This document shows, piece after piece, positions 1-64,000 of a stretch of 64,000 bases of DNA (the first letter of the stretch is position 1; each line of letters opens with the position of its first letter). The stretch spans positions 1 through 64,000 of the IMG/VR virus record IMGVR_UViG_3300020171_000019. One strand, 5' to 3'. A program made the translations under genes and the position numbers. The stretch is from a virus. A model generated the notes under the pieces. That model was not told the DNA's origin. It searched no databases and saw nothing but the letters and a program-made list of their open reading frames with translations.

Positions 1-97
1 AGACCATTCTACATATCGACGCAGGAGAGATATCTGAAGCAATAACTGCAGTCAGGACGATCAAGGATCTTGGCACAGCAATGGAATGGTGGTTGCT

Positions 98-334
98 ATG
101 AGCATCTACCAGAAGTGTCCAGTATGCGACGGAACGGGGCTTGTATCAAGACCACCGAATGTTGCCGGGGATGTGTTGGTGTGGACTGACAACAAGACAG
201 GACCGTATCCCTGCAAGACGTGCTTGGGAACTGGAATCATCAAGGCACCGGAAGAGGTGCCACGGGAGAGCAGTGCAATCCTGACTGACATAATGGAGCA
301 GTCCAGCACAGGAGGTCGACAGTGTTCAGTATAG
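98..334 (+). CDS. Small protein with DnaJ-type zinc-finger repeats
   Basis: CPVCDGTG and CKTCLGTG are CxxCxGxG repeats; start codon uncertain. Confidence 0.6.
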   Translation: MSIYQKCPVCDGTGLVSRPPNVAGDVLVWTDNKTGPYPCKTCLGTGIIKAPEEVPRESSAILTDIMEQSSTGGRQCSV

Positions 335-513
335 GCGGCGACATGGTGGGATGGGACATCCCTAATGAGTACGAGACACAAGCAGAAGCAGAGGCAGTGG
401 CTATCATAGGGACTGAGGATGATAGCGTATGGTCTGTTTACTGTTGTGGCTATGACGACCTGGGAGACTATTCGACAGAAGTGCTTGCTCGGAAGTGCGT
501 GGCGCTCGCGTGA
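322..513 (+). CDS. Hypothetical protein, paralogue of 540..1007
   Basis: SD AGGAGG; shares MFS, EY.T.A.AE.VA, DDSVW and CVALA with the next ORF. Confidence 0.55.
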   Translation: MFSIGGDMVGWDIPNEYETQAEAEAVAIIGTEDDSVWSVYCCGYDDLGDYSTEVLARKCVALA

Positions 514-539
514 AAAGGCGGACTTTACAGGAGGGTGCA

Positions 540-1007
540 ATGTTTAGTGTGACCAGTCGTCTTGCGAAACGACACACGGTAGGCGAGTACGACACCCTTG
601 CAGGGGCCGAAAAGGTGGCGGTTTCTGGCAGTCTGGTCTCTATCCGTATTGATGATAGCGTATGGGCTGTCATTCATGACGACACAGAGGAATGCGTAGC
701 ACTGGCATGGGAGGGTGGCCTTTATAGGCGGATCACATATACCGAAGATTGCGTAACGGTTGCGCCTCGATCAAGGTGTATTTGTTGTGGTGGGGATGCG
801 GGGTGGAAAGAGTTCTGTCCGTGTTGTGCAGATGCGAAGGAAGGGGCGAAAACGGAATCTCGCACATTAGGGGAGACGGGATTTTGGGATGTCTTAGTGC
901 GCCGGGAGAAAGCGCTGAGAGATCACCTGGTTTCGTGCCACGAGGGAACAAAGGAGAGAGAGGCCACAATGCAAATAATAGACGAGCACAACCTTGCAAG
1001 ATACTGA
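540..1007 (+). CDS. Hypothetical protein with Cys-rich C-terminal part
   Basis: SD AGGAGG before ATG 540; paralogue of 322..513; CxCC and CPCC motifs. Confidence 0.55.
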   Translation: MFSVTSRLAKRHTVGEYDTLAGAEKVAVSGSLVSIRIDDSVWAVIHDDTEECVALAWEGGLYRRITYTEDCVTVAPRSRCICCGGDAGWKEFCPCCADAKEGAKTESRTLGETGFWDVLVRREKALRDHLVSCHEGTKEREATMQIIDEHNLARY

Positions 1008-1053
1008 AGCGGATGGTTGCTATTGAGCTGCAGAAACCCACGGAGGTCGAGGA

Positions 1054-1284
1054 ATGATGCTGATCAGAGTAGGTGAACGGATCATCAACGGGGAATTGAT
1101 CGAGACTGCAGAGAAATCCGTGGACCTTCCAAACCAACACGGATATAAGAAGACGATAGTTCAGCTTTGCATGACCAACAACCCCCACGCCAACTATTTG
1201 GAGTTTGATGGTAAGGAAGCAGAGGATCTCTGGAAGATACTGGACGCAGAAGTGACGATGAGGACACCAGGAAGCGAGGGGTGA
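1054..1284 (+). CDS. Hypothetical protein, paralogue of 1286..1558
   Basis: LIRVGERIIN...FDGKEAEDLWKIL versus LIKIGNGIFN...FVGDDAKAAWQAL. Confidence 0.55.
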   Translation: MMLIRVGERIINGELIETAEKSVDLPNQHGYKKTIVQLCMTNNPHANYLEFDGKEAEDLWKILDAEVTMRTPGSEG

Positions 1285-1285
1285 C

Positions 1286-1558
1286 ATGGCGCTAATCAAG
1301 ATCGGGAATGGGATTTTCAACACACACCATATCGCACATGCGATGGCGGTGCCAAGTGAAGATGACGTCCAGGAGGTCATTGCCTTAAACAGCCGTGGCG
1401 ATAGATACAAGTTCGTGGGGGACGACGCCAAGGCTGCATGGCAGGCGCTCCTGGGGTTTAGCCTGGATACTGGCATTACCCCGGCAACCGCATGTGAACA
1501 GCACATAACCGAGAGCATAACAGACAAGCGCGACAAGGAGACATCCCAATGCCAATGA
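1286..1558 (+). CDS. Hypothetical protein, paralogue of 1054..1284
   Basis: SD GAGGGG; similarity to the preceding ORF. Confidence 0.55.
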   Translation: MALIKIGNGIFNTHHIAHAMAVPSEDDVQEVIALNSRGDRYKFVGDDAKAAWQALLGFSLDTGITPATACEQHITESITDKRDKETSQCQ

Positions 1559-1979
1559 CACGGTTGTCCACAAGGGGGTCAAGATGCACTACATCTTTAG
1601 TGAGAACATGGCTGCCATGATTGAGCGGTCTGTCGGTATTTCTTTGGGAGACCTTCGTGAAAAGGAATTAGACGAAATTCACCGCTCAATAGAGAAAAAG
1701 GTTGGCCACAAACTCAAACTTGGGTTTTCGCCAGGTCATATAGGGCGAGTAAATGTTCTTATTCAACAGGATCGTATCATTTGGCGAGAGGAAATTGAGC
1801 GTCTTTGGCAAAGAGTATGACTGTAGGGCACGACCCGTTTCTGTCTGACAGGCGCTCCTGGGGTTTAGCCTGGATATTGGCATTACCCCGGCAACCGCAT
1901 GTGAACAGCACATAACCGAGAGCATAACAGACAAGCGCGACAAGGAGACATCCCAATGCCAATGACACGGTTGTCCACA
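1442..1979 (+). repeat. 131-bp direct repeat pair (1442-1572 and 1849-1979) flanking a single-gene cassette
   Basis: Copies are identical except one C/T mismatch; the repeat carries SD AAGGAG and an ATG. Confidence 0.95.
1584..1820 (+). CDS. Hypothetical protein in repeat-flanked cassette
   Basis: 78-aa ORF with SD AAGGGGG filling the space between the 131-bp repeats. Confidence 0.6.
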   Translation: MHYIFSENMAAMIERSVGISLGDLREKELDEIHRSIEKKVGHKLKLGFSPGHIGRVNVLIQQDRIIWREEIERLWQRV

Positions 1980-2753
1980 TTTCCTGTTCTTCAGCCACAA
2001 GACCCAATTGAACAGGCTCTGAGTTCTTGGATTTTCGATAGCCACAATTGGGTGGAGAAGTATTCGGGATACTTTGAGTGCCAATGGTGCAAGACATTCC
2101 ACACGGGCATGCAAGGAATCTCACTTGACTATCCACTATGCCCAGGAAATCCGGCGATGAAGTCACTACGGATGCTTATCAACAAGGAAGCGTTCGTAAT
2201 GAACGAACTGCGCACCTTGCGGCTGGGGGATACCGGGCACCAAGTGTCATTCCTCCAGTCCCTGCTGGGCTCTCCACCGTCAGGCATCTATGGCCCCCAA
2301 ACAATGAGGCAGGTCGAGAGCTTTCAGGCTGCTCACGGACTGGCTATAGACGGGGTGGTTGGCGAGAATACGTGGAAGGAATTACTGCGGGTGACCAGAA
2401 CAAGAGAGATGTCAGGTGCGAGCAGAGACCAGGTTATGACCGATCGTGGTACCACCAAGGCCACAGAAAGCGGTCCAGCACTCACATGCATAAGGCCGCC
2501 GACCGACATGGAAATGAAGGACTGGATCGACAAGGCATCGTATCAGGAGTTGCTTGCGGCATGGCGATACGAGGAAGACGGATCTCCATGGTTGCAGAGA
2601 GAAACTGGACGTCACCTTAAGGAACGGATGGATGCGCTACGGAGGTCACTGTCTGTAGACGAGAAGATACGCATCAGCAAGGCGCCGTTGGGCGACACAG
2701 ATCGCGCTGTCTATAGACGAGAGTATACGCATCAGCAAGGTGCCGTTGGATAG
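1956..2753 (+). CDS. Composite protein: Cys-rich N-terminus, peptidoglycan-binding (PG_binding_1-like) domain and a duplicated C-terminal domain
   Basis: LRLGDTGHQVSFLQSLLG...GIYGPQTMRQVESFQAAHGLAIDGVVGENTW is a typical PG-binding repeat pair. Confidence 0.7.
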   Translation: MPMTRLSTFPVLQPQDPIEQALSSWIFDSHNWVEKYSGYFECQWCKTFHTGMQGISLDYPLCPGNPAMKSLRMLINKEAFVMNELRTLRLGDTGHQVSFLQSLLGSPPSGIYGPQTMRQVESFQAAHGLAIDGVVGENTWKELLRVTRTREMSGASRDQVMTDRGTTKATESGPALTCIRPPTDMEMKDWIDKASYQELLAAWRYEEDGSPWLQRETGRHLKERMDALRRSLSVDEKIRISKAPLGDTDRAVYRREYTHQQGAVG

Positions 2754-2783
2754 TAACCGGAGGGTCACAAAGGAGACATCACC

Positions 2784-2996
2784 ATGACCGACCTGGAGAT
2801 GATGGACTGGATCGACAAGGCATCGTATCAGGAGCTGCTTGAGAAGTGGAGACATTGCGAAGCGGGTTCTCCGTGGTTCCAGGGGGAGGTTGGCTTTCGC
2901 TTCAGGGACAGGATGATCGTCGTCAGAGCGACACTGCCTTTTGCGGAGAGGGTGCGTATCAGCAAGGCAGCGGGATGGGAAGGGAGGGATACGTGA
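2784..2996 (+). CDS. Hypothetical protein, paralogue of the C-terminal domain of 1956..2753
   Basis: DWIDKASYQELL..WR....GSPW.Q.E.G is shared; SD AAGGAG. Confidence 0.65.
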   Translation: MTDLEMMDWIDKASYQELLEKWRHCEAGSPWFQGEVGFRFRDRMIVVRATLPFAERVRISKAAGWEGRDT

Positions 2997-3092
2997 CCGA
3001 CAAGGAACGACCACTATATTTAGCGCAGGGGACTGTCGGGTTTAGCCGACAGAGGAATGCGCCGCCTCCTTTCTACTGTTAACAGATTTAAC

Positions 3093-3121
3093 TTGACAAA
3101 CACCCTATACGAGTGTATATT
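3093..3121 (+). promoter_or_regulatory. Sigma70-type promoter, probably giving a leaderless tnpB mRNA
   Basis: TTGACA-N17-TATATT with ATG 3128 six nt after the -10 and no SD. Confidence 0.75.
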
Positions 3122-3127
3122 GTTTGT

Positions 3128-4351
3128 ATGGAGATTACTCGCACCACAAGACTTAGGGTTGATCTGACGTTCGACGTTGCTGAACGAACGGTTTTGGCAT
3201 GGACTGAGGCTTGTAACTACATCAGCCAAGTCGCCTTTGACCATGATCGAATGGCTAATTCGATCCGCCTGCACCGGTTGGTTTATTACGATGTCCGTGA
3301 GCAATTCGGGCTGTCGTCCCAGATTACAGCCAATGCTATCCGCTGGGTTGCAAGCAAATACCTGGCCCTTTACAAGTCCAAGAAATGCCCGAAGACGCCC
3401 ATTCGATTTCGGATGAATGCGGTCGTTTTGCAAGGCGGTGTTCGTGGCCGAGATTTCTCCTTTCTGGGTCGTGGGTTAAGCATCAGCACTATGGACGGAC
3501 GTATCAAGGGCATTGGATTTCGCGGAGAACCCAGGCTTACCGAGTATCTGACGGACTGGCAACTCGGTGATGCTCGTCTTTTCGTGAGAAAACATAAGGT
3601 CTACCTGGCTGTCTCGTTCACGAAGAATGTCCAGACAGTTCACCTTCCCAACGATGCTGTTGTTGGGGTTGACCGAGGAATCAACTGCCTTGCCGTAGTC
3701 ACCGACGGCCAGAAACAACAGTTCTTCGGTGGCGGATACACCAAGCATGTGCATCGTCGTTACGCCCTCATTCGCGCCAATCTCCAACGGAAAAAGACAG
3801 AGCATCCGACTCGCAGTATCCGTCGAGTGATCAAACTGCTGTCCGGACGAGAAGCACGATTCACCCGCAACACTAATCACGTCGTAAGCAAGCAGATCAT
3901 TACGTTCGCTGCACAAACCGGGAACCCCACGATTGCACTGGAAGACCTCAATGGCATCCGCAACGGGCGTCGATTCCGGAAAGCACAACGCACCGACCTT
4001 AACCGATGGAGCTTTGCTCAACTGGAGTTCTTCATCCGGTATAAGGCCGAAGCCCTCGGGTTCGAGGTTGTTGGCGTTGACCCGAAGAACACCAGTAAGG
4101 GATGCTCTCGGTGCGGCTATGTTGATGATCGGAATCGCCGCTTGTTGAGTTTCTGCTGCCATGCTTGTGGTCTCCAATTGCACTCTGATCTTAACGCCTC
4201 TCGTAATATCCGACTGAGAGGTATCCTGGCTCGGCAAGTCCTGGGTCAGGTTGGGCCGCCGTCAATCGGCCCCGAAGCACGACTCGATGACTCCGGCTCG
4301 AAACCGGACGAGGGGACGGGCAAGCTGCCTGCTTTAGCTGGCAGTAATTGA
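3128..4351 (+). CDS. tnpB: RNA-guided endonuclease TnpB
   Basis: RuvC motifs GVDRG, ALEDL and SDLNASRNI intact; zinc ribbon CSRCG...CHACG. Confidence 0.92.
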   Translation: MEITRTTRLRVDLTFDVAERTVLAWTEACNYISQVAFDHDRMANSIRLHRLVYYDVREQFGLSSQITANAIRWVASKYLALYKSKKCPKTPIRFRMNAVVLQGGVRGRDFSFLGRGLSISTMDGRIKGIGFRGEPRLTEYLTDWQLGDARLFVRKHKVYLAVSFTKNVQTVHLPNDAVVGVDRGINCLAVVTDGQKQQFFGGGYTKHVHRRYALIRANLQRKKTEHPTRSIRRVIKLLSGREARFTRNTNHVVSKQIITFAAQTGNPTIALEDLNGIRNGRRFRKAQRTDLNRWSFAQLEFFIRYKAEALGFEVVGVDPKNTSKGCSRCGYVDDRNRRLLSFCCHACGLQLHSDLNASRNIRLRGILARQVLGQVGPPSIGPEARLDDSGSKPDEGTGKLPALAGSN

Positions 4352-4403
4352 CCCTTTGACGAGGATAGAGTGGTGGTCTCGACATAGACGAATTGAGGCG
4401 AAA

Positions 4404-4832
4404 ATGAGCGACAAGGAAAAACAAGTTGAAATAATAAAGTCGGTTAGGTTGATCGAACAGGCGGCACACAAGGTGAGGTGCTGTGTCAACGAGGACAGTA
4501 CCGAAGGAGCCGAAGACAAGATGCACGATCTGGTGGCTCTGGCAATAGAGGTCGGGCGGATTTATGCGGAACCGCAAGAATTGGAGATACGACCGGAAGT
4601 CATGTCATTTGCTCGACAGATGGAAGAGCGACTGAGAGCAAACGACCACAAAGGGGGGTGGCAGGACATGACCCCGGGTGATCTTATTCGCCGTCTGGAC
4701 GATGAGTTTTTTGAGTTATGGGCGGAAATCGACAACAAGGCAAGCGCGGAGCGGATTGTGGGCGAGTGCGCTGATGTTGCGAATTTTTGCATGATGCTGG
4801 CAGACAACATTGGGCACGGGAGAGGGCGGTGA
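4404..4832 (+). CDS. MazG-like nucleotide pyrophosphohydrolase
   Basis: RLDDEFFEL...ECADVANFCMM is the all-alpha NTP-PPase pattern. Confidence 0.6.
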   Translation: MSDKEKQVEIIKSVRLIEQAAHKVRCCVNEDSTEGAEDKMHDLVALAIEVGRIYAEPQELEIRPEVMSFARQMEERLRANDHKGGWQDMTPGDLIRRLDDEFFELWAEIDNKASAERIVGECADVANFCMMLADNIGHGRGR

Positions 4833-5026
4833 CGATATTGGAATCTATCATTGGTGCTGCCATGGGGACTGGCATATGGGCAGTGATCCTCTACTTTCTG
4901 TGGGTCTATTGTAAGCATAGGAGACACAAGGCAGGTCGAGGGCGAAGATGTTTCAACGATGGAAAGAAAGACGGAAGACAGAGAAAGCGCAAGCTAATCC
5001 ACGCAAGCAGCCCCGGAGGGAGCATA

Positions 5027-5368
5027 ATGAAAACCATTCTAATAATATTGTTTCTTGCAGGAGCTGATGTGTCAGCAAATGAGCAGGTTCTTTTGAGCAA
5101 CAACTATGAAGCAGGGGAAATAGATAGCATGCTGATGGACATAGAACCAATAAAGCCCAACTATAATTGGCGCATCATGCCGAGTATCCCAGACAGCACC
5201 CAATGCTTATTATGCGAAAAGCGGTTCGCTGCTTCTTCTGGGATGCTCCTTGTGTTCCCGGTACTGAAAGGATCACCAGCAGCTTGTTTCAAATGTTTGT
5301 TTCGTCGTGTTACTGGCAAAGATATTGATTGGAGTGATGAGACAAAAGCCAGATGGAAGTTGAAGTAA
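5027..5368 (+). CDS. Hypothetical protein with signal-peptide-like N-terminus and CxxC pairs
   Basis: SD GGAGG; MKTILIILFLAGADVSA; CLLC and CFKC; may be in frame with an upstream GTG start. Confidence 0.45.
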   Translation: MKTILIILFLAGADVSANEQVLLSNNYEAGEIDSMLMDIEPIKPNYNWRIMPSIPDSTQCLLCEKRFAASSGMLLVFPVLKGSPAACFKCLFRRVTGKDIDWSDETKARWKLK

Positions 5369-5369
5369 C

Positions 5370-5513
5370 AGAACACAACAGAGCAAGGCGCGAACGCAAT
5401 TCCGGTGCTGCGAGTGTCGGGAGGAAATTGAAAGTGGGGCGGAATACATGTACAGTTCTGGGATTTGGAACGGGCAGGGGACGTCGTATAAGACCTGCGT
5501 AATGTTGCCATAA
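5370..5513 (+). pseudogene. Start-less remnant paralogous to 5804..6145
   Basis: One frame reads KARTQFRCCECREEIESGAEYMYSSGIWNGQGTSYKTC versus ARKPHKCCECGGGIAVGQIYSYASGVWEGQGESYKTC; upstream in-frame stop and early termination. Confidence 0.7.
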
Positions 5514-5526
5514 ATGGAGACGGTGT

Positions 5527-5754
5527 ATGACTGACGAAGAGAGACTTGAAGGGATTCAGCATCACATATGGATAGCATTAGCAGATATGATCCACATGGA
5601 GGAACCCTACCACACTCTCCCCCTTATGAGCATCCTTCAGATAGCACAGGGGGAAGCGAGAGTTCTCAAGGCCAAGTTGGAGGAGATGGAATTACTTCAG
5701 TATAAGGATGAGCAAGTGTCCAGTGATAATCAAACAAAAGTCTTGACAATTTGA
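5527..5754 (+). CDS. Hypothetical protein
   Basis: SD GGAG; 75-aa ORF filling the gap. Confidence 0.5.
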   Translation: MTDEERLEGIQHHIWIALADMIHMEEPYHTLPLMSILQIAQGEARVLKAKLEEMELLQYKDEQVSSDNQTKVLTI

Positions 5755-5771
5755 CAGAAGTGTATTATATT
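5743..5771 (+). promoter_or_regulatory. Sigma70-type promoter
   Basis: TTGACA-N17-TATATT followed by GTTTGTATGG, as at 3093-3131. Confidence 0.75.
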
Positions 5772-5803
5772 GTTTGTATGGGTTATTGGACGAGGGTTTG
5801 GTG

Positions 5804-6145
5804 ATGATCGGTGAAATGCCAGAGGCCTACAAAGAGAAGGACAGGATAGCGCGAAAGCCTCACAAGTGCTGCGAGTGCGGAGGGGGAATCGCAGTCGGCC
5901 AGATCTACTCGTATGCTTCCGGGGTGTGGGAGGGGCAAGGAGAGTCATACAAAACGTGCAAGCCATGTCATTCGATGCGCAGCCTGGTTTGTAGCTGGAG
6001 CTGGGTAGACGAGTATCCTCCATTCGGGGAACTGATAGAGTGGGCTACTGAGACGGTCAAGGACGACAAGACATCAAAGGCCATGGTTGAGGAATGGCTT
6101 CAAGGGCAAGAAAAGAAAAAGGGGCTGAAAGATGGCAAAGATTGA
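5804..6145 (+). CDS. Cys-rich zinc-binding hypothetical protein
   Basis: ARKPHKCCECG...YKTCKPC motif. Confidence 0.65.
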   Translation: MIGEMPEAYKEKDRIARKPHKCCECGGGIAVGQIYSYASGVWEGQGESYKTCKPCHSMRSLVCSWSWVDEYPPFGELIEWATETVKDDKTSKAMVEEWLQGQEKKKGLKDGKD

Positions 6146-6785
6146 GTCCGGTTTCCAGGTGCCAGAAGATCGTAAGTTTCGTATTGTAGCCGACCAGAAG
6201 AAATCAGAGGTAGATCACCCCGACCACTACAACTGGCTCCCAGGCACGGAGTGTATTGACGTGGCCGAGCATTTCAATTTCAACCTCGGTAATGCGGTTA
6301 AGTATATCTGGAGAGTTGAAACTAAGGAAATTTCTGGTGCGCTTGTGGATCTACGAAAGGCGAGATGGTATGTAGATCGGGAGATCAAGCGCATGGAAGC
6401 GGCGATAGCAAGACTGACACCCATAGAGGAAGAAATCCTGGCCTACGAAAAACGACTGAAAGAAGAGGAGATCGAGCTTGATGAGCGGACTGCGACGCTG
6501 GTGCCGACCGAGGAGCAGGCCGTCTCGCTGGCGCGGAAGATGTTGGTCGAATTAGACGATCTGTCATTTACACCGATGTTGGATGATAGAAAAGAATGGA
6601 CTGAGTGGGTTCGGGTCGTTGTGGCAGCGCTCGACATCCACGAAGCAGCAACGTTTGTGGCGGAAAAGATCAGAAGTGGGGGAGGAGAACCAAAGCCTGA
6701 TATGGCGCGATGTCGCCGGAAGGCAGAAATAATAAGAATATTGTGGAGGGAGATGAAGCATGACACCGCTACGACGACAGCCTGA
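6132..6785 (+). CDS. DUF3310-domain protein (T7 gp1.7-like nucleotide kinase family) with C-terminal extension
   Basis: VDHPDHY...ECIDV...FNLGNAVKYIWR...DLRKARWY. Confidence 0.8.
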   Translation: MAKIESGFQVPEDRKFRIVADQKKSEVDHPDHYNWLPGTECIDVAEHFNFNLGNAVKYIWRVETKEISGALVDLRKARWYVDREIKRMEAAIARLTPIEEEILAYEKRLKEEEIELDERTATLVPTEEQAVSLARKMLVELDDLSFTPMLDDRKEWTEWVRVVVAALDIHEAATFVAEKIRSGGGEPKPDMARCRRKAEIIRILWREMKHDTATTTA

Positions 6786-6954
6786 CACCGGCACGACAGC
6801 GGAGTATGTCGATTGCGACGGATGGTCGGCAGACTTGGGTTGCAACAAAACGTGCAAGCCGCAGGACTGGAAAGGCCGATACGGGGGCAGGAATCTGTGC
6901 AGTCAATGTGCCAAGAGACGGGATGGCGATAACAGGAATTGGGCGTGGTTGACA

Positions 6955-7167
6955 AGATGAAGGCGGAGATTAAGGAGGTGCCGAGTGATAGAGGATGTGG
7001 TTGTTTGGTTTGTGGTCATGTTCATGGCCGCAGTGGGCGCTTGGCTGATCCGGATGCTTTGGATGGTGGGGAGAAGTGAATCGCATTGCACACTGTATGA
7101 CCTGCGGCCAAGTCAACATCGTCCAGAGGGTAACGACACCGGAGATGAAGGCGGAGATTTAGGAGGT
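6955..7167 (+). repeat. 25-bp direct repeat pair (6955-6979 and 7143-7167) containing an SD and flanking ORF 6985..7173
   Basis: AGATGAAGGCGGAGATT(A/T)AGGAGGT, one mismatch. Confidence 0.85.
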
Positions 7168-7173
7168 AACTGA
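6985..7173 (+). CDS. Small membrane protein in repeat-flanked cassette
   Basis: SD AAGGAGG; one hydrophobic segment. Confidence 0.5.
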   Translation: MIEDVVVWFVVMFMAAVGAWLIRMLWMVGRSESHCTLYDLRPSQHRPEGNDTGDEGGDLGGN

Positions 7174-8503
7174 TGGCATCAGATGTTTCAGTAAGACCAG
7201 TAGAGGCATACGAGACGGCAAGAGAAATCATCGTATTAGGGAGACCCAAACCCAACGATGACTCACATAATTGCGACGTGCTTGGTTGTGGTTCAACTGG
7301 CCCGCACGTTCTCTATAGGTTTTTGAAACCAGAACCAGAAGAATGCCTATGTGGTGAGGATGAACGATCATGAGTAAGCGACGCAAGGCAGGAGATTGGG
7401 TGTTTGTATGTAAGGGTGCCGGGTTTGGTTTATCCCGTGGTGAATGTGCCATAATCAGACCAGAACCAGAAGGCCGAGACAACGACTTGTGTGTACTGCA
7501 GTGTGGTGATGATGACTGCCAGGAGTGGAGCACACTGTGGACAGAGAATGACCCCTGTTCGTTATGTCACGTGTCGGAGTGCGACATGCTCGACTCTGAA
7601 GCAGATGCCGTCCGAGAATAAGGAGGCGAAAGTGGTGCTCCCGGACAACAGGCAGGCAGTCGCCTTGTATTCTCATGTCTCCAGTTTATTCGCAGGCGAC
7701 CACTACGAAATGATCGAAGATGAGCCTGAGTATGAGGCCATTGCAGAAGAGATGCGGGACATCATCAGGGCTCGCAATGACAGAGCCGCAGGTGCAACGA
7801 TTCTCTGGTGGGACAGTTGGGACAAGAAATTGACGGCTACGAGATTTGCACGAACAGTCAGGGAACGATGGACGGCACACCAGAAGGAGGTCGCGGGTGG
7901 ATCGCGAAAAAGCCAGGAAATTGATGTCATGCTCTGAGGATTACGTGAGAACGGCACGACTGTTTGTGTCCTCGGTGATAGAGAAATACGAACCAGCACA
8001 AACAAATCACTTCGTGGCGCTATTGGGTCACTTGAACACGGCGATGGAACAATGTCGGTTGTTCAAGGATAAGTTTGGTAGCACAGGGCCATATAAAGAG
8101 GAGAACATCAATGTCGGCTGAGATCAAGAACTGCGGATGCGAGAATAAAGGGCAAGACGTCCTGCACGGTCACGGAAAACGGGTGTTCAACGGCGGCTCA
8201 ACGAACTGGACGTGCACGGCCTGTGGGGCCAAGCAACCACTGAGCCAAGGAGAACGGAACATTAAGGAGCAAACCAAGGGAAAGAAAAATGGCTGACCTA
8301 ATTAAGGAGGCATATTTATGCAGGTGCATGTGGTCTGTTTCGGTCTTGGTTTCTATTGCGGGGTGGTTGCTCTTGCGGTTGTGCTGATAGCGGCCAGGAG
8401 TAAGACTGCAACAGGAGAGACGTGGCGGGGATACATGGCGCGGCACTTCAGGCAGTTACGTCGGTGGACTGATGGGCAAGAAGGAGAACGCAATGCCAAT
8501 TGA
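7173..8503 (+). other. Run of short, tightly packed hypothetical genes, several Cys-rich
   Basis: Overlapping or abutting + strand ORFs (7173..7373, 7370..7621, to 7937, to 8121, to 8296, to 8503); individual starts uncertain. Confidence 0.5.
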
Positions 8504-9638
8504 ACGCACAGAACTACTGAGGGCTCTTGAGTCTGTTGTATCTGCGGCACCGGGCAATCCGTCACTGCCGATCTTGTCAACTGTAGCCCTAATAGCGCAT
8601 GATGGTAGATTGATAGCGCGATGCACTGACCTGGACATATCAATCGCAACTACGGCAAAAATGATGATGCAGGCTACAGGGGATTTGACCCTGGTAAATG
8701 ACGAGTGGTCAATATGCCTTCCTGCAGCCAAGCTCCTGGAGTTGGTGAAGGTATTTGACGATGGAGAAATCCGCGTGGAGGCAGAGGTTGACCGTGTAAC
8801 TCTTCATACCGCCAATGGCAAGTATAAACTGGCCGGAATGGATGCAGAAGACTTCCCGGCAGACTCCAAGATGGACAGTAACCAGCAAATCGAATTCAGT
8901 CCGGAGGAGGCGGAGGTCTTCGGAGAAGCACTGAACAAGGTGGTGTTTGCGGCGAGCACAGACACTGCAACAAGGACAATACTCACCGGTGTGCATATGA
9001 AGGCAAGCGGTGGTAGCTTGATGCTCAGGGCCACGACTGGATACATGGCCGCAATGTGCAGAATCCCGGCAGCCGGAGAGATGGATATTGTGGTGCCGGC
9101 CAAGGCCGGAATCCAGAAGATCATCCGGATGTGCAAGTCTGGCGAGCCGGTAGTTGTGCGGTGGAAGGATGCGTTTCTTGAGTGCGAGTCTGGGCCGACA
9201 AGACTGGATTGTCGGTTACTTGAGGGGATATACCCCGACGTTGAGCGGATCATCCCGGAGCACACAACAAAAGTGACGTGCAATGTGGCAGAGTTACGGG
9301 GTGTTGTTCTGCGTAATCTGTCAATGGCCGACGAGAACTCAGCACTGAGATGCGAGATTGCAGGGAGTGAAGTCACGATGTCGGCGCAGTCAGGCGCGAA
9401 GGCGACTCAGGCGACTGAGACCGTCGCGGTAAAGACAGAAGGCAAGGAAACCGTAGTAAGCCTGAGCTGCAAGTATCTCTTAGATGTGCTGAAGCGAATC
9501 GACTCCGAGGAGGTCGTTTGGATGATCAAGGGGCCTATGGACGCAATGCTCTTGAAGCCTGCAGATAACGAGGATCAACGTTTCGTGATTATGCCGATGC
9601 GCGGGCCGAAATCAGACCACGAGGAGGCTGATGGATAA
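8493..9638 (+). CDS. dnaN: DNA polymerase III beta sliding clamp
   Basis: IERTELLRAL, LPILS, TDLDISI, CLPAAKL, VVFAAST, RTILTGV, RLLEGIYPDVERIIP, KYLLDVL, FVIMPMR. Confidence 0.92.
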   Translation: MPIERTELLRALESVVSAAPGNPSLPILSTVALIAHDGRLIARCTDLDISIATTAKMMMQATGDLTLVNDEWSICLPAAKLLELVKVFDDGEIRVEAEVDRVTLHTANGKYKLAGMDAEDFPADSKMDSNQQIEFSPEEAEVFGEALNKVVFAASTDTATRTILTGVHMKASGGSLMLRATTGYMAAMCRIPAAGEMDIVVPAKAGIQKIIRMCKSGEPVVVRWKDAFLECESGPTRLDCRLLEGIYPDVERIIPEHTTKVTCNVAELRGVVLRNLSMADENSALRCEIAGSEVTMSAQSGAKATQATETVAVKTEGKETVVSLSCKYLLDVLKRIDSEEVVWMIKGPMDAMLLKPADNEDQRFVIMPMRGPKSDHEEADG

Positions 9639-9933
9639 GATATGCGGAAACTGCAGGCACTTCTCCCATTCTCGGGGGCCAACAGGACGACCAAGACCTA
9701 AAGAGCCAGGTTATTGTGGTTGGAGGTGCAAAGCGCTTGACGAGTGGCCTGCAGTATGGCCCACGGCATATGAGGAAGATCGAGGGTTTCGGGATTGCAC
9801 TCCGCTACCACCACGGCAAAAGACGCGGATTTACAAGGAGACTGGAGGGTCATATCGTCCATGTCAGTGCTGGGAAGCACAAGAGCAAGCGGCCAAGGCA
9901 GAGAAAACGGAGCAGGTAGCGTTCAATGTTTGA
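9631..9933 (+). CDS. Cys-rich hypothetical protein
   Basis: KICGNCRHF...GYC...CQCW; SD GAGGAGG. Confidence 0.55.
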   Translation: MDKICGNCRHFSHSRGPTGRPRPKEPGYCGWRCKALDEWPAVWPTAYEEDRGFRDCTPLPPRQKTRIYKETGGSYRPCQCWEAQEQAAKAEKTEQVAFNV

Positions 9934-9941
9934 TACACAAT

Positions 9942-10120
9942 GCCCGGTGTGCCCGTAATGACCAATGGTGGGGATCCTTGTGGCAGGCGAATAGGTAAGC
10001 CTAAATAGGCCCAACCCCTAGCCCGCGCCACAGGTTGGGCCAGATTGCCGAGACCGGTTCGTGGCCGGCTTTGACGACAGCGGTATCTGATGATGCGGGT
10101 TCGAGTCCCGTCACCGGGCA
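9942..10120 (+). ncRNA. ~180-nt tRNA-like structured RNA with expanded, pseudoknotted central domains
   Basis: 8-bp closing stem GCCCGGTG/CACCGGGC; canonical T-arm GCGGG-TTCGAGT-CCCGT; fills a 210-bp gap between the + strand genes ending at 9933 and starting at 10144. Confidence 0.7.
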
Positions 10121-10582
10121 ACAAAACGAAGAGAGGAACGAATATGGAAGACGAAGACATTTGCGGGTTTTGCGGATTGCCTGGAGCAGACAAATACCCG
10201 CACCCTGTTCGCTGGCCAGACGAGGACAGTGCTGGGACTAAGCTCGTGCATGCTGAATGCGAGGCAGAGGAATGCGCAAGGGCAAGTGCACTATGTCAAG
10301 GCAAGGCGCGAGAAGATTTCCTACGACATTTGTAAGGAGCAGAAATGACAATAGAAGAATTGAAAAACACAACACTTCCCTTTGATGTTGTTTGCACCAT
10401 CGGTTGTTCTTCGCGTGGCACGGTAATAGGTTTCTCGGAACAAGATCCACTTGATGTTGGTGGTGGAATGTTTCCAGATATGCCTACTGTTTATTTCAAG
10501 GGCGGCGGCTGGCTGTTGGTAAGTCATTTGCTGAGGCATTACGAATTGGCAACCCCCACAACTCCCGTCACCGGGCAACAAA
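10106..10582 (+). repeat. 20-bp perfect direct repeat of the tRNA-like RNA 3' end (10106-10125 and 10563-10582)
   Basis: TCCCGTCACCGGGCAACAAA occurs twice, flanking two small ORFs. Confidence 0.9.
10144..10335 (+). CDS. Small zinc-binding hypothetical protein
   Basis: SD GAGG; CGFC...HAEC. Confidence 0.55.
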   Translation: MEDEDICGFCGLPGADKYPHPVRWPDEDSAGTKLVHAECEAEECARASALCQGKAREDFLRHL

Positions 10583-10593
10583 TAACAATGTGA
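10345..10593 (+). CDS. Hypothetical protein
   Basis: SD AAGGAG; ends across the second 20-bp repeat. Confidence 0.55.
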   Translation: MTIEELKNTTLPFDVVCTIGCSSRGTVIGFSEQDPLDVGGGMFPDMPTVYFKGGGWLLVSHLLRHYELATPTTPVTGQQITM

Positions 10594-10600
10594 GGGCAAA

Positions 10601-10822
10601 ATGCCGACCAAGGATAAGCACGTGAAATTAGACTCAGGCCAAAAACATCTTCTTCGATTAATAAGAAGGGATTGCCACACCGATGGGTGGACAACAGTTA
10701 GTGAGAAGGTTCTGCCATTGGTAGAGATGCTGCCGAGCCAACTTGTTAGGATTGGACCCCTCGGAGCACAGTTGACACCCGAGGGGAGTAGCGTCGTGAG
10801 CGCGATGGACTGGCTGGAATGA
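10601..10822 (+). CDS. Hypothetical protein
   Basis: SD GAGG; 73 aa. Confidence 0.5.
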   Translation: MPTKDKHVKLDSGQKHLLRLIRRDCHTDGWTTVSEKVLPLVEMLPSQLVRIGPLGAQLTPEGSSVVSAMDWLE

Positions 10823-11171
10823 ACATTGTAAGGTGATGTCCGACGGAGAGCGAAGGAGCATCGACATGACTTTTGACGAATGGTGGTCTGGGTACTGGAA
10901 AGATTCAGAATCAGTAACGCCGATTCTACAAGCAGCCTTCCGGGAGGTAGCTTACCGGGGGTGGAAGGCCAGAGAGTCTATTCTTCCTCCTCCTGTCGAA
11001 TGGCGTGGAGAGGACATTGATGAAGCTGCTGAGTATTTATGTAGATGCGGCTGAAACCTAGTGGAAAAAGCTGGTAGCAGGCGCTTCGGAGCTGTTGTGA
11101 TCCTGGTCGCGGATCTGTCCTCGCATGGTTTACTCAGTTGCCAGCCGACGCCACATACATATGGACATCAC

Positions 11172-11663
11172 ATGAATATCTGGCTCATAGCTGATACACA
11201 TTGGGGTCACGAACGGTTACAGGTCCTCGCAGAGCGCCCCGCCGATTTTGGTGAGCAGATCATCAAAAACTGGAGAGCGACAGTCGGAATGGACGATCTC
11301 GTTATCCACTTGGGAGACGTGATATGGAAACGCGACTCCGAGTTGAAGGGTGTGCTCGAATCGTTGCCGGGGTGGAAGGTTCTGGTTCGAGGGAACCACG
11401 ATCATCAGCGGACACGGTGGTATATGACGCGCGGTTTCTCATTCGTCTGCGAGATGTTCGTCCGGAAAGGCGTGTTGTTTACACACGTGCCGTTCTTCCC
11501 GGTGCTTCGGGACAGGTTTACCGCCAACGTACACGGACACCTGCATGGAGGTGCGGAGATACGTCATACCGATGAGATGGACGGAGTATATGATCCGTCA
11601 TGGCACAAGCTCGTAGCACTTGAACACCACTACTCACCCATCAGACTGGAGGATGTCACATGA
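11172..11663 (+). CDS. Calcineurin-like metallophosphoesterase
   Basis: DTHWGH, HLGD, GNHD, FTH.P and HGHLH motifs. Confidence 0.9.
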   Translation: MNIWLIADTHWGHERLQVLAERPADFGEQIIKNWRATVGMDDLVIHLGDVIWKRDSELKGVLESLPGWKVLVRGNHDHQRTRWYMTRGFSFVCEMFVRKGVLFTHVPFFPVLRDRFTANVHGHLHGGAEIRHTDEMDGVYDPSWHKLVALEHHYSPIRLEDVT

Positions 11664-12361
11664 AGGACATATTGTCGGTGGTTGTAGGCTCCAGACTACA
11701 CGGACTACACCAGGATACATCAGATACGGATATCCGAGGAATCTTCCAGGAAGACATAGAGGAACTGATTTCCCCATTCAGGACTCCCAAGACGACACAC
11801 TGGACGGAGGGAGATGAAGACAACACGTCATACGAGCTTCGTCACTTCTGTAAAATGGCAGTCCAAGGAAATCCGACAATACTTGAGATTCTGTGGTCGA
11901 ATCAGGTTGTCCACACGACACCTGCTGGCACTTATCTGCAGATGTGGCGTCATGATTTTCTCGACAGCCACAATATCTATGAGGCACATAAGGGGTATGC
12001 GCACAACCAGTACAAGAAGATGAACCTGTTTGAGCCAGACGCCAGAACTCCCAAGTTCGCAGTGGCGTATCTTCGGTCCCTAAGACAAGGGATCGACTTG
12101 TTGTTAACGGGGGACTTCTCACCGCAGGTAGCAGAAGGCGACAAGGAGTTCTTGATGGAGGTCAAATACTCTTGGAATCCCGGGTTGATCCCGGTTCTAT
12201 CCCGCAAGTTCGCGGAGCTTCAAGTTGAGTTCGCCGATGTGTACGCTCAGAACCACGACCGACTCAAGCCAGACATCGGAATAATAGAAGAGTTTCTTCT
12301 CGGTGAGTACACGCAGCTTTTTCCAGTCGTCCGTCCCGCGTGGACAACAGATAGAAGTTGA
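11660..12361 (+). CDS. Pol-beta-superfamily nucleotidyltransferase (Nuc-transf / RlaP-like)
   Basis: VVGSRLHGLHQDTSDTDIRGIF, YELRHFC...GNPTILEILW, GYAHNQ. Confidence 0.8.
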   Translation: MKDILSVVVGSRLHGLHQDTSDTDIRGIFQEDIEELISPFRTPKTTHWTEGDEDNTSYELRHFCKMAVQGNPTILEILWSNQVVHTTPAGTYLQMWRHDFLDSHNIYEAHKGYAHNQYKKMNLFEPDARTPKFAVAYLRSLRQGIDLLLTGDFSPQVAEGDKEFLMEVKYSWNPGLIPVLSRKFAELQVEFADVYAQNHDRLKPDIGIIEEFLLGEYTQLFPVVRPAWTTDRS

Positions 12362-12741
12362 TGCCCTTCATCCGTGAACGATACTCAGTAGACTGGCCCG
12401 AAGTCAGCAAGAGAATACGGGAACGAGACGGCCAGCAGTGCAAGTGGTGCGGGGTTGCGAATCACGCTATAGGCTACAGGGACGAGGATGGCAGATTCCA
12501 CAGGGCAGGCATAGGCGACGAAAGTGTTTGTCTTGATGGTTACAAGCTGATTCGGATTGTCCTGACGGTGGCGCATGTGAACCATGATCCGACAGATAAC
12601 CGAGACGAGAATCTTGCGGCACTCTGTCAAAGGTGTCATAATAGGCACGACAGGGAGCACAGGAACGTAACGGCAGCACAGACACGGAGGCGGAAGATGC
12701 GAGAACAAGGACAGTTGGAATTGTTGGAGGTCCCAGGGTGA
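12361..12741 (+). CDS. HNH endonuclease
   Basis: RDGQQCKWCG...VLTVAHVNHDPTDNRDENLAALCQRCHNRHD. Confidence 0.88.
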   Translation: MPFIRERYSVDWPEVSKRIRERDGQQCKWCGVANHAIGYRDEDGRFHRAGIGDESVCLDGYKLIRIVLTVAHVNHDPTDNRDENLAALCQRCHNRHDREHRNVTAAQTRRRKMREQGQLELLEVPG

Positions 12742-13051
12742 AGCCGGACAAGGTAAACATCCTGGGGATCGAGTATACAATTCAGTATGTGCACACGCCT
12801 TCGGAAGTTGATAATCAGAAGAGAGATTCCCTGTGGGGCCAGATCGATCTATGGGATAGAACAATCCGTATCTATGACAATGGCCGCTCCAACGAAGACA
12901 TCCTGCGGACTCTCTTGCACGAGATTCTACACGGAATTGGGGCTGCTATGATGCTGAATTCCACGAACACGAGAAGGAAGTAGAATCTATTGCACTGGCT
13001 CTTGCGGATGTCTTGAATAGGAACGGATGGCTTGCTAAAGAAAACCCTTGA
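12738..13051 (+). pseudogene. Zincin-like (HExxH) metallopeptidase with a -1 frameshift near the 3' end
   Basis: TLLHEILHGI; the -1 frame from ~12960 continues HEKEVESIALALADVLNRNGW..* to 13051. Confidence 0.65.
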
Positions 13052-13077
13052 CAAACTGGTGGATGTTTTGATATATT
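13048..13077 (+). promoter_or_regulatory. Sigma70-type promoter of the packaging operon
   Basis: TTGACA-N18-TATATT with TG extension. Confidence 0.7.
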
Positions 13078-13150
13078 AACGCCATGCAAAAGCTTTCAGC
13101 CTTTATAGCAAAACGCGGGGGCCGAAGTGAACCAGAGGGTAACAGAACAA

Positions 13151-13211
13151 CACAAACAGGCGGACCAGGCAAGGCCAGATGATGAGACTTGGGTTCGCCT
13201 TTTTGTTTGTG
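13151..13211 (+). terminator. Terminator/attenuator-like hairpin in the leader of the packaging operon
   Basis: GGCGGACC/GGTTCGCC stem followed by TTTTTGTTT; outer pairing CACAAACA/TGTTTGTG. Confidence 0.6.
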
Positions 13212-13249
13212 CCAATTCTTGCGGTTCCGCATAAATTGAGGGAGTATTC

Positions 13250-13819
13250 ATGGGTGACATAGCATCCAGGATCATCAAGACTGAACTGATCAAGTGGCGC
13301 GATGCGACGTGGTTGCAGGCGAACCTGAAAGAACTATCAGAGGCGTCATTCCGGGCACTTAAGACATCACTGAAACAGAATGGTTTTGCTATGCCGTTTG
13401 CTGTATGGCAGGACACGGCCAAAGCTACGTTGTGGATATTGGACGGGCACCATAGGCAAAAGGCAATGATAGAACTGGAAGGGGAGGGTCATAGATTCCC
13501 AGATGAACTGCCGGCGAACTTCGTTGATTGCCAGGATATGGCCGAAGCGGCGAAGTTGGTCTTGGTGTATTCGTCTGTGTATGCGTCGGTGACGAGCGAG
13601 GGGCTTTACGAGCACTTGGAGCGGTTTGACTTGGACTTCGACTCATTGTCACAGATGATGATATTGCCTAATCTGGACATGGAGGAGTTTGCCACAGAAT
13701 TCATGGGAACAAATGCCATACCTGATGTGTCATTCAAGACCTATGATGAGTCTATTGCTGACGGTGTTGAGGTGTGCAATTGTCCAACTTGTGGACATGA
13801 ACATGCTCGCAAAAAGTAA
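13250..13819 (+). CDS. ParB/sulfiredoxin-like N-terminal domain protein with C-terminal zinc ribbon
   Basis: LKTSLKQNGFAMP, ILDGHHR, CPTCGHE; position before MTase and terminase. Confidence 0.8.
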   Translation: MGDIASRIIKTELIKWRDATWLQANLKELSEASFRALKTSLKQNGFAMPFAVWQDTAKATLWILDGHHRQKAMIELEGEGHRFPDELPANFVDCQDMAEAAKLVLVYSSVYASVTSEGLYEHLERFDLDFDSLSQMMILPNLDMEEFATEFMGTNAIPDVSFKTYDESIADGVEVCNCPTCGHEHARKK

Positions 13820-14804
13820 CTATGTTGGTATCCTTAATCAGTCATGGGAGGAGCACCTTGCTCCACGCGACGACGATGCACCAACAGTTATCAGCACCTT
13901 TGCGGGATGTGGAGGTTCAAGCCTTGGGTATTCTATGGCGGGATTCCGGGAATTACTGGCCGTAGAGTGGGACAACAATGCAGTGGAAACTTTTAAGCGG
14001 AACTTTCCTGAAGTGCCGGTGTATCATGGGGATATAGGCAGGTTGACAGTTGATGAATGTATGCGGTTGTCTGGGCTTACTGAAGCAGGACAACTTGATG
14101 TAATGGATTCATCGCCTCCCTGTCAGGGGTTTTCTTCTGCTGGCAATAGAGAATATACTGATGATCGCAATCAACTTTTTCGACAATATGTGCGATTATT
14201 GGAGGGGTTACGTCCAAAAGTCTTCGTAATGGAGAATGTGTCAGGTATGGTACAAGGCAAGATGAAGTTGATATTCGCAGAGATTTTGCGTGAGTTAAAA
14301 TCAACAGGATACCAAGTAACAGCAACACTGATGAATGCAATGTATTACAGCGTGCCACAAGCAAGAGAACGATTGATCTTTGTGGGAGTGCGAGATGACT
14401 TAGGGGTTGCGCCAAGTTTGTCAAAGACTGAATCAAGCCCTATCACTATCAGACAAGCATGGGATGGATTGATAGTGGACAAGAAGGGACTTGGGTTGAC
14501 TCCGTTATATCTGAAGTATTGGACTGTGGCAAAGAATGGCGAATCTGTGGGTTTGTATGGTGCTGGAGGACGAAAATTGCGAATGAATAAACCAGGAACT
14601 ACAATCACAAAGGCAGGTCATTTATATCACCCATTTGAACCAAGAACTTTGGCTATATCTGAACAAAAAAGATTGGCTTCATTCCCTGATCAGTTTCATT
14701 TTGTAGGAACAAGAATAGATGCACAGAATAGGATAGGCAATTCTGTCCCTCCATTGATGATGAGAGCAATCGCAAGACATATTAGGCGATTGATTAATGT
14801 ATAA
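13797..14804 (+). CDS. DNA (cytosine-5)-methyltransferase
   Basis: FAGCGG, SPPCQGFS, ENV, QARERLIF and IGNSVPP motifs. Confidence 0.93.
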   Translation: MNMLAKSNYVGILNQSWEEHLAPRDDDAPTVISTFAGCGGSSLGYSMAGFRELLAVEWDNNAVETFKRNFPEVPVYHGDIGRLTVDECMRLSGLTEAGQLDVMDSSPPCQGFSSAGNREYTDDRNQLFRQYVRLLEGLRPKVFVMENVSGMVQGKMKLIFAEILRELKSTGYQVTATLMNAMYYSVPQARERLIFVGVRDDLGVAPSLSKTESSPITIRQAWDGLIVDKKGLGLTPLYLKYWTVAKNGESVGLYGAGGRKLRMNKPGTTITKAGHLYHPFEPRTLAISEQKRLASFPDQFHFVGTRIDAQNRIGNSVPPLMMRAIARHIRRLINV

Positions 14805-14813
14805 AGGCAACCA

Positions 14814-15314
14814 ATGAGCGAAACGGACACACATAAGACAGGGGAACAACCTACAGTAAATACGGGAGGAATACGCCGAAAAGGTAGTCCCCCGTGGAAG
14901 CCTATCGACGAGCGACGAGTTGAAGTATTGGCAGCACAAGGGTTATCAGATGAGCAAATAGCTGCTGCCCTTGGGATCAACTTCAAGACACTACTCCGTC
15001 GTAAGCAGCGATTTGAGGAATTCCGCGCTGTGATGGAGAGGGGGAAGGCCCTTGGCATTGCTCAGGTCGCCAATGTGCTCTTCCAAAAGGCCACAGTTGA
15101 CAAAGACGTGACGGCCATGATCTTCTTCCTGAAGTGTCGGGCTAAGTGGCAGGATAGGGTGGCAGTGGACATTGAGCATCATGCGGACGGTGACATCCAA
15201 GAACTTGCATCACTGGTAAGAGAACGGCGGTTACAATTGGCAGGCAATAATGGGCATGTGAAGCAGTTGCCAGAGGATACCGAGATGATTGAGTTTGAGG
15301 AGGCAACGGGGTAG
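14814..15314 (+). CDS. Terminase small subunit
   Basis: HTH (LAAQGLSDEQIAAALGINFKTL), GKA, DVTAMIFFLK; directly upstream of TerL. Confidence 0.8.
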   Translation: MSETDTHKTGEQPTVNTGGIRRKGSPPWKPIDERRVEVLAAQGLSDEQIAAALGINFKTLLRRKQRFEEFRAVMERGKALGIAQVANVLFQKATVDKDVTAMIFFLKCRAKWQDRVAVDIEHHADGDIQELASLVRERRLQLAGNNGHVKQLPEDTEMIEFEEATG

Positions 15315-15422
15315 CAAAATGATTTTACTATATTCCTCGTTGTGCATAGAATGCCACTCTCATGGAGCCACGAATAATGAGACTCAAAAATCGAATACAA
15401 TCCATATGTTTATGGGTGCAGA

Positions 15423-16910
15423 ATGCCTAAGAAAATGACCATAACCGACGCAAAACTCCTGGCGATGGAGGATACCTATTGGTTCGCCAGATATGTGCTT
15501 GGTTATGACAAGCTGGAGTCATTGGTGCACGGTGAATGGTCAAGACGGTTCGATGCCTCAGATTGTAGGCGATGGTTGATATTGCGACCGCGTAAGACGT
15601 TCAAGACGACGATATATACCATATCTTATGCGATGCGGCGGCTATTGGTCAACCCAGACCTGCGCATACTCATCGTAAACGCCGTAGAGGGGAATGCTGC
15701 AGGCTTCCTTCGGGAGATCAAGGGGCACTATGAGAGAGGTGTCAAGTTCCGGCAGTTGTTTGGGGACTGGATATCGGACAAATGGAACGAAGGGGGAATA
15801 TCCGTAAAGCCCAGGACGAGCACTCAGAAGGAATTATCCATCCAGGTCTCAGGATATGGATCAACTCTGGTGTCGGCTCACTACGACCTCATAATCGTAG
15901 ACGACCTCGTGAACAGTGATGATCGGTTCTCGGCATTGACTCGGAACAAGAAAAAAGAATGGTATCGGGACTGCATATCCTTGCTCGATGAGGGCGGCGA
16001 GATCGTCATTGTAGGCACGAGATGGCACCCGGATGATCTGTATAACTGGATCATCAATGACCTAAATAAGATGCTCAGCCCACAGGATCGATATGTTACG
16101 GAAATCGACGGTTGTTACCTGAAGGACGGGACGACCCCGCGATACCCGGATATGCTGTCGGAATCGGCGCTGAACAGGATCAAGACGGAGGTTGGGCCGG
16201 GTGATTTCGCGGCGAACTACCTGAACGATCCTAAACCGGTGGGCTCCCGAATCTTTGATATTGACACGATGGCCTTTTTCGATGGAGCAGGGGACGTGTC
16301 ACAGTATGATGAGATTTATGGCTTCTGTGACCCTGCTCTTGGCAAGTCCAATCTGGGATGTTACTCTGCGGTGGTGACGGTGGGCTGCAGGAAATCAACT
16401 ACAGCAATCGACGTGCTGGATGCGGATCTGCGGCGGATTTCGCCGGACGCCTTGCTGGTGATGATCAAGCAAAAGCACGCTTTCTATCGTTTCACAGAGT
16501 TCGGGATTGAGAGCAATGCCTTTCAAGAGCGATTGATCGGGGAATTATCTGCTCTTGTTCCTGACCTTTACGTGCAGGGAGTGCCACACAGGAGCGAGAA
16601 GGCGGGCCGGATACAGTCCCTACAGCCTCTTGTAGCTCGTGGGCAGTTAAGGTTTGCATCGGATTGGCGGAGTAGATATCCGGTTCTGATGGATCAGTTA
16701 TTGAACTGCCAGCTTGACGCGCTTCCGGCCTATGTAGACGGGCCTGATGCATTGGAGGGTGCAGTATCGCTCGTAAAGCCTGTAGAGGTCGAAGAAGACA
16801 CCTCCTGGGCTGATGATCCCTATTATGGCCCTTCTGTGCGATCAAGGGCGGCGCAGGAAGCCGAGGACATCGACGACTACGAGGAAGACCCCTACTATGC
16901 GATTGTGTGA
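15423..16910 (+). CDS. Terminase large subunit
   Basis: PRKTFKTT Walker A, LIIVDDL Walker B, VGTRWH.DD, nuclease motifs CDPA and DGPDALEGA. Confidence 0.92.
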   Translation: MPKKMTITDAKLLAMEDTYWFARYVLGYDKLESLVHGEWSRRFDASDCRRWLILRPRKTFKTTIYTISYAMRRLLVNPDLRILIVNAVEGNAAGFLREIKGHYERGVKFRQLFGDWISDKWNEGGISVKPRTSTQKELSIQVSGYGSTLVSAHYDLIIVDDLVNSDDRFSALTRNKKKEWYRDCISLLDEGGEIVIVGTRWHPDDLYNWIINDLNKMLSPQDRYVTEIDGCYLKDGTTPRYPDMLSESALNRIKTEVGPGDFAANYLNDPKPVGSRIFDIDTMAFFDGAGDVSQYDEIYGFCDPALGKSNLGCYSAVVTVGCRKSTTAIDVLDADLRRISPDALLVMIKQKHAFYRFTEFGIESNAFQERLIGELSALVPDLYVQGVPHRSEKAGRIQSLQPLVARGQLRFASDWRSRYPVLMDQLLNCQLDALPAYVDGPDALEGAVSLVKPVEVEEDTSWADDPYYGPSVRSRAAQEAEDIDDYEEDPYYAIV

Positions 16911-16963
16911 GTCGTTCTGGTATTCAGGGGGTGACCACTCCCCCCGCTGAAGCAGGGGGCTTC

Positions 16964-18103
16964 TCAGGCTACGCATGAGCTTAAAGCCTCTACGTTAGCG
17001 CCTGACGGCACAGTCCGTGCCGATTGTAAGATGTTCTTGGCCGCGTTCTGGTCGCGGCACAACACTAAACCACAGGAATCGCAATGATACACCCGAACAG
17101 ACAGCGTAACTTTCTTGACAGGGATAACCCCGCACGCGAAGCACCGCTGCGTAGTGTATCTGGGATCGACCCCCACCACCTCGACCCCGGCGCATTCTGC
17201 CTTGAATCGGAGTATGTTCAGGAAGTTACCCCATCCTGCATCGTTGACGGACTTCGCCAACATACTGCGAGAAAGTCCCTTGACGTTCAGGTCTTCGTGA
17301 GCAATAAGGCCGTATTTACCGACAAGGGAAAGAGCGGTCTTGTGGTGAAAGTCTCGGCGTTGGTTCCCAACATGCAGATGCACTTTGGCTACACGCCTGA
17401 CTGCCTTTTTGCGACGGCGGCTTCCCCTCTTCTTTCGGGAGAGAGAGCGTTGTGCGATGCGGAGTTTCTTCTCTGCACCAGCGAAGAACCGTGGAGGATC
17501 AACAGAAGCACCGTCGGAAGTGACAAGAAACGACTTCAACCCCAGGTCAATACCAACAGGAGGATTGACGGACGGGATGACATCAACATCCGGGAGCTCA
17601 CAGGAGAAAGATACATACCACGACCCAGCTTTTGTGCTCACGGTCAGGGAAGCGATACGAGCATCCACGGGAAGCTCCCGATGCAACTTCACCTTCACCA
17701 TACCAACGTGCTGAACGTAGACCTTATGGCACTTCAGTTTGCTGCCGTCGCCGTATGTGAACTTCACAGAATCAAAACGACCCACACCCTTGAATCGGGG
17801 ATACCCAGGTTTTTCGCCAGTCTTAATCCTACGGAAGAAGTTTCGAAAAGCACGATCAAGACGGCGCAGGGTGTGTTGGCAGGAAGAGAAGTTGACACCC
17901 ACAAGGGAAGGAACGTCGGGGCGGTCCAGTGTCAGCCGAGCGGATTGTTCGGAATACTTCACGGATTTCTGATCATCCTCGAAAGAGTTCTTGCGCCAGG
18001 ACAAGGCCATGTTGTAAATCCGGCGGTGCGTCTCAAGCATCTGCTCAAGAGCGAGGACTTGAGTTTTGGTCGGATACAGGCGGTATTTGAATCCCTTACG
18101 CAT
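16964..18103 (-). CDS. tnpB: RNA-guided endonuclease TnpB with N-terminal IS605 OrfB HTH
   Basis: FKYRLYPT, GYPRFK, GIDLGL, AHEDLNV, CRDQNAAKNI; SD GGAG before ATG 18103. Confidence 0.93.
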   Translation of the reverse strand: MRKGFKYRLYPTKTQVLALEQMLETHRRIYNMALSWRKNSFEDDQKSVKYSEQSARLTLDRPDVPSLVGVNFSSCQHTLRRLDRAFRNFFRRIKTGEKPGYPRFKGVGRFDSVKFTYGDGSKLKCHKVYVQHVGMVKVKLHRELPVDARIASLTVSTKAGSWYVSFSCELPDVDVIPSVNPPVGIDLGLKSFLVTSDGASVDPPRFFAGAEKKLRIAQRSLSRKKRGSRRRKKAVRRVAKVHLHVGNQRRDFHHKTALSLVGKYGLIAHEDLNVKGLSRSMLAKSVNDAGWGNFLNILRFKAECAGVEVVGVDPRYTTQRCFACGVIPVKKVTLSVRVYHCDSCGLVLCRDQNAAKNILQSARTVPSGANVEALSSCVA

Positions 18104-18219
18104 GCTACTCTCCAAACAGAAAGGCCCACCGGGTGCGAATTGACTTGGTGAGCCAAAACCGGAGGGCCAGTCTATAAAACATGACAAAAAGGAAAACTCA
18201 CCTTTCAATTCGCATATAT

Positions 18220-18248
18220 AAGATACAACGAAAGGATTGCAATGTCAA
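18220..18248 (-). promoter_or_regulatory. Sigma70-type promoter inside IS element 2
   Basis: TTGACA-N17-TATCTT on the - strand. Confidence 0.7.
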
Positions 18249-18413
18249 GCGAAATCTCACAAAAAGGAGCAGGCGCATTCCTCTGTCGGCTAAACCCGAC
18301 AGTCCCCTGCGCCAAAGATGGATGGAATAAAGCGTGCATCTCATGGGAGCCATGAATACGAGCGAATACTACGAATAAAAGAAACTGGTGATTATCTAAC
18401 CAGGAGGATTTGA

Positions 18414-18821
18414 ATGATTGCGAAGAGGCCATACACAAGGCGGGCTATGTCTGCTGCTGAAGTGAAGGAAGAGAACCGAACTCTATCGACAGACATTCCT
18501 GAGCCTGTCATTTCCGAGAACGGCCACCGGCAACCATTCACGGGCTTATCGCCGGAGCGGTTCGTTCAGTTCGTGGAGAGGGCGCAGACTGTTATCCGTC
18601 GCATCAATCGGACTCCATCGCTGACTCTGCAAGTGCAGTTTGTGGTTGATCAGTTTGATGATGATGGACGACCGGCGCGGATGGCCGTATGGCAAGGCTC
18701 CCAGAACAGGCCGATGGCTATTTTCTCTAAGGACATCCTGCGAGTGAATACGGGATGGTTCTTGATGGAACTGAAACGCGACTTGACAACGACCGAATTC
18801 TTCCGAGGGTATCCGGCATGA
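18414..18821 (+). CDS. Hypothetical protein
   Basis: SD AGGAGG; ATGA overlap with the next ORF. Confidence 0.6.
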   Translation: MIAKRPYTRRAMSAAEVKEENRTLSTDIPEPVISENGHRQPFTGLSPERFVQFVERAQTVIRRINRTPSLTLQVQFVVDQFDDDGRPARMAVWQGSQNRPMAIFSKDILRVNTGWFLMELKRDLTTTEFFRGYPA

Positions 18822-19129
18822 ACATCAGACAGACGCCACCACAGTCAAGGATGAAGGTTCTGGCGCGGATGTCCCAGGGGTTACGGTTGGTGCCGGACGT
18901 GTGCGCCTTGTGCGCTAAGTTTCCGTGCCTGAATGAACATAACCAAATCAGAGAAACGGGAGACTTGAGCCTGGAGATGAACGGGAGCGTGAAGTATCAG
19001 TTTGTGCCCTGTGCAGACGAGGCGGGGTATCCGAGGGAGTATGTTGCGAAGGCGCGGTATGTGCCTCGCTTTGATGGTATCAAGTGGCAGAATCCGAGAC
19101 ATATGCTGCGGGTCGGGCAAGGAGGTTAG
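18818..19129 (+). CDS. Hypothetical protein
   Basis: Coupled to the upstream gene; stop abuts the portal start. Confidence 0.5.
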   Translation: MNIRQTPPQSRMKVLARMSQGLRLVPDVCALCAKFPCLNEHNQIRETGDLSLEMNGSVKYQFVPCADEAGYPREYVAKARYVPRFDGIKWQNPRHMLRVGQGG

Positions 19130-19130
19130 G

Positions 19131-20864
19131 GTGAGTCTACGCGAATGGTGGGACAAGCACGGATTGCTGACGCGATCGCAAGCGCACGAGATAGCTCATA
19201 GGGCCGGGGAGCAGGCGGTGCTGGAGGAGCGCCGGTGGTTGGGGTATGGGCAGGGAGACAGAGAAAGCAACATAGACGACCCTGTGACATTCGCGGAAGC
19301 CTGGCAGTGGGCCGAAGGCGCAAAGATTGCTAAGACCCTTGGACTCCACGAAGCAGCAGACTTCGACACGCTTGCGGCTCGGTCGGGATGGATCATGATG
19401 GGATTGTCTTCCGCGGAGGACGCAAACAGGGTTGTGCCGGACGGCAAGCTCCGGAATCTGCAGGACGCGGCATTCGAGAAGGCACAGAACAACCCACACG
19501 CCAAGGGAGCGGTGAAGGCGATTCGCAAGTATGTGGCAGGGCGAGGGGTGGCTGTTTCTTCTCCGGTGAAGGAAGTCAACGATGTAATCCAAGACTTCTG
19601 GCTGCAGAACGACATGAATGCTCGCCATAAGGCCATGGTGAGGTCGGTCTACATCGAGGGTGAGTATTTCTGCCTTTACAGTATCCATCCGGGCACGGGA
19701 CAGGTGACAATGCGGCGAATTCCTCCGAAGGAAATCACGGGCATAGAAACCGACCCCGAGGATATCGAGAACGTGTGGACATATCAGCGACAATTCTTGG
19801 GACCGACGGGTGCCAAAGAGGAGCGGTACTATGCCGACATTGACTACTATCGAACGCTGGCACAAGCCAAGACCGAGGGACTGGAGCCACTGCCACAATC
19901 ATCAGTGCATGATCACATCAGACAACAGGCCGTAGCGGGCGATGTTCTCGTGCAGTTCATCCGGTGGGGCGAAGAGGGTGAGAAGCGTGGGCGCGTGCCG
20001 ATGGCCGCAGAACTTCCCTACTTCAAGATGATGGAGCAGATTAACCAGGATGCGGCACGGCGGTGCCATGAGCAGGCCAAGGTGATTTGGCTCAAGAAGA
20101 TCACGGGCCGAACAGGTGAGGCAACCACACGAGAACGACGGGCACCGGCTGGTGGAGTAATGCTGGTAGAGACAGACAGTGTATCTTACCGCAGTGAATC
20201 CCCGAAGTTGGCCGCAGGAGATATGGAGACGGTGCGACTGATGTTGATTCACACGATTGGGGCGGGTCTCCAGATACCAGATGTCATTCTGGACAGCAAC
20301 GCAGATACTCAAAGTTATGCATCGATCAAGAAGTCAGATACTCCATTCTTGCAGGAGGTCTTAGACTGGCAGGACTTCTGGGACGATCATCTCCGTGTGA
20401 TGTTATCGGTGCCTATCCGGGCAGCTATTGAGGCCAAGCGATTGCAGCCGACCATCACAATTAACCGGTTTGTGGATGAGGCTGTCTGGGATGTAGTGGA
20501 TAGGGTAATCGAGGGCGTGATTGCACACGTGCCGATGAGTGAAATCCTGTCGGATGTCAAGCCCCTACTGGAAGGCAAGGAGGAGACTGTAACCATACCA
20601 ACCGAGGAAGCGCCCATTTCGATTATCTTCCCGATCCTGGTGCACGAGTCACCGCTTGAGCAAGCGCAGGCACTACAGGCCTGGCAGGCACTTGGGGTCA
20701 GCAATCAGACGATCGTCACGAAATTGGGGCTCGACTGGAAAGAGGAACTGGCGAACAGGAAGGCGATGCAGGAGATGGAAGCTCAGGCGGCTGAGGAACA
20801 GATGGCGAAGTTTGGACAGGGGAAGACTCCGGAACCTCCGGGCGGGATAATCCCGGGTGAGTGA
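19131..20864 (+). CDS. Portal protein
   Basis: Position between TerL and MuF; ~577 aa; NPHAKGAV..IRKYVAGRG, YIEGEYF, GRVPM, SYAS pattern; SD AAGGAGG. Confidence 0.8.
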   Translation: MSLREWWDKHGLLTRSQAHEIAHRAGEQAVLEERRWLGYGQGDRESNIDDPVTFAEAWQWAEGAKIAKTLGLHEAADFDTLAARSGWIMMGLSSAEDANRVVPDGKLRNLQDAAFEKAQNNPHAKGAVKAIRKYVAGRGVAVSSPVKEVNDVIQDFWLQNDMNARHKAMVRSVYIEGEYFCLYSIHPGTGQVTMRRIPPKEITGIETDPEDIENVWTYQRQFLGPTGAKEERYYADIDYYRTLAQAKTEGLEPLPQSSVHDHIRQQAVAGDVLVQFIRWGEEGEKRGRVPMAAELPYFKMMEQINQDAARRCHEQAKVIWLKKITGRTGEATTRERRAPAGGVMLVETDSVSYRSESPKLAAGDMETVRLMLIHTIGAGLQIPDVILDSNADTQSYASIKKSDTPFLQEVLDWQDFWDDHLRVMLSVPIRAAIEAKRLQPTITINRFVDEAVWDVVDRVIEGVIAHVPMSEILSDVKPLLEGKEETVTIPTEEAPISIIFPILVHESPLEQAQALQAWQALGVSNQTIVTKLGLDWKEELANRKAMQEMEAQAAEEQMAKFGQGKTPEPPGGIIPGE

Positions 20865-21250
20865 AATGTGCAAGCACACAAGAAGACTGAGGGGTTATGC
20901 GGAAGGAGCAATAGCAACGGCGATGGCCGGCTTGATAGTTGTGGTCGTTCTTGTTATTGGATTCTTTGTGTTTCTTGGTCTCGTGATTCGGGCGACGTAT
21001 GACATGGCGGTGCTCACGATAGCCTGCCGGAAAGGAAGGGCGTAAGCATGACCGCAAGAGCAAGCAAGGCGAAGGTGGAGCCTGTTACGGTGCCAGTGCT
21101 GCAGCCGGAAGTAATACTGACTCAGCACGAACCCACGGCGGTTGCAATCCACGAGATAACGGCAAGGCTGGAATCCGTTGAGCGGATACAGAAGGAAATT
21201 CTTGAACATCTGAGGCGGTCGTTTCCGTCCACATTCAGGAGGATCGGAGC

Positions 21251-21601
21251 GTGAAGGCTGATATATGGATTCTGGTCGGGCTTATGTGTGCAGCTTTGTG
21301 CGGCACTGTGATTGGAGTTGAGAGCGCAACAGATGCACCCAAGAAGACGCCTGTAACATTCCGCGGTGTGCCCTTGACGCCAGACAGCACGATGGCAGAG
21401 GTGTATCACGATCCAGCAAAAGCCGCCTATGTCAGAATGATCCTGAAGGACAACGGCAACGGAAGCCTTACGAGTGAATCGGGTCACCTGTTGTTCATTG
21501 CATCCCCGGCCTGGGCAGACAGCACGAAGCGGCAGGCGATACTCATGATGTTCAGGGCGCAGGAAGTGCTACAGCAAGCGACGGAGGCGTTGAGAAAATG
21601 A
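21251..21601 (+). CDS. Hypothetical exported or membrane-anchored protein
   Basis: Signal-peptide-like MKADIWILVGLMCAALCGTVIGVESA; lies among small hydrophobic ORFs 20857-21822. Confidence 0.5.
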   Translation: MKADIWILVGLMCAALCGTVIGVESATDAPKKTPVTFRGVPLTPDSTMAEVYHDPAKAAYVRMILKDNGNGSLTSESGHLLFIASPAWADSTKRQAILMMFRAQEVLQQATEALRK

Positions 21602-21821
21602 TACAAACACTCTTGATAGGGATGGCGATGCAGGCTGTTATTACTGGTGTGTTGTCAGAAATGCAGGTTATTCGACTGTCCGCAGGCCAACAGTTCTGCG
21701 TCGCGGGAGTGCTTGTTGTGTTTTGGGTCGGCATTGAAGTGGAGGCATACTGGAGGAGAACATCATGCTCCCGATATAGGCGTAAATGCCTAAAGCAAGA
21801 GGCAAAAAGGGAAGGCAGATA

Positions 21822-23897
21822 ATGATCCCCCTTCGCGCATTCGGCAGAGACCTTCAGAAAGTCCACCTCCGGCGGGAGGCCGGGCTTGTTCGGGACACAA
21901 AGTCGATACTGGACAGAATGCGCAGGGACATGACTGCCACGGCTGATGAGTGGCTTGACGCAATGGTAATCAACGGGCAGCTCAACTACAAGCTCTGGGA
22001 CAGATGGCAGCGGTCGTTCGTGAATGCACTCCACAGGAACATCAAGGACGCCTATGACGATCTGGCAGGGTTGACAATCACAGCGCAAAAGACCGCGTTT
22101 GATACTGCATCCAGTGCCATAGTTGCCGAGTTCAAGACGCTGTATCCGATGATCAAGGTCGAGAAGACAGACAAAGAGCCTAAGCCACTGACGTTCATCG
22201 ACAAGTCTTTGGAGGCACTACATGCCGAGTGCTGCGCAGAACTTATGGAGTCTGGTATTGGCCAGGAACAGGCCGAAGCACAATCGTGGGCCTCCGTAAC
22301 TGCGTGGAGTTCGATCGAGGAGGCAAGGATTCCGGTACTTCAAGTTGGCAAGGGGAGAGTGACGCCGGAGTATCTTCAGTTCTTGCGGGATCAAACACGG
22401 TCGGACATCGCTCCTGGGAATCTCATCAAGACCATATCGGCGGATCAATTGAAGGTGGTTCAGGGCACTCTTGTGTCGGCGATGGAAAAAGGCAAGGACA
22501 TGCGATGGACGAAAGACAAGATAATGAGTGAGCTTGGCAAGGGGATGATCGACGAAAAAGCCAAGGAGAAACTTGACTACAACGTAATGCGGATTGTTAG
22601 GACGTCTCACAACAGGGCGGCCAATGCAAGTATTGCCTATTTCTCTGCGCAGAATCCAGTGGTTGCCGAGATGGAGAGAGTCGCGGATGGGAGACCTTGC
22701 GCGGCATGTATAACCGGGGACACAAAAATCATAACAAAAGATGGCCGAAAGCCGATAACCGATGTACAGATTGGGGATGAGGTATTGACACACAAGGGCA
22801 GGTTTATGCCAGTCCTACAAACTATGTCGCGAGGGTATTGTGGCGTGATGGTGCTCATTCATGCAAGAGGAAGGAGCTTGCGTATGACTCCGGAGCACGA
22901 AATTCTTACAGAGTACGGTTTTGTGCCGGCTATGACGCTTAAGCATAGCGACGGCATTGTCGTGTGGGATGATAAGGCGAAGGAGATGTTTTATTGTCGA
23001 CCAGACTGGTTCACATTGTACGAAGATGAACCTTGGGAAGAGATGGTCTATAATCTCGAAGTGGCCGAGGATAACTCGTACGTAGCAAACGGGATATGTG
23101 TCCACAATTGTCTTATCCTCGATGGTACTCGATACGCTAAGGGGCAGGTGCTTGTAGACCACCCTAACGGGATGTGCCTATTGACGCCTGTCGTGAAGAG
23201 CCTCGAAGAGATGGGTTACGACTACAACAGCCTTCCGGAGACAGCCAAGAAAGCATGGGTGAGGCAAGAGCGGCCACATCCACCAATGAAGATCGAGTTC
23301 TATGAATTGCCGGAGAAGGATCAACGCATTGTGCTCGGCAATTCGACATTTGAGTTGTGGAAGAAGGAGAAGTTCCCTCTTGAGGCATTGGTGGTGCGGA
23401 GTAAGGGGTGGTTGACTCCTATCACGTTCAAGGATCTACAGGCGAAGATTAGCACCCTCGGCGGACTGTCTGCACCCAAGGCAAGTCTGACGTTGGCCGA
23501 TGGAACTATGAGAATACTTACCGCCGCAGATCGGGCGATTACGCTTCCCCTCGATCCTGTGGACAGAGCGAACCCAGATGCGGTTATATGGCAAGGACAA
23601 CCTCCTCGGGTGTCAGGCCAGTATCAACAGGATTTGTTTGGGATGGGCGTTGACGGGATGATACCGGAAAGCGTGAGGGCACAGGCTGAGGACTGGTTGT
23701 TCTCGGTTGGCAAGTTACCAGATGATGCAACTTGGAGGGCGCAGGCCATAGCAGGGGCGAAGTGGCAGGAGTTCAATGAATACGCTCGGACCCTGGGGCT
23801 CTACGCACGGAAGGGCACAGATGGACGATTCTACTATGTCGTGCCAAAGGGCAAGGAGTTCAATGCGGCGATGCGGCTGACCAAGAAGGCATCATAA
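21822..23897 (+). CDS. MuF / SPP1 gp7-like minor head protein with mini-intein and C-terminal extension
   Basis: RIVRT...RA.N; after intein removal DGRPCAACLILDG...HPNGMC.L.P. Confidence 0.85.
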   Translation: MIPLRAFGRDLQKVHLRREAGLVRDTKSILDRMRRDMTATADEWLDAMVINGQLNYKLWDRWQRSFVNALHRNIKDAYDDLAGLTITAQKTAFDTASSAIVAEFKTLYPMIKVEKTDKEPKPLTFIDKSLEALHAECCAELMESGIGQEQAEAQSWASVTAWSSIEEARIPVLQVGKGRVTPEYLQFLRDQTRSDIAPGNLIKTISADQLKVVQGTLVSAMEKGKDMRWTKDKIMSELGKGMIDEKAKEKLDYNVMRIVRTSHNRAANASIAYFSAQNPVVAEMERVADGRPCAACITGDTKIITKDGRKPITDVQIGDEVLTHKGRFMPVLQTMSRGYCGVMVLIHARGRSLRMTPEHEILTEYGFVPAMTLKHSDGIVVWDDKAKEMFYCRPDWFTLYEDEPWEEMVYNLEVAEDNSYVANGICVHNCLILDGTRYAKGQVLVDHPNGMCLLTPVVKSLEEMGYDYNSLPETAKKAWVRQERPHPPMKIEFYELPEKDQRIVLGNSTFELWKKEKFPLEALVVRSKGWLTPITFKDLQAKISTLGGLSAPKASLTLADGTMRILTAADRAITLPLDPVDRANPDAVIWQGQPPRVSGQYQQDLFGMGVDGMIPESVRAQAEDWLFSVGKLPDDATWRAQAIAGAKWQEFNEYARTLGLYARKGTDGRFYYVVPKGKEFNAAMRLTKKAS
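22707..23108 (+). mobile_element. Mini-intein (134 aa, no homing endonuclease)
   Basis: Starts CITGDT; block B TPEH; VYNLEV; ends VHN followed by +1 Cys. Confidence 0.92.
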
Positions 23898-23913
23898 CCA
23901 GAAGGAAACTACA

Positions 23914-24144
23914 ATGCTTAATGCCACATGCCCGAAATGTGATAACGACAAGACGATCAAGCAGTATAAGGCTGGCACGAGTGCAGGCAAGACTGGAATC
24001 CCGGAGTGCCTGGTATGGAGATGTATATCTTGCGGTTATACATGGAGAACGCCTTGTGCCGATGCAACAAATGATGAGTCTGTGAATGTCACAGAGGTAG
24101 GGCCGATCCATCCACTCATGGAGGCCAGATTCGGTACGGCATAG
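23914..24144 (+). CDS. Zinc-ribbon protein
   Basis: CPKC...CISCGYTW. Confidence 0.6.
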   Translation: MLNATCPKCDNDKTIKQYKAGTSAGKTGIPECLVWRCISCGYTWRTPCADATNDESVNVTEVGPIHPLMEARFGTA

Positions 24145-24165
24145 TTGCGCGTGAGAGGAGGGCGC

Positions 24166-24366
24166 ATGGGGCCACTGAGGGAGATATACGACGTGGAAGC
24201 CGTAGCGCGGCATTTCGGAAAATCGCCCAAGACAATCTTGAGGATGATTTATGCGGGGCGCATAAATGCTGCGAAGGTCGGACGGTCTTGGTGTATCCAT
24301 CGGGAAGTCATTGAGGAGATGGATCAGCGGATTCGACACGGTAATTTGGCGCATGCTGGACATTGA
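24166..24366 (+). CDS. Excisionase-like helix-turn-helix (HTH_17) protein
   Basis: YDVEAVARHFGKSPKTILRMIYAGRINAAKVGRSWCI; SD GAGGAGG. Confidence 0.8.
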   Translation: MGPLREIYDVEAVARHFGKSPKTILRMIYAGRINAAKVGRSWCIHREVIEEMDQRIRHGNLAHAGH

Positions 24367-24399
24367 AGGACAGAACAGACAGGAATAACAAGAAAGGCC

Positions 24400-24428
24400 T
24401 TGACAAGCATATGACTATATAGTATATT
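24400..24428 (+). promoter_or_regulatory. Sigma70-type promoter of the capsid operon
   Basis: TTGACA-N17-TATATT. Confidence 0.78.
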
Positions 24429-24464
24429 CGCTCAGAAAGCAACAGTATCGCGGTAGGCAGCATA

Positions 24465-24507
24465 GGCACGCTTGGGGTTTTCCCCTCCCCAGGCGTGCTT
24501 TCTTTTT
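24465..24507 (+). terminator. Intrinsic terminator between the promoter and the prohead protease gene
   Basis: 12-bp stem GCACGCTTGGGG/CCCCAGGCGTGC followed by TTTCTTTTT. Confidence 0.8.
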
Positions 24508-24524
24508 GGAAGGAGGAGAGGCTG

Positions 24525-26111
24525 ATGAGTATTGCCCGGTTGCGAGTAGCAACATCACTGAGTGAAGCAAAGTTCGACGATGAACAAAAGACGATCCTGG
24601 TGAGGGTCTTGTCTCCTGGTTGGAGCAAGAACGGGAACTACTACTCCCCGACTGTGGCGGCGTCACTGGCCGAGAAGGTGAAGGAGTCTGCGAAATCATA
24701 TATCGACCACAAGCAGAATCCAGAAACAAAAGCATTCGGTCGGTCACTTCGGGATTGGGCAGCGACGGTCGAGGACACGTTTGTTGAGTCTGGCGTGCCG
24801 TATGCCAAACTGCGAATGACTGAGAATCCGGAGAGTGCGTGGCTTTATGAAGAGGCTAAGAAGAATCCGGGAGAAGTAGGCATCTCTATTGACGCGCAGG
24901 CGAAGGTCACAGAAAACGGTGAGGCAGAAGGGCGTAAGGGGCGGGTTGTTGATGAGATCATGAGTGCGCGGTGCGATCTGGTTGCATCTCCCTCGGCAGG
25001 TGGACAGGTAATGCAGGTACTTCAGTCGATGGGCGATGTCGAGGAGATGGATGGCGAGAAAAAGACCATGCCCATGTCGATGATGGACATCAAGACCATG
25101 CAGGATATGAACAAGAAGCGCAGAGAGGAAAATGACAAGGAATGGGACTTGATGGACTCATTCAAGACTGTCATGCGCAACATCCATAATCCTGAGAATG
25201 GAGCGAGTGACGAGGAAAAGGCCATTGCATTTGACACGGCGCTTGAAGACCTCAAGAACGGACTGAGCCAGATCGATTGGAAAGCGGTGTTTGCCGATAC
25301 TGATCACGTGATGGCGTCCTGCGGAGTAGATGTTGAATTGCTCGGCTACGTGCTTACAGAGGCAGACCTCCCAGAGGCAGTTACGTCATGGTCTGTAATC
25401 ACGGAGGCTTATACCTTCTCGGGTGACAGTTGGGCGACAGTAGACAAGTCAGCCCTGGCACCAGAAGACCATCTGATTGTCGGAGATCCCGCAGTCAAGG
25501 GCACATGGCACCTGCCCTACAAGAAGGGGAACGTAGTCTACAAGGGTGCGCTGCGGGCAATCTCGACAATCCTGAAAACCGGGAAATTCAGAGGCAAGGC
25601 AATGACATTCACGATCCCGGATGACGTAAAGGTGAAAGTGGAAGGGCTGTTGAAGGCGGCCAAAATCGGCCAATATGCAGAGAGTGTGCCAGAAGTGGCG
25701 CCAATCACAAAGGAGGTAGATGTGACTGACGAAGAAATCAAGCAGGCAATCGCTGAATCACTCAACCCGATTCTGGCGAAGCTGGAAGTCCTGGACGTGT
25801 CGCTGAAGGCTGTGGCTCCTGTTATCGACCGGCTGGATGCGGCTGACAAGGCTGTGACCCATCGCGCCAAGATTACACAGGCAGCGGCAGAGGTTGGTCT
25901 TCCTGGGGCGTATCTGAGCGAGGTCTTCATGCAGGGGTTGATGAACCTGTCTGATGACACGACGATCAAGGAGGCACTGAACGACAGAAAGTCGCTGGTA
26001 TTCCGCACGGCGGGACGGGCGGTGGATAGCGGAGTGACGTATCCTGTGATTGAGATGCAGGAAGTGGCTGCTGCCAAGGATGCGGCTGGACGACTGTCGT
26101 TGTTCAACTAA
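24525..26111 (+). CDS. Prohead protease / scaffold fusion
   Basis: GWSKNGNYYS, YIDH, GISI and DLVASPSAGG protease-like motifs; helical C-terminus; upstream of the capsid genes. Confidence 0.8.
   Translation: MSIARLRVATSLSEAKFDDEQKTILVRVLSPGWSKNGNYYSPTVAASLAEKVKESAKSYIDHKQNPETKAFGRSLRDWAATVEDTFVESGVPYAKLRMTENPESAWLYEEAKKNPGEVGISIDAQAKVTENGEAEGRKGRVVDEIMSARCDLVASPSAGGQVMQVLQSMGDVEEMDGEKKTMPMSMMDIKTMQDMNKKRREENDKEWDLMDSFKTVMRNIHNPENGASDEEKAIAFDTALEDLKNGLSQIDWKAVFADTDHVMASCGVDVELLGYVLTEADLPEAVTSWSVITEAYTFSGDSWATVDKSALAPEDHLIVGDPAVKGTWHLPYKKGNVVYKGALRAISTILKTGKFRGKAMTFTIPDDVKVKVEGLLKAAKIGQYAESVPEVAPITKEVDVTDEEIKQAIAESLNPILAKLEVLDVSLKAVAPVIDRLDAADKAVTHRAKITQAAAEVGLPGAYLSEVFMQGLMNLSDDTTIKEALNDRKSLVFRTAGRAVDSGVTYPVIEMQEVAAAKDAAGRLSLFN
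25722..26111 (+). CDS. Probable nested in-frame scaffold protein (internal start)
   Basis: SD AAGGAGGT before in-frame GTG 25722, like lambda C/Nu3. Confidence 0.55.
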   Translation: MTDEEIKQAIAESLNPILAKLEVLDVSLKAVAPVIDRLDAADKAVTHRAKITQAAAEVGLPGAYLSEVFMQGLMNLSDDTTIKEALNDRKSLVFRTAGRAVDSGVTYPVIEMQEVAAAKDAAGRLSLFN

Positions 26112-26135
26112 CGACAGAGGAAGGAGGGCGCAGAC

Positions 26136-35149: not shown

Positions 35150-35412
35150 TACCGATCATTGTATGGATCGCAACCCAGATCTTGAAGGTGGCTGTGCCGG
35201 CGCTTGAACGGACAGGACTTGGCAAGAGCGTTCTTCCAATTATAGCGGTTGCGGTGGGAGTAGTAGCGGGCGCAGTGGTTGACCAGCAGATCCTTGACGT
35301 GGCATTCCCGTCATTGATGCAAGGATTGACCAATGCTGGCTACGGGTTGATGGCTACGGGCATTCACGAAGTCGGGACTTCGGTTGGCAAGATGTTTGGG
35401 AAGCGAGTATGA
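35131..35412 (+). CDS. Holin-like membrane protein
   Basis: Two to three hydrophobic segments, LPIIAVAVG...GLMATGIHE, basic C-terminus. Confidence 0.7.
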   Translation: MDWQQVIPIIVWIATQILKVAVPALERTGLGKSVLPIIAVAVGVVAGAVVDQQILDVAFPSLMQGLTNAGYGLMATGIHEVGTSVGKMFGKRV

Positions 35413-35425
35413 GGGAGGTGCGCTG

Positions 35426-35755
35426 ATGCCAGAAGAAGTTGAAGAATACCAGGAGCAACAGAACGAGGAGAGGTATGTGACCTGGAAGGGGTTTATAGTC
35501 GCAATAGTGCCCTTGCTTGTGATTCTCATGGGGGCACAGATGTGGATAGTGAGAGTCCATGCGGAGCTTCCTTACCACGTTGGAGTAATAGCAATTGCAT
35601 ACGAGAAATCCAAGGGTGAAGTTCTGGAAGCTCGGCTGTCCAGGATGGAGGTTGATGTTAAGGAGATAAAAACCCAGATCGAACAGAACAATCAGGAGAT
35701 CCAAGATCTGATTAAGGATCTGGGTAGAGAACTGCGACAAGGACGCAGACTATGA
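35426..35755 (+). CDS. Single-TM coiled-coil protein, possibly lysis-associated
   Basis: One TM helix followed by a heptad-rich C-terminus. Confidence 0.55.
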   Translation: MPEEVEEYQEQQNEERYVTWKGFIVAIVPLLVILMGAQMWIVRVHAELPYHVGVIAIAYEKSKGEVLEARLSRMEVDVKEIKTQIEQNNQEIQDLIKDLGRELRQGRRL

Positions 35756-36060
35756 CCGTAGAGAGTATAGGCGCAGGCATAGCAGGTGTTGGTGTCTTGG
35801 GTGGAGTGTTGCGGATTCTGTCGGTTGCATGGCGATGGCGACGGGCCTTGGGTGCAATAGCCATGCTGATTGAAGAATATAAGGCCGCAAAAGCCCCTGA
35901 CAGTGATGGCGGCTCAAAGATTACGGGTTTTGAATCAGAATACTTGATCCAGAGAATCACCGAGATTGTGACTGAGGGAATAAGGGCTAAGACTCCACCT
36001 CCCCAGGATGTAGTTGAGAACAGTCCTATCCCTCTTGAGTCCGACAAGGAGACCCAGTAA
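35752..36060 (+). CDS. Membrane protein, possibly lysis-associated
   Basis: N-terminal hydrophobic helix; coupled to both neighbours. Confidence 0.5.
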   Translation: MTVESIGAGIAGVGVLGGVLRILSVAWRWRRALGAIAMLIEEYKAAKAPDSDGGSKITGFESEYLIQRITEIVTEGIRAKTPPPQDVVENSPIPLESDKETQ

Positions 36061-36821
36061 TGTCCTTGGCTCTGATGTGCACGGAAAGAGATGTCATAGA
36101 CCGGATACCACAGTTGTATGAGTCCGGGGCGTCGAATGAATATCCCGTGCGCGGTCTTGCGCAGATTCGGCGCACGATCTATCAGACAGACGGTCAACTC
36201 AGGTCGATGCTTCGGGTGTTGTATGGTGACAGCCTGACTATCACATCCTGGGCGGATGTGCCAGAGCCAAAGGATGTCAATACGGGGGGTGGTGGACTGA
36301 CCCAGGCAACCGCAAGTGCAGCGGCTATCACGGAATTGTGGACGGTGACATATACATCGACAAGCGCATTTAGTGTGGCAGGGGCGCTGTCTGGGGCACA
36401 AGGAACCGGCACAAAGAGCACGGCATTTACCTCGACAAATGGTTATCTGTCTATTGCTGCGGCGGATTGGTCAGGAACGCCAGCGAACGCAGATATTTTC
36501 TTCATTCGAGTTTTTGCAGTAGAGTCAACGCTTGTCGATATTTCGGCATGTCTGGCGTCGATCAGCATTCTGAGGTCTGTATATGGTTCAGAGATACCGA
36601 ACAGTTCAGACCTGGCCGAGCAATATGAGGCATATCTTTGGGGAGCAGAGAAGAAGCCCGGCATTCTCAGGCTCCTTCTTGATCCTACGACCAGTGGCAC
36701 GATACTACAGAAGGGCTTATCAGTCCGGAACCTCGATCCTATCCAGGTGGACTGGGAGATCAGCGAGGAAGGGGAAGATGTGACGGACTACGCAACCAAG
36801 GAATGGGACGCCGTTGAGTAG
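36060..36821 (+). CDS. Head-tail adaptor-like protein with Thr/Ser-rich beta insertion
   Basis: MCTERDV...L.SML..LY and ISACLA...Y helical frame split by a beta-rich insert; first neck gene. Confidence 0.55.
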   Translation: MSLALMCTERDVIDRIPQLYESGASNEYPVRGLAQIRRTIYQTDGQLRSMLRVLYGDSLTITSWADVPEPKDVNTGGGGLTQATASAAAITELWTVTYTSTSAFSVAGALSGAQGTGTKSTAFTSTNGYLSIAAADWSGTPANADIFFIRVFAVESTLVDISACLASISILRSVYGSEIPNSSDLAEQYEAYLWGAEKKPGILRLLLDPTTSGTILQKGLSVRNLDPIQVDWEISEEGEDVTDYATKEWDAVE

Positions 36822-37281
36822 CACAATTACGATGAAATGCGACACCAAAGAGGTGCAGACTGCGCTTGCTGAATTGTTCAGGAAGCAAGCCACTCTCAAG
36901 CCGTTCTTTGAAATGATATGGCCTATTCTTCACAGGTCGATAATGGCGAATTTCCGAGCAGGCGGTAGGCCGAATAGATGGCCGTATTTGTCTGATGCAA
37001 CTATCAATGCAAGGAAGAAGCGAAAGACATGGCGGGAAGGCGTTGGGAGTGACCAGCCGATACTGCAGGAGTATGGGAAGCTGCGGGAGTCCGTAGGTTC
37101 TGTTCTGTCCATAACAGACACACGACTTGAGTATGGCACCAATGATGTGCGTGCGGGGGCGCTGCAATTTGGATGGAAGAAGAAACACCTGCCTGCGCGA
37201 CCGTTCATCATGTTCCAAGACGAAGACATCGACCGAGTTGCCGCAATGGCAGCAGGCTTTGCTTTCGGGATCAAAAAATAA
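36814..37281 (+). CDS. Virion morphogenesis protein (Mu gpG / P2 gpS-like)
   Basis: NF..GGRP.RW..LS..T, IL..YGKL..S, YGTN...G.LQFG, LPARPF. Confidence 0.85.
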   Translation: MSSTITMKCDTKEVQTALAELFRKQATLKPFFEMIWPILHRSIMANFRAGGRPNRWPYLSDATINARKKRKTWREGVGSDQPILQEYGKLRESVGSVLSITDTRLEYGTNDVRAGALQFGWKKKHLPARPFIMFQDEDIDRVAAMAAGFAFGIKK

Positions 37282-37417
37282 TCTCCTCTGATTCGAGTTC
37301 TGGGTGAGGTTCTGGCCTGACCCCTCGATAGTAGTGCTTCTCATACCGGTTCATGGCCGGTGTCCCCAAACCCTCACAATCTGTGCGGAAACACATAAAT
37401 TGGCCTATTCAACCAAC

Positions 37418-38326
37418 ATGAAAACGCTGTTGACGGCGATAAAAACCCGTTTGCAAACATACAGCCAAACCGGAGAAACATTGGCCTCTATCAAAACATG
37501 GAAGCGTGGCATACTCCCACCATTGCCTGTGTTCCCGGCCCTTGTGCTACTGCCGGTGCAGGAACTCTTTCACAGGGTGATGTCTGGAGGCACATACTGG
37601 GTGGATCGGATTGTGGAGATCAGGGTGTACCAGAAGTCATACCAGGCAACCAAACACTCCGTGGCCGATGCGATGGACTTGATGAATGCGCTAAAGGACA
37701 TCATTCGGACAGAATACCAATGGGTGCATGGTAGTGTTGAACAATGCGCAGATACGCTGTTTGGAGATGAGGACATAGGCGACTGGGAGCCATTCAGGAA
37801 TGCCTTTGTGCAGCGGAGCTCGATGAGAATTACATGTCGGTCACAGGAGGCATATCCGACCCAGACGGTCACAACGACCTTATCGGATGTAGCATTCAGG
37901 CCGTTCATTGACAACGTGTATGCGACCCTGCAGGGATACCAGGCCACAACATTGTCGGCAGTCAAGACGATGGAGGAGCATACAATTGTGCCGATTCCTG
38001 CAACACGGTTTCCAGCGATTGCGGTAAACGGCGAGACTGAACAGCTTGTGCATGAACCGACATCCGTGGACACGGCCAACAGAAACATGACCATCCGGGT
38101 ATGGACGCACTTGCTGGACAAAGAAAGCCTGCTCGATGCGAATCTTGACATCGTAGAAGCGGTGAAGGATATTCTCCAGATCAACTACGCATTTGGGGGA
38201 CGGTGCCGCAATTCGGAGATCCAGGGAATTCGATATGGGCAAGCGGGGGAGGAAAAGCAGATGTTGTATGAATCCGTCCTAAGCCTGTCGTGCGAGGGAG
38301 TTGACGTTTTACCAGCGGTTGTCTGA
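37418..38326 (+). CDS. Tail terminator-like protein made of two tandem copies of one domain
   Basis: Halves align at FPAL/FPAI, R.VEIRVY/RNMTIRVW and ALKDII/AVKDIL; position before the tube gene. Confidence 0.6.
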   Translation: MKTLLTAIKTRLQTYSQTGETLASIKTWKRGILPPLPVFPALVLLPVQELFHRVMSGGTYWVDRIVEIRVYQKSYQATKHSVADAMDLMNALKDIIRTEYQWVHGSVEQCADTLFGDEDIGDWEPFRNAFVQRSSMRITCRSQEAYPTQTVTTTLSDVAFRPFIDNVYATLQGYQATTLSAVKTMEEHTIVPIPATRFPAIAVNGETEQLVHEPTSVDTANRNMTIRVWTHLLDKESLLDANLDIVEAVKDILQINYAFGGRCRNSEIQGIRYGQAGEEKQMLYESVLSLSCEGVDVLPAVV

Positions 38327-38350
38327 GTCACAACCACAAAGGAGGTTGAA

Positions 38351-39385
38351 ATGGCACTACGCACACCTTGGCAGGACAGATACTTCCTGTCAGAACAAAA
38401 GACCAGCATCTCGACGGCTGCCGGCTTTACGACTGGCAACATCGGGATACTGAGCAACGTCTTTGCACTGGCAACGAACAACCACCCACACATCAATCCA
38501 GGGCAGCAGATTGAAGACGTGCGGAAGGCAACAGGAATAGCGCAGCGGTCGCTTCTATCGGCATCATCGGCGGGAGAGTATCAGCAGACACGGAAGGAAC
38601 CGACCGTATCTCTGGAGTTCGACGCCAATGCTTTCAACTTGGCACCGGTGTTATGGTCGCTGTTTCAGACCGGAGCATCGGAAGGAGCATCGACTGTATA
38701 TCCCAAGACGTTCATTGCCTACACCGATCCGTCGTGTGAAGTGTGGCTGTCTATCCTTCGACAGATGACACCTGGGACTGCAGATTCGCACAGACTGGAC
38801 GGAGCGATCTGTAAGACATTGACCCTGGAAGGCAAGGGGCAGGGGGCGCTCAAGGCAACTGCGGAATTCGTCGGATATGATGTGTTGACAAATGTAACCT
38901 GCACAGCGTCAACCGACCCGCTTCTCACATGGGCAAACAAGGCTCCTCTTCTGTGGCGTAATGCAGGAATGTCCCTCGGAACGTATGTCGCCAACACTCC
39001 TATCGGAATTGACGGCTTCCGTGTTGTCATTTCCAACAACGCTACTGGCGTCTACTACGATGACCACAGACCCCAGAAATGGGTACTCGGTGACCTGACT
39101 ATCACGGGTGAAATCGCTGTGCCGTGGGCTTCCACGACTGTCGGCGGGAATACCGAGTTTGACAAATTCGTGGCTGGCACTCCTTCACGGCTTCGTGTTA
39201 TGTGGGGTAGTTACGCTGGCACCGCAGATGCGGAACTGGCAATTGAAGTCAACATGCGCTACACAGGCGCAACGGTCGAGGGTGACGTGGAAACAGTCAC
39301 TACGCTCCCGTTCGAGCACGCCTACGACGGCACAACTTCAATCACGATAGTGGCAGGTGACTCAACCCTACGGACAATCACATAG
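38351..39385 (+). CDS. Major tail tube protein
   Basis: 344 aa, beta-rich, upstream of chaperones and tape measure; SD AAGGAGG. Confidence 0.75.
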   Translation: MALRTPWQDRYFLSEQKTSISTAAGFTTGNIGILSNVFALATNNHPHINPGQQIEDVRKATGIAQRSLLSASSAGEYQQTRKEPTVSLEFDANAFNLAPVLWSLFQTGASEGASTVYPKTFIAYTDPSCEVWLSILRQMTPGTADSHRLDGAICKTLTLEGKGQGALKATAEFVGYDVLTNVTCTASTDPLLTWANKAPLLWRNAGMSLGTYVANTPIGIDGFRVVISNNATGVYYDDHRPQKWVLGDLTITGEIAVPWASTTVGGNTEFDKFVAGTPSRLRVMWGSYAGTADAELAIEVNMRYTGATVEGDVETVTTLPFEHAYDGTTSITIVAGDSTLRTIT

Positions 39386-39397
39386 GAGAAGTTTCAC

Positions 39398-39865
39398 ATG
39401 CGTGGCATATCGAAGAAGGCGATTCCGTATGTTCCGGAGCGTGATCGCGAAGCACCGGAAGGCGAACAGACAACATTCTGGGTGCGGCCAAGGAAGGGCG
39501 ATGAGGGGGCCAAAATCGTATCCCTCTATACCGGCGCAGAGAGGGCTAACCCAGGGGCCTACCGGCAAATCTCAGAAGCCAAGTGGAAAGCTGCAGATGT
39601 AACCGTTTGGCTCGACACGGTGGAGAAGATAGACAACTTCGCATTCTCAGAGGACTTCCCGGAGCTTCAGGCACAGGGTTTTATTGAGGAGATTTCTGAC
39701 CCGGAACTCCTCAAGAAGGTGATGCGCGACATCCCACTTGAGGACTACAACGAAGTAATCAACTTCGCGGCCAAGATTTCGACCTTGACGGAGACGGAAA
39801 AAAACGTCTCAGCCTCCTTGCCTATTTCTTCACGTGGGTCGGCGAGGAGCAAGATCGACAAGTAA
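39398..39865 (+). CDS. Tail assembly chaperone (lambda gpG analogue)
   Basis: Position; ends shortly after a slippery site. Confidence 0.78.
   Translation: MRGISKKAIPYVPERDREAPEGEQTTFWVRPRKGDEGAKIVSLYTGAERANPGAYRQISEAKWKAADVTVWLDTVEKIDNFAFSEDFPELQAQGFIEEISDPELLKKVMRDIPLEDYNEVINFAAKISTLTETEKNVSASLPISSRGSARSKIDK
39799..39805 (+). promoter_or_regulatory. Programmed -1 ribosomal frameshift site A AAA AAC
   Basis: In-frame X XXY YYZ heptamer; the -1 frame is open to 40320. Confidence 0.85.
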
Positions 39866-40320
39866 CCTACACGTGTGGTTTCTGCAAGCGAAGAGGATTT
39901 CAAGAAGAACGGGCCTGTTATCTGGAGGAAGCATCCTACGCAATCCCGTTACCCGTTCTGGCAGAAGATGGCGATAGACCGAGATTGACAACCGAAGTAG
40001 CGTCGGTAGAGATGGATGCTGACGCTGCGGTCGATGCACTGGCAAGACTTCACGAGAGGATACCACAATGGACAATGGGCATGGTGTGGTTGCAATGGCT
40101 TCCTGCACTGTGTCCATTGTCATTGTCAACCGATCAGGACGTTTTTCTCCTGGCGCGGGAAACAGAGATGCGAGAATATCATCTTCCCTACTATGCCGGG
40201 GGGCTTGCGGATCAACCACAGAAGGTGCTGGAGGGCTTCGCGGCAATCAGAGACGGCAGAGGACAAAGGGAAATGGATCGAATAGAGGAGCAACGGATCA
40301 AAATGAGTTCAAAGGATTGA
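39805..40320 (+). CDS. Frameshift extension of the tail chaperone (gpGT analogue)
   Basis: -1 frame RLSLLAYFFTW...C..C...C...CP...LPYYAGGLADQP, with no SD/ATG of its own. Confidence 0.78.
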   Translation, partial: RLSLLAYFFTWVGEEQDRQVTYTCGFCKRRGFQEERACYLEEASYAIPLPVLAEDGDRPRLTTEVASVEMDADAAVDALARLHERIPQWTMGMVWLQWLPALCPLSLSTDQDVFLLARETEMREYHLPYYAGGLADQPQKVLEGFAAIRDGRGQREMDRIEEQRIKMSSKD

Positions 40321-40330
40321 GGAGGACAAA

Positions 40331-43300
40331 ATGCCTCCAGGACTAAGCAGACGGCTTTCTCTCATAGTTGATATGTCGAGCAAGGCGGCACTGACCGGCC
40401 TGAAGCAACTGCAGTCTGCCATAAATGCTGTGAGTGCTACGGCAGGTCGTGTAGGAACAGGCGCAGCGACGGGGTTCTCTGCACTGCAGAAAGGCGCAAG
40501 CGCAGCAACGGGAGCAATGCAACGACTTGGGGAGGGGATACGTTCGTCTTGGATGATTGCGAGTATTGCTATCTCTGCAGTATCGGCGGCCATTGGACTG
40601 TTTATCAACAAGACCGCAGCAGCCTATCAACAGATGCAGTCTGCGACGATTGGACTCAGGACGATTGCGAAGAGCTACGGCTATTCCGGTGACGAAGCTG
40701 AGGCAGCGGCGCGACAGCTTGAGAAGTCAACCAACGGCTTCCTGGATATGGGGAGCGCAGCACAGGCGCTCAAAAACCTTCTCGGTGCCGGACTTGATCT
40801 ACCAAGAGCAACTGAACAAATCAAGGCCATGACAGAACAGGCTATTTTCAACAGGCAGACACATTATGGACTGGCCGAGGCAGTAATCGTAGCGACTGAA
40901 GGCATCAAGAACGAGATGTCAATTGCAGCAGATGCTACCGGTACAACCAAGAACCTGGCTCTAATGTGGAGGGACTACGCGAAAGCTCGTGGTCTGAATG
41001 TGATGGAACTCACGAAACTACAGAAAGCCGAAGCAGCATATATCGGATTCATGGAAGAAGGAACGCGATCGGCTGGAGACTTCTCGAAGGCATTGGGCAC
41101 TGCACAAGGATTTGAGGTGATGCTCGGTTTTGCTGTCAGAAAGACGAGTCAGGCTATCGGAGAGTTTTCCGCTCAACTGAAATGGGGCGTGGCGAATGCC
41201 CTGACCCCTTATATCACTCAAGTCAGGACGTGGATTGAAGCGCACAAAGAGGCGATAAGAGCAAAAGTTGCCGAGTGGGTGAGATCCATTACCGCTGCCA
41301 TAGCACAGGCCATTGAGACGGGCATCAAGTATGGCAGTATGCTTATCGATTGGATAATGAAGAATCGGGACTTCATTCTGGAGGTTGGGAAGGCCGCTGC
41401 GATAATCGGAGCACTGGCTGTGGCGATGTCTTATCTGAAGAGTCCGATACTCGTGTCTATCGCAGCGCTATTGGTGCTCATGGCGCAATCCGAGGTGCTG
41501 CGCGGAGTGCTGATGGAGTTGGCAAAGTTTGTCAATGACCACAAGGGGGTTTTGTTGACGATGCTCGGCATGTTCGTGGCGACACAGATCGTAACGAGCA
41601 TCACTATGGTCACAGGGATGGTTGGCAAGTTGCAGTTTGCACTGTTGGCTCTTGCGACCAGCCCCGCAGTTCCCATGTTCGTAACATCCCTGGTTCAAGG
41701 GTTTGCCGCCATAATGGTTGCAGCGGGGCCGTGGTTGCTCTTGGTTGGAGCGTTGACGGCGGCGGGGGTAGCACTTTACAGGATGTGGGACGAATCAAAC
41801 AAGCGAATGAAAGAAGCTGCAAAAACAACAGCAAACATGAAAACGCCGATAGAGAACGACATGACTGCGTTGATGGATATGTCGCGCGAACTACAGAAGC
41901 TTCCCAAGGAGCAATCCATCAAGATAAAGACAATGGGGATGACGGAAACACAGACAACAGTGCGTGACTACATGAAAGTGCTTGAGGAAATACCGCGAGA
42001 CAAGAGGATCAAGCTCAACATCACCGGCAAGAGCGAGATAGAGGCTTCGGTAGACGAGCATATCCGGCAACTCGAACGGCTACCCAAAGAGCAACTCATC
42101 AAGATAACGACATATGGCGAAAAGGAAGCAACTACGACAGCCGGAGCACACCTGCAGACTGTGCTTGGCGCAGCCGCTGCGACCCAGAAGGCCATGCGTA
42201 AACCAGAGGGACAGCGGACGCCGGAGGAGCGCGAGCAGATTGGATTGTTTTCTGCAAAGAAGTATGGGTTCTCCTTGACCGATTTGCCAGTTGCACGAAA
42301 GACACCTACATCTGCCACAAAAGCAACTGATGAGCAAATGCAGGCCATGAAGAAACTCAGAAATCTCCAAGCTGAGATCAACATGGAGGCCATGTCGGGT
42401 TATGCTAAGGAAGTTGAGGCAATCAGACAAAAACGCGAGGCCAGCATTGCAGAGCAAGGCGAACTACAGAAGAAGGCCGGTGTTGCAGTGACGTTGATTG
42501 CCAATACTACTCTCGCTGAAAAGGAAGCGGCTACAGCACGACAGAAACTTGACCAAGAGACATTGAGTAAAGTCAGGGAGACCATGGGTGAAATTATGGC
42601 CCTTGGAATGACGAATACTCAGGTTGAATTGGCAAACATCGATGCGGTCAAGCAGGCCAGGATTAAGGCACTCGTTGAGACTCGAAATATGCTCCGAGCA
42701 ATGGCCGAAGCACCCGGGGCAGGGCCAGAGGCAAAACAACGGCTCGCTGAGTTTGAGAGAAAAATCCCACAGAGCTTGGCAGGAGTTGAAACGGTTGCTG
42801 CAACGTCAAAAGTAGATGTAGTCAAGAAAGGCAAGGAAGAAGATAAACAAAAACTGGTGGATGCACAGAAAGCAATGATGGACGAGATGACTACTGCTGC
42901 TATAGCGGCCTATAATCGCGGTGATATTGCGGATGCATTATCCACTGGAAAAAAGATTGAGAATATGCAACGAGTGGCTAACTCAAAACAAGAACTTATC
43001 ACTGCTATGATGGCCGGGGAATCTGCTCTTACTGAGTATCTCCTGAATGAATGGGGCCGACAATCTGAAGCCCATCAGACGATGCTTGATGTTACCAAGA
43101 ATTCTTTTATGGCCGTGGCGCTAGTAATGGAGCGTGTCGGTCAGGCAATGTTTGATAAGGACGTAAGGCGACAACTTACAGCCGTAAATGTAGCCAAGAT
43201 GGCAGGACGGGCTGTATTGGCTGAATTTGCTGATATGATCAAGGCCAAGCTGGAATTGCGTATGAAAGAATATGTATTGGAGGCAACAGCAGCAGCAATT

Positions 43301-43690
43301 TCTCTTAATTTCGTGCAGGCAGCCAAGTATGCAGCATTGGCGGCACTTACGGGATTGGCCGCTGGTGTTGCGGGTGGATATGCAGAACGGCAACGCAGCT
43401 TGATAGACAAGCAACTGAGTGTCCCAACAGGACAGACACAAGGAGGAGGGAGTGGTGGTGGTGAAGGTATTTATGGAGGATCACGCGCCGAAACTACGTC
43501 CTTTGCCGCTGTGTCCGTCCAGAAGGAACCGAACATCACGATTGCGCCATCCGTGACAATAGAAGCCGGTCACGATGTTTTCATAGGCGAGGGCAGCGTT
43601 GAGGAATTCAAGGTTTCACTGGAGCGCGTGATGGTGCAGTCCATCAAGGACGCGATGAGCACCGGACAAATCAAGGTAGGGAGAGGATGA
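40331..43690 (+). CDS. Tape measure protein
   Basis: 1119 aa, Ala-rich and helical with hydrophobic segments; follows the chaperone pair. Confidence 0.9.
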   Translation: MPPGLSRRLSLIVDMSSKAALTGLKQLQSAINAVSATAGRVGTGAATGFSALQKGASAATGAMQRLGEGIRSSWMIASIAISAVSAAIGLFINKTAAAYQQMQSATIGLRTIAKSYGYSGDEAEAAARQLEKSTNGFLDMGSAAQALKNLLGAGLDLPRATEQIKAMTEQAIFNRQTHYGLAEAVIVATEGIKNEMSIAADATGTTKNLALMWRDYAKARGLNVMELTKLQKAEAAYIGFMEEGTRSAGDFSKALGTAQGFEVMLGFAVRKTSQAIGEFSAQLKWGVANALTPYITQVRTWIEAHKEAIRAKVAEWVRSITAAIAQAIETGIKYGSMLIDWIMKNRDFILEVGKAAAIIGALAVAMSYLKSPILVSIAALLVLMAQSEVLRGVLMELAKFVNDHKGVLLTMLGMFVATQIVTSITMVTGMVGKLQFALLALATSPAVPMFVTSLVQGFAAIMVAAGPWLLLVGALTAAGVALYRMWDESNKRMKEAAKTTANMKTPIENDMTALMDMSRELQKLPKEQSIKIKTMGMTETQTTVRDYMKVLEEIPRDKRIKLNITGKSEIEASVDEHIRQLERLPKEQLIKITTYGEKEATTTAGAHLQTVLGAAAATQKAMRKPEGQRTPEEREQIGLFSAKKYGFSLTDLPVARKTPTSATKATDEQMQAMKKLRNLQAEINMEAMSGYAKEVEAIRQKREASIAEQGELQKKAGVAVTLIANTTLAEKEAATARQKLDQETLSKVRETMGEIMALGMTNTQVELANIDAVKQARIKALVETRNMLRAMAEAPGAGPEAKQRLAEFERKIPQSLAGVETVAATSKVDVVKKGKEEDKQKLVDAQKAMMDEMTTAAIAAYNRGDIADALSTGKKIENMQRVANSKQELITAMMAGESALTEYLLNEWGRQSEAHQTMLDVTKNSFMAVALVMERVGQAMFDKDVRRQLTAVNVAKMAGRAVLAEFADMIKAKLELRMKEYVLEATAAAISLNFVQAAKYAALAALTGLAAGVAGGYAERQRSLIDKQLSVPTGQTQGGGSGGGEGIYGGSRAETTSFAAVSVQKEPNITIAPSVTIEAGHDVFIGEGSVEEFKVSLERVMVQSIKDAMSTGQIKVGRG

Positions 43691-44289
43691 TGACCTGGGA
43701 TGAGGCGCAACCCTTGATCAATAGCATCGACGGCTTTCTGGGGGCACAAGAAGGGGAGTGGCTTTTTCGGCAGGTTCAGGCAATACCTGATAGTGCAGTT
43801 GTCGTGGAGATAGGAAGTCTGCGAGGGCGGTCAACGGCCTGCTTGGCTCTTGGGTGCAAAGGGACGCAAAAGAGAGTGATTGCCATTGATCCGTTTGTTG
43901 ACTGCCGGTATGACCTGGCAGGGGCGCAGTCCTACTTCGATGTCTGGCGTGGCAACATGGAGCGCATTGGGGTGATTGACCGGATTGAGTCTTTGGTTAT
44001 GGATAGTCGGCAAGCAGGCGCATTGTGGGGGCAGCGGCAAACACCAATACACTTACTTTTTGTCGATGGTTCGCATTTGAGGGATGACGTTATTGCTGAT
44101 TTCGAGGACTTCTTTCCTTGGGTTGTGGAGGGTGGGGTAGTTGCATTTCACGACATACTTAACAATTTTGTGGGGCCACAGGAAGCATGGGAAAGGTGCT
44201 CCGGACTGTTGATCAACGTCGGGATGTGTGATTCTATGATGTTCGGACAAAAACCGGCCACGAACTACGAGGGCAAGAATGGTCACTGA
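43687..44289 (+). CDS. Class I SAM methyltransferase (Methyltransf_24-like)
   Basis: VVEIGSLRGRST, AIDPF, LLFVDGSH, GGVVAFHD. Confidence 0.88.
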   Translation: MMTWDEAQPLINSIDGFLGAQEGEWLFRQVQAIPDSAVVVEIGSLRGRSTACLALGCKGTQKRVIAIDPFVDCRYDLAGAQSYFDVWRGNMERIGVIDRIESLVMDSRQAGALWGQRQTPIHLLFVDGSHLRDDVIADFEDFFPWVVEGGVVAFHDILNNFVGPQEAWERCSGLLINVGMCDSMMFGQKPATNYEGKNGH

Positions 44290-44830
44290 CAGGTCTCTGC
44301 ATCGACACACCGTGGCGGATGGTTTTCTGAGACGTCATTTGCCACATGGTTCAGGAGTAGTGATTGATGTTGGAGCGAGCGAAAACCACGAATACGAAGA
44401 CAACTACCGGGCGACCTTTAAGTCATTCGGCTATGAATACAAGCCGGGATACCTTGTTGAAGGCTGGGATCTGGCGCAGAGACAAGGCTGCAAATATACT
44501 GGCATTTTCTGTTCTCACGTGCTTGAACACATTCCGAACGATGAAATAGCGGCCAAATATCTTTGGTCGATGGCAGGGAGCTTCCTGGTGGTGGTTCTGC
44601 CGATAGCCGATGAGCACATTGAATACGGGGAAGCTCGACAAGAGGAATGGGGTCATGTGCGGCGATACTCAATAGAGAGAGTGTTGTCATTGTTTCCTGA
44701 CTTGCCAGATGCCTGTGAGGTTGAGGATGTGATTTCTTTCCTTCCATCAGGGGAGTCATGTCCGTTTGACAACTGGCAAATAGAGTGCCTGTGGGTCAAG
44801 GAGGAGGATAGATGTCATTCTCGGGACTGA
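44279..44830 (+). CDS. Class I SAM methyltransferase-like protein
   Basis: VIDVGAS, CSHVLEHIPND, GHVRRY. Confidence 0.75.
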   Translation: MVTDRSLHRHTVADGFLRRHLPHGSGVVIDVGASENHEYEDNYRATFKSFGYEYKPGYLVEGWDLAQRQGCKYTGIFCSHVLEHIPNDEIAAKYLWSMAGSFLVVVLPIADEHIEYGEARQEEWGHVRRYSIERVLSLFPDLPDACEVEDVISFLPSGESCPFDNWQIECLWVKEEDRCHSRD

Positions 44831-45642
44831 GCCCCAACGGAGTGCCCTATACCTGTGATAGCTGGCCGGAAGACAAAACCGGCGACTTCAACTGTGCTAT
44901 CCTTGACATTGACATCACGCACAGATGCAACCTGCGATGCGACGGGTGTATGCACTACTGCAATTATGGTATCGGCGGCGATCATCCATTCGGTGAAGGA
45001 GGCCAGTGGATGCGGAATTGGGCCGGGAAAGTGAAACCGGCGCGATTCACGATTGTCGGCGGGGAGCCATTATTGCATCCAGGGTTACATGACTACATGT
45101 TGCTTGGCGCAGAACTGTTCCCGGATTCAAGGCGTCGGGTATATACGAATGGATGGTTTCTACATGCCACACTCGGAAAGTGGCTACAGGAGACCGGATT
45201 CGATCTCTACATAAGCATGTATCCTGTGTCCAGTGACAAGGTTTTGCGGCGAGATGAGGGTATCCGGAGGTTTCTGTCCGAGGTGCCACAGGACGTATCA
45301 GTGCAAGCCGTGCAGATGAAAGATCACTGGAGAAGACCGCATCTTGGCTTCGGGTCAACACTACGACCGCACAACAGCGATCCTGTAGGGGCGTGGTCTT
45401 GGTGTACCGCACGACACGCAGTCCAGTTACACGACAATCGACTCTGGAAATGCTGCGTGTCTGCATATCTGCCGATGGCCTTGGGAAAACTCGGACTTAT
45501 GGAATGTCCGGAATGGCAACCCTTCCTGGATCAACACAGCCTTGGGACAGAAGCAACATACGACGACGTGGCAGTATTCGCATTGCGCGGCGCAGAGGCC
45601 ATTTGCGAGATGTGCCCGGACGATGGATGGGGTGAGGTATGA
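44812..45642 (+). CDS. Radical SAM protein
   Basis: ITHRCNLRCDGC (CxxxCxxC), GGEPLLHP, TNG, C-terminal Cys cluster. Confidence 0.9.
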   Translation: MSFSGLSPNGVPYTCDSWPEDKTGDFNCAILDIDITHRCNLRCDGCMHYCNYGIGGDHPFGEGGQWMRNWAGKVKPARFTIVGGEPLLHPGLHDYMLLGAELFPDSRRRVYTNGWFLHATLGKWLQETGFDLYISMYPVSSDKVLRRDEGIRRFLSEVPQDVSVQAVQMKDHWRRPHLGFGSTLRPHNSDPVGAWSWCTARHAVQLHDNRLWKCCVSAYLPMALGKLGLMECPEWQPFLDQHSLGTEATYDDVAVFALRGAEAICEMCPDDGWGEV

Positions 45643-46373
45643 TCGTGTCGGTTGTTGTACCGGTCTGTAATGTGGATCAATTCACGGGGACGCTATTTTC
45701 CTTATCTCAACAGACGAGGATGGCTGACGAAATAGTGATGGTGATTGAGAGAAGATTGTTGGGATTGATTCCGCTGAAATGGGTTTGTAAGCAGTTGGAA
45801 CTGCCGATTGTCTGGTCTATAATCAAGGATGAGGACAGAGGGAAATCAGGCAAGCGCCGCAACATTGGAGCACGAGAGGCGAGGGGTGACATACTTCTCT
45901 TTGTAGATGACACGATTCTGCTACCAAACAATGCGATAGAACGAATGACGAGTTATTACCAGTCTGATTCATTGGCGGTATCTGCACGAATACTGTTGTG
46001 CTATGGCGACGAGGGGTGCATTGAAATGCCTCGCAAAGATGGCCTTTGTGCATGGGGGGCATACAGGCCGTGGACAAACACCTCAATGATTCAACGAGAC
46101 GTATTCTTCGACGTTGGAGCTTTTGATGAGGACGTGGATGACACAAAAGACGGCTGGGGGAACGATGATGAAGACATAACATATCGGATAATCAAAGCCG
46201 GAATTCCACACGTGATTGATACATCGGTGACTTGTATTCATCTTAACCATCCGCGGTATGCGGCTCGTGGGTGGACGGATGCAGGCAAGGCGTATTTTCA
46301 CAAGAAACACGGAATGACAGTTCCCGAAACACACCAATGGATACACGAAAGTGGACTCGTGAGGGTTGTATGA
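45639..46373 (+). CDS. Glycosyltransferase family 2
   Basis: VSVVVPV, RNIGA..A.GDILLFVDD, FDE...WGNDDED. Confidence 0.88.
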   Translation: MIVSVVVPVCNVDQFTGTLFSLSQQTRMADEIVMVIERRLLGLIPLKWVCKQLELPIVWSIIKDEDRGKSGKRRNIGAREARGDILLFVDDTILLPNNAIERMTSYYQSDSLAVSARILLCYGDEGCIEMPRKDGLCAWGAYRPWTNTSMIQRDVFFDVGAFDEDVDDTKDGWGNDDEDITYRIIKAGIPHVIDTSVTCIHLNHPRYAARGWTDAGKAYFHKKHGMTVPETHQWIHESGLVRVV

Positions 46374-47251
46374 CTTCTTGGTTGATTCTTCTGGACAATG
46401 ACGAAAAGGGCAGCACGTCCGTCAGGCATGCACGATACATTGAACGAGTCCTTCGATCCCAGCCAAAAGAGCACTCGGTGCAACGCTTGGTGTGGCGAGA
46501 AGGGATCGTTGTTCCTGATGCTGATATTGTGATTGACATAGGTTCACGGTGCCGGATTGAGGAGATAGGGGCTAAACTGAAGATCAACTACATCGAAGCC
46601 CTCCCGGGGTATCACACTCCCCTTGATGACAAGCGATATGACCTCTACATCTCGGGTAGTCCGCAACTGGCGCAGAATGACAGATGGCACTATATTCCAC
46701 CGCCGGTTGATCCTGCAATGTTCAAAGCGGACGAGCAACACAAGACTTCATTGCCAGAGATTGACGGAGTGACATACATCGGCCAATACTATGGTATGAA
46801 GTCATACCGGAAGGACATGAACCGGCTTCAGGATTTCTTACAGGCAGCGAGCGCGATGTATCCGGTCTCGGTCTATGGAGACAACTGGCAATCAGCGCGA
46901 CCACCGTTGAGGCTGATGCACCGGGGGTACTGTGACCTGATAGACTTGTGGTCAGTGTATCGACATAGCATAGCGATCAACACAACCAAGGGTCTTGACC
47001 ATTCTTCCACGGCTTGCAATCTGCGCCCTATGGAAACATGGGCATCTGGGGGCATCCTGTGGTCTGATCCATTGCCTCCAGAGTTCGACGAATGGTATGT
47101 CCCATTGGGTGAGATAAACAAGGAAAGCCTGTGCAATGAGATCATGGAAAGGATGGAGCCACAACGAGAGGAATTTCGTCGGGTAGTTTGTGAACGATAC
47201 AACTACCGTGTGTTTGTGGATAAACTTCTGCGGCTGACACAAGAATACTGA
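46370..47251 (+). CDS. GT-B glycosyltransferase-like protein (CgeB-like)
   Basis: PPVDP, VTYIG, VYGDNW, IAIN...NLRPMETWASGG. Confidence 0.7.
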   Translation: MTSWLILLDNDEKGSTSVRHARYIERVLRSQPKEHSVQRLVWREGIVVPDADIVIDIGSRCRIEEIGAKLKINYIEALPGYHTPLDDKRYDLYISGSPQLAQNDRWHYIPPPVDPAMFKADEQHKTSLPEIDGVTYIGQYYGMKSYRKDMNRLQDFLQAASAMYPVSVYGDNWQSARPPLRLMHRGYCDLIDLWSVYRHSIAINTTKGLDHSSTACNLRPMETWASGGILWSDPLPPEFDEWYVPLGEINKESLCNEIMERMEPQREEFRRVVCERYNYRVFVDKLLRLTQEY

Positions 47252-47260
47252 GAGGGCAAG

Positions 47261-48277
47261 ATGCGTATCGGTTTTTGGGTTGACGGCAATCGGATCGTGA
47301 CAGAATCGGACTTCCAGTCTCAACCCCTGGGAGGCACTGAGCACTCCATCTTGCGGCTGTCCCAAACACTGGCCGCACGAGGGCACGAGGTGTATCTGTC
47401 GGGGGCCACTGAAACCAGGGCAATACTTGATGGCCGTGTTGTGATTCTCCCAGCGACTTCTTTTCTGGCAATCCCCTATCTCGATGTGGTGATATGCACG
47501 AATGGATTGCATTCAATCCCGAATGCAAAGAGGGTCTTCTTGTGGTCGCACATCTACCAGTTTGATGCTCCCGATCCCGTTTCTATCTTGGATTGCGGCG
47601 GCATCGTCTATGCAAGTGAATCATATCGGGTGCTTCTGACGGAGAAATATCCGTGGCTTGAAGAGTCCAAGTGGTGGCAGATTCCCCTCGGAGTTGATAC
47701 AGCGCCAAAGACACGGCTCAAGCGGTACCCGTGGATAGCTTATGCAGCAATACCGAATCGGGGTCTCAGCGATTTATTGGCTTGGGTAGATGATTTTGTG
47801 GCCGCAGGAATTGAGAAAGTCATGGTTTACTCCGGATGGGAACTCTACTACCCATACCGCAAGGGATTAGAGGATCTTGCACCACTGGCGGAACACCCAA
47901 ATGTGCAGGTTATTGGGGCCTTGCCTTATCAGCAATTACAGAGAGAACTGTCAAGGTGCTTGATCTATTGCTACCCCTGTAATCTTTCTCAAGAGGAACC
48001 CTGGTGCCATTCTGTGCAGACTGCAATAGCCTGTGGTCTTCCGGTTGTGACGACGACTCCGAGGTGGCCGATGTCCGGGCGTGATCGTGGGCAGGTATGG
48101 TGCGGGAGCATAATCAGGAATGACCGCGAAGTGCAAGATCGCATGGTTGCGGCAGTGGCAAGACTCTGCGAGGACAAAGGATACTGGACTAAACTGCATA
48201 ACCAGGGCCAAGAAATCACACAAGAACACTCGTGGGACAAGATTGCCGAGCAATGGGAATCAGTACTCACGAGATAG
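47261..48277 (+). CDS. Glycosyltransferase family 4-like
   Basis: LGGTE, LAARGHEV, IPLGVD, RGL, YP...E...AIACGLPVV, SWDKIAEQW. Confidence 0.85.
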   Translation: MRIGFWVDGNRIVTESDFQSQPLGGTEHSILRLSQTLAARGHEVYLSGATETRAILDGRVVILPATSFLAIPYLDVVICTNGLHSIPNAKRVFLWSHIYQFDAPDPVSILDCGGIVYASESYRVLLTEKYPWLEESKWWQIPLGVDTAPKTRLKRYPWIAYAAIPNRGLSDLLAWVDDFVAAGIEKVMVYSGWELYYPYRKGLEDLAPLAEHPNVQVIGALPYQQLQRELSRCLIYCYPCNLSQEEPWCHSVQTAIACGLPVVTTTPRWPMSGRDRGQVWCGSIIRNDREVQDRMVAAVARLCEDKGYWTKLHNQGQEITQEHSWDKIAEQWESVLTR

Positions 48278-48286
48278 GAGAATGGC

Positions 48287-49417
48287 ATGGATGACCTGAC
48301 ATATCTACTGCAACCAGTGTACGGATGGAATGCTCCTTGGGACGCGAGTATCCTCTTAGGCAAGATTCACGCAGATGCAGAGGCGACCTGGCACAACTCC
48401 ACCAAGGCGGGTGTTGGCACTTGGGAAGGGCAGTCCGGATCAACCACGGCGCCGCCTTACATCAGGATGGTTACAGCGCGCGCGCGGGCATATCTGACTG
48501 CACCGATGAATGATCTCTTTCGGGATCGCGTGCATCAGGCTTGTGACTATCTCGTATCGGTCCAGCAACCGGACGGGCGATGGGAATCCACGAGTACGAC
48601 AGGGGCAGGTTCGACCATTGATGATGCTTTCGACACTGCGGAAACAGGATGGTTGCTTGCCGAGGCATCCAGGTTCTTTGGTATCCCTGCATACCGCACT
48701 GCGGCCATAAAGGCGGCGCAATGGCAGATTGCAGGGGCAGTGACGGCACAATACGCCGATCCTGAGTATTACGCGGCACACCCAGGAGATTCGCCGCTCA
48801 AGCAAGTGATGGGTTTCCAGAATGCAAACTTCGTTGGGTCCATCATTAGGCACCTGTGCGCCGCATTGTCTCACGTCACCGACCTGATGTTGCGCGACTC
48901 CATCCTGCAGGCAATCCGGGAGGCCGCCGTAGCCCTTGACAGTTGGTTGATACAGACAAACGGCATTTTTGGCACATGGCAGCACTACGGGGATTACCCG
49001 AGTGGCTTGGCTGGAGGCAGCAATGTCAAGGCAATGACATATCACGATTTGGCCGTCTCTGGACTGTTTGCGGCGTCGCCTTATATGGCCGAGACCGTGA
49101 AGCTGGAACCGAACATATACCGAGCGATCAACTACGCCATACGGCAGCAGCAGCCGAACGGGTTGACGCTGTATCGTCCTGACGGCATAGCAACCGGGCC
49201 TTATGGAGGCTGGACTGTGGCGGATGGACTTCGCACTACAGTTCGGAATCCGGTGAATCAATTCCGAGGAGCGATCTTTCTCTTTGCTCTGGGGAAAGCC
49301 TGTGATGGTGTGAACTGGCAGGGAACAGGCAAGGCGATGATGGAGCAGAGAATGGTGTTGCTGAGATTCATTGCAGCCTATCAGCGTTGGCAGTCTTGGT
49401 GGAGAGGCGGGCAGTAG
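48287..49417 (+). CDS. Alpha/alpha-barrel protein with prenyltransferase/squalene-cyclase-type QW repeats
   Basis: ACDYLVSVQQPDGRW, WLIQTNG..GTW, AINYAIRQQQPNG. Confidence 0.7.
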   Translation: MDDLTYLLQPVYGWNAPWDASILLGKIHADAEATWHNSTKAGVGTWEGQSGSTTAPPYIRMVTARARAYLTAPMNDLFRDRVHQACDYLVSVQQPDGRWESTSTTGAGSTIDDAFDTAETGWLLAEASRFFGIPAYRTAAIKAAQWQIAGAVTAQYADPEYYAAHPGDSPLKQVMGFQNANFVGSIIRHLCAALSHVTDLMLRDSILQAIREAAVALDSWLIQTNGIFGTWQHYGDYPSGLAGGSNVKAMTYHDLAVSGLFAASPYMAETVKLEPNIYRAINYAIRQQQPNGLTLYRPDGIATGPYGGWTVADGLRTTVRNPVNQFRGAIFLFALGKACDGVNWQGTGKAMMEQRMVLLRFIAAYQRWQSWWRGGQ

Positions 49418-49418
49418 A

Positions 49419-51665
49419 GTGCCAGACACCCTAACAACCCCTCCCTATGGGACACTGACCGAGTGGGATTATCACGATCTGCTGTCCCGGCTGAATACGG
49501 CGAGCGACAGCACCTGGTACAACATGACTGGAGCGGGTGCGGGGACGTGGGAGGGACAGAGTGCCACAAGCACGCCACCAGCACGAATACGGAACATTAC
49601 TGCGCGAATCAGGACGCACATGCGAGGGACGAACTCGATATACCTGATTCAGGCAAGGGCGGCGCTGAATTACTTTGTAGCACAGCAGGAGGCCGATGGA
49701 CGATGGGAATCAACAAGCTCAACATCTCCGGGATCGACAGTAGATGATGCGTTCGATACCGCCGAGGTTGTGACTGTGCTTTGGCAAGGCTATGAGTATT
49801 TCGATGACGAAACATACCATGTGGCGGCCAGGCAGGGAGCGCAATGGCTCCTGACTGGCACTGTGAGCAGCACCTATTGCGATCCCGTATACTATGCAGC
49901 ACATCCCACGGATGGGCCACTGGCACAATGCATAGGATTCAGCAATGCAAACTTCATAGGCTCAATCCTTCGGGCTATCTGTCCACTGGTTTACGAGTTA
50001 GTACTGGGAGCGGAAGCGTCGGCAACAGCAGCGGTTCAGGCATTACTTGATGTGCAGGATGCGAATGGGACATGGGCGCATTACCTTGGGTCTAGTTCAG
50101 ACACCACTAAGAGTGTTGTGTATCACGAATTGACGGCGGTGGGACTCGTTGCAGCCTATGATGACCTTTCGATGTCGGTTGCTTTGAGGGCAAACGTGAA
50201 GCACTCGATATTCCTGGCCGTGCAATATCTGATCAATCAACAGGCCAGTAGTGGCAAATTCCACTTAACCCCAGGTTCTTTTACTGAAACGGTTGCAGGC
50301 GGATGGTTACTGGCAGCAGCGATGAGATCAACATTGACGGACGCAGCGAATCAAGAGGCTGCAGCAATGGCACTCTGGGCGCTCGGGCCAGCTATGGATG
50401 CACTTGTGTGGGATTACGCTGGTGCCGTGGCAATGGAAAACAGGATGATACTCTACAGGAACATCGCGGAGTATCTGAGTTGGCAGGCTTGGTTAGGGGT
50501 AAGCGCATCAATTGGAGGAGGTGGGACGACATTGGCACAAGGCGACTTTATGCAAATGGGTGTGGCAGTTGAGATCAAAAACCCCTCATTCCGGTGGGGG
50601 ACGGAGAAAACTACTACATTGAATGGGGTATATACCTCAACAACTACGCTGAATGTTAACGCAACGACACCGACGCTGGTGCAGGTTTTCAAGGCCAAAG
50701 ACAGGATACTCGTGGGGCCTTCTACGGATACCGACAGCGCAGATACCGGGCATCAAGAGACACGACAGATAACGGCAGTAGGGGCAACGTCTTTTACGCT
50801 AGTGACTGCACTCACTTATGACTACTTCAGCACTGATCCAGTTGGTGGTATCGGCTCGAATCTGGCCGGAGGATGGACGCCTGCGGGCAATGTGGTCATG
50901 GGCGGGATCGACGGAGGAGGCAAGGACGACGACTATGCGCAAAAGATCAACTTTGGGGCCGCAACGAGTGACTATCTCGAACAGACCGGACTTGCGACAC
51001 TGGAGGTAGCCACCAAGTACCGCCTTGGATGTTACATCAAGTCGGGATTGGGTGGTGTCAATAACAAAATCCGCGTGAAGGCCCACGATGGAGCCAGTTA
51101 CTTCATTGGCGCTGCCACGTCTGTAGGGATGGATAGCAAGACAAGCTTCACCCGATACACGGATACGGGCACAACATCATCTACGTGGACTTTGCTTGGT
51201 GCTGCAGCGATCCGGACCGAATGGATGATGGGCACGCCAACAGATACGGAAATCGATTGCGTATGGCTGGAGCACGCGAAAGGGACAACGGCGGCGTCTT
51301 CTGGTTTCTACACGTTCACAGAAGTGCCTAACTTGGGCATTCAGTGGGGCAGAGAGCCACAGTTCTCATCTCGGAGACTGGCGAACAACACACTGCGACG
51401 ATATGCTTCGTCGGGCGCAGGACAGAAGACCCGGAAGCATTTCGCGGAGATGCAATTCTCATGGGCGTCACAAGCATTCTGGGATAATCTGATGGTCTTC
51501 CAGAATTGGCAGGAGCAAGGCCAACTCCTGTCCTTTCACCCCTTCATAGATGACTTGCCTCCAGTGATGGTGGGCGTAATGGACGTCATCGAAAGCAATC
51601 GGGCCAAGAAAGAACAGTGGGATCTGGGACAGCACTCCTTCACCCTCACATTCCTGGAGGTGTGA
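49419..51665 (+). CDS. Fusion of an alpha/alpha-barrel paralogue to a probable distal tail protein with beta-rich insertions
   Basis: N-terminal ~360 aa colinear with 48287..49417; CBM-like middle; ends HSFTLTFLEV; position between TMP and the Tal-like gene. Confidence 0.65.
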   Translation: MPDTLTTPPYGTLTEWDYHDLLSRLNTASDSTWYNMTGAGAGTWEGQSATSTPPARIRNITARIRTHMRGTNSIYLIQARAALNYFVAQQEADGRWESTSSTSPGSTVDDAFDTAEVVTVLWQGYEYFDDETYHVAARQGAQWLLTGTVSSTYCDPVYYAAHPTDGPLAQCIGFSNANFIGSILRAICPLVYELVLGAEASATAAVQALLDVQDANGTWAHYLGSSSDTTKSVVYHELTAVGLVAAYDDLSMSVALRANVKHSIFLAVQYLINQQASSGKFHLTPGSFTETVAGGWLLAAAMRSTLTDAANQEAAAMALWALGPAMDALVWDYAGAVAMENRMILYRNIAEYLSWQAWLGVSASIGGGGTTLAQGDFMQMGVAVEIKNPSFRWGTEKTTTLNGVYTSTTTLNVNATTPTLVQVFKAKDRILVGPSTDTDSADTGHQETRQITAVGATSFTLVTALTYDYFSTDPVGGIGSNLAGGWTPAGNVVMGGIDGGGKDDDYAQKINFGAATSDYLEQTGLATLEVATKYRLGCYIKSGLGGVNNKIRVKAHDGASYFIGAATSVGMDSKTSFTRYTDTGTTSSTWTLLGAAAIRTEWMMGTPTDTEIDCVWLEHAKGTTAASSGFYTFTEVPNLGIQWGREPQFSSRRLANNTLRRYASSGAGQKTRKHFAEMQFSWASQAFWDNLMVFQNWQEQGQLLSFHPFIDDLPPVMVGVMDVIESNRAKKEQWDLGQHSFTLTFLEV

Positions 51666-51666
51666 C

Positions 51667-52194
51667 ATGCGAGGTGCGGCATTGGCGGTATTGGTTTGGC
51701 TGTCCTTGCTCTGTTGGTTATCTGGCTGTGGAGGCCACAAGACGACCATTGGTCTGACGGTTAGACCGGATGATCATTCCGGATCGGTGACTGTGACCGT
51801 GGAACCTGCAGGCACAACGAACAAGCCGCAGGACAGTGATGCCGATCTATTGGATAGCAACCTCGGTGAGATATACTTCGACTTTGACAGTGCCTTTCTC
51901 GGGCCAGAGTCAAAACCTGTTCTTCTGCACCATGCGAGGTTGCTTGTGAAAAACTCCGAGATGCAGTTGCGGCTTGACGGGCACTGCGACGAGCGAGGAA
52001 CAGAGGAATACAATCTGGCCCTCGGGGAACGGCGAGCACGAGCGACGAAGGACTATCTGCTCAGGTACGGTATATCGTCAATGCGGGTGTCGATTCGCAG
52101 TTATGGAGAAGAACAGCCTGTCGACCGACGGCACACAGAAGAGTCATGGGCGGCGAACAGGCGGGTTGAGTTTCACCAAGAGTGGGGGAACTGA
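51667..52194 (+). CDS. pal: Pal-like peptidoglycan-associated lipoprotein (OmpA-C domain)
   Basis: Lipobox LSGC; IYFDFDS, GHCDERGTEEYNLALGERRA, SYGEEQP, W..NRRVEF. Confidence 0.92.
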   Translation: MRGAALAVLVWLSLLCWLSGCGGHKTTIGLTVRPDDHSGSVTVTVEPAGTTNKPQDSDADLLDSNLGEIYFDFDSAFLGPESKPVLLHHARLLVKNSEMQLRLDGHCDERGTEEYNLALGERRARATKDYLLRYGISSMRVSIRSYGEEQPVDRRHTEESWAANRRVEFHQEWGN

Positions 52195-55100
52195 TGCCAG
52201 ATACAAGCCAGACATTCCAGAATCGACTCGAAGATCTGATTGTATCGGGGGAGCTGAAATTCTACATTGCCGACGACAATGATGCATGGGTAGATTTCTC
52301 GGATCATCTTGCGACTACAGGAAAGAACACCCTTGCGCAACTCGGGGAAATAACACACCGCACAGAAGATAAGGCCGCACAGGGAAGCTTCCAGACATCT
52401 ATTGCAACGATACTGCTGGACAATTCTGATCATTTCTGGGATGGCGCGACGCCGACCGGCTTGCTGACTACCACAGGTGCGGCGGCGTCTTTTGCTGCAT
52501 CGAAAAACTACGAGAGCACGGCGTGGTATAGGTCTCGGGTGAAGATTGCCTACAGGCTCAACCTGAAAGATGGCACGACCGAACAGGGCGATCTTGGGAT
52601 TTTCCTCATCGATGGACTTGGGACACAAACAGACTCCGGGACAGCAGAACTTCGGGTTGTTGGACTCGCAAGGGCACTGATGGAAGAGTCTGCCGAATCT
52701 GTCAAAGATGGACAGGGATGGTATTCAAATCGTTCCATTGTGTTTTTGATCAAGGAACTCCTGAAGGTCACACATGGGGAATCACTGCCGTCAACATTTG
52801 TGCTACCCGCAAAAATTGACATCGCAACATATGATGGCAATAGGACGTGCTCCTCCTTCGGGCGACCTCCTGAGTGGGATGGCACCGCATGGCTGAGAAA
52901 AGGTTACACGACCAGGGCAACGTTGTGGGCGAATGGAGGGAATGGGAATCGACTGTATCTGGGGTGCGACGAGCACATCTACGAATACAACCCGGCGACG
53001 GATACATATACAAGGATGACGGCGGCGGTATCTGAATTAGGAACGGGTGTTTATGTCAGGCGGCTCTGGTATAACAGCAGACATGCAAGTAAGCCAATTT
53101 GGGGAGTTGCATGGGCAAACCAGAGTACATCATCTTCTACTGTGTCGATGGTCATTTTCTCGGTCGATGCTGATGCTGGAACGAAGGTGGTCGCTGTAAC
53201 AACTATTAGTTCTGTGTGGACTGGCGAGTTTTGCCAGAGGAGTGGTGCAATCTGGACAACTCAGCGAAGACTTGGCCAAGGGGTAAGTGTAAATACTGGA
53301 GAAAATTTGTGTGTCCCATTTGCACAACGAATAGTCTCGGTCGATGGACTGGCAAGCGTTTATTATGAGAATCTTGCTGGGATTTGGACGGATACGACAG
53401 AGTGGAATGATGGTACCTTGCCTCTTCTCAATAGCGAGTCGCCATATTTGTCTTTTGCACGAGGAACAGGGACTGAATCACTGGCTGTGCGATGGTCAAT
53501 GGGGCAACAGGGATTTTGCGTCTATCAGGACGCAGGAAGCACGGTGGGAGTGATTGTGTTTGCGACACACAACCTTGGTACCGATGGCAAGACTGAAATA
53601 AGCATCAAAGCCTATGACGTGGGCACTGGGGCAGCACCAGCAACACTTATCAGTAATTGGCAAGATGGGTCTGGATACCAGCATCAGCCGACTTGCGGGG
53701 TTGCGGTGGATGGTGACGATATAATGATCGGTTCTGTGGCCTGGGTGGATAATCTAACACCCACGGAGAGTTATACATACTTGACCAGAGTGGATGTGGT
53801 AACAGGTACGCGTTGGCTTTACTACAATAGCACACTGGACGCAACATCTATTTATAGGACATTCCTGGAGCTTGCTTACAATGCAGCAGGTCAAAGCGAT
53901 AATGGCACAGGACTACATGTTATTACATTGCAGCGTGATAAGGTTGGTACGTCTACGGCATTTCAATTTGGAACACATTCGGCGGCAGGTGCGGCTAATG
54001 CCATTGCCGTGAAGCACTATTCCGATCGGCCACTTCGGGGATTGGTGCCAGACCTGAACCTATCAACGGGCGAATGGAATACCTTCTTTGTGGAGGTGGG
54101 AAGCTGTCGGCTTTATCAATATACCATTCATGTGACGGGGCCTCCAGAAACAAGCGATGACGTAGTCCTATTGAATGATGGATATCCGATCGTGGATGAT
54201 GAGATGATGCTTGCCTCCAATATGACCATAGATGGGAATACACAGACGGCCAATATCATTTATGGCATATCTGCGCCGGGATGGACTGCAGAGACTCAAT
54301 CCGTAGCTCCATCCGGGAAATTCTATCTCTGGAAATACGACATCTACCGATCGAGCCGCGTGGAGCTTGCGGATTTCTCAGGCTTGAAGGTGTGGGATGC
54401 CCTTGAGCTGCTTGTGCAGAAGGCGGACTATGTTATGGGTTACGAGACGGATGGTGACTTCTTTTGCGTCCCGAGGCCGCCGTTGGACACACCTGACTAC
54501 ATCTTCATCAATGATGCAACCCGGAATCGAGTCTATGATATTGACAAAAACTTCGGATGGGATGAGGTCTACAATATCGCGGAGGTTACGCCTTATCGTG
54601 TGACATTCAAGCAGGCAACAGCACAGAATACGCTGAAGGCGCGACCGTCAGGCACCTATACGGATGCAAGCGGAAATGCGATGGAACAGCCAATGTTCGC
54701 ACCGATGTATGTGGATACCAGGGATACGCGGACACAATCGCTGTTACTCAGATGCACAAGATCCGGCAGCATGATTGCCGGCACTGATACTGCGTGTCCT
54801 AAATTCGCATGGCTTGTGTATGATCCTGTCATTACGACGCGACTGGCGATTAGTATAACAACGAACCAGACGACAGGGATTGTGCTTGGTTCGGTATATG
54901 GTGGAGCAGACAACGAGAACGGCATTCATTCGCTTGACTACATGGTTATGAAAAACCGGAACGACGGGTCGGACATCATCCGGCAAATCCTGACTGTGGA
55001 CAGTGACACAAACACGGTGACATTACAACCAGGGGGCACATACGGAGGAGGATTCGGGCAGGCATTCAATGCGGACGATCCTGCCTACGTGATCAAGCGC

Positions 55101-55877
55101 AATAATATCGATGACCAAAACCACGATCCCTCTACGTGGTCAGATGAGGGGGTTGCTTATGTGACATCGGCGACGATGGATAGTCCTAACACCTATTTAA
55201 CTGTCAGTTCTGTCGATGACTTGAGTGTCGGACTGATGGTTGGGACCGAACAGAGCGAGGCCAGGGTCACTGTCATTAATCCTGCGACGAACACTATCAC
55301 CGTCAATGCATCTATGTCGTGGACGATATACGAGCCACTAAAGGCATGGGTTGCACCCAAAACAAACGATACCCAGTACGCTGTAGGCAATAGGCAGGTG
55401 TTTTTGAAGTTCCAGATCCCGACTACGGGCACTGTGGATCGCGATTGGACGGCGACATTTCTGGAGGGTGACAAGATCGAAATCACATGTCCCGGCATGG
55501 AACTGGCGGCGGATGAGCAGAGCAAACAATCCCACTTTGACAATCCATCTATTGCAAAATACGGACGCAGACCATTCCCTGTGCAACAGAACAAGTTCCT
55601 CGACTATCGGCTTGCCAAGGATTGGGCTAAACGACTTGTGCGAACATATGCAGACCCAGCTTACGTTCTGACAGTTACGGGGTTGTTCCTGCCTTACCTG
55701 TCATTTCTGACATCGGCGAATACCCTATACCGGGCGTCTGTCGTGAGTGAGCAGTTGTTTCCTCTGAGCCAAGAATATGGCCGGATCTTTGCACAGATTG
55801 GCTACATTCGGGAGATACGACACGACGCAGGAAAGGGCACGACGACCGTGGTGCTGCGAAGCGCACGGGCATACTGA
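52194..55877 (+). CDS. Large tail-tip / baseplate hub (Tal-like) protein
   Basis: 1227 aa, beta-rich; LDNSD.F, ADFSG..VWDAL..L, DGDFF, SIAKYG pattern; TGATG-coupled to pal. Confidence 0.7.
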   Translation: MPDTSQTFQNRLEDLIVSGELKFYIADDNDAWVDFSDHLATTGKNTLAQLGEITHRTEDKAAQGSFQTSIATILLDNSDHFWDGATPTGLLTTTGAAASFAASKNYESTAWYRSRVKIAYRLNLKDGTTEQGDLGIFLIDGLGTQTDSGTAELRVVGLARALMEESAESVKDGQGWYSNRSIVFLIKELLKVTHGESLPSTFVLPAKIDIATYDGNRTCSSFGRPPEWDGTAWLRKGYTTRATLWANGGNGNRLYLGCDEHIYEYNPATDTYTRMTAAVSELGTGVYVRRLWYNSRHASKPIWGVAWANQSTSSSTVSMVIFSVDADAGTKVVAVTTISSVWTGEFCQRSGAIWTTQRRLGQGVSVNTGENLCVPFAQRIVSVDGLASVYYENLAGIWTDTTEWNDGTLPLLNSESPYLSFARGTGTESLAVRWSMGQQGFCVYQDAGSTVGVIVFATHNLGTDGKTEISIKAYDVGTGAAPATLISNWQDGSGYQHQPTCGVAVDGDDIMIGSVAWVDNLTPTESYTYLTRVDVVTGTRWLYYNSTLDATSIYRTFLELAYNAAGQSDNGTGLHVITLQRDKVGTSTAFQFGTHSAAGAANAIAVKHYSDRPLRGLVPDLNLSTGEWNTFFVEVGSCRLYQYTIHVTGPPETSDDVVLLNDGYPIVDDEMMLASNMTIDGNTQTANIIYGISAPGWTAETQSVAPSGKFYLWKYDIYRSSRVELADFSGLKVWDALELLVQKADYVMGYETDGDFFCVPRPPLDTPDYIFINDATRNRVYDIDKNFGWDEVYNIAEVTPYRVTFKQATAQNTLKARPSGTYTDASGNAMEQPMFAPMYVDTRDTRTQSLLLRCTRSGSMIAGTDTACPKFAWLVYDPVITTRLAISITTNQTTGIVLGSVYGGADNENGIHSLDYMVMKNRNDGSDIIRQILTVDSDTNTVTLQPGGTYGGGFGQAFNADDPAYVIKRNNIDDQNHDPSTWSDEGVAYVTSATMDSPNTYLTVSSVDDLSVGLMVGTEQSEARVTVINPATNTITVNASMSWTIYEPLKAWVAPKTNDTQYAVGNRQVFLKFQIPTTGTVDRDWTATFLEGDKIEITCPGMELAADEQSKQSHFDNPSIAKYGRRPFPVQQNKFLDYRLAKDWAKRLVRTYADPAYVLTVTGLFLPYLSFLTSANTLYRASVVSEQLFPLSQEYGRIFAQIGYIREIRHDAGKGTTTVVLRSARAY

Positions 55878-55885
55878 GAAAACGC

Positions 55886-55914
55886 TTGACAGTATGCAAC
55901 AAAAGAATTATCTT
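55886..55914 (+). promoter_or_regulatory. Sigma70-type promoter of the post-tail glycosyltransferase operon
   Basis: TTGACA-N17-TATCTT. Confidence 0.7.
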
Positions 55915-55963
55915 TCATAACAAAAGCATTCCTGTCTTGCATTCTCCCGAGAAAGGATTCCGT

Positions 55964-58021
55964 ATGTCCCGATTGACAATTGATGTTCCAGGCGCTCCTC
56001 TTGATGCAGTTTGGCATATGGAGGTTGACAAGAACGGGGATGCTTGTTTGAGACTCACGACCGCACAAGGAGCAATTCCGACCACATCGGCACCTGCAAT
56101 ACGAAAGCCGGTCATGGCAGTAACAAGCGGTGGCACAACATGGGTGAATGGAACCAAGGGGATGCTGCCCGTGTTACCCATGGTGCATCCGCGCCTCACG
56201 AGCATCATCATTCTCTCCGGTGACAACCTGGACTGCCTGAATCCCTGCCTCACGAGCCTGCAACAGCAACAGACCGAAGATGCCCCGTTCGAGGTCATTA
56301 TTGTGAGCAATTCCAAACTGCCGAAAACCCTTGATGCAATGAGGGCTATGCAGTGGACATTCGACTGCTTGGTATGGCACAATACAGACCGGTTTTCATT
56401 CGCCGCCTTTAACAATCTCGCCGCGAAGAAGGCCAGAGGGGAGTATCTGCTATTTCTGAATGACGACACCAAGGCGACGCCGGGATGGTTGAGAGAGTTG
56501 CTTGTGCCGCTGGAGGCAAGTCCTGAAGTGGGAATAACCGGAGCCAGGCTATTGACGCCTGATGAAAAAATACAGCACTGTGGGATTGCGATCAATCAAC
56601 CAGGGGAACACTACTGCACCCATCCTTTCATGGGCCAGGTGAAAGACCTGCCGGCAGTGATGCATGACCGTGTGACCGATGCAGTAACGGGGGCATGTCT
56701 GTGTATCCGGCGATCCGTGTTTGACGAGCTGCACGGCTTCGATGAGCAATTTGAGCAAGCCTATTTTGAGGATACCGATCTGTGTCTACGCGCAAAAGAT
56801 GCAGGCCACAAAACGGTTTATGCTCACAAGGCCGTTGTCTATCATCATGGATCGGCTTCATTCGCCAAGGAGCGCACAACGTCGGAATACTTCACGGCAA
56901 ATATGGTGAAGTTCAAGAAGCGATGGGATACAAAAATATCGAACAACCTTTTCACGTTCACAACTCCGATGCACCGATTCCGACCGCGGAGGATGTTGCT
57001 CCGAGATGACTTCCTGAACACTGCGGGTGGTGGGGAGCGAACTGTCGGCACGTTGGCACGGGCGTATATGGGCAGGTATCAGACGTCGATACTGGCGCAG
57101 GGAGAATCTACGGTATTGAGAGATCGGATTGCCGAGAGGTTGGGTATTGATCTGTTCGCGGTGGACTTGGCTCAGGCTGTGCCGGATGAGCAACCAGATG
57201 TGTTTATGAATTGCGAGTGGGCATCCGACAAGCCGGGCATAGGTAGAGAGCGCAATCTGTTCTGGGTGATGTTTCCTCACGCGATCGGCAAGGGACAGGT
57301 TGCGATGTGGCTCAACTCCTATGACACATTGGTCGCCAATTCACAGTTTACTCAGGGTCATATCCGGGATCGGTGGGGGCGAGATAGTATCGTGATCTAT
57401 CCACCGGTTCGGTTGTTCGGATGTGACGACGTGACGAGGAAGACTCAGAGTATCGTGAGTATCGGGCGGTTCTTTCCGGCTGAGCACTCGAAGAAGCAGG
57501 ACGTGCTTGTTGAGGCGTTTCTTGGTTCTGATCTTCCTAAAGCCGGATGGGTGTTGCATTTGTGCGGCTCAGTCAAGACCGAGAATCCGCATCATATGAA
57601 ATACCTTGACGCGATCAAACAAAAGGCCGGGGATGCTCTTGATACAAGCGTCAAGTTCCATCTGAACTGCACGTCTGACGAGATCATGGGTATCACGAGG
57701 GAGGCAATCATATTCTGGCACGCGACAGGCTATGGGGAGAGCGATCCGGGCAGTTATGAGCACTTCGGGATTGCGACAGTAGAGGCAATGTCCGCAGGGT
57801 GCATTCCGGTCGTAATCAACCTCGGAGGACAACCGGAGATTGTGAAGGATGGCAAGACCGGTTTTCTGTGGAATACGCCTGCTGAGCTGATCGGCAGGAC
57901 AGAGGATATAGCGACACTGCCAGACGCGGAACGAATTGCGCTTGCAGAGGCGGCCATTTATCGGGCAGGGGCATTCAGTGAGGCGCGGTTTGTTGTCGAC
58001 CTGGAACAGCTCGGGATATAG
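55964..58021 (+). CDS. Bifunctional GT2-GT4 glycosyltransferase
   Basis: GT2: FAAFNN, YLLFLNDD, VTGACL, GFDE, FEDTDLCLR; GT4: GGGER, ANSQFT, IGRF...KKQ, EHFGIATVEAMSAG. Confidence 0.9.
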   Translation: MSRLTIDVPGAPLDAVWHMEVDKNGDACLRLTTAQGAIPTTSAPAIRKPVMAVTSGGTTWVNGTKGMLPVLPMVHPRLTSIIILSGDNLDCLNPCLTSLQQQQTEDAPFEVIIVSNSKLPKTLDAMRAMQWTFDCLVWHNTDRFSFAAFNNLAAKKARGEYLLFLNDDTKATPGWLRELLVPLEASPEVGITGARLLTPDEKIQHCGIAINQPGEHYCTHPFMGQVKDLPAVMHDRVTDAVTGACLCIRRSVFDELHGFDEQFEQAYFEDTDLCLRAKDAGHKTVYAHKAVVYHHGSASFAKERTTSEYFTANMVKFKKRWDTKISNNLFTFTTPMHRFRPRRMLLRDDFLNTAGGGERTVGTLARAYMGRYQTSILAQGESTVLRDRIAERLGIDLFAVDLAQAVPDEQPDVFMNCEWASDKPGIGRERNLFWVMFPHAIGKGQVAMWLNSYDTLVANSQFTQGHIRDRWGRDSIVIYPPVRLFGCDDVTRKTQSIVSIGRFFPAEHSKKQDVLVEAFLGSDLPKAGWVLHLCGSVKTENPHHMKYLDAIKQKAGDALDTSVKFHLNCTSDEIMGITREAIIFWHATGYGESDPGSYEHFGIATVEAMSAGCIPVVINLGGQPEIVKDGKTGFLWNTPAELIGRTEDIATLPDAERIALAEAAIYRAGAFSEARFVVDLEQLGI

Positions 58022-58031
58022 GAGGGCAGAC

Positions 58032-58517
58032 ATGGGACGCAGAGAAAACCTTGATTCAATCGTAACCGAGTGGGCTCCTCGTGTGCGGGTGCCAATTGGG
58101 GTTAAGGCAGTGCCCTTGCTCAAGGCAATTCTCATGAGGGAATCTGCTTATGGGACACTGACCGAACCACGACGAGAACGGGCCTATTGTCCGGGTGGGC
58201 GATACTACAACGAAGAGCAGCGGGAGCGGTATGTCAAGTTCGGGGTAGCGGCTGCTATGAGCTACTCGGCGTTTCAAATCATGTTCCCGTTGGCCTGTGA
58301 ACTTGGATACAAGGGGATACCATCCATTCTGGGGCAGGATAGGGAGGCAGTACGGTGGGTGGTAGAGTACCTGAATGACCGGATATTCGGCAGGCAACAC
58401 GCGCAGACAGTCCTGGAGATAGCTGACGCGTACAATTCCGGAAATTGCCGGGACAGGTTTAAGCCATTGCCGTATATGCAAGCGGTGAGCAGGTTCTACA
58501 AGCAGTTTGACGTTTGA
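58032..58517 (+). CDS. Lytic transglycosylase (SLT-like), candidate endolysin
   Basis: LLKAILMRES, SYSAFQIM...A.ELG, AYNSG, YM..V. Confidence 0.75.
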   Translation: MGRRENLDSIVTEWAPRVRVPIGVKAVPLLKAILMRESAYGTLTEPRRERAYCPGGRYYNEEQRERYVKFGVAAAMSYSAFQIMFPLACELGYKGIPSILGQDREAVRWVVEYLNDRIFGRQHAQTVLEIADAYNSGNCRDRFKPLPYMQAVSRFYKQFDV

Positions 58518-58550
58518 CGTTTGAGGAACAGGAGGTTGACATGGAGGACA

Positions 58551-58733
58551 TTACCGATGGCATCGTGGGGGCAGATCAAGAACCAGGCGGAAGCGATGGA
58601 GCAATTGCTGCGCTTGAGGGCCGAACTTCGAGACGCAGAACGCGACTACAACGAGGCAATCAACTCGGACCTGAAGGAACAGGCCCGACTGAAAATCCAA
58701 CACCTGAAGGGAGAGATTCAGGGGATCAGGTAA
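58551..58733 (+). CDS. Small coiled-coil hypothetical protein (frame and start uncertain)
   Basis: Heptad-rich ORF EAMEQLLRLRAELRDAE...; an overlapping alternative frame exists. Confidence 0.35.
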   Translation, partial: LPMASWGQIKNQAEAMEQLLRLRAELRDAERDYNEAINSDLKEQARLKIQHLKGEIQGIR

Positions 58734-58794
58734 CATCACGAGAAGCGGCTCTTGCACGGCTTCTAAGCAATACCACCGATCCGGGGAGAAGGAA

Positions 58795-59310
58795 ATGCTT
58801 GCAACGAGAGATCGACACGCTGGGATAGGTTACGCGGCAGTCTTGACTCTGTTCTGGGTCTTAGTTGGATGCGGGCAAGACGAAACGTTCGACTATGCAC
58901 CTGAACACAGACTGGTAAGCGTTAGGATGAACGCAACAGACATCCGAGACCGGGTTGTCAAGTACTACAACTTCGAGTTTGGCTTATCTTCTGATGAGCA
59001 ACCGCAGGTAAGCGCCTACGACATTTCGTTCTCCGCCTCATTCCCCACAGGGGACACACTGAAAGTGCGACAATCCGGAGCAACATCACTACATCAATCA
59101 AGCGCAACAACGCTGTCAGGCATCAAGGATATTCCACCTGCAATTACCCATGCAGAAATCCTTCGCGGCCAAGAAGCGTTTTTTGTTGTACACACTACAT
59201 GGAAACGGATAGTTAAGTGCCGGATTCGCCATGCCAATCTGCAAGACAAACCGATTGTCCTGGAATATGAACTCTATCGCGATCCAACGCCTGACCTGAC
59301 CCTCAACTGA
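58795..59310 (+). CDS. Putative lipoprotein
   Basis: Hydrophobic segment followed by lipobox LVGC. Confidence 0.65.
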   Translation: MLATRDRHAGIGYAAVLTLFWVLVGCGQDETFDYAPEHRLVSVRMNATDIRDRVVKYYNFEFGLSSDEQPQVSAYDISFSASFPTGDTLKVRQSGATSLHQSSATTLSGIKDIPPAITHAEILRGQEAFFVVHTTWKRIVKCRIRHANLQDKPIVLEYELYRDPTPDLTLN

Positions 59311-59452
59311 GAGAGGAGCAAATTGTGATCAATAGATCGTCTCTATGCTTCGCAGTGAATCTATGCATTCAGGTTGTGTGCATTCTGATAGGATTCTGTC
59401 TATTACTGACAGTGCTGTCCGAGGTGCAATTCACGATGAGGAGCATTAACTG

Positions 59453-60094
59453 ATGTTTTATCGACCAATAGTAAACTCAATGTATGTCAACCCAGAAATG
59501 GGCACCGTAAACTCTGTAGAGGCACTCTATCGCTATCCGCAAACATTCGCACTTGCGCGAAGATACTGGCCATTTTCTGTTGACTGCGTGCTCGACATTG
59601 GAGATGAAACGGTTGCAGCAACTTATATGCGCAAGGCGTTTAGACTGCCGGTCTTGAGTACGCATGGCGATTTGGATAGTGATGCAATATGGCCATGTGG
59701 TCATTTCATGGTAGTATTTTGCATGGAAGTCCTGGAGCATATATGGAACCCGTTGTCCCTATTGCGCCGAATCAAAGACACGCTGAGCGATGATGGCATC
59801 CTATTACTGACTACACCCTCCGGTTTCCAGATGGATTGGGGGCCAGCACATACAGTTGAGCATGCATATGACAGATTACTGCAACTCATACATAAATCAG
59901 GTTTTATAGTAATAGAGGCAGTCGACATCAAAATACCTGTATGGTGGGGGTTATGGCATAAACGCTACGGCATTCGGCCTGCTATACGATGGGTGATCCG
60001 AAAGTTGTTCTTTGGGCCTACGCATCAACTTGGATCTACAAGAGCGTATCTACTCAAAAAAAGGAGCATAACATGCGAGTCTGCGCATACCTGA
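59453..60094 (+). CDS. Class I SAM methyltransferase
   Basis: VLDIG, EVLEHIWNP, DGILLLTTP. Confidence 0.8.
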   Translation: MFYRPIVNSMYVNPEMGTVNSVEALYRYPQTFALARRYWPFSVDCVLDIGDETVAATYMRKAFRLPVLSTHGDLDSDAIWPCGHFMVVFCMEVLEHIWNPLSLLRRIKDTLSDDGILLLTTPSGFQMDWGPAHTVEHAYDRLLQLIHKSGFIVIEAVDIKIPVWWGLWHKRYGIRPAIRWVIRKLFFGPTHQLGSTRAYLLKKRSITCESAHT

Positions 60095-60360
60095 TAGTCC
60101 GCAGAGATCGACGCGCTGGGATAGGCTGTGTGGCGGTCTTGACTCTGCTCTGGGTTTGGGCCGGATGTGGGCAAGACGAACCTTTCGATTTTACTGCACC
60201 GGCCATCACGTCTGTCACAGGGGACACATTGGTAGTGCGACAAGTCGGAGCAACATCAATGTATCAATCGCGTGCAACAACACCGGCAGGCATCATTGTG
60301 CACGCTACACGGAAACGGATAGTCAAGCACCGGGTTGCGCCACATCAATCCCACTTTTGA
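60073..60360 (+). pseudogene. Chimeric ORF: first 10 codons of the downstream GT fused to an internally deleted copy of lipoprotein 58795..59310
   Basis: MRVCAYLIVR followed by RDR.AGIG...VLTL.WV..GCGQDE.FD, TGDTL.VRQ.GATS..QS.ATT and VH.T.KRIVK. Confidence 0.75.
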
Positions 60361-60384
60361 CCTGAACCGAGAGAGGAGCACCGT

Positions 60385-61296
60385 ATGCGAGTCTGCGCAT
60401 ACCTGATAGTCCGCAATGAGGCGGTATTGCTGCCGTATGCACTGAAGTCAATCGAATCCGTCTGTGACGAAATCTTCGTGGTGGACAATGGGTCTACGGA
60501 CGGAACTCCGGAGATTGCCAAGGCCACGTCTGACAAGGTGCGGCTTTTGTATGTGCCCGGCAAGAACGGCGGGGGTTTTGCCGACCCCGACACGCCGGAA
60601 GATATGCTGCGCAACATCGGACTGAACGCCTGTAAGGGAGGCGGGGCGGATGTCATTCTCCGATGGGACGCGGACGAAATTCTCTACGAGGGTCAGGAGG
60701 AACGAATACGAACACTGATCGAGGAGCGAAGTTACGGTGGATGGTGGTTCTGCTGTCACAGGTTTGTTGGCAGCCTGGATTGGGTGCAAGACCTACGATG
60801 GGGCGAGCCTGGGTGCAGTGAGTTGCACAAGACGATTGCGGTGGATAGGTGGGGTAGGCAGGCGTTGCATGGGAAGATCGTCTTGCTGCGGAATCACCCC
60901 AGGCTCAAATACCTGCGCAACTCGCACTACATAGGACTTCACTCCTCGGAGTACGAGACCGCGGAGCCACACCAATACCGGATATGCAATGACATCTGGT
61001 ATGCTCATCTGGAGTGGGCGCGATCGAACAAAAGGCTCTATGACAAGGCGATCCTCTACTATAACCTGATCGCCGATCCCAATGACTACGCGAGATCATG
61101 GGAGTTTCAGTCTCAGATTGACCCGGAACACACACTGAAGGAGCAACGGTTGAGACCATTCCATTCAGAACTGCCGGAAGCAATGAAAGGGCTGGTATTG
61201 CCTGTAGACCTGAAGACCGAGGAGTTCTGGGACGAACGATCGAAGATGGCACGACGGCGGATAGTAAAGCGCACCTGGAAAGGCGGGGACTGGTAG
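60385..61296 (+). CDS. Glycosyltransferase family 2
   Basis: LIVRNE, DEIFVVDNGSTDGT, RN, WDADE. Confidence 0.88.
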   Translation: MRVCAYLIVRNEAVLLPYALKSIESVCDEIFVVDNGSTDGTPEIAKATSDKVRLLYVPGKNGGGFADPDTPEDMLRNIGLNACKGGGADVILRWDADEILYEGQEERIRTLIEERSYGGWWFCCHRFVGSLDWVQDLRWGEPGCSELHKTIAVDRWGRQALHGKIVLLRNHPRLKYLRNSHYIGLHSSEYETAEPHQYRICNDIWYAHLEWARSNKRLYDKAILYYNLIADPNDYARSWEFQSQIDPEHTLKEQRLRPFHSELPEAMKGLVLPVDLKTEEFWDERSKMARRRIVKRTWKGGDW

Positions 61297-61297
61297 G

Positions 61298-61519
61298 GTG
61301 AGACGACCAGAGAACGAAGAAGGGGCATTTCATTGTCAGCGGAGAGAGTTGCCGACTGTTTCAATGACGGTCTCTTGGGAGTTATTCAAGCATGCCGATT
61401 TGCTGGCGGCGCGTCGCGGTGTGTCCCTGAGTAAGTTATTGCGGCAACTTCTGGAACAAGCACTGGACGAACAATCCCTTGACGACCATGAGAAGAGGAT
61501 GCATCCACCATGCGCATAG
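61298..61519 (+). CDS. Ribbon-helix-helix-like small DNA-binding protein
   Basis: VSMTVSWELFKHADLLAARRGVSLSKLLRQLLEQAL. Confidence 0.6.
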   Translation: MRRPENEEGAFHCQRRELPTVSMTVSWELFKHADLLAARRGVSLSKLLRQLLEQALDEQSLDDHEKRMHPPCA

Positions 61520-62466
61520 CCTCAGACGGCTTGTTTCAGTTTCCTCTCACATACGGCGATGTCCCGATTACTGATGAGTGGCGTAATGAAATCCTGTCAT
61601 ATGACATCATCCAGTGCTTGGACTACTACACATTCGGGGCCAATGCTTGCCGTGTAGGACATCGGCGGGTGGTGTGCTACGTCAATGAAAACGTCCCATT
61701 CAACTCCCAGTATGTCGGGCATGCTCTGGAAAATAAAGAGATCATCCAGAAACACGCCGTGCGGCTCGTGGCAACATCCCGGTCGGTGGTGGACTGCCTG
61801 ATGATCGAGGGAGTGCCAGCAGGAAAAATCATAGACTGTCCAATATGGACGACCCCGGCGTGTTTCAAGCCGACTTTTACGCCGACTGATGAAGAGAAGC
61901 GCATTGCTCTGCGCCGGTCTCTTGACTTACCAGACAGGCCGATGGTGCTCTATGTGGGACGACTGAGCTGGGCGAAGGGGTTGAAGATTGCTGAGGATGC
62001 GATTCGAGGGCTTGATGTGACATGGCTCCTGATTGGGGCACAAGAGAGTTACAATCCTCCCGACTGGTCTTGTTGGATTCAGCATTTGAGCACGCCGGAG
62101 GAGCTGATACCGTATTACATGGCCGCTGATGTTCTTATCCTCCCGTCCTTACCGACACCGGGATGGATTGAGCAATACGGGCGGGTGCTTGTAGAGGCTC
62201 AGGCTTGTGGCTGTCCTGTAATCTCAACAGACATGGGAGGGCCGAGAGACTTGGTTGTCAATAACGAAACGGGATTTCTTGTTCCGCCAGGGAATCCGGC
62301 CAGCTTGAGAGGAGCTATCTCGCGGGTTGTCGGAGATGGATTCCTGCGCGATCGGCTACGGAGAACAGCACTGAGCAGATATAAGCGAAAGTTTGCGACG
62401 AAGAAGATTGAGAAGCGACTGCAACACGTCTACGATCAGGTGACGGGGATTGAACCTACTTGGTAA
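61510..62466 (+). CDS. Glycosyltransferase family 4
   Basis: LYVGRL..AKG, ADVLILPS, EQYGRVLVEAQACG.PVI. Confidence 0.88.
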   Translation: MRIASDGLFQFPLTYGDVPITDEWRNEILSYDIIQCLDYYTFGANACRVGHRRVVCYVNENVPFNSQYVGHALENKEIIQKHAVRLVATSRSVVDCLMIEGVPAGKIIDCPIWTTPACFKPTFTPTDEEKRIALRRSLDLPDRPMVLYVGRLSWAKGLKIAEDAIRGLDVTWLLIGAQESYNPPDWSCWIQHLSTPEELIPYYMAADVLILPSLPTPGWIEQYGRVLVEAQACGCPVISTDMGGPRDLVVNNETGFLVPPGNPASLRGAISRVVGDGFLRDRLRRTALSRYKRKFATKKIEKRLQHVYDQVTGIEPTW

Positions 62467-62830
62467 TATCCTGCTTAGCGGACTGTGTTTGCAATTTCCA
62501 CTTATATCCCTCTATCTTTTCTGTTTTGACCTCCTTGGTTTCCGTTATGATGATTGGCTCTTGTTCGATCCGGTAGACCTTGCTTTTTGCTATATCTACA
62601 ACCAATGCTTCACTGTTCTGCAAGTCGGTTCCGCTGAGGTATAATTCCAGCTCTTTTCGGTTTTCGATGAGGATTGCCTTCTTGGTAGACAATGCTTTCC
62701 CTGCTCCGTACTCCCAAAGATAGTCTTCCTCCAACCAAGAAGATCGCGGAAGCAAGTTACCACTCAGCGGGATGTATTGAGTGGGTTGACAATTGGACAG
62801 GGTAAGCAATACAATAAAGAGGAAATCCAT
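62456..62830 (-). CDS. Hypothetical exported or membrane protein
   Basis: SD AAGGAG on the - strand; hydrophobic N-terminus. Confidence 0.5.
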   Translation of the reverse strand: MDFLFIVLLTLSNCQPTQYIPLSGNLLPRSSWLEEDYLWEYGAGKALSTKKAILIENRKELELYLSGTDLQNSEALVVDIAKSKVYRIEQEPIIITETKEVKTEKIEGYKWKLQTQSAKQDITK

Positions 62831-63051
62831 GTCAAGCTCCTTTCAATTTGTTGTGGCGTCGGATGGCAGGTAATGTTCTGGAGGCAAGGGCCGATCCTCG
62901 ACCCGGATCTCCCGATTGAGACGCGCAAAGGGCGACTTAGGGACTTGCCTGCTGCCAGCATTTTCCACGTTTGTCGCCACTACCCCGATGACTCGCAGTC
63001 TCAACGTAGCACCCCTGATACGTCTCGATGTTCACCGGGATAGCGGCAATA

Positions 63052-63399
63052 TCACGCATGTTGGATCAGTATCTTTCGAGCGATTGCAGTCATACTCATG
63101 CCGGGAACTGATTGTGCTTCGAGTTTGGCTATGGTCTGCTTAGGGACGGGCACCTTCAGAATGTGTTGTCCTGTTGGTTTTCTCCCTCGCGTGAGTCTGA
63201 TCCCCAAAACTTCTGGCATTGCTATCTCTCGACCAGCCTTAGCGCACACGTCAGCCAACGGAATCAACCATCGTCGGGTTTTGGAACTGAAGACTGCACC
63301 GGGAAATTTACCCGCATTGACCCAGTTGTATGCTGTCTGATATGTCACCCCGAGGAGTTTGCCTGCCTCTCGCGGGTTAAGCCAACTACTTGTATCCAT
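63052..63399 (-). CDS. HTH_17 DNA-binding protein with RHH-like C-terminus
   Basis: WLNPREAGKLLGVTYQTAYNWVNAGKFPG...WLIP; LKVPVPKQTIAKLE...SMTAIARKIL. Confidence 0.75.
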   Translation of the reverse strand: MDTSSWLNPREAGKLLGVTYQTAYNWVNAGKFPGAVFSSKTRRWLIPLADVCAKAGREIAMPEVLGIRLTRGRKPTGQHILKVPVPKQTIAKLEAQSVPGMSMTAIARKILIQHA

Positions 63400-63433
63400 G
63401 AACTTCGCCTTCCTTCCCCTGTGTCCGTATCTC

Positions 63434-63525
63434 AATATATTACTAATTGGCTTGATTGTCAAGGCATTTCTATTGGACATCCACCGAAGAAAAAGCTTGA
63501 CACTATGCACGTATGGTATTATATT
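63434..63525. promoter_or_regulatory. Divergent promoter pair
   Basis: - strand TTGACA(63462-63457)-N17-TATATT(63439-63434); + strand TTGACA(63497-63502)-N17-TATATT(63520-63525). Confidence 0.8.
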
Positions 63526-63545
63526 GTATGTATTGACAGGAGGTA

Positions 63546-64000
63546 ATGATGGTTGCGTCACGAAACATCATAAGAGCTCCAGGTGGTGGATATCTGGTTT
63601 CGTTCCCCTACTCTGCTGATGTAGTGCAGGCGGTTCGAGAGATACCGGGACGTAAGTTTGTCCCTGCCAGTAAAACCTGGCACATACCGGATACGGCGGC
63701 GGCTATGACTCTGTTGCCAATTTTTGCGGTAACGCATAAATTTATGGCAGAGGACGGGATTCTTCAAGAAGCGGCACGGATAACGACTCAGGCCAGTAAT
63801 CTCCTGACTGCATCAACAGGGACGGAGGCAGAGATTGACATACCGGGACTGAGGCGAGCCTTGTATCCGTTTCAGAAGGCCGGAGTTGCCTATGCAGTAA
63901 TGGTCAAGCGGTGCCTTATTGCAGATGAGCCAGGACTTGGCAAGACGATTCAGGCTCTTGCAACAATCGAACACCTGAATGCCTATCCTGCATTGGTGAT
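63546..64000 (+). CDS. HARP-domain SNF2-family helicase, truncated by the window end and absent from the ORF track
   Basis: Manual translation: VSFPYSADVVQAVREIPGRKF.PASKTW (HARP-like), LYPFQKAGV, LIADEPGLGKTIQAL; SD AGGAGG. Confidence 0.88.
   Translation, partial: MMVASRNIIRAPGGGYLVSFPYSADVVQAVREIPGRKFVPASKTWHIPDTAAAMTLLPIFAVTHKFMAEDGILQEAARITTQASNLLTASTGTEAEIDIPGLRRALYPFQKAGVAYAVMVKRCLIADEPGLGKTIQALATIEHLNAYPALV

Follow-up and report, generated by a model that had tools for sequence, protein, structure and literature searches.

A putative tRNA-shaped non-coding RNA with a variable centre in an uncultured groundwater phage

Phage RNAs that resemble tRNAs but have no anticodon have been known for decades; standard annotation misses them, and their function was never found. 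In bacteriophage T4, species 1 RNA (rnaC, 139 nt, NC_000866 70908-71046) is a stable RNA of unknown function that is encoded within a tRNA gene cluster. T5 RNA1 (rna1, 144 nt, NC_005859 30501-30644) carries the annotation "tRNA-like stable RNA with unknown functions"; T5-like phages encode 487 homologues of it. This family shows covariation, and the RNA is plainly a tRNA-Leu whose anticodon loop contains an insert of 41 nt. The non-coding YrlA and Yrn1 RNAs mimic tRNAs and have T- and D-like arms (PMC4201824); some of them are substrates of RNase P and CCA-adding enzyme, and in phages they often lie near RNA-repair genes. YrlA is circularly permuted with respect to tRNA, the order being T arm, acceptor-like loop and D arm, and it lies no more than 4 kb from the gene for Ro60 (Chen et al., 2014; PMC4201824).

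An uncultured groundwater phage (IMGVR_UViG_3300020171_000019) encodes a tRNA-shaped RNA that has no anticodon arm at the canonical place. The phage record comprises 76 kb and is estimated to be ~81% complete; the stretch analysed here, referred to as the window, is 64 kb long. The gene fills the interval between the stop codon of an ORF at 9631-9933 and an ATG at 10145. The features of the RNA and its surroundings are the following.

9942..10120, + strand: whole tRNA-shaped RNA gene, ~179 nt, including the discriminator-like A10120
9942..9949, + strand: acceptor-like helix, 5´ strand, forming 8 perfect Watson-Crick pairs with 10112-10119
9950..9972, + strand: U8-G9-like dinucleotide and D-like arm with the stem CCC(G)/(U)GGG and a loop of 13-15 nt ending in AAUGG(U)
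9973..10094, + strand: central "cargo" domain, 122 nt, replacing the anticodon arm and variable region
9977..10034, + strand: helix S1 with its 42-nt interior; 9977-9984 pairs with 10027-10034 (8 bp, including one G.U)
10008..10041, + strand: helix S2, a perfect 9-bp GGCCCAACC/GGUUGGGCC sharing 2 nt with the 3´ strand of S1
10050..10072, + strand: hairpin; core CCGG/CCGG, 7-nt loop UUCGUGG
10095..10111, + strand: canonical T arm (GCGGG, UUCGAGU, CCCGU)
10106..10125, + strand: copy 1 of a perfect direct repeat of 20 nt that begins at the last base of the T loop and extends 6 nt beyond the RNA
10112..10119, + strand: acceptor-like helix, 3´ strand, followed by A10120; CCA is not encoded
10563..10582, + strand: copy 2 of the 20-nt repeat, 457 nt downstream
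11061..12361, + strand: gene pair of the RNA-end-repair type (Pfam and PHROGs matches), given as context only, with no link to the RNA claimed
11061-11663, + strand: metallophosphoesterase (Pfam/PHROGs)
11660-12361, + strand: RlaP-family nucleotidyltransferase (Pfam/PHROGs)

The part of the RNA that corresponds to the top half of a tRNA has largely held up as predicted. The acceptor-like helix is perfectly paired and abuts the T arm, and its 8 pairs together with the 5 pairs of the T stem (10095-99/10107-11) make up the proposed 8/5 geometry. The T stem consists of a G.U and four G-C pairs with G53:C61 present, and the UUCRANY-type loop, UUCGAGU, and stacking on the acceptor (10095-10119) are as in canonical tRNA. 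This arm is the sole GGTTCRANTCC site in the window, it is identical in relative X5 (see below), and the T arms of tRNA-Leu from phages and bacteria match it. The expected number of lone T arms is 0.19 per 64 kb; a T arm with a perfect acceptor closure of at least 7 nt was seen in 0 of 400 simulated windows, which places the combination beyond chance. Two absences noted in the original prediction were found as well: CCA is not encoded, the RNA ending in A followed by AC, and alanine identity is lacking, the third acceptor pair being C9944:G10117 in place of G3:U70 in a helix without any G.U. Of the predicted D-arm-like element, the CCCG/UGGG complementarity (9952-55/9969-72) stands, and the end of the loop resembles G18G19, but the arm is weak. 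Its pairing probability is only 0.17, and the two substitutions in the RNA reported among relatives, G9972A and G9973A, both occur here in one relative, in which G9972A would break a D-stem pair unless compensated.

This chassis looks leucine-tRNA-like, as judged from the A discriminator, the U8-G9, the 3-bp D stem, the AAUGGU loop and the database matches to tRNA-Leu. The best matches to the 3´ end of the RNA are phage tRNA-Leu genes, with 87-90% identity across the T arm and the 3´ strand of the acceptor. In three loci that fit a degenerate pattern of this 3´ end, ARAGORN called six cellular tRNA genes, and five of these are tRNA-Leu. The discriminator, U8-G9, D stem and a GG-containing D loop (AAUUGGU in tRNA-Leu) are all shared with class II tRNA-Leu (RF00005), from which the RNA differs in having 8 rather than 7 acceptor pairs, a length of 179 nt compared to ~87 nt, an oversized D loop without the UAGA tail, and neither an anticodon stem-loop nor a recognizable variable arm. 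With bacterial tRNA-Sec (RF01852), it has in common the 8 + 5 = 13-bp coaxial stack of acceptor and T stem, but not the 6-bp D stem, the UCA anticodon or the ordered long variable arm.

Standard detectors are blind to the RNA, in agreement with the original description of a tRNA-mimicking non-coding RNA, and neither ARAGORN nor Rfam gave a full-length match to a known family. ARAGORN called no tRNA and no tmRNA in the window or in the whole record, also with the intron option at default stringency. The Rfam search of the RNA, listed at E<=10 and with overlapping tRNA-clan matches reduced to the best one, returned nothing above noise and did not list RF00005; the best match, to tRNA-Sec, reached 15.3 bits where the cut-off is 47, and it spans 10039-10119 only (E 2.8) and makes use of a different, mismatched acceptor. 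Since both tools are blind to the RNA and no 5-bp anticodon stem follows position 26, we consider it a non-decoder; nor is it a tRNA-Sec, a tmRNA or a YrlA-type Y RNA. On sequence grounds, the gene is also non-coding, because an exchange of 82 for 65 nt in the centre of relative X5 breaks any reading frame through the RNA and a 109-aa antisense ORF over it has no homologue among 5.8 billion proteins, including at near or shorter lengths. The upstream ORF, unlike the RNA region, varies at third codon positions among relatives. No promoter-like or terminator-like site was found at the RNA gene, which is packed between genes on the same strand, and we infer from this that it is co-transcribed with its neighbours. 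None of the sequencing runs listed as containing the stretch is an RNA run. The thermodynamic signal is weak: the whole RNA folds with a z-score of only -1.39 and its centre with one of -1.09. Antisense targets of the RNA in the phage's own genome do not exceed 12 nt, which is chance level.

The central domain can adopt alternative folds within 2.3 kcal/mol. The original prediction placed a pseudoknot here, made from two crossing helices. Both helices exist as complementarity: S1 (UGUGGC/GCCACA, extended to 8 bp) has a pairing probability of 0.67-0.87 when the acceptor and T arm are enforced, and a helix such as S2 has a chance probability of ~0.025 in composition-matched 122-mers. However, the pseudoknot as such is unproven, because S1 and S2 abut or overlap and leave a linker of zero nucleotides, because the nested ensemble prefers S1 (0.87) over S2 (0.05), and because the S1/S2 region is replaced in X5 and the 5´ strand of S2 is missing at the same spacing from X4. 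A large extended arm, predicted at 10041-10089, was not recovered; there is at most a hairpin at 10038-10066 or at 10050-10072. The latter has a core pairing probability of 0.8 and a loop that is anticodon-loop-like (U33, G37); it is kept in X2 and X4 and replaced in X5. Two other readings of the centre were rejected. For a hammerhead or C/D-box reading of CUGAUGAU, no GAAA is suitably placed after it and there is no Rfam match; for a tRNA containing a group I intron, the centre is only 122 nt, compared to a core of ~200 nt or more, and no intron or ribozyme was found in Rfam at E<=10.

The same module is present on Logan contigs from three other metagenome studies. Homology to the RNA begins at 9942 and ends at 10119-10126, and the flanks differ. 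In X5 (record 7), 9942-10004 is matched with 7 differences and 10087-10124 with none, the 82 nt in between (10005-10086) are exchanged for 65 other letters, and both flanks are unrelated. In X4 (record 5), the match covers 10031-10119 with a deletion of 9 nt (10069-10077); the sequence is unrelated upstream of ~10031-10040, as is the downstream flank. In X2 (record 1), a match to 10014-10126 is followed by a different gene arrangement. On these contigs, the RNA behaves as a conserved unit of its own. Each relative has different genes downstream of the RNA end, and just past 10119-10126 the first small ORF is missing in X2 and 496 nt are skipped in X5 (record 9). The lineage is rare, since no sequence relatives of the RNA were found in IMG/VR, in 185,579 GTDB species genomes or in 50,697 phage records. 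Specifically, five exact patterns gave nothing or chance matches in IMG/VR, the 22-mer at the 3´ end of the RNA is absent from the GTDB genomes, a blastn search of the phage collection with the 1.3-kb region gave no match, and blastn of the RNA alone gave matches confined to the T arms and 3´ ends of tRNAs. Matches to a 17-mer from the D loop in IMG/VR were dismissed as chance, being five coding sequences that encode VMTNGG.

Comparison of sequence and fold shows that the RNA shares its architectural kind, a T arm on a terminal helix with a structured insert, with T4 species 1 RNA and T5 RNA1. The presentation of the RNA as new in the original prediction was therefore overstated, as both of these are stable phage RNAs that are tRNA-like and anticodon-less. 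T4 species 1 RNA is likewise phage-encoded on the same strand as its neighbours, carries a canonical T arm stacked on an acceptor-like helix made by both ends, and has a long structured central insert and no anticodon arm. It differs in its location among tRNA genes, of which the present phage has none, in an acceptor helix of 7 pairs with two U.U mismatches compared to 8 perfect pairs, and in a fold z-score of -4.57 compared to -1.39, and there is no sequence similarity beyond the T loop. T5 RNA1 is alike in its Leu-tRNA-like chassis (U8-G9, 3-bp D stem, T arm and acceptor) and in the replacement of the anticodon loop by an insert, but retains a covarying canonical anticodon stem of 5-6 bp and a long variable arm. 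A covariance model (R1) built from 11 diverse members of the T5 RNA1 family scores phage tRNA-Leu at 34.5-39.8 bits and matches the present RNA in the T arm only (5.9 bits, E 1.4). The 9-mer CGAAUAGGU is common to the present RNA and T5 RNA1 but is not conserved within the T5 family. The present RNA thus does not belong to the T5 RNA1 family. Aligning it by MAFFT with the RNAs of T4, T5 and a Synechococcus phage gave no informative signal. Homology to an unannotated tRNA-like RNA of Synechococcus phage Yong-M2-251 was considered and rejected, as the 54-nt blastn match (E 0.05) pairs non-equivalent helix strands, and we treat the two as separate RNAs.

The reading that we consider probable is that of a phage gene which stands by itself and encodes a stable, tRNA-shaped RNA that does not decode, a "tRNA top half plus cargo". 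The class II Leu-like top half, comprising the 8-bp acceptor, U8-G9, the D-like arm and the canonical T arm, would have been retained, and a 122-nt domain that varies among relatives would occupy the place of the anticodon and variable arms. The RNA would be transcribed as part of an operon with its same-strand neighbours and released at its 5´ end by host RNase P cleavage at 9941/9942, and 3´ trimming and the host CCA-adding enzyme would complete the 3´ end after A10120. Processing would rest wholly on the host, since no other tRNA gene (ARAGORN), CCA-adding enzyme or RNA ligase was found in the 76-kb record. The tRNA-like elbow would shield the RNA from exonucleases. The central domain could conceivably be the working part, in which case it might most plausibly bind or distract a tRNA-handling protein, e.g. 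a host tRNA-directed nuclease or a different tRNA-binding factor; it could also work jointly with the RNA-end-repair enzymes that the phage itself encodes 1 kb downstream. Any effector role of the centre is pure conjecture, and the decoy role in the original prediction is one that the RNA may have, as a possibility only. The 3´ end of the gene doubles as a recombination joint at which downstream cassettes are exchanged. One may go further and picture a modular tool for anti-defence or host takeover, in which a Leu chassis is processed, CCA-tailed and perhaps charged by the host, a cargo that is swapped between phages binds or decoys different tRNA-directed factors of the host, and the 3´ end is an integrase-independent recombination site that shuffles cassettes, here the two ORFs between the 20-nt repeats; this extended version strikes us as improbable.

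This RNA stands alone in a phage without tRNA genes, so that it cannot have come about as a side product of a tRNA cluster. The ends of the RNA are textbook-perfect, its relatives hold the ends and swap the centre, and its borders are recombination joints, all of which, with the stand-alone setting, argue for a design of chassis plus cargo. By itself, it leaves the role of such phage RNAs unanswered, but it offers a concrete construct for bench study of processing, charging and partner binding.

The Leu-like chassis could also be what is left of a class II phage tRNA gene whose anticodon region was disrupted, a functionless remnant with ends that survive by recency or hitch-hiking. The centre is indeed unstable, since close relatives have it exchanged, deleted or diverged, the folding z-scores are weak, and the partial copy of the 3´ end 457 nt downstream is evidence of recombination scars. 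We nevertheless regard decay as unlikely. The ends are still perfectly paired (8/8 in the acceptor and 5/5 in the T stem), and a relative whose centre and flanks both differ has exactly the same 3´ 38 nt, a pattern that points to selection on the ends. Furthermore, an intact parental tRNA is absent from the 76-kb record, and in three independent contexts the boundaries of homology coincide precisely with the ends of the RNA. Another reading is a role in cis, in which the RNA would be an RNase P signal for cutting a polycistronic mRNA or an att-type site for cassette exchange, with no job for the released RNA. The 20-nt repeat, which runs from the T loop to 6 nt past the gene and brackets two small ORFs, is attL/attR-like, gene content changes directly after 10119-10126 in every relative, and the gene has neither promoter nor terminator of its own. 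Against this, no tyrosine integrase was found in the 76-kb record, and an attP reading was rejected for this reason; a T arm and acceptor would suffice for such a role, leaving the 122-nt centre and the conserved 5´ 63 nt unneeded; and the 9942 boundary is also a junction, i.e. the whole RNA moves as a unit. A pure cis role is in our view quite unlikely, but it is compatible with the preferred stand-alone stable RNA rather than exclusive of it.

The hairpin at 10050-10072 suggests a working tRNA in which an insert of ~78-80 nt (9973-10050) is removed or tolerated and the hairpin serves as anticodon arm with the anticodon CGU. When ~80 nt (~9970-10050) are removed in silico, and only then, ARAGORN reads it in this way and reports a 98-nt "tRNA-Thr(CGU)" with an 8-bp acceptor. 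G1:C72 and C2:G71 are threonine identity elements in E. coli and are both present in the RNA, and the hairpin is kept in X2 and X4. However, tRNAs that read ANN codons carry A37, and position 37 is a G here; the hairpin stem has an A x C mismatch, and the 23-25-nt "variable region" makes no arm. We know of no bacterial or phage route by which an insert at position 26 would be spliced out, the record yielded neither an RNA ligase nor RtcB, and the centre has no match to group I or other ribozymes in Rfam. As the hairpin is, moreover, wholly replaced in X5, a tRNA of this kind is very unlikely. An RNA for ribosome rescue or Ro60 binding, whether a tmRNA of which only the tRNA-like domain is left or a YrlA/Yrn1-type Y RNA, could account for tRNA-like ends with a structured centre and for the nearby RlaP gene, and GGCGAAUAG at 9986-9994 comes close to the YrlA motif GNCGAAN0-1G (PMC4201824), although it has two spacer bases where 0-1 are allowed and the motif holds only ~6 bases of information. 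The tmRNA version is opposed by a C:G pair in place of G3:U70, by the lack of a tmRNA call in ARAGORN and of a tmRNA-family match in Rfam, and by the lack of a convincing tag reading frame. The Y-RNA-like scaffold of the original prediction fails on gene content and on topology. PF05731 (TROVE/Ro60) had no match in the 76-kb, ~81%-complete record, but did match in control genomes, and RtcB is absent from the record too. The arms follow the order of a tRNA, with the D-like arm (9952-72) before the T arm (10095-111), in contrast to the permuted YrlA, and the ends form the acceptor, whereas YrlA ends opposite to it. Both versions are thus highly improbable.

With respect to the neighbourhood, copy 2 of the repeat comes after two small ORFs (10145-10335 and 10345-10593). 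The two flanking small ORFs show no paralogy. Further downstream, the RlaP-family gene belongs to a group of enzymes that append 1-2 nt to damaged RNA 3´ ends (PMC12776372). The adjacent sliding clamp and a 100-aa ORF, used as anchor proteins, had no match in IMG/VR, and in JGI metagenomes they matched nothing but clamps at 23-24% identity, which have no tRNA-like gene in their vicinity. The sliding clamp has a single true relative, with 53% identity, which is encoded on a 90.7-kb Logan contig.

Our favoured reading of the tRNA-shaped element at 9942–10120 (+ strand, about 179 nt), held with moderate confidence, is a stand-alone, non-decoding RNA in which the top half of a tRNA carries a cargo, the 122-nt centre at 9973–10094. 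The 8-bp acceptor-like stem on a canonical T arm (8/5) in the original prediction can be read directly from the sequence: all eight pairs of 9942–9949/10112–10119 are Watson-Crick, and the T arm (10095–10111) directly abuts this helix. The T stem has a G·U and four G-C pairs, with G53:C61 present, and the loop, UUCGAGU, has U54, U55, C56, R57 and A58. GGTTCRANTCC occurs once in the 64-kb window, at this T arm. As a chance estimate, the window was simulated 400 times with a first-order Markov model; a T arm arose 0.19 times per window and a T arm with perfect closure of at least 6 nt 0.0075 times; closure of at least 7 nt arose in 0/400, and the real element has 8. As also predicted, CCA is not encoded and G3:U70 is lacking, the third acceptor pair being C:G. 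The proposed D-arm-like element holds in part. A U-G resembling U8 and G9 lies 3´ of the first acceptor strand, and next comes a D-like arm with AAUGG(U) at the end of its loop. The stem of this arm is weak (pairing probability 0.17), and G9972A in one relative (X5) would break a D-stem pair unless compensated. ARAGORN calls no gene, also with introns allowed at default stringency, and Rfam 15 gives no real match, the best being tRNA-Sec at 15.3 bits vs a 47-bit cut-off, in an alignment that uses another, mismatched acceptor. tRNA-Sec was rejected, the 8/5 stack being the sole common feature.

The record, from a groundwater metagenome, represents a tailed phage whose host is Gram-negative; it is 76,137 bp long and about 81% complete by estimate, the window being its first 64 kb. 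The RNA gene is tightly packed inside a same-strand operon, and no promoter or terminator of its own was found at it.

Genes around the RNA gene
near the RNA, + strand: DUF3310 nucleotide-kinase-like gene
8472–9638, + strand: DNA polymerase III beta clamp
9631–9933, + strand: 100-aa ORF, followed by the gap with the RNA
between the RNA gap and the metallophosphoesterase, + strand: four small ORFs
11061–11663, + strand: metallophosphoesterase
11660–12361, + strand: RlaP-family nucleotidyltransferase
beyond the RlaP gene, + strand: HNH endonuclease, then methylase, terminase and portal

The best evidence that the RNA is a gene is the comparison of 9600–10900 with Logan contigs from other metagenome runs, made at a likeness of at least 80%. 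X5 record 7, a 345-nt contig from groundwater, agrees with the window over 9942–10004 (7 differences) and over 10087–10124 (no differences); 65 other letters stand in place of 82 nt in the centre, and the flanks before 9942 and after 10124 are unrelated to the window. X4 record 5, which is an aquatic contig, covers 10031–10119, with 9 nt deleted at 10069–10077, and has no relation to the window on either side. X2 record 1 matches 10014–10126; 14 other letters, a ribosome-binding site among them, then lead into the second small ORF (10345–10593), the first being missing. X5 record 9 covers 10114 onward, including the first small ORF (10145–10335), after which 496 nt are skipped. Across several genomic contexts and studies, homology thus begins and ends where the RNA is predicted to, and the relatives keep the tRNA-like ends and swap the centre. 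No reading frame survives the exchange of 82 nt for 65, so the RNA is unlikely to be coding, and an antisense 109-aa ORF spanning it had no homologue in protein searches. In contrast, the neighbouring ORF at 9631–9933 varies mainly at third codon positions: its differences from X4 record 4 (9612–9919; a contig with Illumina adapter sequence at its end) mostly fall at multiples-of-three spacing, so this ORF is a genuine protein gene on which purifying selection acts. The lineage of the RNA is uncatalogued, with no relatives in the phage, IMG/VR or GTDB sequences searched.

A pseudoknot had been proposed in place of the anticodon arm. Its two helices exist as complementarity, S1 reaching 8 bp (9977–84/10027–34) and S2 being a perfect 9-mer (10008–16/10033–41; chance P ~0.025 in composition-matched sequence), but their 3´ strands abut or overlap, and because this leaves no linker a classical H-type knot is sterically impossible; the two could coexist only if they stacked in an unusual way, with loops of 10 nt and 23 nt crossing them. 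When acceptor and T arm are constrained to form, the nested ensemble gives S1 a probability of 0.67–0.87 and S2 one of 0.05. A third fold lies within 2.3 kcal/mol, in which a bulged helix, 9973–81/10077–87, closes the centre, S2 and a hairpin at 10054–68 are kept, and a variable loop of 7 nt is left. The S1/S2 region is wholly replaced in X5, the S2 5´ strand is missing at the corresponding place in X4, and both the whole RNA and its centre fold with weak z-scores (−1.39 and −1.09). The pseudoknot is thus not established.

RNAs of this kind are already known from phages T4 and T5, functionally unsolved. T4 species 1 RNA (rnaC, 139 nt) has, as here, a T arm (CCGGG/UUCGAAU/CCCGG) stacked on a terminal helix, of 7 pairs with two U·U mismatches, and long central hairpins in place of an anticodon arm. 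T5-like phages carry 487 homologues of T5 RNA1 (144 nt; 202–345 of the retrieved region L015), which is annotated as ‘tRNA-like stable RNA with unknown functions’; most of these homologues are unannotated or overlaid by ‘hypothetical protein’ calls. In an 11-member alignment, compensatory changes occur in the anticodon-stem-like, distal and acceptor helices (9 of the 33 pairs of the RNAalifold consensus structure). A covariance model made from this alignment scores the tRNA-Leu of LUZ100 at 39.8 bits and that of T4 at 34.5 bits, and the 41-nt insert is placed in the anticodon loop. On this evidence T5 RNA1 is plainly a cargo-bearing tRNA-Leu. On the window this model finds the T arm alone (5.9 bits, E 1.4), and the 9-mer CGAAUAGGU, common to both RNAs, is not conserved within the T5 family. 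The present RNA has T5 RNA1's design but stands outside that family. Synechococcus phage Yong-M2-251 (OM868082.1; 1446–1553 of L007) has, between tail genes, another tRNA-like RNA, about 108 nt long, that is unannotated, invisible to ARAGORN and identical in Ssp-JY39. Its acceptor has 7 bp, its D arm is canonical (GCUC/GAGC) and its T arm is that of the present RNA; the place of the anticodon arm is taken by a GCAA-capped hairpin and a second hairpin.

Several sequence traits point to a chassis of leucine type: the discriminator is A, U8-G9 is present, the D stem has 3 bp, the D loop has AAUGGU, and the T arm with the 3´ strand is 87–90% identical to the 3´ ends of phage tRNA-Leu. A degenerate pattern of the 3´ end matched three loci in 185,579 GTDB species genomes, where ARAGORN calls five tRNA-Leu and one tRNA-Ile. 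Since E. coli LeuRS depends on A73 and the tertiary core, not on the anticodon, leucylation of the RNA is conceivable. A long variable arm is the norm in bacterial tRNA-Leu; an Alphaproteobacteria MAG (CBDCGJ010000021.1; 635–954 of L028) contains four tandem 77–78-nt tRNA-Leu calls (CAG, UAA, CAA, GAG) with Leu-type D arms and a variable loop of merely 5 nt.

RNase P and 3´ trimming would excise the RNA, the host would add CCA and the tRNA elbow would stabilise the product. One possibility is that the centre might act in trans on a tRNA-handling protein, conceivably a host tRNA-directed nuclease or some other factor, or else the phosphoesterase and RlaP that the phage itself encodes. Enzymes of the RlaP type extend damaged RNA 3´ ends by one or two nucleotides (PMC12776372; PMC7824862). 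Family searches of the 76,137-bp record found no Ro60/TROVE, RtcB, Rnl2-type RNA ligase, CCA-adding enzyme or tyrosine integrase, and no polynucleotide-kinase domain occurred among the proteins scanned; the Rnl1 search gave no match in control genomes either, hence its blank result is not informative. The repair set of RlaP and metallophosphoesterase would be incomplete, unless its partners are the host's or lie in the missing 19%.

Two small ORFs are bracketed by a perfect direct repeat of 20 nt (10106–10125 and 10563–10582), whose first copy starts at the last base of the T loop and stops 6 nt beyond the RNA gene. In every relative the gene content changes just past the RNA end, with one or both ORFs missing or other genes there. 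The 3´ end of the gene is therefore also a recombination joint, and the repeat pattern resembles what an exchange of cassettes at a tRNA-like 3´ end would leave; the record yielded no integrase. That the element is purely a cis-acting site for processing or recombination we consider quite unlikely, and a decayed tRNA gene is unlikely too.

The RNA is no ordinary tRNA and no intron-bearing one, and a working tRNA carrying an insert is highly improbable. ARAGORN does call a 98-nt ‘tRNA-Thr(CGU)’, but only after in silico deletion of about 80 nt (roughly 9970–10050). The anticodon arm of that call, the hairpin 10050–10072, has G37, whereas tRNAs reading ANN codons carry A37; it also has an A×C mismatch, and the 23-nt ‘variable’ region is without structure. 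Rfam finds no ribozyme in the centre, and the record yielded neither of the ligases RtcB and Rnl2. We give equally little credence to a tmRNA-like or Y-like RNA. A tmRNA, or a version cut down to its tRNA-like domain, was rejected for want of G3:U70 and of any detector match; ARAGORN finds no tRNA or tmRNA genes in the whole record. The Y-RNA-like scaffold once suggested fails because the arms stand in tRNA order, the ends form an acceptor and the record has no Ro60 gene, whereas YrlA-type Y RNA has the permuted order T, acceptor-loop, D. GGCGAAUAG at 9986–9994 nearly fits the GNCGAAN0-1G motif of YrlA, with two spacer bases in place of 0–1; the motif is low in information.

Elsewhere in the window, RT-17 RNA at 33642–33732 (+; 44.7 bits) is the sole over-threshold Rfam match. 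A 412-aa TnpB-like protein (OrfB_IS605 and Cas12f1-like TNB domain) is encoded inside the phage at 3113–4351 (+), and its guide (omega) RNA would be expected close to the 3´ end of the gene.
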